From: Eledone cirrhosa
Taxonomy: Eukaryota
Length of the DNA stretch: 64,000 nt
Reading direction: 5' to 3'
Assembly (NCBI GenBank): GCA_964016885.1
Contig: OZ024741.1
Span: 52,886,001-52,950,000 of the forward strand
The notes below the pieces were generated by a model. It made no database searches and was not told where the DNA came from. It saw only the letters and a program-made list of their open reading frames with translations. Position numbers and translations under genes: made by a program. Below are positions 1 through 64,000 of this stretch, one piece after another (the stretch's first letter is position 1; each line of letters opens with the position of its first letter).

Positions 1-3000
1 ACAACACAATAGGTTTCAACTGAACACAACACAATACAATAGGTCTCAACTCAACGCAAACAAAACATAATAGGTCAAAACTCAACACAAACACAACACA
101 ATAGTTCTCAACTCGACACAAACACAACACAATAGGTCTCAACTCAACACAAACACAACACAATAGGTCACGACTCAACACAAACAAAACACGAGAGGTC
201 TCAACTCAACACAAACACAACACAATAGGTCACAACTCAACACAAACACAACACAATAGGTCACAACTCAACACAAACACAACACAATAGGTCTCAACTC
301 GACACAAACAGAACACAATAGGTTTCAACTCAAAACAAACACAACACAATAGGTCTCAACTCAACACAAACACAACAGAATAGGTCTCAACTCAACACAA
401 CACAATACAATAGGTCTCAACTCAACACAAACACAACTCAATAGGTCACTACTCAACGCAAATACAACACAAACACAGCACAATAGGTCTCAAATCAATA
501 CAAACACAACACAATAGGTCACAAATCAAAAGAAACACAACACAATAGCTCTGAACTCAACACAAACACAACAGAATAGTTCACAGCTGAACACAAACAC
601 AACAAAATAGGCACAACTCAACACAAACACAACACAATAGGTCACAATCTAACACGAACACGACACAATAGGTCACAACTCAACACAAACACAACAGAAT
701 TTGGTGACAACTCAACACAAACACAACACAATAGGTCTCAACTCAACACAAAAACAACACAATAGTTCTATACTCAACCCAAACACAACACAATAGGTCT
801 CAACTCAACACAAACACAACGCAATAGGTCTCAGCTCAACACAAACACAATAAAAAACACCAACGCAACACAATAGGTCTCAACTCAACACAAGCACGAA
901 AAAACAAACAACAACACAATAGGTCACAACTCGACACAAACACAACACAATATGTCTCAACTCAACACAAACACAACACAATAGGTCACAATCTAACACA
1001 AACACAACACAATAGGTCACAACTTAACACAAACACAACAGAATTTGGTGACAACTCAACACAAACACAACACAATAGGTCTCAACTCAACACAAACACA
1101 ACACAATAGTTCTGAACTCAACCCAAACACAACACAATAGGTCTCAACTCAACACATGCACAAAAAACACAAACACAACACAATAGGTCATTACTCAAGG
1201 CAAACACAACACAAGCACAACACAATAGGTCTCAAATCAACACAAACACAACACAATGGGTCCCAACTCAATACAAACACAACACAATAGGCCTCAACTC
1301 AACACAAACACAACACAATAGCTCTCAACTCGACACAAAGACAACACAATAGGTCTCAACTCGACACAAACACAACACAATAGGTCTCAACTCAACACAA
1401 ACACAACACAATAGGTCACAACTCAACACAAACACAACACAATAGGTCTCAACTCCACACAAACACAACACAATAGAACACAACTCAATACAAACAACAA
1501 CACAATAGGTCACAACTCAACACAAACACAACACAATAGTTTTCAACTCAAAACAAACACAACACAATAGGTCTCAACTCAACACAAACAAAACAGAACA
1601 GGTCTCAACTCAACACAAACACAATACAATAGGTCTCAACTCATCAAAAACACAACACAATAGGTCATAACTCAAGACAAACGCAACACAATAGGTCATA
1701 ACTCAAGACAAACGCAACACAATAGGTCACAACTCAACACAAACACAACACAATAGGTCATTACTCAACACAAACACAACACAAACACAACACAATAGGT
1801 CTCAAATCAACACAAACACAACACAATAGATCCCAACTCAATACAAACACAACACAATAGGTCTCACCTCAACACAAACACAACACACTAGGTCTCAACT
1901 CAACACAAACACAACACAATAGCTCTCAACTCGACACATTCTCAACACAATAGGTCTCAACTCAACACAAACACAACACAATAGGTCTCAACTCAACACA
2001 AACACAACACAATAGGTCTCAACTCAACACAAACAAAACAAAACACAAAAAAACACAATAGGTCTCAACTCAACGCAAACAAAACATAATAGGTCAAAAC
2101 TCAACACAAACACAACACAATAGTTCTCAACTCGACACAAACACAACACAATAGGTCACGACTCAACACAAACAAAACACGAGAGGTCTCAACTCAACAC
2201 AAACACAACACAATAGGTCACAACTCAACACAAACACAACACAATAGGTCACAACTCAACACAAACACAACACAATAGGTCTCAACTCGACACAAACAGA
2301 ACACAATAGGTTTCAACTCAAAACAAACACAACACAATAGGTCTCAACTCAACACAAACACAACAGAATAGGTCTCAACTCAACACAACACAATACAATA
2401 GGTCTCAACTCAACACAAACACAACTCAATAGGTCACTACTCAACGCAAATACAACACAAACACAGCACAATAGGTCTCAAATCAACACAAACACAACAG
2501 AATAGTTCACAGCTCAACACAAACACAACACAATAGGCACAACTCAACACAAACACAACACAATAGGTCCCAATCTAACACGAACACAACACAATAGGTT
2601 ACAACTCAACACAAAAACAACACAATAGTTCTGTACTCAACCCAAACACAACACAATAGTTCTCAACTCAACACAAACACAACAAAACACAAACACAACG
2701 CAATAGGTCTCAACTCAACACAAACACTACACAATAGGTCTCAGCTCAACACAAACACAACACAATTGCTTCCAACTCAACACAAACACAACGCAATAGG
2801 TCTCAACTCAACACAAACACAACAAAACACCAACGCAACACAATAGGACTCAACTCTATCACAAGCACAAAAACACAAACACAACACAATAGGTCACAAC
2901 TCGACACAAACACAACACAATAGGTCTCAACTCAACACAAAAACAACACAATACCTCTCAACTCGAAACACAACACCATGGGTCACAATTCAACACAAAC

Positions 3001-6000
3001 ACAACACAATAGGTCATAAATCAACACAAACACAACACAATAGGTCTCAACTCGACACAATCATAACACAATAGGTCACAACTCAACACAAACAGAACAC
3101 AATAGGTCTCAACTCGACACAAACACAACACAATAGGTCTCAACTCAACACAAACACAACACAATAGGTCACAACTCAACACAAACACAACACAATAGGT
3201 CTCAACTCCACACAAACACAACACAATAGAACACAACTCAACACAAACACAACACAATAGGTCACAACTCAACACAAACACAACAGAACAGGTCTCAACT
3301 CAACACAAACACAATACAATAGGTCTCAACTCAACACAAACTCAACGCAATAGGTCTCAACTCAACACAAACACAACAAAACACCAACGCAACACAATAG
3401 GTCTCAACTCTAACACAAGCACAAAAAACACAAACACAACACAATAGGTCACAACTCGACACAAACACAACACAATAGGTCTCAACTCAACACAAAAACA
3501 ACACAATACGTCTCAATTCGAAACACAACACCATGGGTCTCAATTCAACACAAACACAGCACAATAGGTCATAAATCAACACAAACACAACACAATAGGT
3601 CTCAACTCGACACAAACACAACACAATAGGTCTCACCTCAACACAAACACAACACAATAGGTTACAACTCAACACAAACAGAACACAATAGGTCTCAACT
3701 CAACACAATCATAACACAATAGGTCACAACTCAACACAAACAGAACACAATAGGTCTCAACTCGACACAAACACAACACAATAGGTCTCAACTCAACACA
3801 AACACAACACAATAGGTCACAACTCAACACAAACACAACACAATAGGTCTCAACTCCACACAAACACAACACAATAGAACACAACTCAACACAAACACAA
3901 CACAATAGGTCACAACTCAACACAAACACAACAGAACAGGTCTCAACTCAACACAAACACAATACAATAGGTCTCAACTCAACACAAACAAAACACAATA
4001 AGTCACTACTCAACGCAAACACGACACAAACGCAACGCAATAGGTCACAACTTAACACAAACACAACACTATAGATCACAACACAACACAAACACAATAC
4101 AATAGGTCTCAACTCATCAAAAACACAACACAATGGGTCTAAACTCAACACAAACACCACAGAATAGGTCTCAACTAAACACAAGCACAACACAATAGGT
4201 CACAACTCAACACAAATACAATACAATAGGTCTCAACTCAACACAAACAGAACACAATAGGTCTCAACTCACACAAACACAACACAATAGGTCTCAACTC
4301 GACACAAACACAACACAATAGGTCTCAACTCAACACAAACACAACACAATAGGTCACAACTCAACACAAACACAACACAATAGGTCTCAACTCCACACAA
4401 ACACAACACAATAGAACACAACTCAACACAAACACAACACAATAGGTCACAACTCAACACAAACACAACACAATAGGTATCAACTCAAAACAAACACAAC
4501 ACAATAGGTCTCAACACAAACACAACAGAACAGGTCTCAACTCAACACAAACACAATACAATAGGTCTCAACTCAACACAAACAAAACACAATAGGTCAC
4601 TACTCAACGCAAACACCACACTATAGATCACAACACAACATAAACACAATACAATAGGTCTCAACTCAACAGAAACACAACACAATAGGTCACAACTTAA
4701 CACAAACACAACACAATAGGTCATAACTCAAGACAAACGCAACACAATAGGTCACAACTCAACACAAACACAACACAATAGGTCACAACACAACAAAAAA
4801 TACAATACAATAGGTCTCAACTCAACACAAACACCACACAATAGGTCATTACTCAACACAAACACAACACAAACACAACACAATAGGTCTCAACTCAACA
4901 CAAACATAACACAATAGGTCATAACTCAACACAAACACAACACAATAGGTCTCAACTCGACACAAACACAACACAATAGTTCTCAACTCAACACAAACAC
5001 ACCACAATAGTTCTCAACTCAACACAAACACAACACAATAGGTCTCAACTCAACACAAACACAACACAATAGGTCTCAACTCAACACAAACAAAACAAAA
5101 CACAAAAAAACACAATAGGTCTCAACTCAACACAAACACAACACAATAGGTCTCAACTAAACACAAGCACAACACAAAAGGTCACAACTCAACACAAATA
5201 CAACACAATAGGTCTCAACTCAACAAAAACACAACACAATAGGTCTCAACTCAACACAATCACAACACAATAGGTCTCAACTCGACATAAACACAACACA
5301 ATAGGTCTCAACTCAACACAAACACAACACAATAGGTCACAACTCAACACAAACAGTACACAATAGGTCTCAACTCCACAAAAACACAACACAATAGAAC
5401 ACAACTCAACACAAACACAACACAATAGGTATCAACTCAAAACAAACACAACACAATAGGTCTCAACTCAACACAAACACAACAGAACAGGTCTCAACTC
5501 AACACAAACACAATACAATAGGTCTCAACTCAACACAAACACACACAATAGGTCACTACTCAGCGCAAACACCACACAAACGCAACGCAATAGGTCACAA
5601 CTCAACACAAACACAACACTATAGATCACAACACAACACAAACACAATACAATAGGTCTCAACTCATCAAAAACACAACACAATGGGTCTAAACTCAACA
5701 CAAACACCACAGAATAGGTCACAACTCAACACAAACGCAACACAATAGGTCACAACTCAACACAAACACAACACAATAGGTCACAACAAAACAAAAAATA
5801 CAATACAATAGGTCTCAACTCAACACAAACACCACACAATAGGTCATTACTTAACACAAACACAACACAAACACAACACAATAGGTCTCAACTCAACACA
5901 AACATAACACAATAGGTCATAACTCAACACAAACACAACACAATAGATCTCAACTCGACACAAACACAACACAATAGTTCTCAACTCAACACAAACACAC

Positions 6001-9000
6001 CACAATAGTTCTCAATTCAACACAAACACAACACAATAGGTCTCAACTCAACACAAACACAACACAATAGGTCTCAACTCAACACAAACAAAACAAAACA
6101 CAAAAAACACAATAGGTCTCAACTCAACACAAACACAACACAATAGGTCTCAACTAAACACAAGCACAACACAATAGGTCACATCTCAACACAAATACAA
6201 TACAATAGGTCTCAACTCAACACAAACACAACACAATAGGTCTCAACTCAACACAAACACAACACAATAGGTATCAACTCGACACAAACACAACACAATA
6301 GGTCTCAACTCAACACAAACACAACACAATAGGTCTCAACTCGATACAAACACAACACAATAGGTCTCAACTCAACGCAAACACAACACAATAGGTCAAA
6401 ACTCAACACAAACACAACACAATAGTTCTCAACTCGACACAAACACAACACAATAGGTCACGACTCAACACAAACAAAACACGATAGGTCTCAACTCAAC
6501 ACAAACACAACACAATAGGTCACAACTCAACACAAACACAACACAATAGGTCACAACTCAACACAAACACAACACAATAGGTTTCAACTCAAAACAAACA
6601 CAACACGATAGGTCTCAACTCGACACAAATAGAACACAATAGGTATCAACTCAACGCAAACACAACACAATAGGTCACAACTCAACACAAACACAACACA
6701 ATAGGTTTCAACTCGACACAAACACAACACAATAGGTCTCAACTCAACACAAACACAACACAATAGGTCACGACTCAAGACAAACACAACACAATAGGTC
6801 TCAACTCAACTCAAACACAACACAATAGGTCACAATTCAACACAAACACAACACAATAGGTCACAACTCAACACAAACAAAACACAATTGGTCTCAACTC
6901 GACACAAACACAACACAATAGGTTTCAACTCAACACAACACAATACAATAGGTCTCAACTCAACACAAACACAACACAATAGGTCTCAACTCGACACAAA
7001 CACAACACAATAGGTCTCAACTCAACAAAAAACACAACACAATGGGTCTAAACTCAACACAAACACAACACAATAGGTCTCAACTAAACACAAACACAAC
7101 AGAACAGGTCTCAACTCAACACAAACACAATACAATAGGTCTCAACTCAACACAAACACACACAATAGGTCACTACTCAACGCAAACACCACACAAACTC
7201 AACGCAATAGGTCACAACTCAACACAAACACAACACTATAGATCACAACACAACACAAACACAATACAATAGGTCTCAACTCATCAAAAACACAACACAA
7301 TGGGTCTAAACTCAACACAAACACCACAGAATAGGTCACAACTCAACACAAACGCAACACAATAGGTCACAACTCAACACAAACACAACACAATAGGTCA
7401 CAACAAAACAAAAAATACAATACAATAGGTCTCAACTCAACACAAACACCACACAATAGGTCATTACTTAACACAAACACAACACAAACACAACACAATA
7501 GGTCTCAACTCAACACAAACATAACACAATAGGTCATAACTCAACACAAACACAACACAATAGATCTCAACTCGACACAAACACAACACAATAGTTCTCA
7601 ACTCAACACAAACACACCACAATAGTTCTCAATTCAACACAAACACAACACAATAGGTCTCAACTCAACACAAACACAACACAATAGGTCTCAACTCAAC
7701 ACAAACAAAACAAAACACAAAAAACACAATAGGTCTCAACTCAACACAAACACAACACAATAGGTCTCAACTAAACACAAGCACAACACAATAGGTCACA
7801 TCTCAACACAAATACAATACAATAGGTCTCAACTCAACACAAACACAACACAATAGGTCTCAACTCAACACAAACACAACACAATAGGTATCAACTCGAC
7901 ACAAACACAACACAATAGGTCTCAACTCAACACAAACACAACACAATAGGTCTCAACTCGATACAAACACAACACAATAGGTCTCAACTCAACGCAAACA
8001 CAACACAATAGGTCAAAACTCAACACAAACACAACACAATAGTTCTCAACTCGACACAAACACAACACAATAGGTCACGACTCAACACAAACAAAACACG
8101 ATAGGTCTCAACTCAACACAAACACAACACAATAGGTCACAACTCAACACAAACACAACACAATAGGTCACAACTCAACACAAACACAACACAATAGGTT
8201 TCAACTCAAAACAAACACAACACGATAGGTCTCAACTCGACACAAATAGAACACAATAGGTATCAACTCAACGCAAACACAACACAATAGGTCACAACTC
8301 AACACAAACACAACACAATAGGTTTCAACTCGACACAAACACAACACAATAGGTCTCAACTCAACACAAACACAACACAATAGGTCACGACTCAACACAA
8401 ACACAACACAATAGGTCTCAACTCAACTCAAACACAACACAATAGGTCACAATTCAACACAAACACAACACAATAGGTCACAACTCAACACAAACAAAAC
8501 ACAATTGGTCTCAACTCGACACAAACACAACACAATAGGTTTCAACTCAACACAACACAATACAATAGGTCTCAACTCAACACAAACACAACACAATAGG
8601 TCTCAACTCGACACAAACACAACACAATAGGTCTCAACTCAACAAAAAACACAACACAATGGGTCTAAACTCAACACAAACACAACACAATAGGTCTCAA
8701 CTCAACACAAACACAACAGAACAGGTCTCAACTCAACACAAACACAATACAATAGGTCTCAACTCAACACAAACACACACAATAGGTCACTACTCAACGC
8801 AAACACCACACAAACTCAACGCAATAGGTCACAACTCAACACAAACACCACAGAATAGGTCACAACTCAACACAAACGCAACACAATAGGTCACAACTCA
8901 ACACAAACACAACACAATAGGTCACAACAAAACAAAAAATACAATACAATAGGTCTCAACTCAACACAAACACCACACAATAGGTCATTACTTAACACAA

Positions 9001-12000
9001 ACACAACACAAACACAACACAATAGGTCTCAACTCAACACAAACATAACACAATAGGTCATAACTCAACACAAACACAACACAATAGATCTCAACTCGAC
9101 ACAAACACAACACAATAGTTCTCAACTCAACACAAACACACCACAATAGTTCTCAATTCAACACAAACACAACACAATAGGTCTCAACTCAACACAAACA
9201 CAACACAATAGGTCTCAACTCAACACAAACAAAACAAAACACAAAAAACACAATAGGTCTCAACTCAACACAAACACAACACAATAGGTCTCAACTAAAC
9301 ACAAGCACAACACAATAGGTCACATCTCAACACAAATACAATACAATAGGTCTCAACTCAACACAAACACAACACAATAGGTCTCAACTCAACACAAACA
9401 CAACACAATAGGTATCAACTCGACACAAACACAACACAATAGGTCTCAACTCAACACAAACACAACACAATAGGTCTCAACTCGATACAAACACAACACA
9501 ATAGGTCTCAACTCAACGCAAACACAACACAATAGGTCAAAACTCAACACAAACACAACACAATAGTTCTCAACTCGACACAAACACAACACAATAGGTC
9601 ACGACTCAACACAAACAAAACACGATAGGTCTCAACTCAACACAAACACAACACAATAGGTCACAACTCAACACAAACACAACACAATAGGTCACAACTC
9701 AACACAAACACAACACAATAGGTTTCAACTCAAAACAAACACAACACGATAGGTCTCAACTCGACACAAATAGAACACAATAGGTATCAACTCAACGCAA
9801 ACACAACACAATAGGTCACAACTCAACACAAACACAACACAATAGGTTTCAACTCGACACAAACACAACACAATAGGTCTCAACTCAACACAAACACAAC
9901 ACAATAGGTCACGACTCAACACAAACACAACACAATAGGTCTCAACTCAACTCAAACACAACACAATAGGTCACAATTCAACACAAACACAACACAATAG
10001 GTCACAACTCAACACAAACAAAACACAATTGGTCTCAACTCGACACAAACACAACACAATAGGTTTCAACTCAACACAACACAATACAATAGGTCTCAAC
10101 TCAACACAAACACAACACAATAGGTCTCAACTCGACACAAACACAACACAATAGGTCTCAACTCAACAAAAAACACAACACAATGGGTCTAAACTCAACA
10201 CAAACACAACAGAATAGGTCACAACTCAACACAAACACAACACAAAAGGTCACAACTTAACACAAACACAACACAACAGGTCATAACTCAAAACAAACGC
10301 AACACAATAGGTCACAAATCAACACAAACACAACACAATAGGTCATTACTCAATACAAATACGACACAACACAACACAATAGGTCTCAAATCAACACAAA
10401 CACAACACAATAGATCCCAACTCAATACAAACACAACACAATAGGTCACAACTCAACACAAACACAACACAATAGGTCACAACTCAACACAAACACAACT
10501 CAATAGGTCTCAACTCGACACAAACAGAACACAATAGGTTTCAACTCAAAACAAACACAACACAATAGGTCTCAACTCAACACAAACACAACAGAATAGG
10601 TCTCAACTCAACACAACACTATACAATAGGTCTCAACTCAACACAAACACAACTCAATAGGTCACTACTCAACGCAATTACAACACAAACACAGCAAAAT
10701 AGGTCTCAAATCAACACAAACACAACACAATAGGTTACAACTCAAAACAAACACAACACAATAGCTCTCAACTCAACACAAACACAACAGAATAGTTCAC
10801 AGCTCAACACAAACACAACACAATAGGCACAACTCAACACAAACACAACACAATAGGTCACAATCTAACACGAACACAACACAATAGGTCACAACTCAAC
10901 ACAAACACAACAGAATTTGGTGACAACTCAACACAAACACAACACAATAGGTCTCAACTCAACACAAACACAACAAAATAGGTCCCAACTCAACACAAAC
11001 ACAACGCAATAGGTCTCAACTCAACACAAACAGAACAAAACACCAACGCAACACAATAGGTCTCAACACAACACAAGCACAAAAAACACAAACACAACAC
11101 AATAGGTCACAACTCGACACAAACACAACACAATAGGTCTCAACTCAACACAAAAACAACACAATACGTCTCAACTCGAAACACAACGCCATAGGTCTCA
11201 ACTCAACACAAACACAACACAATAGGTCACAAATCAACACAAACACAACACAACAGGTCTCAACTCGACACAAACACAACACAATAGGTCTCACCTCAAC
11301 ACAAACACAACACAATAGGTCACAACTCAACACAAACAGAACACAATAGGTCACAACTCAACACACACAAAACACAATAGGTCTCAACTAAACACAAGCA
11401 CAACACAATAGGTCACAACTCAACACAAATATAATACAATAGGTCTCAACTCAACACAAACACAACACAATAGGTCACAACTCAACACAAACACAACACA
11501 ATAGGTCTCAACTCCACACAAACACAACACAATAGAACACAACTCAACACAAACACAACACAATAGGTCACAACTCAACACAAACACAACACAATAGGTA
11601 TCAACTCAAAACAAACACAACACAATAGGTCTCAACACAAACACAACAGAACAGGTCTCAACTCAACACAAACACAATACAATAGGTCTCAACTCAACAC
11701 AAACAAAACACAATAGGTCACTACTCAACGCAAACACCACACTATAGATCACAACACAACACAAACACAATACAATAGGTCTCAACTCAACAGAAACACA
11801 ACACAATAGGTCTCAAATCATCAAAAACACAACACAATGGGTCTAAACTCAACACAAACACCACAGAATAAGTCACAACTCAACACAAACACAACACAAA
11901 AGGTCACAACTTAACACAAACACAACACAATAGGTCATAACTCAAGACAAACGCAACACAATAGGTCACAACTCAACACAAACACAACACAATAGGTCAC

Positions 12001-15000
12001 AACACAACAAAAAATACAATACAATAGGTCTCAACTCAACACAAACACCACACAATAGGTCATTACTCAACACAAACACAACACAAACACAACACAATAG
12101 GTCTCAACTCAACACAAACATAACACAATAGGTCATAACTCAACACAAACACAACACAATAGGTCTCAACTCGACACAAACACAACACAATAGTTCTCAA
12201 CTCAACACAAACACACCACAATAGTTCTCAACTCAACACAAACACAACACAATAGGTCTCAACTCAACACAAACACAACACAATAGGTCTCAACTCAACA
12301 CAAACAAAACAAAACACAAAAAAACACAATAGGTCTCAACTCAACACAAACACAACACAATAGGTCTCAACTAAACACAAGCACAACACAAAAGGTCACA
12401 ACTCAACACAAATACAACACAATAGGTCTCAACTCAACAAAAACACAACACAATAGGTCTCAACTCAACACAAACACAACACAATAGGTCTCAACTCGAC
12501 ATAAACACAACACAATAGGTCTCAACTCAACACAAACACAACACAATAGGTCACAACTCAACACAAACAGTACACAATAGGTCTCAACTCCACAAAAACA
12601 CAACACAATAGAACACAACTCAACACAAACACAACACAATAGGTATCAACTCAAAACAAACACAACAGAACAGGTCTCAACTCAACACAAACACAATACA
12701 ATAGGTCTCAACTCAACACAAACACACACAATAGGTCACTACTCAACGCAAACACCACACAAACGCAACGCAATAGGTCACAACTCAACACAAACACAAC
12801 ACTATAGATCACAACACAACACAAACACAATACAATAGGTCTCAACTCATCAAAAACACAACACAATGGGTCTAAACTCAACACAAACACCACAGAATAG
12901 GTCACAACTCAACACAAACGCAACACAATAGGTCACAACTCAACACAAACACAACACAATAGGTCACAACAAAACAAAAAATACAATACAATAGGTCTCA
13001 ACTCAACACAAACACCACACAATAGGTCATTACTTAACACAAACACAACACAAACACAACACAATAGGTCTCAACTCAACACAAACATAACACAATAGGT
13101 CATAACTCAACACAAACACAACACAATAGATCTCAACTCGACACAAACACAACACAAAAGTTCTCAACTCAACACAAACACACCACAATAGTTCTCAATT
13201 CAACACAAACACAACACAATAGGTCTCAACTCAACACAAACACAACACAATAGGTCTCAACTCAACACAAACAAAACAAAACACAAAAAACACAATAGGT
13301 CTCAACTCAACACAAACACAACACAATAGGTCTCAACTAAACACAAGCACAACACAATAGGTCACATCTCAACACAAATACAATACAATAGGTCTCAACT
13401 CAACACAAACACAACACAATAGGTCTCAACTCAACACAAACACAACACAATAGGTATCAACTCGACACAAACACAACACAATAGGTCTCAACTCAACACA
13501 AACACAACACAATAGGTCTCAACTCGATACAAACACAACACAATAGGTCTCAACTCAACGCAAACACAACACAATAGGTCAGAACTCAACACAAACACAA
13601 CACAATAGTTCTCAACTCGACACAAACACAACACAATAGGTCACGACTCAACACAAACAAAACACGATAGGTCTCAACTCAACACAAACACAACACAATA
13701 GGTCACAACTCAACACAAACACAACACAATAGGTTTCAACTCAAAACAAACACAACACGATAGGTCTCAACTCGACACAAATAGAACACAATAGGTATCA
13801 ACTCAACGCAAACACAACACAATAGGTCACAACTCAACACAAACACAACACAATAGGTTTCAACTCGACACAAACACAACACAATAGGTCTCAACTCAAC
13901 ACAAACACAACACAATAGGTCACGACTCAACACAAACACAACACAATAGGTCTCAACTCAACTCAAACACAACACAATAGGTCACAATTCAACACAAACA
14001 CAACACAATAGGTCACAACTCAACACAAACAAAACACAATTGGTCTCAACTCGACACAAACACAACACAATAGGTTTCAACTCAACACAACACAATACAA
14101 TAGGTCTCAACTCAACACAAACACAACACAATAGGTCTCAACTCGACACAAACACAACACAATAGGTCTCAACTCAACAAAAAACACAACACAATAGGTC
14201 ACGACTCAACACAAACACAACACAATAGGTCTCAACTCAACACAACACAATACAATAGGTCTCAACTCAACACAAACACAACACAATAGGTCTCAACTCG
14301 ACACAAACACAACACAATAGGTCTCAACTCAACAAAAAACACAACACAATGGGTCTAAACTCAACACAAACACAACAGAATAGGTCACAACTCAACACAA
14401 ACACAACACAAAAGGTCACAACTTAACACAAACACAACACAATAGGTCATAACTCAAAACAAACGCAACACAATAGGTCACAAATCAACACAAACACAAC
14501 ACAATAGGTCATTACTCAATACAAATACGACACAACACAACACAATAGGTCTCAAATCAACACAAACACAACACAATAGATCCCAACTCAATACAAACAC
14601 AACACAATAGGTCTCACCTCAACACAAACACAACACAATAGGTCACAACTCAACACAAACACAACACAATAGGTCACAACTCAACACAAACACAACACAA
14701 TAGGTCTCAACTCGACACAAACAGAACACAATAGGTTTCAACTCAAAACAAACATAACACAATAGGTCTCAACTCAACACAAACACAACAGAATAGGTCT
14801 CAACTCAACACAACACTATACAATAGGTCTCAACTCAACACAAACACAACTCAATAGGTCACTACTCAACGCAATTACAACACAAACACAGCAAAATAGG
14901 TCTCAAATCAACACAAACACAACACAATAGGTTACAACTCAAAACAAACACAACACAATAGCTCTCAACTCAACACAAACACAACAGAATAGTTCACAGC

Positions 15001-18000
15001 TCAACACAAACACAACACAATAGGCACAACTCAACACAAACACAACACAATATGTCACAATCTAACACGAACACAACACAATAGGTCACAACTCAACACA
15101 AACACAACAGAATTTGGTGACAACTCAACACAAACACAACACAATAGGTCTCAACTCAACACAAACACAACAAAATAGGTCCCAACTCAACACAAACACA
15201 ACGCAATAGGTCTCAACTCAACACAAACAGAACAAAACACCAACGCAACACAATAGGTCTCAACACAACACAAGCACAAAAAACACAAACACAACACAAT
15301 AGGTCACAACTCGACACAAACACAACACAATAGGTCTCAACTCAACACAAAAACAACACAATACGTCTCAACTCGAAACACAACGCCATAGGTCTCAACT
15401 CAACACAAACACAACACAATAGGTCACAAATCAACACAAACACAACACAACAGGTCTCAACTCGACACAAACACAACACAATAGGTCTCACCTCAACACA
15501 AACACAACACAATAGGTCACAACTCAACACAAACAGAACACAATAGGTCACAACTCAACACACACAAAACACAATAGGTCTCAACTAAACACAAGCACAA
15601 CACAATAGGTCACAACTCAACACAAATATAATACAATAGGTCTCAACTCAAAACAAACACAACACAATAGGTCTCAACTCAACCCAAACACAACACAATA
15701 GTTCTCAACTCAACACAAACACAACAAAACACAAACACAACGCAATAGATCTCAACTCAACACAAACACAACACAATAGGCACAACTCAACACAAACACA
15801 ACACAATAGGTCACAATCTAACACGAACACAACACAATAGGTCACAACTCAACACAAACACAACAGAATTTGGTGACAACTCAACACAAACACAACACAA
15901 TAGGTCTCAACTCAACACAAAAACAACACAATAGTTCTGTACTCAACCCAAACACAACGCAATAGGTCTCACCTCAACACAAACACAACAAAACACCAAC
16001 ACAACACAATAGGTCTCAACTCAACACAAGCACAAAAAACACAAACACAACACAATAGGTCTCAACTCAACACAAACACAACACAATACGTCTCAACTCG
16101 AAACACAACACAATAGATCTCAACTCAACACAAACACAACACAATAGGTCACAAATCAACACAAACACAACACAATAGCTCTCAACTCGACACAAACACA
16201 ACACAACAGGTCTCACCTCAACACAAACACAACACAATAGGTCACAACTCGACACAAACACAACACAATAGGTCTCAACTCAACACAAACACAATACAAC
16301 AATCCACGACTCAATATAAACACAACATAATAGGTCTCAACATAACACAAACAACACAATAGGTCTCAACTCAACACAACCACAACACAATAGGTCTCAA
16401 CTCAACACAAACACAACAGATCAGGTCTCAACTGAACACAAACACAATACAATGCGTCTCAACTCAACACAAACAAAACACAATAGGTCACTACTCAACG
16501 CAAACACAACACAAACGCAACACAATAGGTCACAACTCAACACAAACACAACACAATAGGTCTCAACTCAACCTAAAACACAACACAATGCGTCTAAACT
16601 CAACACAAACACAACCGAATAGGTCACAACTCAACACAAACACAATACAAAAGGTCACAACTTAACACAAACACAACACAATAGGTCATAACTCAAAACA
16701 AACGCAACACAATAGGTCACAAATCAACACAAACACAACACAATAGGTCATTACTCAACACAAATACGACACAACACAACACAATAGGTCTCAAATCAAC
16801 ACAAACACAACACAATAGATCCCAACTCAATACAAACACAACACAATAGGTCTCACCTCAACACAAACACAACACAATAGGTCTCAACTCAACACAAACA
16901 CAACACAATAGCTCTCAACTCGACACATACACAGCATAATAGGTCTCAACTCAACACAAACATAACACAATAGGTCATAACTCAACACAAACACAACACA
17001 ATAGGTCTCAACTCGACACAAACACACCACAATAGTTCTCAACTCAGCACAAACACAACACAATAGGTCTCAACTCAACACAAACACAACACAATAGGTC
17101 TCAACTCAAAACAAACACAACACGATAGGTCTCAACTCGACACAAATAGAACACAATAGGTATCAACTCAACGCAAACACAACACAATAGGTCACAACTC
17201 AACACAAACAAAACACAATAGGTTTCAACTCGACACAAACACAACACAATAGGTCTCAACTCAACACAAACAAAACACAATAGATCACGACTCAACACAA
17301 ACACAACACAATAGGTCTCATCTCAACTCAAACACAACACAATAGGTTTCAACTGAACACAACACAATACAATAGGTCTCAACTCAACACAAACACAACA
17401 CAATAGGTCACAACTCAACACAAACACAACACAATATGTCTCAACTCAACAAAAAACACAACACAATGGGTCTAAACTCAACACAAACACAACAGAATAG
17501 GTCACAACTCAACACAAACACAACACAAAAGGTCACAACTTAACACAAACACAACACAATAGGTCATAACTCAAAACAAACGCAACACAATAGGTCACAA
17601 ATCAACACAAACACAACACGATAGGTCATTACTCAACACAAATACGACACAACACAACACAATAGGTCTCAAATCAACACAAACACAACACAATAGATCC
17701 CAACTCAATACAAACACAACACAATAGGTCTCACCTCAACACAAACACAACACAATAGGTCTCAACTCAACACAAACACAACACAATAGCTCTCAACTCG
17801 ACACATACACAGCACAATAGGTCTCAACTCAACACAAACATAACACAATAGGTCATAACTCAACACAAACACAACACAATAGGTCTCAACTCGACACAAA
17901 CACACCACAATAGTTCTCAACTCAGCACAAACACAACACAATAGGTCTCAACTCAACACAAACACAACACAATAGGTCTCAACTCAAAACAAACACAACA

Positions 18001-21000
18001 CGATAGGTCTCAACTCGACACAAATAGAACACAATAGGTATCAACTCAACGCAAACACAACACAATAGGTCACAACTCAACACAAACAAAACACAATAGG
18101 TTTCAACTCGACACAAACACAACACAATAGGTCTCAACTCAACACAAACACAACACAATAGATCACGACTCAACACAAACACAACACAATAGGTCTCATC
18201 TCAACTCAAACACAACACAATAGGTTTCAACTGAACACAACACAATACAATAGGTCTCAACTCAACACAAACACAACACAATAGGTCACAACTCAACACA
18301 AACACAACACAATAGGTCTCAACTCAACAAAAAACACAACACAATGGGTCTAAACTCAACACAAACACAACAGAATAGGTCACAACTCAACACAAACACA
18401 ACACAAAAGGTCACAACTTAACACAAACACAACACAATAGGTCATAACTCAAAACAAACGCAACACAATAGGTCACAAATCAACACAAACACAACACAAT
18501 AGGTCATTACTCAACACAAATACGACACAACACAACACAATAGGTCTCAAATCAACACAAACACAACACAATAGATCCCAACTCAATACAAACACAACAC
18601 AATAGGTCTCACCTCAACACAAACACAACACAATAGGTCTCAACTCAACACAAACACAACACAATAGCTCTCAACTCGACACATACACAGCACAATAGGT
18701 CTCAACTCAACACAAACATAACACAATAGGTCATAACTCAACACAAACACAACACAATAGGTCTCAACTCGACACAAACACACCACAATAGTTCTCAACT
18801 CAGCACAAACACAACACAATAGGTCTCAACTCAACACAAACACAACACAATAGGTCTCAACTCAAAACAAACACAACACGATAGGTCTCAACTCGACACA
18901 AATAGAACACAATAGGTATCAACTCAACGCAAACACAACACAATAGGTCACAACTCAACACAAACAAAACACAATAGGTTTCAACTCGACACAAACACAA
19001 CACAATAGGTCTCAACTCAACACAAACACAACACAATAGATCACGACTCAACACAAACACAACACAATAGGTCTCATCTCAACTCAAACACAACACAATA
19101 GGTTTCAACTCAACACAACACAATACAATAGGTCTCAACTCAACACAAACACAACACAATAGGTCACAACTCAACACAAACACAACACAATAGGTCTCAA
19201 CTCAACAAAAAACACAACACAATGGGTCTAAACTCAACACAAACACAACAGAATAGGTCACAACTCAACACAAACACAACACAAAAGGTCACAACTTAAC
19301 ACAAACACAACACAATAGGTCATAACTCAAAACAAACGCAACACAATAGGTCACAAATCAACACAAACACAACACAATAGGTCATTACTCAACACAAATA
19401 CGACACAACACAACACAATAGGTCTCAAATCAACACAAACACAACACAATAGATCCCAACTCAATACAAACACAACACAATAGGTCTCAACTCAACACAA
19501 ACACAACACAATAGCTCTCAACTCGACACATACACAGCACAATAGGTCTCAACTCAACACAAACATAACACAATAGGTCATAACTCAACACAAACACAAC
19601 ACAATAGGTCTCAACTCGACACAAACACACCACAATAGTTCTCAACTCAGCACAAACACAACACAATAGGTCTCAACTCAACACAAACACAACACAATAG
19701 GTCTCAACTCAAAACAAACACAACACGATAGGTCTCAACTCGACACAAACAGAACACAATAGGTATCAACTCAACGCAAACACAACACAATAGGTCACAA
19801 CTCAACACAAACACAACACAATAGGTTTCAACTCGACACAAACACAACACAATAGGTCTCAACTCAACACAAACACAACACAATAGGTCACGACTCAACA
19901 CAAACACAACACAATAGGTCTCAACTCAACTCAAACACAACACAATAGGTCACAATTCAACACAAACACAACACAATAGGTCACAACTCAACACAAACAC
20001 GACACAATTGATCTCAACTCGACACAAACACAACACAATAGGGTTCAACTCAACACAACAGAATACAATAGGTCTCAACTCAACACAAACACAAATCAAT
20101 AGGTCACTACTCAACGCAAATACAACACAAACACAACACAATAGGTATCAACTCAACGCAAACACAACACAATAGGTCACAACTCAACACAAGCACAACA
20201 CAATAGGTCACAACTCAAAACAAACACAACACAATAGCTCTTAACTCAACACAAACACAACAGAATAGTTCACAGCTCAACACAAACACAACACAATAGG
20301 CACAACTCAACACAAACACAACACAATAGGTCACAATCTAACACGAACACAACACAATAGGTCACAACTCAACACAAACACAACAGAATTTGGTGACAAC
20401 TCAACACAAACACAACACAATAGGTCTCAACTCAACACAAAAACAACACAATAGTCCTGTACTCAACCCAAACACAACGCAATAGGTCTCACCTCAACAC
20501 AAACACAACAAAACACCAACACAACACAATAGGTCTCAACTCAACACAAGCACAAAAAACACAAACACAACACAATAGGTCTCAACTCAACACAAACACA
20601 ACACAATACGTCTCAACTCGAAACACAACACAATAGATCTCAACTCAACACAAACACAACACAATAGGTCACAAATCAACACAAACACAACACAATAGCT
20701 CTCAACTCGACACAAACACAACACAACAGGTCTCACCTCAACACAAACACAACACAATAGGTCACAACTCGACACAAACACAACACAATAGGTCTCAACT
20801 CAACACAAACACAATACAACAATCCACGACTCAATATAAACACAACATAATAGGTCTCAACATAACACAAACAACACAATAGGTCTCAACTCAACACAAC
20901 CACAACACAATAGGTCTCAACTCAACACAAACACAACAGATCAGGTCTCAACTGAACACAAACACAATACAATGCGTCTCAACTCAACACAAACAAAACA

Positions 21001-23610
21001 CAATAGGTCACTACTCAACGCAAACACAACACAAACGCAACACAATAGGTCACAACTCAACACAAACACAACACAATAGGTCTCAACTCAACCTAAAACA
21101 CAACACAATGGGTCTAAACTCAACACAAACACAACAGAATAGGTCACAACTCAACACAAACACAACACAATAGGTCACAACTTAACACAAACACAACACA
21201 ATAGGTCATAACTCAAAACAAACGCAACACAATAGGTCACAAATCAACACAAACACAACACAATAGGTCATTACTCAACACAAATACGACACAACACAAC
21301 ACAATAGGTCTCAAATCAACACAAACACAACACAATAGATCCCAACTCAATACAAACACAACACAATAGGTCTCTCCTCAACACAAACACAACACAATAG
21401 GTCTCAACTCAACACAAACACAACACAATAGCTCTCAACTCGACACATACACAGCACAATAGGTCTCAACTCAACACAAACATAACACAATAGGTCATAA
21501 CTCAACACAAACACAACACAATAGGTCTCAACTCGACACAAACACACCACAATAGTTCTCAACTCAGCACAAACACAACACAATAGGTCTCAACTCAACA
21601 CAAACACAACACAATAGGTTTCAACTCAAAACAAACACAACACGATAGGTCTCAACTCGACACAAATAGAACACAATAGGTATCAACTCAACGCAAACAC
21701 AACACAATAGGTCACAACTCAACACAAACAAAACACAATAGGTTTCAACTCGACACAAACACAACACAATAGGTCTCAACTCAACACAAACACAACACAA
21801 TAGATCACGACTCAACACAAACACAACACAATAGGTCTCATCTCAACTCAAACACAACACAATAGGTTTCAACTCAACACAACACAATACAATAGGTCTC
21901 AACTCAACACAAACACAACACAATAGGTCACAACTCAACACAAACACAACACAATAGGTCTCAACTCAACAAAAAACACAACACAATGGGTCTAAACTCA
22001 ACACAAACACAACAGAATAGGTCACAACTCAACACAAACACAACACAAAAGGTCACAACTTAACACAAACACAACACAATAGGTCATAACTCAAAACAAA
22101 CGCAACACAATAGGTCACAAATCAACACAAACACAACACAATAGGTCATTACTCAACACAAATACGACACAACACAACACAATAGGTCTCAAATCAACAC
22201 AAACACAACACAATAGATCCCAACTCAATACAAACACAACACAATAGGTCTCACCTCAACACAAACACAACACAATAGGTCTCAACTCAACACAAACACA
22301 ACACAATAGCTCTCAACTCGACACATACACAGCACAATAGTTCTCAACTCAGCACAAACACAACACAATAGGTCTCAACTCAACACAAACACAACAAAAC
22401 ACCAACGCAACACAATAGGTCTCAAATCAACACAAGCACAAAAAACACAAACACAATACAATAGGTCACAACTCGACACAAACACAACACAATAGGTCTC
22501 AACTCAACACAAAAACAACACAATACGTCTCAACTCGAAACACAACACCATAGGTCTCAACTCAACACAAACACAACACAATAGGTCACAAATCAACACA
22601 AACACAACACAATAGGTCTCAACTCGACACAAACACAACACAATAGGTCTCACCTCAACACAAACACAACACAATAGGTCACAACTCAACACAAACAGAA
22701 CACAATAGGTCTCAACTCAACACAACCACAACACAATAGGTCACAACTCAACACACACTCAACACAATATGTCTCAACTCGACACAAACACAACACAATA
22801 GGTCTCAACTCAACACAAACACAACACAATAGGTCACAACTCAACACAAACACAACAGAATTTGGTGACAACTCAACACAAACACAACTCAATAGGACTC
22901 AACTCAACACAAAAACAACACAATAGTTCTGTACTCAACCCAAACACAACACAATAGTTCTCAACTCAACACAAACACAACAAAACACAAACACAACGCA
23001 ATAGGTCTCAACTCAACACAAACCCTACACAATAGGTCTCAGCTCAACACAAACACAACACAATAGGTCCCAACTCAACACAAACACAACGCAATAGGTC
23101 TCAACTCAACACAAACACAATAAAACACCAACGCAACACAATAGGTCTCAACTCAACACAAGCACAAAAAACACAAACACAACACAATAGGTCACAACTC
23201 GACACAAACACAACACAATAGTTCTCAACTCAACACAAAAACAACACAATACGTCTCAACTCGAAACACAACACCATAGGTCTCAACTCAACATAAACAC
23301 AACACAATAGGTCACAAATCAACACAAACACAACACAATAGGTCTCAACTCGACACAAACACAACACAATAGGTCTCACCTCAACACAAACACAACACAA
23401 TAGGTCACAACTCAACACAAACAGAACACAATAGGTCTCAACTCAACACAAACACAACACAATAGGTCACAACTCAACACACACACAACACAATAGGTCT
23501 CAACTCAACACAAACACAACACAATAGGTCTCAACTCAACACAAACACAATAGAATAATTCACAACTCAATATAAACACAACACAATAGGTCTCAACTCA
23601 ACACAAATAC
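1..23610. repeat. 31-bp satellite array (~760 monomers), consensus AACTCAACACAAACACAACACAATAGGTC(T/A)C; runs off the left window edge
   Basis: Uninterrupted head-to-tail 31-mers with recurring variants (GGTCTC/GGTCAC, AACTCGAC, GAATTTGGTGAC); degenerates at ~23610-23670. Confidence 0.98.
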
Positions 23611-24094
23611 AAAACAACACAAGAATAAGATAACACGAAACACAACACACAACTGAATCAGACAACTAAAAAACCTGTTTCCCATAAATACTGAGTTTAT
23701 TGGTTGTTTTAATAAATTTGCTTACCGTCATTGCATCGATATTTCACAAAGCAAGATCCGGAAGAACGAACATTAATAAAGAAAGGAATGTTATTCCTCA
23801 CCTAATGTCTTTTTTAACACTGCTCATTGTCGGCGATTACGATTGTACTTATTAGACGTATATTGGCAATGGATTTTTTTTTTGTTTTTTTGTTTTTCGT
23901 ACTGTTAATGTAAACAGAAAAAAAAGAAAGAACGCGGGAGTAAGGGATGATGAATGAACAAGAAGGAGAAAGAGAAAGGGATGGAAAGAGAATAAAAGTG
24001 AGAGAAATAGAGAAAGATATTGGTATTTTTTTTATTTAATACTTCGCGATATGTAGGCATGTATTTTTTTTATGTTTACAAAACTATCTATCTC

Positions 24095-24180
24095 TATGTA
24101 TCTATCTCTCTATGTATGTATGTATGTATGTATGTATGTATGTATGTATGTATGTATGTATGTATGTATGTATGTATGTA

Positions 24181-24252
<72 letters not shown>
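24095..24252. repeat. Compound microsatellite (TATG)n-(TC)n-(TA)n
   Basis: Directly visible. Confidence 0.95.
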
Positions 24253-24256
<4 letters not shown>

Positions 24257-24435
24257 GTTAATCCGGGTTGAATCGGAGGTAACCACAGTAAGTAAGGTAC
24301 TCAATACATTGCAGAGTATAAAAGTTTTAATATAGATGAGATTCTACAGGACTAGAACTGTTTCATTCTTTAGAAATCATCAGGAATCATGATGATTTCT
24401 AAAGAATGAAACAGTTCTAGTCCTGTAGAATCTCA

Positions 24436-24441
<6 letters not shown>
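24253..24441 (-). mobile_element. Short fold-back element (Penelope-like pLTR-type) with hammerhead core, inserted in (TA)n
   Basis: Perfect 52-bp inverted repeat (24331-24382 / 24390-24441) plus a unique ~78-bp tail; (TA)n on both sides; homologous copy at 58899-59094. Confidence 0.8.
24340..24388 (-). ncRNA. Minimal type I hammerhead ribozyme
   Basis: Minus strand reads GAUUC-CUGAUGA-uuucuaaagaau-GAA-ACAG-uucuaguc-CUGU-A-GAAUC: stem I GAUUC/GAAUC, short stem II UUC/GAA, stem III ACAG/CUGU with palindromic CUAG in the loop, GUA cleavage triplet. Confidence 0.8.
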
Positions 24442-24532
<91 letters not shown>

Positions 24533-24540
24533 AGAGAGAG

Positions 24541-24621
24541 ACACAGGACATGGCAGCGATGATGAGGGACAGAGACCGCTGGAGAGAACTCATCGATGGA
24601 TCTCAGGAATTTTACCCGCCT
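24541..24621 (+). mobile_element. ~80-bp 3'-terminal fragment of RTE LINE (same family as 60318-60940)
   Basis: caggacatggcagc...gggacagagaccgctggagagaactc...tacccgcct matches the reverse complement of ~60320-60400. Confidence 0.85.
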
Positions 24622-24780
24622 TATATATATACATATATATATATATATATGTAATTATATGTATCTATAGACATATGACTGTATATATATATATATATAT
24701 AGTCTCTTTTCTTTCCTTTTTCTTTTCTCCGTATGTGTACATATATACATACAAACATACATACATACATACATAAATAA

Positions 24781-26170
24781 GGAGAGAACCAGAACTGAAT
24801 ACCTCTGAAGAGTAAAGAAAATATGGTCATCAGAACTGTCAGCGTACAACAAATTCATTGCCCACAATACTTATGCTGTGCCAATTCTAACGCCAACATT
24901 TGGCCTTCTGAACTGGTCATTGCAAGACCTAAGTGAGATGGATGTTAGAACTCGCAAACTTCTCAGTGTAACTGGGAATTTTAACATCAATGGTGATATT
25001 GATAGGCTATACTTCTCACGCAAGGAAGGATGTTAGAACTCGCAAACTTCTCAGTGTTTCTGGGAACTTTAACATCAATGGTGATGTGGATAGGCTATAC
25101 TTCTCACGCAAGGAAGGTGGCCGGGGTCTAAAATCCATATTAACATCATATGAGACCCGGATAGTAACACTGAAGCAACACCTTCAACAGAGGAAAAAGG
25201 TTGGCAACCATCTTGCCCAGGATTATGAGCATGAACAAAAAAATATCATTAGAATAGCCACTGATCTGGAGGAGAGATATGGAATAAAACCTGATATAAA
25301 TCTCTCACCCAGAGAAATCGGAAGATCCTATTCAATGTTCAAAGAAGATGAAAAAATTGACCAATTTACAGAAAAAGTTGTGCATGGATACTTGAGACGT
25401 AAAACACAGACCATAGAGGGGATAAACCACTCAAAAAGCCTGGCATGGAGTTCCGACAAGTTTATGACATCACACCTTGAGGGATATCTCTATGCAATAC
25501 AGGAACAAGAACTCCCTACCAAATATCTGCTGCACAAAGGGGGGGGGGGGCATCAACTGACAATAAATGTAAAACAAAGATCGAGGATGTAAGCCACATT
25601 GTTGCCAGCTGCGAAAGAATGTCATCTCGCTACTACCTCCCATGAGACACGATGGGATAGCTAGAACCATCTGGAACGCACTTCGGAAAACAAAATTAAC
25701 AACAAACGAGGAAGAATATATTGAGACAGATGGCACTAAGTAATACTAGTGGAACCTGAAAATAAAAACTGCCACCAAATTAAAGCACAACCGGCCTGAT
25801 ATTGTTGTTTGGGACCACACGTTGAAAACGTGTTCTGTTGTGGAGATCAGCTGCCCACTTGATATAAACGTTGTCAGAAAAATACAGGAGAAGGAGGACA
25901 TCTACGGACCAATAATGAGGAGTTTGCAAATCCAGTATCCAAGATACACCTTTGCATCATACCCATCATTATTGGAGCTACGGGTTATATACCAACCCGT
26001 TTGGACCAAAGTATGACTGAACTTGGATTTGCCGACAAAGAGCGCAGCTCCCTAATTCATAGTCTACAAATGGCTGCGATAGCTGGCACCTTCAAAATTT
26101 GCAAAACATTCTTTCGATTGAAGGGATGACAATTTATTTTCTTTTACAACCTAGCCATCAGGAAGGTGGC
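24781..26170 (+). mobile_element. 5'-truncated, disrupted R4/Dong-like non-LTR retrotransposon (RT C-terminus plus restriction-like endonuclease)
   Basis: Translates to KIWSSELSAYNKFIAHNTYAVP, RLYFSRKEGGRGL, EGYLYAIQEQELPT, HIVASC...RHD, HNRPDIVVWD...VVEISCP (PD-D/E nuclease); stops and frameshifts present. Confidence 0.85.
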
Positions 26171-26519
26171 CGGTCAAAAAAATATACTCGAAATTAAGAG
26201 AAAGAGATAACATACAATTACATACGTATGTATATGTTGTGAATATTTCAACATAGTTATATTTCTTGTTGTAGGTAGTGATGCAATAAAATAAAATAAT
26301 TTTTTTATTTGAATGTTAACTCTTAGAAATCTAAAGAAAATACAATTCTTTCTTAACATCAAATCATTGAAAATAACTTTGTTCCTGTTGAGAATACTAC
26401 TTGGCATATGTTTTTATATAATCCTGTAAAATATTAATTTTCAGAAGGAAACTTTTTCATTGAAGTTAATATTAAAAACATAGCCCTAAGTTCCAAAACT
26501 TAAATACGTAAATACATAT

Positions 26520-28230
<1,711 letters not shown>

Positions 28231-28667
28231 TGTAAATATAAATTAATATATATGATGAAACACAAATACCAACATATCTGTGTTTATATTGTAAAAGAAA
28301 TTAAGTTAGCTAGAATGAAATATACTAATTATAATATTACAGCTTGCCTATATCGATTTAAAATAATAAATCAACAAAAACAAACAAGTCGCTGATTTGA
28401 ACTTGAAGTGTAAACACGGATTGCTGGAACTTCTTCCTTGTTGAAAATTCAAGTCTCCACTTCTGTGGTTTACCATCTGATTAATTGGTGAAATATATTT
28501 CTTTAATGGAATATATACAGCGAAGATTAATCATATTATAAGGTATCTATTTTTGAAGTTCTGGTCAACTTTATTTAGTTACCTACCTAGCTATGTGTGG
28601 TTACACACTTGTAAAAATTATCTCCTGTGATTATTCATGTTTATTTATATGTTAATCAATCTCTAGT

Positions 28668-28726
<59 letters not shown>

Positions 28727-29492
28727 CAGTAGCACTAAGACTACATTTATACATAATAACGATGTATATGAAACAATATATATACATATACTATATAGTT
28801 ATATACAATAGTCATATGGATATACTTGCTATCAATAAAATATATTTTCTCGTAACGAGAAATAATTTTTGTCTAGCTTTTAATTTATTTTTTTGTGTAT
28901 TTTACTCAATGAAATATATTTTTTCGTGATGAAAAATAATTTTTCCCTATTTTTTCTTTTGTGAAAATTTCCGTGCGGTCAAGAATGCCAGACAGTGTTA
29001 ATCTTTTATCGGTGACCCACACTCACCTGGTACTAACATGGAAATAGTCTAGAGTCTATAAAGAATTTTGCGTGACGAGCGTACGCTGGAAATGCTCATT
29101 TGCATATAGTCCAAACGTGGCTAGTGTTATAATTAGTTGGCATAACAGCGGTGTATATTTAAACATATTATAAACTTATACTACATGTTTATATGCAATA
29201 AAATAATTATACGGGTAGTCTCACCATATATATTCATACGCGTAGAAACATAAGTTATATATATATATATATATACAGAGAGAGATATTGACAATCGCCA
29301 CCGACGAATGCGAGAAAGTTCTCCAGGAAAGTTAACCAGGAATCTTTAAAAATGTTCCCACCGAAGTTAACAAAGAACATACTACATCTAGCAACTTATA
29401 ATATTATAATGTTATAAAATTAAATCAATTTGATTAGAACTAGAAGTGAAGTCATTCTTTTCCTTTTTTTCAAATATATATATATATGTAAA

Positions 29493-29740
29493 TCATCATC
29501 ATCATCATTATCATTTTACGTCCGCTTTTCCCTGCTTGCAAGGGTGGAACGGATCCTATTCAGCACAGCATCTCTCCACTTGTGACGGTCCTTCGTCCTC
29601 TCCTCCGTGAGCTTCAGCGATCTGAAGTCTGCTCTCATCACCTCCTCCCATATTTTTCGTGGTCTTCCTCTACGGCGTCTTACTTCTATTGGGCTTTCTT
29701 GGCACTTCTTTACCCATCTGTGACGAACGTGTTCTTTTTT
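29493..29740 (-). mobile_element. RTE-type LINE 3' fragment with (ATG)n tail
   Basis: Minus strand encodes RRRGRPRKIWEEVMRADF...DRHKWRDAV, followed by (GAT)n. Confidence 0.7.
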
Positions 29741-30178
29741 ATTCCTCCAATAATTTCAATGATCACATTTTTAACATATCTTCCTTTCTGCTTCTGGACA
29801 TTTTCCTTTCTGTTTCTTTTTTTTTTCTCCACCCTCGTTTTCCTGTCTCACGTTGCTATAAAAACACAATACCTTCTTCTAGTCATCACAATTCTGTGTA
29901 GTTGATATGGTTTTATTGCTGAAAGTTATAGTTTTGTCTTGTCCTTTACTCCACGAACAGCGCTTTGGCTTATTTGACCTGGGGTGGACCAGCAGTACCG
30001 TTGGTAGTCACCGAAACTACAACGTTCATCTCAACGGCTGAAGATCTTGGACTTCTGAGTCTTTCCTTTGTCTTAATATTTTCAAAAACACATTTTAAAG
30101 ATTTCCTCTTTAAAAATAATCATCGTTCTTCCTTGTTTTCGTTTGTTGTCCTCTCTTTGTTAATTATCCTAAGTTTAT

Positions 30179-30211
<33 letters not shown>

Positions 30212-30634
30212 AGTTGGGTGGGGGGATGTTTTTCTTTGCGTGTGTGATGGCTACAAATCGACTTTGAGTAATGCCATCGCTTAATACTTAAGCATGAACA
30301 TCACAGACGTGGCTTTTTAGTCATTCCAGGGATTTGCCTATGACCAGCAATACCATGTATCGCAGAAAAATGTCACATATCAAGCGATGCCTGTGATTGA
30401 AGCTTTCTTAAGTGAGGAAAGGCTTTGCACGGGGTGAATCACATTCTCTAAACATCGAATTTTCCCCAAAAGAAGAACTGGTCTACATCATTGGAGGTAA
30501 ACGTAGTTGCAGGTTTTATATCAGAGTGACCTTCTCCTAGAGAGATGTCTTAATGAAGAATAGGATTCTCTTGCTTCACAATATATATATATATTTATAT
30601 ATACATATATATATATATATAAAATATCTGAAGT

Positions 30635-30907
30635 CTGTCTCATGCATGGAGGCTAATTAGTCCGGTGCTTATCTCGGTTTCTTGGTGTTAAGTCACTGAG
30701 ATTAGTAGACCCCCTCACTAGACAGGACGTCAATCCATCGCAGGATTAAACTCCCAGCTATTGCTTATACTCATTTTTAGCTGAGTATATCGGAGCAACG
30801 TAAAATGAAGTGCTTTGTTCAATAATTCAACATAGAACCCGCTCCAAGAATAGAAAACATGAGATTATGTTTGTAAGTCCAAAACCTTAAAAACTTGCCA
30901 TGCGTCT
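30635..30907 (-). mobile_element. tRNA-derived SINE (same family as 57738-57985)
   Basis: Reverse complement has a tRNA-like head (gacgcatggc...), then aaagcacttcattttacgttgctcc...ctcagctaaaaatgagta, shared with the 57.8-kb copy. Confidence 0.65.
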
Positions 30908-31327
30908 TCACACAATTTCTGGTCTTGTGCTAATATGAGAATTATAATGCTCGGAACTGTGTTGTAATCTTATTGTAAGCAACTCCTTTCTGACACTGAA
31001 GGGCTGAATAAGTGTTTGTAATCATATATATATACATTTCTGCGATTCTGTCACAACACCTGAAGAAAGAGTAGTTTGACTACCTCATCCTACTCCTCTC
31101 TCTTTACATATGATGCCTGCGTGAATGTATGTGTGTGTAAAAGGAAGGAAGGGGATGGTGAAAAAACCTATAGCAAAACAGCGACTGGCGTTCGTTTTAT
31201 TACGCTGTATGTGAGTGTATGTGTATGTGTGTTTGTGTGAATGTATGCCTGTGAGTGTGTATTTTTGTAAGTATGTATGTGTTTGCACGTTTATATTTAT
31301 ATATTAATACATAAAATATATATGTAT

Positions 31328-31402
31328 CAAGGGCGGTGCCCCAGCATGGCCTCAGCCGGATGGCTGGAACAGGTAAATGAGTTAAATGAGTAAAAGAGTA
31401 AA
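31328..31402 (+). mobile_element. SINE 3' end fragment
   Basis: aagggcggtgccccagcatggc...aacaggtaaatgagttaaatgagtaaaagagtaaa tail; family recognised from memory of cephalopod SINEs. Confidence 0.5.
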
Positions 31403-31824
31403 ATATGTATATATACACGCAGACACATATACACATACTCGTCAGTGTGTTGAAAATATTCCTAGTTTTTCATATTACTGACTAGACCTTTAGGAACAGA
31501 CTGTGTTCAAGGTTCAGCAGCCCTTTTAAAATCGGTTTGAATGAGGTTGTCAACGGTGTGCTAAAACTGTTGCAAGTCAACGACAGTAGGATGGACCTGT
31601 GTAGAGAACAAATTCCACATTGTTTACTTTTTTTTGAATTGGAAGGACTATGGATAGGGTGAGTGTGGTGTCATAGAGAGACGGATACAATATGGTCAAT
31701 CTAAGTGGGAGAGAGAGAGAGAGAGAGAGAGGAGTGTTTCGAGAGTACCTAATTAGAGGTAACTGGACACTAGGTTGGTTGGTGGATTAGAGGTAACTGA
31801 GGGGAAGGGAGAGCGGAGGGGAGA

Positions 31825-31898
<74 letters not shown>

Positions 31899-31934
31899 CG
31901 GGTCAGAAGAGCGAAAGAGAAAGAAAAAAGGCAC

Positions 31935-32170
31935 AGCAGGAAGCTGCAGTGTCCTTCTGGTTAAAGGAAGATGGTGGGGCAATCTTCACGATGGACCCAG
32001 TTGATATTCGGGTTTGTTCTATACGTGACAGCAGGTGTTCGACATAAATCCACAAGTCACAAATACTCGGACACTCGACGAGTGTATGCAAGATAGTTTC
32101 GTCGCCCTGCGTGCATCTCAGACGTGCCCAGCTAACGGCACTTCCATACCTATAAAGTTAATCTCGAACT
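31935..32170 (-). mobile_element. Tx1/L1-type LINE ORF2 C-terminal fragment
   Basis: ETILHTLVECPSICDLWIYVEHLL...SIVKIAPPSSF aligns with ETVLHALVQCPKIAGLWSYVEQLL...SIVQIAPSSSF at 44940-45080. Confidence 0.85.
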
Positions 32171-32724
32171 AATAAAAATATGAATAAGAATAAGAAAAAC
32201 AACAACAGCAGCAGTAACAAGAATCAACGTAGGAGCCTCTTCATATACGCTTTACCTGCTAGAATAACAGTCAAATTCGACTCAAATAAAAAAGAGTACG
32301 GGCAAATCCACATTGGCTGTCATAAAACAACACAAAGTATGCTACAGGATGGCCACAGTTGTTACACACTTGAACATAAATCGACTACAACAGATCTGGC
32401 TCGCCTGTGACTAAACAACATGAACAGCGATAACAACAATAATAAGAGAAGCTTCTGCGCTCCAAACATTCAATTTAAAATAAAATGTAAATTCATATTT
32501 GTGGAAAGTTTGTCTATGAGATTGTGAAAGGGTGCGTATTAAAATGTCGACGTCTGTGAGATGCTGTTTTGTACAATAGCCAACCACTGTACCTTTTATA
32601 GTCTACGTATGAAATCATCTTATATTGATATTCCATGCCTGTTCTATATATCATAATAAAACTGCAGATTATTTCATTATCAAGATATACGATATAAATA
32701 TGTATACATACACTCACCACCCCC

Positions 32725-32787
<63 letters not shown>

Positions 32788-32791
32788 TGTA

Positions 32792-32845
<54 letters not shown>

Positions 32846-33349
32846 TATAAATATATATATTATGCACAACTAAATATATAAATGTATAAATGTAGATATA
32901 GATATATGGACTTATCTATATTTATATTTATGTATTTATACATTTACCTCAATATCATTCCGACTTTCTCTGACTAAAAATAATTGAAAGCCGGAGGAAA
33001 GTAGCTGAGCTAGAACATTTGAATAGTTGTGAAATTGTAAGAATTGTAACTAAGAAAGAAAGCTATTAGTTTTTCTGTTGTCTCTGGAACATAATAGGAG
33101 TGATATGTGTGAATTTAGTGGGTCTCCTTGTCAAAGGTTCGAATGATTTATTTGTCTACACTGTTTTCCTACCCTAGCTTTTTATCTGTTACGTTACTCT
33201 TGTTTCGTTACTCTTGTTGGTGTTATTGTAGTTTAGTACGCTGATTAGCCCTGATCAAGACGACAGCTATGATAAAATAAAATGTATTCATAGAACAAAG
33301 GAAATACCGATATAAGTTTAGTCTAAAGACAAAGAACTTCTATGTTTAA

Positions 33350-34200
33350 TAGAAGACCAAAGTCTTATACAAGAGCAGTATCACACCAAACCATTATATA
33401 AAACCAGTATAAGAATCATATACGTATGACCAGTATCAAACTACTCATCTATATGTGACCCTTATAATGCCAAAGAATTATATATGACCAGTATATGAGC
33501 AAAGAAATATATGAGACCAGTCAAGAACTAAAGAACGATATAAGACAAGTATAAGACCAATTTAAGACCAAATAATTATATATGACAAGTATAAGACCTA
33601 ACATCTATATATGACCAGCATGATACCAGTCTAGGACCAAAGTACTATATATGACGAGTGTAAGACCAGCATAAGACTAAACATCTATATGACCAGTATA
33701 AGAGCAAGGGACTATATAAGACCAGTCTAGGATCAAAATACTATAGATGACCAGTCAAAACAGAGAACTGTACAAGACCAGTTTAAAACAAAAGAATTAT
33801 ATATGAACAGTATAAGGCTGTATGAGACAAAGAAACTATATACGAATAAGTCAAGTATAAAACCAAAAAACTATCTAAGATTAGTGTAAGATCAAAGAAT
33901 TATATAAGACTAGTGTAAGACTAAGGAACTATATAAGACCTGTATAAGACCAACATGGTATATAAGACCAGTATAAGACCAAGGAACTATATAAAGTCAA
34001 TATAATGCTAAGGAACGGAACCTTATAACAGCAGTGTAAAACCAAAGAACTATATAAAATTAGTATTAGAGCAAGATACTATATAAGATCAGTACAAGAC
34101 CAAGGTAGTATATAAGACCAGTATAAGATGAGTATAAATCAAAGAATTATATAAGACTAGTATAAGACCTTTAGTAACCATGTGATTTGTATAAGTTCTA
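33350..34200. repeat. Degenerate ~29-bp minisatellite (TATAAGACCAG-TATAAGACCAAGGAACTA)
   Basis: Recurrent TATAAGACCA at alternating 11- and 18-bp spacing (e.g. 33961, 33972, 33990). Confidence 0.8.
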
Positions 34201-34234
34201 TATAAGAAGAGTGTCTTTAAAATAATCTATATTA

Positions 34235-34335
34235 TTGATTTTCGACATGAGCACAGGGCCTTAAATTTGGAGGAAAGGAGCAGTCGACTAAACCGTTCCA
34301 GTATTTCACTGGTACTTTATTTTATGGGACCCGGT
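34235..34335 (-). mobile_element. SINE 3' fragment (family of 45663-46070)
   Basis: gcacagggcc...gtcgactaaacc...actggtactttattttat resembles the reverse complement of the 45.7-kb SINE body. Confidence 0.55.
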
Positions 34336-34667
34336 AGGCAAACTGGGCAACTGCTGGATTCAGCTCCTCTCATTCACTATACAAATTGCTGAATCCACTC
34401 GGCATATAAGAGGGTAGATTCTAACTAAATACAATTTACGAAGGAGCAGTCAAATTTGGAATGGGTCGATCAAAATGACCATGAAATGTTTTCATAGCCC
34501 CAAAGGGTGATAGATGTCCATCTAACGTTGAAACTTGTTGTATACATGTAGATAAGTAAGATACAGGAGTTGTGTCCACACACGCGCTCACACTCATACG
34601 CATACGCACATTCACACACACACATACATATATATATATATACATTCATACATACATATGCGTGTAT

Positions 34668-34718
<51 letters not shown>

Positions 34719-34795
34719 GCATACACACACACACAGACACACACACACATATATATATATATACATGCACACACACACACACACACAGATATAAA

Positions 34796-34835
<40 letters not shown>

Positions 34836-34887
34836 TTAATAAAAACAATGAATAAAAACAAAGAAACAGTTCCTTATATTAAAAAAT

Positions 34888-35025
34888 TCATCATTTTACG
34901 ATCGTTTCTAGGATATATATGTGTGTGTGTTGGTATGTATATTATATAGATCTATGTAAAAAATTTACAAACTATCAGAGGGAATATACATACCTACACA
35001 GATATATGCTGTCTTCAGAAATAAT
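34888..35025 (-). ncRNA. Hammerhead ribozyme with long stem II (copy in sense with the PLE ORF; outer stem I interrupted by a SINE)
   Basis: Inverted twin of 37376-37513. Confidence 0.65.
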
Positions 35026-35203
35026 TGTTTCTACTTTAGGCACAAGGCCAGCAATTACCCAGTGTATTACTGGTACTTTATTTAATCGACCCCGTAAGGG
35101 TGAAAGGCAAAGTCAACCTCGGCGGGATTTGAACTCAGATCGTAAAGGGACGTAACTATGCTGGAAAGCATGGCGTCCGACCCTCTACCGATACTGCCAA
35201 TCC
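35026..35203 (-). mobile_element. tRNA-derived SINE inserted into the left pLTR arm, TAAT target duplication
   Basis: Absent from the right arm; TAAT at 35022-25 and 35204-07; homologous to the SINEs at 45663-46070. Confidence 0.85.
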
Positions 35204-37375
35204 TAATGATATTTGTTTATTGAAAAACACCAACAAAGATTTAATATAATAGGTTTGTTTGGGAACAGGTTTTGAATTGACCAATAGAAGAGTAGTAAGT
35301 GGTCAAGTTGATAGAATAGTAGTAGTAGAAATTTAATTTAGGGGTAGAGGAATGCAGACTTCAGTTTTGAATGGAAATAATACTTTGAATGAAAAGATTA
35401 CTTTTGGGATGAAAAGAGGTGAAGCCGGTGAAAGGTACACGAAAATTTGATGTTATTAAAGAATAATGCTAATGTTAAAATCGAAGGAGAATAAAATTTT
35501 ACGATAAATGTGTTAGTGAGAAATATCAATCTTATTTAAAACATAAGGTATTTAGATCTATAAAAAGAAATTAAATTAATTTAATTGATAGGTATACTTA
35601 TAGGGATACATTTATATTAATTCATATAGATGTGATAAATAAGAGTTAGATGTTATTAAAGAATCTTGTTAAAAAAGAAGGAAAAACAAATTTGGGGGGA
35701 TAAATGTATTAGTGAGAAATAATCTTATATAGACTACAAGGAATTTAGATTCATAACAGGAAATTAAAATAGTTTATATGTATACTTATAGGTATTAATT
35801 TTAGGAAAAGATAGATGTAAAGGGGAAATAAAATTATGAAGTTCTCAGTAGTAAAATACTAATTATAGGTTAACTAAATAAAAATAAAAAAACTAATTAT
35901 AATAATTTGTAAAATAAAAGTGTATATTAATTAGGTTTATAATATTTGAAAGTTCTTCTAATTCTATGATTGCACGATATAATTAATTCCTGTCGCTTAT
36001 TTAATAGGATATCCTTAGATTTCATTATTTCAAAAAGGTTCTGGGAACATAATCTACACTCATATCTGTTATTTTGATAAGGGGTGGCCCTTTTGAGCAC
36101 ACTCCAGGTCAGGTTATAGTCGATATTCTTTTTTCTATAATTATTAATTATTTCAGCCAAGGATGTTGTATTAGCTAATGCGGCATTTTAAAAAACTGTG
36201 TTTGTGGGTATTAAATCTTACTTTAAATTGGTTAGAAGTAGCTCCTATATATGAATAAGTTGAGTCCTTAGTGCTAATTTTACATTTATATACTATGTTA
36301 TTAATAAGGCAATTTCCTTTTAATGGGCAATTTCTACAGTTACAACCATTCGTGCATATTATATCAGGGGAGTTAGTCAAATTAAGTGTGGTATTTACTC
36401 GACTTGTTGTATGTGAAGGAGGAGATAGTGGTTTCCTGCGGTTTATTTTAGTATTATGGTTAGTTTGATGTGTTGGTGGTATATTCATGTTTTTTTTTAC
36501 ATTTATATGTATTGTAGGCACTTATATTTTGTTGTATATTTTTGGTAGTGGAGTAGGAAAATTTGACCGTTCATCTATTTAAAATCTGATGGTATTTATG
36601 GTTTGGCGGGAAGTTTTTCTCTAGGATAGTAAAAAGTTTTTTAGGGATATTATCTTTAATTTGTAGATTAAATGGAGCATTATACCAAGTAACTCGTCTA
36701 TTACGGTTTCGATGTTGTTTTTTTTTAATTTTTATACGATGTATCCTGATGTTTACTAAGAAAGTAAGTATTAGTGAATTTATTATACATATGTTTAGTT
36801 AGATTCACTGATTTAGGTGTTTTAGTCTGATTATTAGGAACTTTGTTAGTAATGTTATTAACATATATTGGAGTATTAGGCTGAATGGTTTTTTGAAAGT
36901 TATTATATTGTATGTGAGAAGAGGTAGAGAAATTAAGTTTTAAGTTGGTATTTTTGGGTATAGTGTAAGTGGCATTTAGGTGTGGGTTTTTCATTTGGTG
37001 TTTGTTGGTAATATTGGGTTGTATGTTTGTAGTATTATTGTTACAAGGTATATAGACTAATTTGTTTTTGTGGCCGCTTCTAGCTAAAGCTTCGTTATAA
37101 AAGGTCACATTTTTATCGAATACATCCTGGTTAGATGAAATGTTAGAAATTCTGAGTGAGATATTATATGCTAGGTTTTTAAGGATAGATCTAGGGTGAT
37201 TGGATTGTGAGTGTATGTAATGTAAGTTTTGGTTAGGTTTATGGTAAGGTTGGTAGATACTACTACTATTCTATCAACTTGACCATTTACTACTCTTCTA
37301 TTGGTCAATTCAAAACCTGTTCCCAAACAGACCTATTATATTAAATCTTTGTTGGTGTTTTTCAATAAACAAATA

Positions 37376-37513
37376 TCATTATTTCTGAAGACAGCATATA
37401 TATGTGTAGGTATGTGTATTCCCTCTGATAGTTTGTAAAATTTTTACATAGATCTATATGATATACATACCAACACACACATATATATCCTAGAAACGAT
37501 CGTAAAATGATGA
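37376..37513 (+). ncRNA. Hammerhead ribozyme with ~100-nt stem II and palindromic minimal stem III
   Basis: Stem I UCAUUAUUU/AAAUGAUGA (9 bp, one G-U); CUGAAGA at 37385-91; stem II pairs AUAUAUAUGUGU/ACACAUAUAUAU and GGUAUGUGUAU/AUAUACAUACC; GAA-ACGAUCGU-A at 37493-37504. Confidence 0.7.
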
Positions 37514-38420
37514 ATTTTTTAATATAAGAAACTGTTTCTTTGTTTTTATTCATTGTTTTTATTAATTTATCTTGACTCTGTTTTCCTGTGATTTTCATCG
37601 AAAACATTTTTGAATACATCTTTTCTTTTCATGATATTTGGATTCATTTGAGTTCTTCATACGGATTGGACACTACCGTATATTTTGGTAGATTTATCTA
37701 CATATATATATCTATAAGTATTGAAGTTTCCGTTGAAAATAGAAAAAGTCATAGGAGTGAAGAGTGCTCTATGTAAGTACCAGAGCAAAGTTTAATGTAT
37801 AATAAACAATACAATATAATTACCTCATTACCAGAGGTTTCCCGAATAAGACGAATACGAAAGAAACGTCCTCATTCGTTCGTCGGACAAGGCAATATAA
37901 AACATAGTGAAATATTTGGAAAGTCTCCTCAAGAAATGCAAAAAAAATATATATATATAAATAAAAGCAATGCAATAGACATATAAAATATATAAAAAAA
38001 TATAAGGAAATATAGTTAGATATGTGTATATGTATGTATATACACTCACAAATGTACATATGTATGTACAAATGCGTGTGTATGGTGAAAATGTGTGCGT
38101 AAGTACATATATGAGGGCAAGTATATTTGTGTATATGTAACCACAAATACGAATATAATATTAGTTGAAAAAGAAAAAGAAAAAGAAATTGATAATCTAG
38201 TTGACACGCATCCAGAAAACAGGTATTAGATACACAATGAGTATGAAAGCACGCGTATAAACACACACACACGCGCAATCAGTTATATGCGGAAGATAAA
38301 GAGGGAAGGGAGTGTAATAGTTAAAAGAAAGTGTCATTCTCGATACATGTATAAAAATGATACAGTATATGAGAAAGAAAAAAATGTTAAATGAAAGAGA
38401 AAGTAATCGATTAACACTAG

Positions 38421-38545
38421 AGAAAAGAAAAGAAAAGAAAAGAAAAGAAAAGAAAAGAAAAGAAAAGAAAAGAAAAGAAAAGAAAAGAAAAGAAAAGAAA
38501 AGAAAAGAAAAGAAAAGAAAAGAAAAGAAAAGAAAAGAAAAGAAA
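38421..38545. repeat. (AGAAA)n pentanucleotide microsatellite
   Basis: About 25 perfect units. Confidence 0.97.
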
Positions 38546-39259
38546 ACAAAACAAACAAGGTACACGCGTACATACACATACATCTATAAAAAAAAAGATA
38601 TATATATACACGCAATACGTACAGACAAAAGCGTATGCATGCGTACATACATACACAGGATGCACGTATATATATATACATACATATCGCCCCATGTATA
38701 TCTAATCATACGTACGTACGCGACTGTATATATATATATATATATATATACATACATATACATATATATACACGCACACATACACACCCATACATACAAT
38801 ATATACACACATACACACAAACATATTCACGTACATTGACCCGCTTACACGTACACACATAAAAATAAGAATGTAAAAAACAGATATAAAAACACAGATA
38901 TAAAAGCACACATACATACACATATATATACACGCACGCACACGCGCATACGAAGGCGTTCGTGTACATATACAGAACGTATACACACATAAAGACGCTC
39001 AGACACATAGATACAGTGTGTAAAGCAAGCCTTATCAATATATGAGTACAAATATAAAAATATAAAATTGGCTGCGAAATAACAGAAAATATCTGGTGTG
39101 GAAAACGCAAGTGAACTGTTTAATCAGGTAGTAAAGAAAATAGGGAAGTAAAATGTGGAAAGTGAAGATATTAGGTAAGTGAATCGAAGAATAAAGGGGG
39201 GGGGGGTTACTGGTGGATGTGAGGTAAAAATAAAAATAAAAATAAAATTAATAATAAGG

Positions 39260-39310
<51 letters not shown>

Positions 39311-39967
39311 TTATATATAAGTTGTATATGTTTATTTATAGATATATTAAGCGCACGTGCAAATAGCCCTATGTATACACATATACACATGCTACACGCA
39401 TACATGCAGCTACATATAGACACAGATACAACAGAATATAGGGATAAATGATGTCACATTAGTGGTCAAGTGAACAGACCATAACATACAATACACCTAT
39501 TTATATTCCTGCTTCATTTAGTATGTCACTGACTCTAATTAACTCTACTTTGATTAACTGACAAACAAAGAGATGACTGAGTGAACAGCTTCGATATCTG
39601 CCCATGGGTAGATGGAGTGGCGGTGGTGTGCATGCGTAGATGGAGTGGCGGTGGTGTGGTGCCTGTGAATATGTTAATGGTGGTACATATAGTGTAATGT
39701 CAGGCGATTTGAAAATTAATATTACTTTAAGGAGGAATGGTTCGAGGGTGAATTGACTATTATTATTATTATTTATCTGTTCAGACGTCTTTTTGCTCGC
39801 TCCCAGTAAGTCGCTTAATTTACGTGTTATAATTATTTGTTATTTAATTTTTCTTGTTGTGTAAGAGATATAAGCCCTTGGACTTTGCCCTGTGAAGGCG
39901 AAAGTATAATATTTGGGCCTTTTGGCCCAAATATTTGAACATTTTACTTTTAAAAATAAAAAAAAAC

Positions 39968-41920
39968 ATGGCTGAGCGACGCCCCCCAGCAGTATGTCTG
40001 CTGTCGTGTGACAACGGCATAAAAGTTGAGAGGAGGGTTACAGAAATTTATACAAAAATCACCACCACAAACAACGTGAAGAAAGACAACACTGTGAACA
40101 CTAATTTAAAAAAGATTACCACACCAACTACAACAATAACAGCGACAACCAAGATACAGACAACAGAAAAAAATGACAACAAATGAAACAACGATCTTAA
40201 CACGACTAACGAGAAAATAAACAGCGACAACACCAACAGCAACAATACAAATTGCACCGAAAACAACAACGGTGGCACCGAAAACACAGCCAACTACAAC
40301 AGTGATAACAGCAACAACAACAACACCGTTTGTAGCAGTAACAACAGCAACAGCACCTACAACAAGACTAGCAGTAGCGGCAGCAATAATGGTGCCGCTG
40401 AAAAAGGGGCCACTTCTTTCGCAGGTGCTGCCCGAAATATAGAGACAGTGCTAGTCACGGAGGATGAGATGGCAGTCGCAAGAGCCATGGTGTCGAGAAA
40501 CGACAATAGAGTTTCCCTGAAACCTCCACCCGATTTCTTCAAAGACCAGCAGCTGCGCAAGGTGATTTACCGCACCGTAAGCAAAATGACACATCGAGTG
40601 GAGAGATCCACGGAGGCTCAAATCCAAAAGGCCTTGGGGTGCGTCTGGGCGCGCAAAACCAATATCACCCGAGGCAAAAAATACGCCACAGGAGACATAC
40701 TTTTCGCCACCCTCCAAAGGCGAAGTCTCACTCTTTGGAAACCCTAAAGAGTGAAGAGATAGTCTTGGTGCCCTCTTACTGCGGGCAGAAAATTGTGAGG
40801 GTCAATGTAACCCTGGCTGGCCGCGTCTGTACTGGCTGGAATCGAGAAGACCACCATACTGCAAATACAGAGAATGGGAAAAGAGAACTGGTCAGGAATA
40901 GGCATGCAAATACTAATACAGACTGACGAGGAGTGCATCGAGACCATCCCAGACATTATAGATCTCGAAGAAGAGCTCCAACTCCCTATAAGTGTGGTAG
41001 GAAGGCGCCCAAAGTGCTATTTCTGTGGGCAGAAGGGTCACCTCAGGGCCTTCTGCCCGCAGAAGACACCAAAGAAGAGCCCCCGCCCCTCTTTCCGATG
41101 CCTGATCCGCTGCAATCAAGAGCAGGGCAGGCAACAGAGACAGAAGACCCTTCCATGGTGAGTAGGATGGCAACGTCCGTGGCACCTATACCAAGGTCAC
41201 GGACAACTAAAGCAGCGGCAGAAGTGGTGGCAACACCAACAGTCGCAGTAGCTACACCGGCGGCAAAATAGCCGGATCAGGCTCCACTACAACCACCAAC
41301 AGCAGTGGAGCTCATGCCCCTCCTGGACGCCGCGGGGTCCGACATAGAGTGTGAGGCGGGAGGGAAGTGGCAAACGGTCTGCCACAAAAAAACAAAAACA
41401 TTTAAAACCACTTACCTTCACCCTCCAAAAGCGAAAGCAGACAAAGGGGGGTAAAGGCTGCAAGGAGACTTGCGGCAACACCACCACCATCACCATCACC
41501 ACCACAAGCATCACCACCAACAACAGCCACACCACCACCAGCATCACCAAAACACCAACATCGCAAACACAACAAAAACACACACCTAACAGCAACAAAA
41601 TCGCCCCTCCCCGCAAAAAGTGCACAGCCATAAAAATGACAAAGAAAAAACTTTTACAACATATAAAGCAGCACACAGACGTCATAGAAGAAAAAAACTA
41701 CTACACCCCACCAACACTAAGAACTCTCCCGACAAACATAAGCATCATTGAAATAATCTCAATAGAACATTACAAACTTTTAAAGCAAAAATTCCCCAAC
41801 GCAGTTGGAGACTTCAGGGGGTCGGTTACCAAGAGGATATACACCGACATCCTCTTGGAAACACCCATAATCAGTCAAATGGACGGTTCTACTGTCCCTT
41901 CACCACACGATCAAGGTAAG
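39968..41920 (+). pseudogene. LINE ORF1 (gag-like CCHC knuckle, Asn/Thr-rich linkers), frameshifted
   Basis: ATG at 39968; VVGRRPKCYFCGQKGHLRAFCP at ~40993-41058; several stops. Confidence 0.75.
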
Positions 41921-41955
41921 TGATCCTTTCTCACTTACCCCGTTTCTCATCCAAC

Positions 41956-44900
41956 ATGGCCGTACTTAGAATAGGCAGTATAAATGCCGTGGCCTGGGGT
42001 CATCTTGGAACCAGGGTCACCTGCTCAACGACCTCAGGTCACTAAACATAGATGTGGTGGCCATCAGCGAGACCAGAATCTCCGAAGCACGAGCCTTCGC
42101 ACCGACCTTCGGCGGCTACGTTGTATACGCATCTCCCACCCGTCCAGGATCGGGGGGAGGGGTTGCCGTGCTTTTTCGGAAGGCTTGGATCTCGCCATAC
42201 AAACCATCTTCCTGGACCCAGAAGGTAAGTCGGTGGTGCTGGACGTGACCGGCAGCGAAGGCAATGCTCTCAGACTAGTAGCCGTCTACGCCTCATCAGG
42301 CCCAGGACGGCCAGATTTCTTCAGACGTCTAGAGAGCTTTCTTGGAACGTCCCGCTTTTTAGTGTTAGTGGGCGACTGGAACGGTATCTTAGATGCAAGC
42401 TGAGATTATGAGGGGCTAGTAGACAGGGCATGAGGGTGTAAAAGCCTCAACAACCTGCTCAGACGTTTTGAACTGTCTGACAGGTATAGGCTGGATTATC
42501 CGAATGTGTCAATGTGGACATGGGCAAATCGCATCGGGTTATCCAGATCGTATTTTGATAGGGTATTCTGTAGGGAAACACATAAGGCTAGTGTAGGTTG
42601 TCCACAATTTAAAGTAGTCGACTTCACGGACCACAGATTTGGGATCTGTGAAGTTGACTTAGACAGACTCCATAGGCAAGGACCCGGCTACTGGAAGCTA
42701 AACGCGTCGTTCCCGGCACGCAAAGCTTACAGAGACCGGATTAGCGAATTAGTTAAGCGTGCGTTGACGGGTGCGATCGTCAACAACAGGTGGTGGTTTA
42801 CCCTGAAAAGGACTATTAGAGTAGAATCGAGAAGGTTTAGCAAAGAAGTAGTGATAGAGGAAAATAGAGTAGAGGGAGAGTTAGTTAGAAAGCTAGAAGA
42901 GGTGTTTAGGACAGGCATCGCGACGGACGTGCTTGCTGCGAGATTGGCACTCGACCAATTCTTCAACGCAAAGCATGAAGGCTGCGTTATCAGAGCTGGA
43001 GCGCGTGCTCTAACACAGGAGGAGACGAAAGCCGTTCAATGGGCCCGAGTAGTGGAGGCGCGACGTGGCAACAAGTCCACAATTCGGTCTTTGTCTGATG
43101 AAAACGGGCGCATGTTGCTCGAACCCGAGCAGATGTATGCGGCTTTTCAACAGCACTTTGCTCAATTGTTCGGGGGCGGTGGCGATCAGGTTCGGAGTAT
43201 GGAAGTCGGTGCATACCTAGACGGTTGCCGAGGCTCTCGACAACCGCAGCGCAGTGCTGCGAAAGGCCGATAACAGCAGGTGAAATACGGGGCGTGATGT
43301 CTGACTGCACGAGGGGTAAATCGCCAGGTTTGGATGGTCTGCCCTAACGAGCTTTATGCGTATATGCCAGACTTGTTCGGCGACCTCTTGGCAGATGTCT
43401 ACTGCAACTGGCAGCAGAACGGGAACATTCACAGTTTTGTGAGCCGGGGAGCAGTGGTGCTGCTGAGCAAATACCCGAACAAGGGGGACGTTATAGACAA
43501 CTTCAGGCCCATAACTCTGCTAAACTCAGTGTTTAAGATTTTGGCCAAGGTGTTAACAAATATATTGGCGCTTGTCGTCGGTGATCTAGTGGGAGAGGGG
43601 CAGACATGCGCCATCCCGGACAAATCCATCAACCACAACCTCCATCTCATGTGATACATCATAGAGAGGGTGGTTAAGGAACCTGGCACGGAGGCTGATC
43701 AACTTGGATCAATCTAAAGCATTTGATAGGGTCGACCATCGGTACCTGGTTGTGGTCCTCAAGGCGGTCGGCTTCGGCCCGTATTTAGGGGGTGGATCGC
43801 TGCGATGCACAGCGACATCTGCTCGATTGTGAGGGTGAATGGTCACCTGTCGCAGCCTTTCAGCATCATGCACTCGGTCCGACAGTGTTGCCCCCTCTCA
43901 TCCCTCTTGTACGTACTGGTCCTCGAGCCGTTACTGCACAAATTTGAGACGATGAGGGGGTCCCACGCGAACTGGGTGCGGGAGATCCGTGTCATCTTAC
44001 GGCGACGACGTCACCGTGGTGGTGTCGAGCACCAAACACGTCCAGATGCACGGCACCACTCTCAAGGAATACGAAGCGGTGACAGGAGCAAAGATAAATC
44101 AGGAAAAGTCGGTGAGCTTGCAGCTCAGCACCTGGAGAGGCAAGTCCATGCCGTCATACAGCGTCGTGGGGCGCTGGACGGAAGTACCGGTTAAATTGCT
44201 CGGGGTCTGGTTCGGTCCGGACCACCAGATGGAGAAAAACTGGAGCGAGGTGACGAGCAGGGTGTCCTCTCTCACCCAGAAATGGGCCGAGAGGAGGCTG
44301 TCTCTGAAAGGTCGGGCGGAGGTGGCGAATGCGTATATAGCGTCCGTCCTCTGCAACCGCCTGACCGTCGTACCTTGCCCTCCCCCAACTCTGACAAAAG
44401 TGGAGCGCCTTCTCTTGCGCTTTTTGTGGATTTGCTGTCAACACCCGTTGCGTGGAGGACTAGGCATGCCGTGGCTGATGAAGCGCAATCATGCGCTGAG
44501 GCTGCGACATCTCTGTTGCTTCCTTGACGGTGAACAGGTGTGGTCGCCATTTGCCAGACGCTCCTTTCCCCAGCTCATCTCCTTGACAGAGCTGCAGTCC
44601 TGGATCAGGAAAAGACCGAGGGATAGCGCTTGGAAGCTGGAATGTCTCCAAACGCTCACCGCCTTCTACCAGCTGGGCAATAATATCGGTGGAACATCCA
44701 CCTCGGCGTTCTATAGAGGGCTAGTGGAGGGGAAAAGTGACGACGTTCTCGGGGAGACCCTGGGCGTCGAAGACGATCAGCTGTTCGATCTCTTTAAGAG
44801 AACTTTCAGACATGGGCCTATGGACAACTTTCAGAAATCCCTGTCCTGGCAGTGCTACCGGGGAGCGTTGCCGATTCGGGATAAGCTCTACAGGCACGGA

Positions 44901-45338
44901 GGTGCTGTCAGCCGAGCCTGTCCGAGAATCGCGCAGGGTCACGAAACTGTCCTGCATGCACTCGTTCAGTGCCCGAAGATTGCTGGCTTGTGGAGCTATG
45001 TCGAACAGCTGCTCTTGCGTGTAGGGCGGTTCCGGTTATCGACTGAGTCCATTGTGCAGATAGCCCCGTCCTCTTCCTTTAAACAGGAGGAAGGGCAGGC
45101 AGTCTTCATTTGCCTGGTGGCCATGGCGAAAGAGATTGTGTGGTGGACAATGTTGAAAGGGTTGAAGACGGACACTTTCCTCTTCGGCCAATCCCTGATT
45201 AACTTTTTCAAGTTTCACTTGAAGAGGAAAATCAGGGTAGAAAGACAAGTGATGTCTTCTAGTAAGTTTGTTGAAAGGTGGGTGAAAGTGGCGAGAATGG
45301 TCCGGGTGAACGGGGCCGCTCTGAATATACGTTTGTAG
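41956..45338 (+). pseudogene. LINE ORF2 (APE endonuclease plus reverse transcriptase), frameshifted
   Basis: MAVLRIGSIN, VVAISET, LVAVYA, LVGDWN, FDRVF, TDH, GPGYWKLN, FRPITLLN, DQSKAFDRVDH, SVRQCCPLS, YGDD, ETVLHALVQCP. Confidence 0.9.
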
Positions 45339-45662
45339 TTTGAGGAATGGGAAAAATTGAGAGAGGGCGCTTGCCCCGGTGGTCAGGAAGGCCGTGGTCT
45401 TTTGTGTGGTTTTCGTCACGGGTAACTCTCGGAGATTTCCCCTCTATTGGGGAATTTTTCATTGTTTCAATTTTCATTTTTATTGTATATATATATATAT
45501 GTTTCTATGTCTTTTGTTTCTTTTCTTATATACATAATAAAAATCTTTACACGCACAAAACGCTCATCGTACCGTCCTTTACTGTCCTGTGCCGTCTGTA
45601 ATGTTTTCTTGATGTCAGCTCTTGTGGCCAATAAAGAAATCATTATTATTATTATTATTATT

Positions 45663-46070
45663 TAGGACGGTGGATTGGCAGCATCGGTTGAAGGTCGGAC
45701 GCCATGCTTTGCAGCATAGAGTTACGGCCATTTATTGTCTGAGTTGAAATCCCGCCGAGGTTAACTTTGCCTTTCATCCTTACGGGGTTGATAAAATAAA
45801 GTACGAGTAACACTCTGGGGTCGATTTAATCGACTTTCCCCTCCCCATCATATTGCTAGCCTTGTGCCTATAGTAGAAACGATTAATATTTAGGACGGTG
45901 GATTGGCAGTATCGGGAGAGGGTCGACGCCATGCTTTGCAGCATAGAGTTAGGGCCATTTACGGTCTGAATTCAAAACCGCCGTGGTTAACTTTGCCTTT
46001 CATCCTTACGAGATCGATAAAATCAAGTACCAGTAACACACTGGGTCGATTTAATCGACTTTTCCTTCCA
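45663..46070 (+). mobile_element. Two tandem tRNA-derived SINEs (45663-45889 complete; 45891-46070 3'-truncated)
   Basis: Both begin TAGGACGGTGGATTGGCAG and share the GGTTAACTTTGCCTTTCATCCTTACG...GATAAAAT..AGTAC central domain (Nin/Deu-like, from memory). Confidence 0.85.
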
Positions 46071-46081
46071 CCTAGGCTAGG

Positions 46082-47800
46082 GTTCGTTCTGGAAGCAGGG
46101 TTACTTACTGAACGACCTCAAGTCACAAAATATGGTAGCCGTCACCGAGATCTGGAGTTCGGACACGCGCGCACTAGCCCCCATTTTGACGACTATCAGA
46201 TATTCGCATCTCTTAGTCGGTCCGGAATAGGAAGTGTGGTGGCAGTGTTGTTTAGGAAAGGCCGGAATCTTGAGGTACAGAACACCTTCCTGGACCTGGA
46301 TGATAAGTCGTTGGTTCAGAACGTGAACAATAGCGAAACTGGTGCCATTACATTGGTGACTATTTACACCCCCACCGGGACTGGACGGCCAGAGTTCTTC
46401 AGTCATAGCGAAGTCTTTGTAAGAACACCTTGCCCTTTATTTTTAGCGGGCGACTGGAACCGCATGTTGGGTGTGCGCTGGGATTGATTGGGATTAACAC
46501 AAGATAGACGCGGGGATGCAAAAGCCTCAAGAACCTGATCAAGTAGTTCCAACTGACTCATAAGTATCGACTAGATAACTTCGATGCACCAGCGAGGTTC
46601 TGGACTAACCACTTAGGTTCATATAGATCATATATAGATAGTTGTTTTTACTAGGTTAGTAGATAGGGATAGCATATGGTGTCTCCCAATTTCAAACTAT
46701 CACGTTTCAGATCATAAATCGTGATCTGCATAGCTGACCTAGATAGACATGAAGGCAGGAGCGTGGTTACTGGAAGCTTTTCTCCTCATCCAAGAGTCGT
46801 GTCCACGTCAATAGTTTTTTGTAAAGAAGTAGCAATAGAAAAAATAAAAAGAAGGGGGATTTAGTAGCTTAAATTAGAAGAGGCGATTAGAAGTGGTATT
46901 GCCACCGACGTGTGCGCTGCCAAAATGGTATTAGACCATTTCTTCAATGCAAAATGCGAAGCACGCATTGTCAGAGCTATGACGCGTGCTCATAAGGAGC
47001 TGTTCGATGGGCCCGAATGGCAGAAGCGGAGTGTGCTAACAAAATCACAATTCGGTCTTTGACAGGCCAAAACGAGTGTGTGCTCGTCGATTCCAAGCAG
47101 ATGTATGCGGTTTTTCGCCAGCACTTTTCACAATTGTTCTGGGCGAGTACTAAGTCGGAGACAGGGTCGGACTTTACTTCCTATCCCGACGGCTCACCAC
47201 GACTATCGCTGGGGGTGGGGGTTGCGGAGTGCTGCGAAAGGTCAATGACAGCAGCTAAGATTGGGGAAGCTCTAGCCGACTGTACGAGCGCAAATCGATC
47301 GGTTTGGATTGTCTGTCCCATGAGTTTTATGTAGATGTCTATATCCCTCGAAGTAATCTACTGTAACTGGCAGCAGAACAGGAGTATTCTTAGTTCTGTG
47401 AGTTGGGGTGTACTGAGGACGAAATACAAAAACAACCGGGACATCATTGATAATGTCCGGCTCATAACTCTGCTGAGCTGAACATAGTGTTTGAGATTTT
47501 GGCCAAGGTACTAGCAACGAGAGCCTGCTAGGGGAGGCACAGACGTGCGCAATCCCAGCCAAATTCATACACGACTATCCTCATCTAATGCGATACATCA
47601 TAAAGAGTGTAGGGAATAAACTCGACTTCAGCAGGTCTCTGACCAACTTAGATCAGTCTAAAGCTTTCGATATGGTCGACCATCGATACCTTGATGCTGT
47701 CCTGTGGAGTTATATCGAACCGCTGTTATCGTTTGTGGGAAGGATCCAGCTATAGACCGAATCCATCTTGAAGATCGCCCCATCGCCTTCTTTGTTGCGT
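46082..47800 (+). mobile_element. Older Tx1/L1-type ORF2 fragment (APE to early RT) with a large internal deletion joining it to a C-terminal piece
   Basis: VAVLFRKG, LAGDWN, GYWKL, LDQSKAFDMVDHRYL, then an abrupt jump at ~47702 to WSYIEPLL...SILKIAP. Confidence 0.8.
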
Positions 47801-47894
47801 ATTCAAAGGGACACCCATGATGTTTACTTGGGTTTCTTGTTCAAAAGAAATCGTCAAGATTGTCACGGCTGGACTGTCTGCCTGTATATCTTCA

Positions 47895-48058
47895 TGTTCA
47901 GACAGGTCTGATTGGTTAAGAAGTTTATTTCGAAATCATGATGACTCGGGTTCGACTCCACTGCATGGTATCTTGGGCAACTGTCTTTACCTTAGGCTCC
48001 ATTTAACCTAAGCCATGTGAGCAAAACTGGATATGCGGAAACTGTGCGGAAGCCCGTA
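47895..48058 (+). mobile_element. Degenerate tRNA-derived CORE-type SINE
   Basis: B-box GGTTCGACTCC followed by cttgggcaactgtcttt...ggaaactg..gaagcccg. Confidence 0.6.
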
Positions 48059-49794
48059 AGATGAACTGTATCTGTAATTCAAAGATCCAACATTATCCTA
48101 TAATGTGTCATGATGATTTGGATTCGCAATCATATTATGTATATACGTGTCTGTGGGATACTCAACCATATAGAATTTAATACATGGGTGGAACGTTTAG
48201 TAGATAAAACAACTGAATGCTCATTGCCGGAATCGACTGAGGACTCTTTACTCGATGAGAGATGATGTGGGGCAGGACAAAAACAATAAATACCCCATGT
48301 ACAGAAATAAGAACTACCAACGTAGAAGTTACTTAAAACAAATCTCATGGAAAGCATAACGTAAACAAACTATGACTAACATAATGTCATTTGCATGGCA
48401 TATTATTTTATTTATTTATTTTATGGCTTTCTCCTGCAAATTGTGTTGTGTATAATATACATTGACACCAGAAAGTTTTACAAAAACAATCTAGCTCCAA
48501 GTGGCAGACATCTACATCATCTACCTTAATGTATCTGTCAATTATGGTCTCTCGTATATCCTCTTGTTTGTTTCTCGTCTGAAACACTTGCAATGTTGTG
48601 TTATATCTTGCACTAAATGTATTTTCACTCCATCTTGGTTTGCTGCACGTCATATAAATACCTATATATACTCAGTGAATGTCGTTACACATTATACGAT
48701 TTCCTACCATTTTACACAATGCATTAAAACCGTCCAAATTGTATTCATTTTCTTTTTTTAGTTTACATTTTCTAAAATTCTTTCTGATAACTTTTAATAA
48801 CTTTATTAATTAGCGCGTTCAAACCTATACTGTATGTATTAAAGACTCAGTACTTAATGAAACCCTCCACTTTCATTAGCCGATCAAGTAGTTTTATTTC
48901 TTTATCTCTGCTGCAACAGCAAAATATTTTGTAAATAATTAAGATGCAATTTCAACTATACTTTCTCATGTTACTTTGACCACTTTTGATGTTTTACTTC
49001 TACACTTAATGCATACTACTATGCTACAGTCATCACGTGCAATTAAGTACGACTTGGTAGTATGTACACTGCTTTCGTGAAGGGTTTTAGGTATCTATGC
49101 TGTTAGTCACGAGCAAACACAGCTACCCTCCCGATCCTCCATCCATTGATCCAGTAGCACATCCAAAATGTGACAGCTGGAAGAAGAGACGGCTCTACCA
49201 GCACTGAACTGGTACTTTCTTTAGGAAAAGTGAACCTCGGCCGAATTTGATCTTAGAACGTAGTTATCTGGATCAAATATTCAACGTACAAACGACTCTT
49301 CCCGTCTTAACCCAACATATAGCCTAATATATAATTTATATAATTTATGTAGCTTAAACACATTTTCCACATACACACATCACATTTAACCTTATCATTT
49401 AGTTGGTTATGCTGACCTACAGTATTTAAACTATTTATCATTTTTTTTTGTATATTGAAGTATTTTATTGTAGCTATATATACATGATCACCATAAATGT
49501 AAGTTATACATTATTTAAAGTAGCTGGAACATAATTACTAAAATAGGAAATGTATTAATTATATACATTTTATATTAAATGTATAACAGCGCAATTAATT
49601 AGAATTTTGCAAGTTTCATTTTCAAATTTACGGCGTCCACCTCCTCTTCCACCACCTCATCAACATCGTCGTCGTCCTCATCACCAGCAACACCAAGATC
49701 ATCCCCACCAACTTCATAACCAACACATGCGCCACTTTTAACACCATCAACACTACACTACAGTGAACAATACGTTTAACACCACCATATATAT

Positions 49795-50490
49795 CTTCTT
49801 CTTCTTCTTCTTCTTCTGCTTCTTCTTCTACAACATTTTCCTAGGAGGGTCATGGTGGCAGAGTCCTCAAGCACGGGTCCCAGCGGATACTGTCGGGAGC
49901 AACCGTCTCTAGCAGATCCCACCAGATACTCATGTGAGACCAGCCGAGTTCATAGAAACTATCCAATCTTCTTGCTCGGGGTCTACCCTTGGGTTTCGAC
50001 GGTTGCTTTCGTCTGCAAAATATTTGCAGCGGTTCTTTCCCGAGACATTCTTACCACATCTCCGTAGTATCGGAGTTGTGAGCTCTCATTTCGGAGAAGT
50101 AGCAGCTGCGCATGGAGCGACTCTCTGATTTCTGAACTAAGCACTCTATCGAGTAACGTTACTCCAAAAGCCCTTGTAGGAACCCCATTTTGGCCGATTG
50201 TATTGACTTGCGCAGCCGGGTTGGAAGTAATATCGAAACTGATGGGTGTAGGATCAGCCGGCTGGAATTTGCGGACGACATGGTACTACTTAATTCGTCA
50301 AAGTGTACGTGATTGGTTTGCTGTCTGAGACACGTACCCTCAAGGAAGCCTGGGCTCTACACTGTACAAGTGAGTGGAGTTTCACTGAAGCTGGTTGAGA
50401 AGTTCAAATATCTCGTGGCCGTGTTCCCGAATGATGGAATGAAGGAAGCTCAATTAAGTGCAAGAATTGCAGGAGTTTATGCATTATTTT
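49795..50490 (-). mobile_element. Degenerate RTE-type LINE with inverted 5' segment
   Basis: Minus 49795-50200: VTLLDRVLSSEIRESL...SQLRYYGDVVRM plus (AAG)n tail; plus 50205-50490: ISRLEFADDMVLL...LKLVEKFKYL. Confidence 0.7.
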
Positions 50491-51085
50491 ACTCCCACTG
50501 ACAACTATAAATTTTGGTACTCTCTCATTTGGAAAAAATGGCTCACAAAGGAAACACCACTTTTTCATGGAAAACCTCAAACATTCTGTGAAATATGAAA
50601 ATGAGATTGATTTACTGACACACACAGTGTTCTTCTGCTGCAAGGACATAGGAATGGAGTAAGGTATATTCGTGCGTGCTACAATCACAATAGACGGTAA
50701 TGAATGCAAAGCATGGGAAACGGCGAAATTTACGTGTAAGTGGATGAGCATTTTTTTTGCAGGAACACGTACTGTTAGTGCATTTTTCAGGGCGAGTCAG
50801 CGTGACTCAGCGTGACAAGCTTGCGCTTTGAATTAAAGGTACAACACTCATTCTAACCAGCTGAATGGACAGCAACAACGCATAAAATATATATATCGAC
50901 AGTCAATCGAATTTCGTCATATATATATATATTTATATATATATATGTGTGTGTGCGTGTGGGTGTCTATACTGTATATGTGAGAGTATATATGTATATG
51001 TGTGTATATGTATATATATATATATATACACGCACACATTCTCTCACATATATGCATATAGCCACACACACACACACACACACCA

Positions 51086-51124
<39 letters not shown>

Positions 51125-51276
51125 GCAAACAAATACTTATACACGCATATATAACGTATACACATTCATAAATGCATACACAGGAATGCCTCTCCATAAT
51201 AACCAGTACAATTACACATATAAACACACTATGTTCACTCCTCTAACCAATTCCTCCACTATATTACATCACAACA

Positions 51277-51317
<41 letters not shown>

Positions 51318-51324
<7 letters not shown>

Positions 51325-51709
51325 TAGAAATGTTAGCTATCGCCGTATTTTGACTAAAGAAATTAAAGAAATTATTTAGCCTGATAGTGGGGTTAAGAAC
51401 CCTCGGAGAAATGGAAAAAGATGAGTATTGACGTACATGGGAGTCGAACCCACATCTTTGGTTATCCGGACCACTGTGCTGCCATTTACACCGATGTGTT
51501 GGTGTAAATGGTAGCAGAGTGGTCCGGATAACCAAAGATGTGGGTTCGACTCCCATGTACGTCAATACTCATCTTTTTCCATTTCTCCGATGGTTCTTAA
51601 CCCCACTATCAGGCTAAATAATTTCTTTAGTTTCTTTAGTCAAAATACGGCGATAGCTAACATTTCTAATAATTTCAAATCCACTCGCTGTTTCGAAAAT
51701 ATTCTTACT

Positions 51710-51712
<3 letters not shown>
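51318..51712 (+). mobile_element. Fold-back element with tRNA-like head: 175-bp inverted arms plus ~37-bp tail, in (TA)n
   Basis: Arms 51318-51492 and 51501-51675, 4 mismatches, 8-bp spacer; (TA)n on both flanks. Confidence 0.85.
51493..51564 (+). ncRNA. tRNA-like cloverleaf (pseudo-tRNA or Pol III promoter), not a canonical tRNA
   Basis: Acceptor GAUGUGU/GUACGUC (3 G-U); A-box TGGTGTAAATGG; D stem GUGU/GCAG (GCAC in the left copy); anticodon stem UGGU/ACCA with loop CCGGAUA lacking U33 and R37; T arm GUGGG-UUCGACU-CCCAU; T5 at 51574-78. Confidence 0.75.
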
Positions 51713-51753
<41 letters not shown>

Positions 51754-51799
51754 AGGATGAATATAAAATGAAAGTGCTTTTGTTAAAAAAGGAATTTAT

Positions 51800-51922
51800 T
51801 AGGTATTGACATATGTTTCTGTAACAGACCGAATACCTATGTATCGCTGCTTGCGTAATCATATAATGTTAGCAAGTATTCGATAGCAAATGTATAATCA
51901 GTTGTCACTTCTTCAGAGATTT
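51800..51922 (-). ncRNA. Hammerhead-like motif with ~90-nt stem II in the PLE 3' end (stem I atypical)
   Basis: CUGAAGA (51916-10), stem II base GUGACA/UGUUAC, GAA-ACAUAUGU-C (51819-08, palindromic stem III, GUC triplet); canonical stem I pairing is poor. Confidence 0.5.
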
Positions 51923-52390
51923 TGGATAAAATCAGAAAAATTGAAGTATTTATATTAGTAAAAGAGGAAGGAACAGAGGGGATAGTATATGACAGATGGT
52001 AAATTAATTTACTGCTAAACAAGTATATAATGGGTTTCTAATGAGAATACCATGAGTAAATCTAAATAAGAATTTTGGGAGTGCCAATTTTAATCTCTAC
52101 TTGACCAACTGGACAGTGGACAGGGCTGGTCATTTGGTGCAGTAGTATTAATTATAAAGTGTCAATTGGGGAAGGGGGAGATTTCGATTGCTACTAAATA
52201 ACATCTTAGTAGCCAGTTGTTAGTAGCCAGCTGGTATATGCATTAGGGAATTGAATCAAGAAATCAGAAATCTCATTTTATCTATAGCAGTTTGTATTAA
52301 AAGGTAAATAATAGAAGAGTTGATAGAATTAAGACTAATAAAGAATGTTAATATCTATTTTGACAATCAAACGGGGATAGAGACAGGCGT

Positions 52391-54709
52391 TCAATCCTGG
52401 TAGTATTTATAATATGAAAATGTAGATTTTAAGCGATGGTTACAGTATAACGATCGCTCTATTCTGTTATTTAATAAAATGTTTTTGGATTTCATAATAC
52501 AAAATAATTCTACATTACATAATTTACAAAATTCCTGTCCATGGAAATATGGGGGGGCAGCCGCTTTTATATCCCATTTTAGGTGAAATTGTTGGTTATT
52601 TTCACGCAGCTGCCAAGCCTTGTCTGCGAGTGTTGTTACATAACGCTGGTTTTCATGTTTTATCGAGTAACGATGTCTATAAAGGCGTGATTTGAAGGAG
52701 GTGGCTGTAGATCCCACATAGTACCACTTCTGTCTATCCGATTCGATAGTACATTTGTATACGATGTTGCGTTCAAGACACTGATTGTTCAACGGACACA
52801 TTCCTGGTTGGACACAGTTGCAATTATAATTTTGCGTTGTTGTATTGCCATGGATGGGTTGATGAGGTTTCTTATGTAGGACAGGATGTTGTTTGTTGTT
52901 TTGTGATGTTATAGCTAATGTTTTACGTGTATTGTTATGTGTTGGAAGGCGTTTATACAACCGTTTTGCGTTAAGCTTCTTTATATGTTGTTCAATATTA
53001 GGGGCGGTTGAATATGAAAGTCGAATAGTGTTAGGGTTTAAGATTTTATTATATTTATGTGATGTTGGAAAGTGTTTTTTAACTAATCGAAAGAATTTTG
53101 AGGGTAGATTGGTTTTAATAGAGTTGTTATAGACCGGGTTGTACCAAATATACTCCTTACATCGCCTTCTGTTTGGTGGTGTGCGACTATTATTGTGTCT
53201 ATTGCCGTAGTGTATGTATGGTGGTGATTCTGTGCTATTTCTACTCCTATGTGATTTATTTTGGGTGTTTTGATGATCTTTGACTATATACTCTATATTA
53301 TCTAGGTGACCGGCTTTCCTAAGTGCATCATCATAATACTCGGCATGTTCTTTGAAGGTTTGTTGGTTGGACGACAGGCGGGAGATCCTAAGAGAAACAT
53401 TTCTAGGGATGGATTTAATTATAGAGAGTGGATGGTTAGAACTCGTCTTTACATATTTAAGGTTCTCATTTAGTTTATGGAACGGTTTAATCGTATCTGT
53501 ATTGAGATTGAAAGTAACATCAAGGAAATTGACCTCTTTGAGGTTATATTCAAATGTAATATTTAATCCTAGTTCCTTAAAAAGCTTTCTGATATTTTTA
53601 CGCATCCTTTCTAAATTCTGGTTATTCATATGCTTAACTAATAGGAGCGCATCGTCACGGTAGATTCCACCGTGGAGATCCTTGAATTTTCCTTGTAATC
53701 TGTGGGTGATATAAATTCCCACAAGATCTGTTACTTCCGCCGAATCATTAGAACCCATAGTGATATCAAAATTAGAAGGTCTATCTTTGCGAACCCAGTA
53801 GCTATCATCGAATTTAACTATAGTTTTCCTCGCTTCCATAATAATTTTAATTTCAGCATCCGTAAGGTCGGAATTATCCTTAGCGAACGAAAGAGCTTCA
53901 TGTAGAGTATCAGGTGAAATTGAGGAATAATATTCATCAATATCAAACTGAATAAATTTTGATTTTTTCTTATCAGTAATGTTATTAAACCATCTTATTG
54001 CTTCATGAGTGTTACCCCATAGTTTAATCTCTACTTTAACCTTAACTTGGGGGATAATTCTGTCTAGTATATATTTGCTAATTTTGCCTATATCAGATTT
54101 AGAGGGGCATATAAGTCTAATATTAGAGTTAGTATCGAAGTTTACCTTGTGGTCCTTCAGGTTGAAGGATGGTATAGCTGGTGTTAAGGGTTGCGTTCTA
54201 TCGTCAATACAAAGTTTTTTAACAATATCATATGCCGAGTTGTTGATGTTTTTAAGTGTAGCTTCATTAGTTTTCTTGTATTTTTTATGCAATTCCTTAC
54301 GGATGAAGTTATTGTAAGTGTCCACATCCATGGTATATACGTTTGATGTTTTGTCTGCTCTAACAATAATTCCATTGGCGTTTTTTAGATTATTGAGCAG
54401 TGCCGTGATGTCATTCTGTAGTTTATTGTTCTTCCGTTTTGTAAATTTGATCTCCATGATCATATCCATTAGGTCTTGTTCAAATGAATCCAAAAGTGGG
54501 TTTGAGGGTGGGTTCTTGTAAGATTTAAATCCAAATTTATCCTTGTTAAGATCCGATGTTTGGTTTATACGGCTTTTGTCAAAATGGAATGTTTTCCATC
54601 TGATTCGTCGAATAAAATCATTGGTCCTTCGTATCATACCTAGAATATATTCCCTTTTTGCAAGAATAGGTATGTTTTTTAACGACATATCCAATTGGTG
54701 CCTTTCCAT
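52391..54709 (-). CDS. Penelope-like reverse transcriptase plus C-terminal GIY-YIG endonuclease (772 aa, uninterrupted)
   Basis: N-terminal SLKNIP...RRIRWK; RT motifs FDIDEYYSSI, FDITMGSND, IYRDD, VNFLDV, SSNHP; endonuclease CNC...CPLNNQC, IVYKC...YVG...FKSR, CKLCNVE, LLN...CNH. Confidence 0.93.
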   Translation of the reverse strand: MERHQLDMSLKNIPILAKREYILGMIRRTNDFIRRIRWKTFHFDKSRINQTSDLNKDKFGFKSYKNPPSNPLLDSFEQDLMDMIMEIKFTKRKNNKLQNDITALLNNLKNANGIIVRADKTSNVYTMDVDTYNNFIRKELHKKYKKTNEATLKNINNSAYDIVKKLCIDDRTQPLTPAIPSFNLKDHKVNFDTNSNIRLICPSKSDIGKISKYILDRIIPQVKVKVEIKLWGNTHEAIRWFNNITDKKKSKFIQFDIDEYYSSISPDTLHEALSFAKDNSDLTDAEIKIIMEARKTIVKFDDSYWVRKDRPSNFDITMGSNDSAEVTDLVGIYITHRLQGKFKDLHGGIYRDDALLLVKHMNNQNLERMRKNIRKLFKELGLNITFEYNLKEVNFLDVTFNLNTDTIKPFHKLNENLKYVKTSSNHPLSIIKSIPRNVSLRISRLSSNQQTFKEHAEYYDDALRKAGHLDNIEYIVKDHQNTQNKSHRSRNSTESPPYIHYGNRHNNSRTPPNRRRCKEYIWYNPVYNNSIKTNLPSKFFRLVKKHFPTSHKYNKILNPNTIRLSYSTAPNIEQHIKKLNAKRLYKRLPTHNNTRKTLAITSQNNKQHPVLHKKPHQPIHGNTTTQNYNCNCVQPGMCPLNNQCLERNIVYKCTIESDRQKWYYVGSTATSFKSRLYRHRYSIKHENQRYVTTLADKAWQLRENNQQFHLKWDIKAAAPPYFHGQEFCKLCNVELFCIMKSKNILLNNRIERSLYCNHRLKSTFSYYKYYQD

Positions 54710-55105
54710 TTTAGAGGCGTATGCTGAATTAGTTGCTCAACTGTATAGGAGATTAATAAAATTTCAGGTTATCAATAATGTAGTGATAATATATCGTTAC
54801 GTTAGAGATGAACAGCGTACGTGCAGGTTTGCTCAACGAGTATAAATTATATTCCGGAGAAAATGTAGAAAGGATGAATATATAGTAGAATAATCGAGTA
54901 TCGAAAAATCGGCGCACGAGTTCACGATAAACAAAATTCGATATGAGCGGCAGAGGGCTCCATAATTTAGATAAATCAGAGCTATAACTATCGTTAAAAT
55001 ACCGTCACACATAGAACAAGTCTATAATCAACCGTACGATCGAAAAGTTGCGATCTGGAAGATTCGGGACACTCAGATAAAAAATCAATAAATCAATAAA
55101 TCAAA

Positions 55106-55152
<47 letters not shown>

Positions 55153-55159
55153 TCCTCTA

Positions 55160-55343
55160 ACCAATTCCTCTGCTATATTACATCACAACCACTTCACAAC
55201 ATCTACACTCTCCTATCCCAACCCTATCGCCACACAATCACTGAATCAAATACAACTCTCGTTATAAACTACACAACTGCCATCATTTCTCCACCATCAC
55301 AATCCTCATTATACCTCCCCCCTCTCTTCCTTCACCTCCCCCG

Positions 55344-55374
<31 letters not shown>

Positions 55375-56250
55375 GTATCCGCCAAGCTTTCTTTCTTTAG
55401 TGTTTTCACTCATATCCTGCCCTTCCTTCTCTTCATTCGCCTCCTCCTATGATCTCCTCTTCCTTTTCTTATCTACTACTCCTCCTCCTCCTCCTCATCA
55501 TCATCACCATCATCATCATCATCCTCATCATCATCATCATCAACATCATCATCCTCATAACGAATACAATAACAAACCCGACACCAATACCCTGCCTCCA
55601 CCATCACAATCCTCATTATCCTGCTCCTTCCCTCCTTCTCGGCCACATTATCATCATCATCATAACAAATTCAACCACACAAACATCAACAACCCAACCC
55701 AACACCCCGCCACCACCATCATAATCAGTCTAACCACCAACTACATCTATTACTACTCCCCATTATATAATTCCTCTACAACCCCTCCTACCACCACTGC
55801 CGACGCCCTCACCACCACCACCAGCACCACCAGCACCACCATCATTACCTATCCGCCACCATTAACCCTCTCCCACCACCATTACCGTTCCCCCACAACC
55901 ATTACTTCTCCACCATCACCACCAATACAACCACCGTCGCCGCCGCTACTTCCACCCCACACCACCACCATACCACTACCACCACTACCACCGCCCCATT
56001 ACTCCATCCACCACCAACAATACCCCCCCCCCGTCAGCCACCAGCAACAATACCACCAACACCACTGCCCCCAACAGCACCAATACCACCCCATCACTAC
56101 CACCCCCATCACCACCACCACCACCACCAATACTACCACCACCAACACCACCCACACCGTCACCATCACTACCACCACCAGCACCAGCACCACCAACACC
56201 ACCAATACCACCACCACCACCACCAAGAACACCACCAACACCGCCGCCAG
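55160..56250. repeat. Low-complexity (CAT)n/(CCT)n/(ACC)n trinucleotide region
   Basis: Directly visible; the His/Pro/Thr-rich ORF is compositional. Confidence 0.85.
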
Positions 56251-56364
56251 TGTACAGAAACCAAACATGTTTACCAAGCCCTCCTGTTTGCTTCTATCTA
56301 ATATTTGAACACAGCTAATATCTTCAGTGTTTAGTTTCAAACTATTGGTATTGGAGTAGCAGCC

Positions 56365-56465
56365 ATGACAGCTATGACAGCGGTGACAGCGGTGACAGCG
56401 GTGACAGCGGTGACAGCGGTGACAGCGGTGACAAGGGTGACAGGGGTGACAGGGGTGACAGCGGG
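56365..56465. repeat. 9-bp minisatellite (GTGACAGCG)n, ~11 units
   Basis: Directly visible. Confidence 0.92.
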
Positions 56466-56549
56466 GCCTGATTCTGGCCATTATCGACCACCTAATCCAT
56501 GCAAACATTCCATTGACCATTGGCCACTAACCACTGATCATTACTTCTA

Positions 56550-56665
56550 TAAATCCCGCCGAGGTTAACTTTGCCTTTCATCCTTATGGGGTCGATAAAA
56601 TAAAGTACCAGTAATGTACTGGGTAATTGCTGGCCTTGTGCCAAAAGTAGAAACAATTACTTCTA
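56550..56665 (+). mobile_element. SINE 3' half (family of 45663)
   Basis: aaatcccgccgaggttaactttgcctttcatcc...gccttgtgccaaaagtagaaac. Confidence 0.8.
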
Positions 56666-56744
56666 TTCCTGATAGTGTGTCGGTGGCGGTGGTGATGAAT
56701 GGATGGATAAATTGGTCAGGGGATGGATGGATATAAAAATAGTT

Positions 56745-57340
56745 GTATGTATGTATGTATGTATGTATGTACGTGTGTATGTATGTATGTATGTATGTAT
56801 GTGTGTATGTATGTATGTGTGTATGTATGTATGTATGTATGTATGTATGTATGTATGTGTGTATGTGTGTATGTATGTATGTATGGGTGAATGTATGTGT
56901 GTGTGCGTATGTATGTGTATATGTGTGCGTGTGTATGTATGTATGTCTGTACGTATGTATGTATGTATGTATGTATGTATGTATGTATGTATGTATGTGT
57001 ATGCATGTGTGCATGCGTATGTAGGTATGTGTGTATGTATGTATGTATGTATATATGTATGTATGGATGGTTGGATGTATGTATGTGTGCGTGTATGTGT
57101 GTATGTATGTATGTGTCTGTATGTATGTGTGTGTATGTGTGTATGTGTGTGTGTGTCGTGTATGTATGTGTGTATGTATGTATGTATGTATGTGTGAATG
57201 TATGCGTATGTGTGTATGTATGCATGTAGAGATTTATGTATGTATGTATGTGTGTAGTGTGTATGTATGTATATATGTGTGTGTGTATGTATGTATATGT
57301 GTGCATGTATGTATATATCTATGTATGGATGGATGGATGG
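56745..57340. repeat. Degenerate (TATG)n/(TG)n microsatellite
   Basis: Directly visible. Confidence 0.95.
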
Positions 57341-57737
57341 ATTGATGGCTTGACAGCAGGGTGGACGGTTAGGGGGTTGTCGGGTGCTCGACTTTGGGCG
57401 GATGTATGTTTTATTTTTTCTGGCAAACCTAGGATAAGACAAATTAGAATGTCAATGAAGGTAAATGTGGAGATGTGCGGGTGTGGACGTGAGTTGGTGT
57501 AGGGTGTAGGGTGTTAGATTAACGACATCTCGTGATACTATTGTGTAGGTGTGTGGCTCAGTTATTAGAACGTTGGATTCAAAATCTTGAAGTTTTGAGT
57601 TCGCTTCCCAGATTGCGCGAGGTGTTTTGTCCGTGAGCAAGAGACTTTATGTCACTTAGCTCCTGCTCACTCAGCTGTGTCTCTCTTCCAGGACATAATG
57701 GTCTTTTGACTCCTTGAGTTTGGAACCTGCCCTAAAA

Positions 57738-57985
57738 AGGAGGCGCGTGGCTTAGTGGATTGGGTGTTGGACTAACGATCATAATGTCGTGGCATCGATT
57801 CTTGGGCTGGGTTGCGTTTTGTGTTCTTGATCAAAACACTTCATTTCATTATATTCAGCTGAAAATGAGTACCAGCTATAGATGGGGTGTTAACCATGTG
57901 TTAGACTGGAGTCCTGTCAAGGAGAGAGTCGTCTAATCAGTCGCTTCACGCCATGAAACTGGGATAACGAGGCTTCTGGCTTAAG
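57738..57985 (+). mobile_element. tRNA-derived SINE; a truncated related copy lies at ~57545-57680
   Basis: A-box TGGCTTAGTGG, degenerate B-box, ttcttgatcaaaacacttcatttc...cagctgaaaatgagta. Confidence 0.7.
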
Positions 57986-58730
57986 AGAAACTTAAGCAAA
58001 AAGGAACATACTGTAATGTTATGCTGAATGTTAAACAGGTAATAATTAAATTAGTTCTGTCCATAACCTCTCACACAAGGAAGGACCCGAAAACGTTATA
58101 ACTACCGTCTCGCTTGTCCTTCCTCCTCCCAATATTGATGCTTAGTTCTGTTCGTAAAATTATTGGGCCATCGATTAATAATCCCAGCAAACATGAGCAT
58201 CAATGTGGGAATTCAAGTGAAGAATGCTCTGAAAGATTTCCTTATTTCACAAGGAAAATGTTCAGAGTAATTCCAAAGTTTTTCCTTTGATTGGCGCCTT
58301 TCGAAATCGATGAATCGATGGATAGCTAATTAGCCACAGGTGAAACTTCGAAATCACTATCAACTACTTATACATATGTATCGTCTGTTTATTCATTTAA
58401 TGTTTGACATACATACACGTGATTGTGTACACATGTGTGCACAAGTGTGTGTGTGTGTGTCAGGGAGAGAGAGAGAGAGAGAGAGAGGGGGGGAGGGGGG
58501 AGGATCGAGTGAGGATATGAAAAGTTGTGTGAGTGTGCATTTAGACATTTGCGCGTACAATTCACATGAAAAGACGACTGGCTTGTGATATCGCATAAAA
58601 TATTTCACATCGCCAGCTTGGCGGCAGAAGTCGAAGCAGAGGACGTTCACTCAATAGATCCTTACACCCACAGTTTTCCGAACGAATATCTTTATTATGA
58701 ATAAGTTAACAATATATATATATGTATATG

Positions 58731-58761
<31 letters not shown>

Positions 58762-58898
58762 ATATGTATATGTATGTATATATATATATATATATGTATA
58801 TGTATATGTATATATATATATAAATTTATATATATATATATATGTATATGTATATGTATAAATATATATATATATATATATATACATATATAAGACAT

Positions 58899-59235
<337 letters not shown>

Positions 59236-59720
59236 TTCGAGGGTCGGCTGAAAAGTTCATAGGCTCATCATGATACTCTCATGAAATGTGACCAAATGAG
59301 TTATTTTTCAACATAGTCCCCTTTCTATCGGCGTTACAGTGCTTGGATCACATTGCTGAAGTATCTTTCATCCTGTTGATAAAAAAATTATTAGCAGCAG
59401 GTATGGTGTCATCCCCACTGAAATACTGGCTCCCAGCCAAGTGTTTTTACATGTTGGGAAACATATGATAGTGAGAATGGACCAACTCTGGAGAATAGGG
59501 CGTGTGATCAACCAGTTCAAAGCCACAGTCATACACAGCAGCCATTAAAACTAAGGGCTTGTGTCCTGGAGCATTGTCCTCATAAATCAAGACTCTTTCA
59601 TCAGTTTTCTTGGGTATTTAGTCTTGATAGTCTATCGTAACTTCCCCAGGAAGTTGGCGCAGTACTCTCCCTTGATAGTCGGCCCTTTGACCAAGTAATT
59701 ATACATATCGTTTCTTTGCC
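59236..59720 (-). mobile_element. Tc1/mariner remnant (transposase C-terminus plus right TIR)
   Basis: Minus strand reads DNAPGH...MAAVYDCGFELVDHTPYSPEL (YSPDL-like); TIR-like cgagggtcggctgaaaagt next to a TA run. Confidence 0.75.
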
Positions 59721-60023
59721 GATGTCACATGGTGGACAAAACATACGTTTTGTAGTTGAACTATTAAATGATCAAAATACAATGCGGCTAGAGATAGCGA
59801 CCGAAAGACCGTCTAATACAACTCGACAAAGTAAGGAGTAGCTTAATATTAATTAAAGTTTAATTAGTCCCTAATACTTAAGCCTCTCAATAAGTGGATA
59901 AAATATACAGAGATAAGAAATCACTCAGAAAATCCATATTATATATTAAATTTAAGTGAGAAGAAACTATTTTGTGCAAAGCAGTATGTATAATTTCTAC
60001 CCTTTACTCTTTGAAAAATTAAA

Positions 60024-60116
60024 ACTCTCCTGAAGAGTATTGCGGATTCTTCAATTATTGATGATTCCAATAATAGGTTCTTCCGCAAATGAAATTAGAT
60101 CTTTATACAGGCGAGT
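60024..60116 (+). ncRNA. Degenerate hammerhead-like motif with extended stem II
   Basis: CUGAAGA at 60030-36; UUGCGGA/UCCGCAA and inner AUUAUUG/CAAUAAU stems; GAAA at 60091-94 followed by AGAUCU palindrome; cleavage-site region not canonical. Confidence 0.35.
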
Positions 60117-60202
60117 ATGGATAAAATGTTTTTTTTTTTGTCTGTCTCGCTTGTAATCCCATAAATAGAGAATTTTCTCACTTCAATGTAATATAATATA
60201 AA

Positions 60203-60317
<115 letters not shown>

Positions 60318-61860
60318 CTAAGGCGGGTAACATTCCCGAGATCCATGGACGAGTTCTCTCCAGCGGTCTCTGTCCCTTATTATTGCTGCCATGTCCTGCG
60401 TCTCCAAGAGACCAGTGTCTGTCCTTAGGGCATCAACATATGTTAACCTCGGTCTTCCTCTTCCAATGTGTCCATGCAGGAGCTCCCACAGGAGCACTGA
60501 GTGCAGTGTCAACTCTGGAAGTCGGTGAGCATGTCCAGCTAATCTTAGTCTCCTCTGTGTCCCTTTTGAGCTGACCTTTGGGAGGCTCCCGTACAGCTCT
60601 GAGTTCTTCATCCTCAGTGTATACTGATTAACGTTCAGATCCATCCTCAGCATTCTCGTGTAGCATCCATCCACCATCTGAGTGAGTTTCTTGGTCAGTG
60701 TCCAAGTCTCAGACCCGTACAGCACCACAGACTCCACTACAGCAACGAAGAAGCGGATCTTCAGGTCTTTACGAAGGTCCGACTTCCACACCGATCTCAA
60801 GCTGTGGCACGCCGCCCAGGCTTTGCTCTTCCTCTCGACCACATCATCTTCGGTATTCCCAATATTTGCTCTCCAATAAAAGAAGTCCTCAACCAATTCT
60901 AGTGGCTTCCCGCCTACATTAGTAATCTTCTCTGGCTTCCTTTGTTTGAGAAACTGGATATTGAGACAGGGCCCTTCACCAGAGAGGAACTTCAGAGAGC
61001 CAAGAAGAAGATCAAGGAGGGCATGTCTTATGGATAAGATGGAGTGGCATCAGAGGTGATGAAGCGGTGTGATTTTGATGATATCATCCTGGAGTTCTGT
61101 AACCAGGCACTGGAGAAAGGAGTTGCCCCTAATCAATGGAGGATCAGTAACATCGTCCCAGTGCCAAATCAGGGAGATCTCTCTAACACCAACAACTACA
61201 GGGGGATCTCACTGACGTCACTTGTGGCAAAGACCCTCAACAGGATGATTCTTAACAGGATCCAGCCCGAGATGGAGAAGAAGCTCAGGGACAACCAGAA
61301 CGGCTTCAGAGAGGGAAGATCATCCACCAGTCACATCCTGATGCTGAGGAGGATATTAGAGGGAGTTAGAGCAAAGTGCCTTCCTCTGGTCATGGTTTTC
61401 ATTGACTTGAGGTAGGCCTTTGATTCTGTGGGCCGTCACTGCCTGATGAAGATCTTACAGGCTTATGGAATCCCCAAGAAGATAGTGGTCCTGATATCAC
61501 TGCTCTACACTAACACCAAAGCCCAAGTCACGACACCTGATGGGATGACAGAGTTCTTTGCGATACTGGCTAGAGTGCTCCAGGGAGATACATTGGCTCC
61601 CTACCTTTTTATCATCGTAGTGGACTATTGTATGCGCCTTGCGCTGGACAAACACCAGGAATTTGGCTTTACTGTAGCACCGGCTCAGAGCAGGAGAGTT
61701 AAGGCGAAAAAGATATCGGATGCTGAATTTGCCGACGACATTGTTTTGGTGACAAACACAGTGAAGGAGGCAGAGGATTTGATGCGGGAGGTTGAGACTG
61801 TGTCGATGAGTGTGGGGCTGAGAATGAATGAGATTAAGACAAAATATCTGGTAGAGAATA
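60318..61860 (-). mobile_element. RTE LINE with 5' inversion (3' part on minus 60318-~60940; RT part on plus ~60940-61860)
   Basis: Plus: YRGISLTS, QNGFR, FIDLR*AFDSV, QGDTLAPYLF, EFADD, KTKYLVENI. Minus continues KPEKITNVGGKPLELVEDF...YGSETWTL...RRLRLAGH...GRGRP. Confidence 0.9.
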
Positions 61861-61862
61861 TA

Positions 61863-61905
<43 letters not shown>

Positions 61906-61910
<5 letters not shown>

Positions 61911-62072
61911 AAAATGTTTAACCCCGACGGCAGAGCTCATGAAATAGCCGTCGAAACGGCTTGAGCTCTGCCGTCGGGGTTAAACATTTTCCTATTACCC
62001 ACTCTACACCCTAAGTATTGAGTACTCTGGTGCGTTATGGTCCATCTGGTTCCTTACCACATTTCCTTCGTT
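61906..62072 (+). mobile_element. Third fold-back element with 5'-truncated hammerhead, in (TA)n
   Basis: Perfect 34-bp inverted arms 61906-39 / 61962-95; (A)UGA...GAA-ACGGC-uugagcucu-GCCGU-C-GGGGUU; tail contains GTATTGAGTAC. Confidence 0.75.
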
Positions 62073-62203
62073 ATATATATATATATATTTGAAATATTAC
62101 ATAAAACATTCAAGCATTAACTGAATACTCCTGGGTAGAGTGTAAATTTTAATTTTTAATTAGAATATTGGCAGCGAGTTCTACGTAGTTGTTCTATTTA
62201 ATC

Positions 62204-62243
<40 letters not shown>

Positions 62244-62689
62244 GTGCGCGCACGTGTGTGGGTTCATATAGATATATAAACTACATGGAACAAAGTGTGT
62301 GATGTGAGTTCAGTACAGAGTAGAGAGATGTATAACATTTATATAGACCTAACGAATTGCCATGTTTCATCGAATAGTTACTTTACATCTCTGAAAGAGA
62401 TTTTCCTAATGAACCCGACTGTTTGTCACTTTGTATTCGGTGAAGTAGCCATTTTAGAAGTCTTTCTTCTGTCATGCGCGACAATGTTTAGGAAGCAAGG
62501 ATAATTTTCTTCCAAGTTAGTGCGTAGCATCCGTTAAATCAGCCGGCTGACAAATTTCTCAGTTAATCTATATATCAATAAATCGTATAACATAGATATA
62601 TAAAAATATATTGTTATTAATTTCTTAGAAAATAGTTGGTGAAGGAAGAAATGAGTAAGGGTGAATATGAAGGGTGAGTGGGTTCCTAA

Positions 62690-63250
62690 GTGCTTCCCCT
62701 TTTTCATTTCCCATCCGCATTAGTGAGGGTCGGGGGAACCACAGTCAATTTCACCAATGTTCTCCAAGGGGTTCTCTCCGTCGCTAATACCATGACTTCC
62801 ACCAGCGTTCTTTCAGCTAAATGACAGATGCCATCACTCCAGCGCCAATTTCGTCTTCCTCTCAATCTTTTGTCATCAATGTGTCCCTCCAGGATGTGGT
62901 TCAGAGATTCTGGGCCCAAATAGGATGTCCAAAGTATTACAGCTTCCGCTTCCGTATGGTCATGACCATTTGCGTCTCCATTCCAATTTACTCCAGGACT
63001 GACCAATTAGTTTTGTGGTCAACCCAGCTGATGACCAGTACCCGCCTATAACCCTTCCCAAATGACATCAGTTTGTAAACAGTGGTGGTTTTCAGAGTCC
63101 AGGTTTCCTAGCCATAAAAGGCCACTGTCTACACTAAGTCCTTCTGAAGCTTTAATTTGATGCACTTGTGGAGAGCGTGATCTTTCCATGGTGTGTTGAA
63201 GGATCTACATTCAGACCTAAGTGCTTACGTCTTCTATATTCTGGATGTTT
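62690..63250 (-). mobile_element. Degenerate RTE-type LINE 3' fragment
   Basis: VAFYG*ETWTL...SWVDHKTN...ILEGHIDDKRLRGRR...WSDGI...ERTPWR. Confidence 0.7.
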
Positions 63251-63889
63251 TGTAGGAGATTTCATATGAACTTGGCATGGCTACATGAGATGGAAATATG
63301 GTTAAAGGCCGACAAACAGATTAGTTGTTACTGTCCGTGTCTGTTTAGTCTGGTGGTGAAAAGGTACTACTGGTATTTCATATTTCAAAAATGACAATTT
63401 GATTGGTTGGTCAATCCTTACAGTCTTGCGATGTGAGAAGTAGATATTTTGTTCATAAAAGAAAAAATATATATACATATATATTCTTTTTGCAATCTGT
63501 ACCATCAATACCTCAATGATACGAAGAGTGTGGGAGAACGCTTTCTGGCGTGCAGAAGCCCCTGGTACAAACCGCTGCGTGGTCCTAGCGGATAGAATGG
63601 AGGAAGCATTAGCCCGGGAGATAATGAACGAGAAGTGTTGCCATAGCTTTGTAGCTCGTGGAATTCACTCGACCTGGTGGCCAATTACGCCACAATAGCA
63701 GTGCGTAGGGAAGTGGTATATGGACCAAGAACAACTGGTTGTGGCTGGCGGAGGGAGTCATTGGTCGTCGGCCTCTGGTACTGAAAAGGAAGTGCATTTT
63801 ACTGTTTTGTAAAGGCACAGAGAAATGATCTGTAATTTTGTTTTGCTATTTTCAGAAGTTTATTTTCTTAGAATATATTTATTAGGGGT

Positions 63890-63890
<1 letters not shown>

Positions 63891-63985
<95 letters not shown>

Positions 63986-63986
63986 A
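63891..63986. repeat. (TATC)n microsatellite
   Basis: Directly visible. Confidence 0.97.
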
Positions 63987-64000
63987 GTGACCTACATTCC

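Follow-up and report, generated by a model that had tools for sequence, protein, structure and literature searches.

A non-coding repeat with a tRNA-Gln-derived cloverleaf and Penelope-type insertion ends in the genome of Eledone cirrhosa

Parasites derived from small RNAs are known from retrotransposon classes other than the Penelope-like elements (PLEs), with SINEs depending on LINEs, and Cassandra and Helenus on LTR elements. The PLE parasites described in the parts of the literature covered here carry hammerheads or pLTR remnants, Sm-alpha being the one tRNA-bearing case found. The closest known systems to the repeat analyzed in this study, which was found in a 64,000-nt stretch of the Eledone cirrhosa genome (termed the window), are schistosome Sm-alpha and the non-LTR retrozymes. 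Animal non-LTR retrozymes constitute non-autonomous PLE derivatives that were proposed to be moved by PLEs (bioRxiv 10.64898/2026.07.22.740005; PMC7229834). Like the Eledone element, they are non-coding and of similar size, and exist as monomers, dimers, multimers and satellites (bioRxiv 10.64898/2026.07.22.740005; PMC7229834). However, each retrozyme unit is defined by a type I hammerhead, which is absent in the Eledone element, and the term “tRNA” does not appear in the main text of the retrozyme paper (bioRxiv 10.64898/2026.07.22.740005). In addition, no pLTR parent was found for the Eledone element. Sm-alpha and Sj-alpha of Schistosoma likewise consist of a short tandem unit with a tRNA-Gln-derived part (PMC2770079), and Sm-alpha has multimeric transcripts and needs tandems for its propagation (PMC6765202). 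Sm-alpha differs by its hammerhead, whose core is not present in the Eledone element, and by its reported Pol III transcription (PMC2770079; PMC6765202), whereas the Eledone element adds a long predicted stem closing the cloverleaf and PLE-type ends documented copy by copy.

Other systems share single traits. Chlamys MRC1 is also a non-autonomous PLE, with pLTRs, head-to-tail insertions and mostly no hammerheads, but the Chlamys non-autonomous elements share 3' sequence with autonomous families and are described without a tRNA part in the sections covered (PMC8557442). Helenus and Cassandra (TRIMp3) are non-autonomous and carry a small-RNA-derived segment within a terminal repeat, which in Helenus is a tRNA within an LTR; they depend on LTR retrotransposons (PBS, PPT, 4-5-bp TSD), in contrast to the PLE-type ends of the Eledone element (PMC10886601). 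A published repeat set of Octopus vulgaris includes 893 unclassified active SINE families, among which an element such as that of Eledone could hide (PMC13282606), and the portion of PMC4758252 covered added nothing to the comparison. A full-text literature search retrieved no hammerhead-free, tRNA-bearing element with PLE-type ends in the texts covered, Repbase, Dfam and supplements being outside its scope. The tRNA-derived SINEs, compared by description only and including octopus OK, OR1 and OR2, resemble the Eledone element in their A and B boxes, short length and high copy number; in the latter, however, the tRNA is internal and no LINE tail, poly-A or TSD is visible. These octopus SINEs were reportedly described by Ohshima and Okada in 1994. 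Judged by its sequence, the element is neither a SINE, as its tRNA is internal and a LINE tail is lacking, nor a retrozyme, as it carries no hammerhead.

Published PLE insertions are characterized by inverted copies at the 5' end, by partial tandems and by a tail of 30-40 nt, and they target (TA)n, a preference of Hydra, Neptune and Naiad PLEs (PMC8557442, sections covered). According to the part of a second study that was covered, the tail is bounded by two internal RT start sites, with cleavage and extension of both strands of the target; in vitro, cDNA of an anole PLE starts internally at two sites (PMC11167929).

The Eledone locus (51318..51712) consists of two arms, 51318-51492 and 51501-51675, which are reverse complements over 175 bp with four mismatches (51363, 51402, 51476 and 51481) and are separated by an 8-nt spacer. 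The only tRNA called by ARAGORN in the window, at 51493-51564 on the plus strand, scored 34.3 bits against Rfam RF00005 (gathering score 29). This agrees with a first-pass annotation of the window, according to which a 72-nt cloverleaf begins at the first letter of the spacer, G51493. The same annotation had noted an inverted 175-bp copy upstream, with four mismatches and without the last ~37 bp, which the arm alignment reproduced, and a setting in (TA)n beside a PLE of 772 aa, which also holds: (TA)n flanks the locus on the left (51278..51317) and on the right (51713..51750), where it is shared with the PLE, whose 3' end lies at about 51750. The T5 run, placed 10 nt after the cloverleaf by that annotation, actually begins 9 nt past it (51574-51578).

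With unit numbering set to tRNA +1 at 51493, the forward arm (51493..51712, plus strand) comprises unit 1-220 of a 271-272-bp monomer, without a 51-nt linker/leader, and extends 37 nt beyond the paired arm. The inverted arm (51318..51492, minus strand) runs from unit 183 to 9, lacks the tail and is likely a second cDNA that began at the inner RT start; the two cDNAs would have reached +1 and +9. Within the forward arm, a D-arm segment read from the sequence (51500..51511) is A-box-like, and a B-box/T-loop with A58 lies at 51543..51553. Mixed substitutions occur at unit 18 and 22 (window 51510 and 51514) in 8/48 and 9/48 family-A segments, respectively, with a background of about 3%; they are outside CpG and may be subfamily variants or RT errors at modified bases.

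Searching the genome (3.0 Gb, 1,796 contigs) with 51493-51712 yielded 1,833 first-look candidates, 40 of which were scored. A 24-mer of the tail had 1,417 exact matches and its reversed control none, so that the family, termed A, cannot be attributed to chance; the genome search called for by the first-pass annotation thus gave a multi-copy element with more than 1,400 copies by this measure. Tandem loci with a spacing of 270-272 bp define a family-A monomer of 271-272 bp, in which the tRNA (1-72), the body (73-181) and the tail (182-220) are followed by a 51-nt linker, after which the next tRNA begins. A 23-mer of the linker matched the genome 433 times, and the linker ran into the tRNA in all 30 linker loci read. 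An autonomous element sharing the linker was dismissed on these same 30/30 loci. The description of the unit as tRNA-headed is not borne out at the family level: the conserved 51-nt linker precedes the tRNA and has been lost from the copy at 51318-51712.

Family-A segments deviate from the column majority at about 3% of positions (127 segments), and by this divergence the family appears to be young. Minority variants are common to neighboring units of a tandem 12 times more often than to unrelated copies (0.020 versus 0.0016 per site), a result equally compatible with a circle, with repeated template jumps and with later duplication. The monomer has no coding content and is of the short tandem type (about 170-400 nt class), as are those of two sister families, B (about 289-293 bp) and C (290 bp). 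A TATA box in the linker was considered and rejected, since it is not kept in family C, where a small hairpin is kept instead. At C2:314.53-314.63 Mb (G000), a 7.2-kb segmental tandem repeat carries one family insertion in each unit read; as a segmental duplication with one insertion per unit, this array at C2:314.5 Mb was rejected as the family source.

The ends of the insertions were mapped in the first 95 of the 1,417 tail matches in list order, corresponding to 87 distinct loci after removal of three duplicates. Forward arms end at unit 215-223 in 85 of the 87, which at the locus corresponds to the outer fixed end (unit 215-220, putative RT start site B) of the 37-nt PLE-type tail (51676..51712). 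An inverted arm is present in 66 loci, and not one of these arms has its end at 215-223; in 48 of them the end falls within unit 170-183, with a mode of 181, the equivalent at the locus being the inner fixed end at 51662..51675 (putative RT start site A). (TA)n abuts the right end in 79/87 and the left end in 73/87 loci; a TSD is unreadable inside (TA)n. The two arms agree in their subfamily allele at the diagnostic unit position 167 in 49/51 loci, which is what copying from a single template or subfamily would produce. Because two fixed 3' ends, an inverted arm without tail and (TA)n targets match the published PLE pattern, the family was very probably moved by PLE-type mobilization, and the first-pass proposal to this effect is strengthened by the 87 loci.

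An ordinary LINE-mobilized SINE, or an assembly fold-back artefact, is given almost no weight. A single copy looks SINE-like with its tRNA-related sequence, body and tail, but family A has no poly-A or simple-repeat tail of its own, its ends being fixed internal positions joined to (TA)n, and two fixed 3' ends, inverted arms in 66/87 loci and linker tandems are at odds with this explanation. As to assembly, the four arm differences at the locus are single-arm departures from the letters usual in the family, three of which were confirmed as such in independent reads. Moreover, a fold-back joint of the family at unit 62 is found in raw DNA reads of another sample (nine reads, four starts), so that the family fold-backs are not assembly errors; together with the single-arm differences and the asymmetry of the tail, this argues against an artefact. 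At the family level, the ends at 87 loci and the raw-read joints refute both versions.

The window also contains hammerhead fold-backs in (TA)n, at 24253-24437 (minus) and 58889-59095 (plus), the latter a diverged relative of the former. The resemblance drawn by the first-pass annotation between these and the tRNA-bearing locus has gained substance, as they were traced to the 5' UTR/pLTR of an intact PLE family with a protein of 758 aa. Specifically, 136 nt of the fold-back at 24253-24437 differ at five positions from the 5' UTR of this Hydra-type family (L451-L456). On sequence grounds, the fold-back serves as an internal control, indicating that an intact PLE family of this genome makes the same fold-backs. 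It is a 5'-UTR cDNA that ends early at the ribozyme, has a tail of about 72-77 nt and returned 555 first-look candidates. The strict hammerhead core was absent from families A, B and C on both strands, and the same scan found the positive control; a Rfam hammerhead search, which missed the positive control, is uninformative.

The sister families exhibit the two-end layout of family A with longer tails of their own, the tail lengths in the three families being about 39, 50-60 and 60-64 nt. Family B (176 exact tail matches) is older, its copies being about 85-88% alike, and family C has 1,083 tail matches, with 41/44 forward ends at 226-240 and 17/22 inverted ends at 160-176. A probable several hundred tRNA-like units occur in one array at C28:19,449,737-19,697,764 (G000), a satellite of about 250 kb whose 290-bp family-C monomer is about 93% like a dispersed copy. 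In one arm of locus L208 (G000:C1:171.718 Mb), the linker is of family A, whereas the tRNA and body connected to it are of family B; the two arms differ by about 17%, and the locus is possibly an intermediate subfamily or a template switch.

Eight older copies share 18/18 D-arm letters with host tRNA-Gln genes, from which the domain thus derives. The older sister families represented by L402, L404, L410, L413, L414, L416, L418 and L420 have kept the tRNA-Gln D-arm unaltered but show a T in place of A58; the sequences suggest that A and C have regained their canonical T-loop. A search for a phage tRNA returned nothing below E = 8. In the host, about 29 tRNA-Gln-type genes are clustered at C1:168.21-168.28 Mb (G000), and several of them have a CTA anticodon, called “Pyl” by ARAGORN, and probably arose by mutation of copies within a duplicated block. 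The sister families have different anticodon loops (CCGGATA, CTGGATA, CCGGCAA, CATGATA), the acceptor end is broken in family C, and the “Ser” call comes without a long variable arm. By these features, the cloverleaf is read as not being a decoding or functional tRNA. An alternative raised in the first-pass annotation, a tRNA-like gene within a pLTR-like unit, therefore holds in part: it comes closer to the anatomy, but with a drifting anticodon loop the cloverleaf is not that of a decoding tRNA.

Which RNA is copied can be approached from the 5' ends of the cDNAs. Thirty of 41 family-A cDNAs reaching tRNA +1 continue upstream into the linker and 11 stop at -5..+6, where 1.4 would be expected; in family C, all 21 arrivals pass +1 and none stops (Fisher p 0.011 against A). 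The stops in A fit some Pol III-type starts or RNase P cuts. An RNase Z product was rejected as template, with few 5' ends at unit 72-74. The T-run after the tRNA is predicted to pair with a purine-rich upstream leader in a stem of 17-21 bp, whose length co-varies between families; in full units, this stem would join the trailer (51567..51585 at the locus) to the leader at -18..-1. The duplex energy averages -16.9 kcal/mol in 37 copies, chosen from 49 matched, all 37 lying below the best of 25 host tRNA-Gln genes (host mean -4.9). Folding z-scores range from -2.0 to -5.1 for four element copies, compared with -0.1 for one host gene; the circular fold of the family-A monomer is unremarkable (z = -1.1), and that of B reaches -3.2, but the B reverse strand also reaches -2.8. 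The middle of the stem measures 8/8 nt in 16/17 A-type copies, 11/11 nt in L416 and 10/10 nt in 10/19 family-B copies, the others varying with slippage of the T-run. Among 23 changes in the leader between copies, 15 are A>G, which retains G-U pairs at the RNA level. In the MAFFT alignment the leaders of A and B were out of register, and the “compensatory” counts from RNAalifold were for this reason left out.

The passage of cDNAs through +1, the conserved leader-trailer stem and the T6 and T7 runs that precede the two RT sites in family B lead us to infer that the copied RNA usually holds the leader and more than one unit; the usual template would thus be an RNA longer than the tRNA-headed unit. 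The T5-T7 runs favor Pol II or read-through over plain Pol III, as far as can be told from the sequence. A role of Pol III is possible, as every family retains the A-box and T-stem and the B-box is perfect in the young ones. This bears on the reading of the family as a true SINE mobilized by PLEs, in which Pol III would start at about -4..+1 from the A and B boxes, read through T5 and supply a monomer for copying by PLE machinery. Such a scenario would explain the intact A-box and B-box of families A and C and the excess of 5' ends at -5..+6 in A (11/41), as well as the starts of copies L007, L010, L019 and L024 at -4 or -5, and it is in line with T5 as the sole T4+ run in the family-A unit and with Sm-alpha, in which Pol III can drive tandem tRNA-Gln elements (PMC6765202, part covered). 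Nevertheless, it is judged unlikely, as most cDNAs pass +1 in A and all do so in C, as in family B both RT sites come after T6 and T7 runs and A58 is missing, and as the leader, which would lie upstream of such a start, is kept paired with the trailer. A Pol III tRNA-headed monomer, as first proposed, is hence not upheld as the usual template (30/41 and 21/21 pass +1), the T-run being a strand of the stem.

A second feature of the cDNAs is their frequent stop within the T-arm. Of 107 family-A arms arriving at unit 68, 56 stop at unit 56-67 (3.5 expected; peak at 62), which corresponds to the 3' strand of the T-stem at 51548..51559. Family C, with a canonical T-loop, was predicted beforehand to show the hot spot, and 27/53 of its arms stop at the T-arm (1.5 expected; 44 loci). 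Family B has the T-stem and palindromes of A but a T instead of A58, and its 4 stops among about 41 arms represent no excess (49 loci from the first 52 of 176 matches; Fisher p 1.4e-6 against A and 2e-5 against C). The contrast is one between two lineages, A plus C on one side and B on the other; the latter is of greater age and noisier, and a different RT may have copied it. The likeliest cause is that the folded T-loop/elbow, or a protein bound to it, would block the RT. Palindromes alone were rejected as the cause, since B has the same ones without a hot spot; stopped ends join via CATG/GTAC/ACGT palindromes or via AT microhomology to the target. A tRNA-less subfamily master behind the unit-62 stops was also rejected, given several haplotypes and different partner junctions. 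The modification m1A58 was considered as a further cause of RT stops; it is possible and not favored, because the peak lies 4-5 nt 3' of A58 and read-through copies keep the A (40/41 in A, 26/27 in C).

The loss of about half of the cDNAs at the T-arm could indicate that a tRNA-Gln gene entered a small, pLTR-derived non-autonomous PLE and is a passenger without a role in its spread, with the stem as an inversion relic kept by template-switch repair. The layout of flank, tRNA and oligo-T, which resembles that of a whole host gene, and the drift of the anticodon loop are compatible with this explanation as well. We regard it as very unlikely: between A and B, the cloverleaf is among the best-kept parts (61/72 identical positions, versus 56/88 in the body and 23/39 in the tail), the preponderance of A>G changes in the leader (15/23) preserves G-U pairs, and host tRNA-Gln genes have no such stem.

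Our preferred reading, which we consider probable, is that of a non-coding 271-272-bp repeat with an internal tRNA-Gln cloverleaf, copied in trans by a PLE from multimer or circle RNA. A tandem copy would likely be transcribed through several units, and the RNA is predicted to fold with the cloverleaf closed by the long leader-trailer stem. The PLE protein would nick both (TA)n strands, and cDNA would begin at two internal sites, unit ~181 and ~220. The T-arm would be the most frequent stopping point of the two cDNAs, whose head-to-head joining via short palindromes would give rise to a fold-back with the tail on one side.

The search for the autonomous partner began with the neighboring PLE (51750..54882, minus strand). 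Its ORF (54709-52391, minus) spans 772 aa from the ATG, remains under 3 kb and has no Pfam family; the translation contains RWK, DKT, a CxCX5C linker and, at the C terminus, GIY-YIG. By these motifs, it is assigned to the Hydra clade, following the traits in section 11 of PMC8557442. The genome holds 1,605 first-look candidates of this PLE, and 626 relatives at E <= 1e-10 were found among 7,997 scored. A scan of the window detected no hammerhead core inside it with the strict descriptor used. On its 5' side it is joined to a different (TA)n-inserted repeat end (54883-55110), a similar sequence of which flanks L026. A special link between the element and the adjacent PLE, as implied by the first-pass annotation, receives no support: the tail of the PLE measures about 111 nt, none of its 19 other copies adjoins the tRNA element, and the similarity of its ends to the unit is not significant (141/500 shuffles as good over a wider region). 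As partner or source of the body it was also rejected, a 26-nt likeness at the inner end being equaled by 13/300 shuffles (best of nine targets), with 0/19 copies adjacent. The two elements are adjacent because both target (TA)n.

Comparison of the unit with four other intact Hydra-type families, derived from 42 loci, gave nothing significant either (best 2/200 in 12 comparisons). The likeness of body and tail to PLE ends, for which a comparison had been advised at the outset, was thus not significant in any of the five families, with the best 65 of 90,866 first-look candidates scored; likewise, 967 kb of masked flanks yielded no shared motif. Besides the neighboring PLE, at least four intact Hydra-type families are seen at L421-L462, with open frames of about 714, 719 and 758 aa and, in all of them, a AGCACTCT motif shortly upstream of the start codon. 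A second, broken Hydra-type PLE lies in the window at 35900-37700 (minus), 43-47% identical in pieces to the neighboring ORF, and a related piece is located at 34831-35316. The window further comprises a long degenerate tandem array (1-23650; about 84% identity between offsets) and copies of another abundant SINE-like repeat unrelated to the tRNA-element family (35017-35203, 45663-46069 and 56551-56664).

Several implications would follow for PLEs and for genomes of this kind. Family A would inflate the counts of tRNA (Ser-GGA) and of “unclassified SINE” entries in such genomes. The stop at the T-arm suggests that maps of genomic truncations can serve as a germline readout of RNA structure or of bound factors. 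With 270-290 nt, the units would represent a minimal PLE template that is young, high-copy and hammerhead-free, with two putative, mapped RT start sites, and that bears on the questions of what a PLE RT recognizes, what sets the length of the tail and whether the hammerhead is dispensable. The families would constitute a ribozyme-free, tRNA-bearing counterpart of the retrozyme parasites. Tentatively, they may represent a ribozyme-free class of PLE parasites, in which a captured tRNA-Gln with its long leader-trailer stem would replace the hammerhead as the RNA module, and in which the tRNA machinery of the host, by folding, binding or processing the multimer, would provide a stable template that may be circular, this engagement being recorded as a T-loop-dependent RT stop. 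If this is true, these families would correspond, for PLEs, to SINEs and Helenus, and their thousands of genomic copies would constitute an in vivo footprint of the structure of the template RNA.
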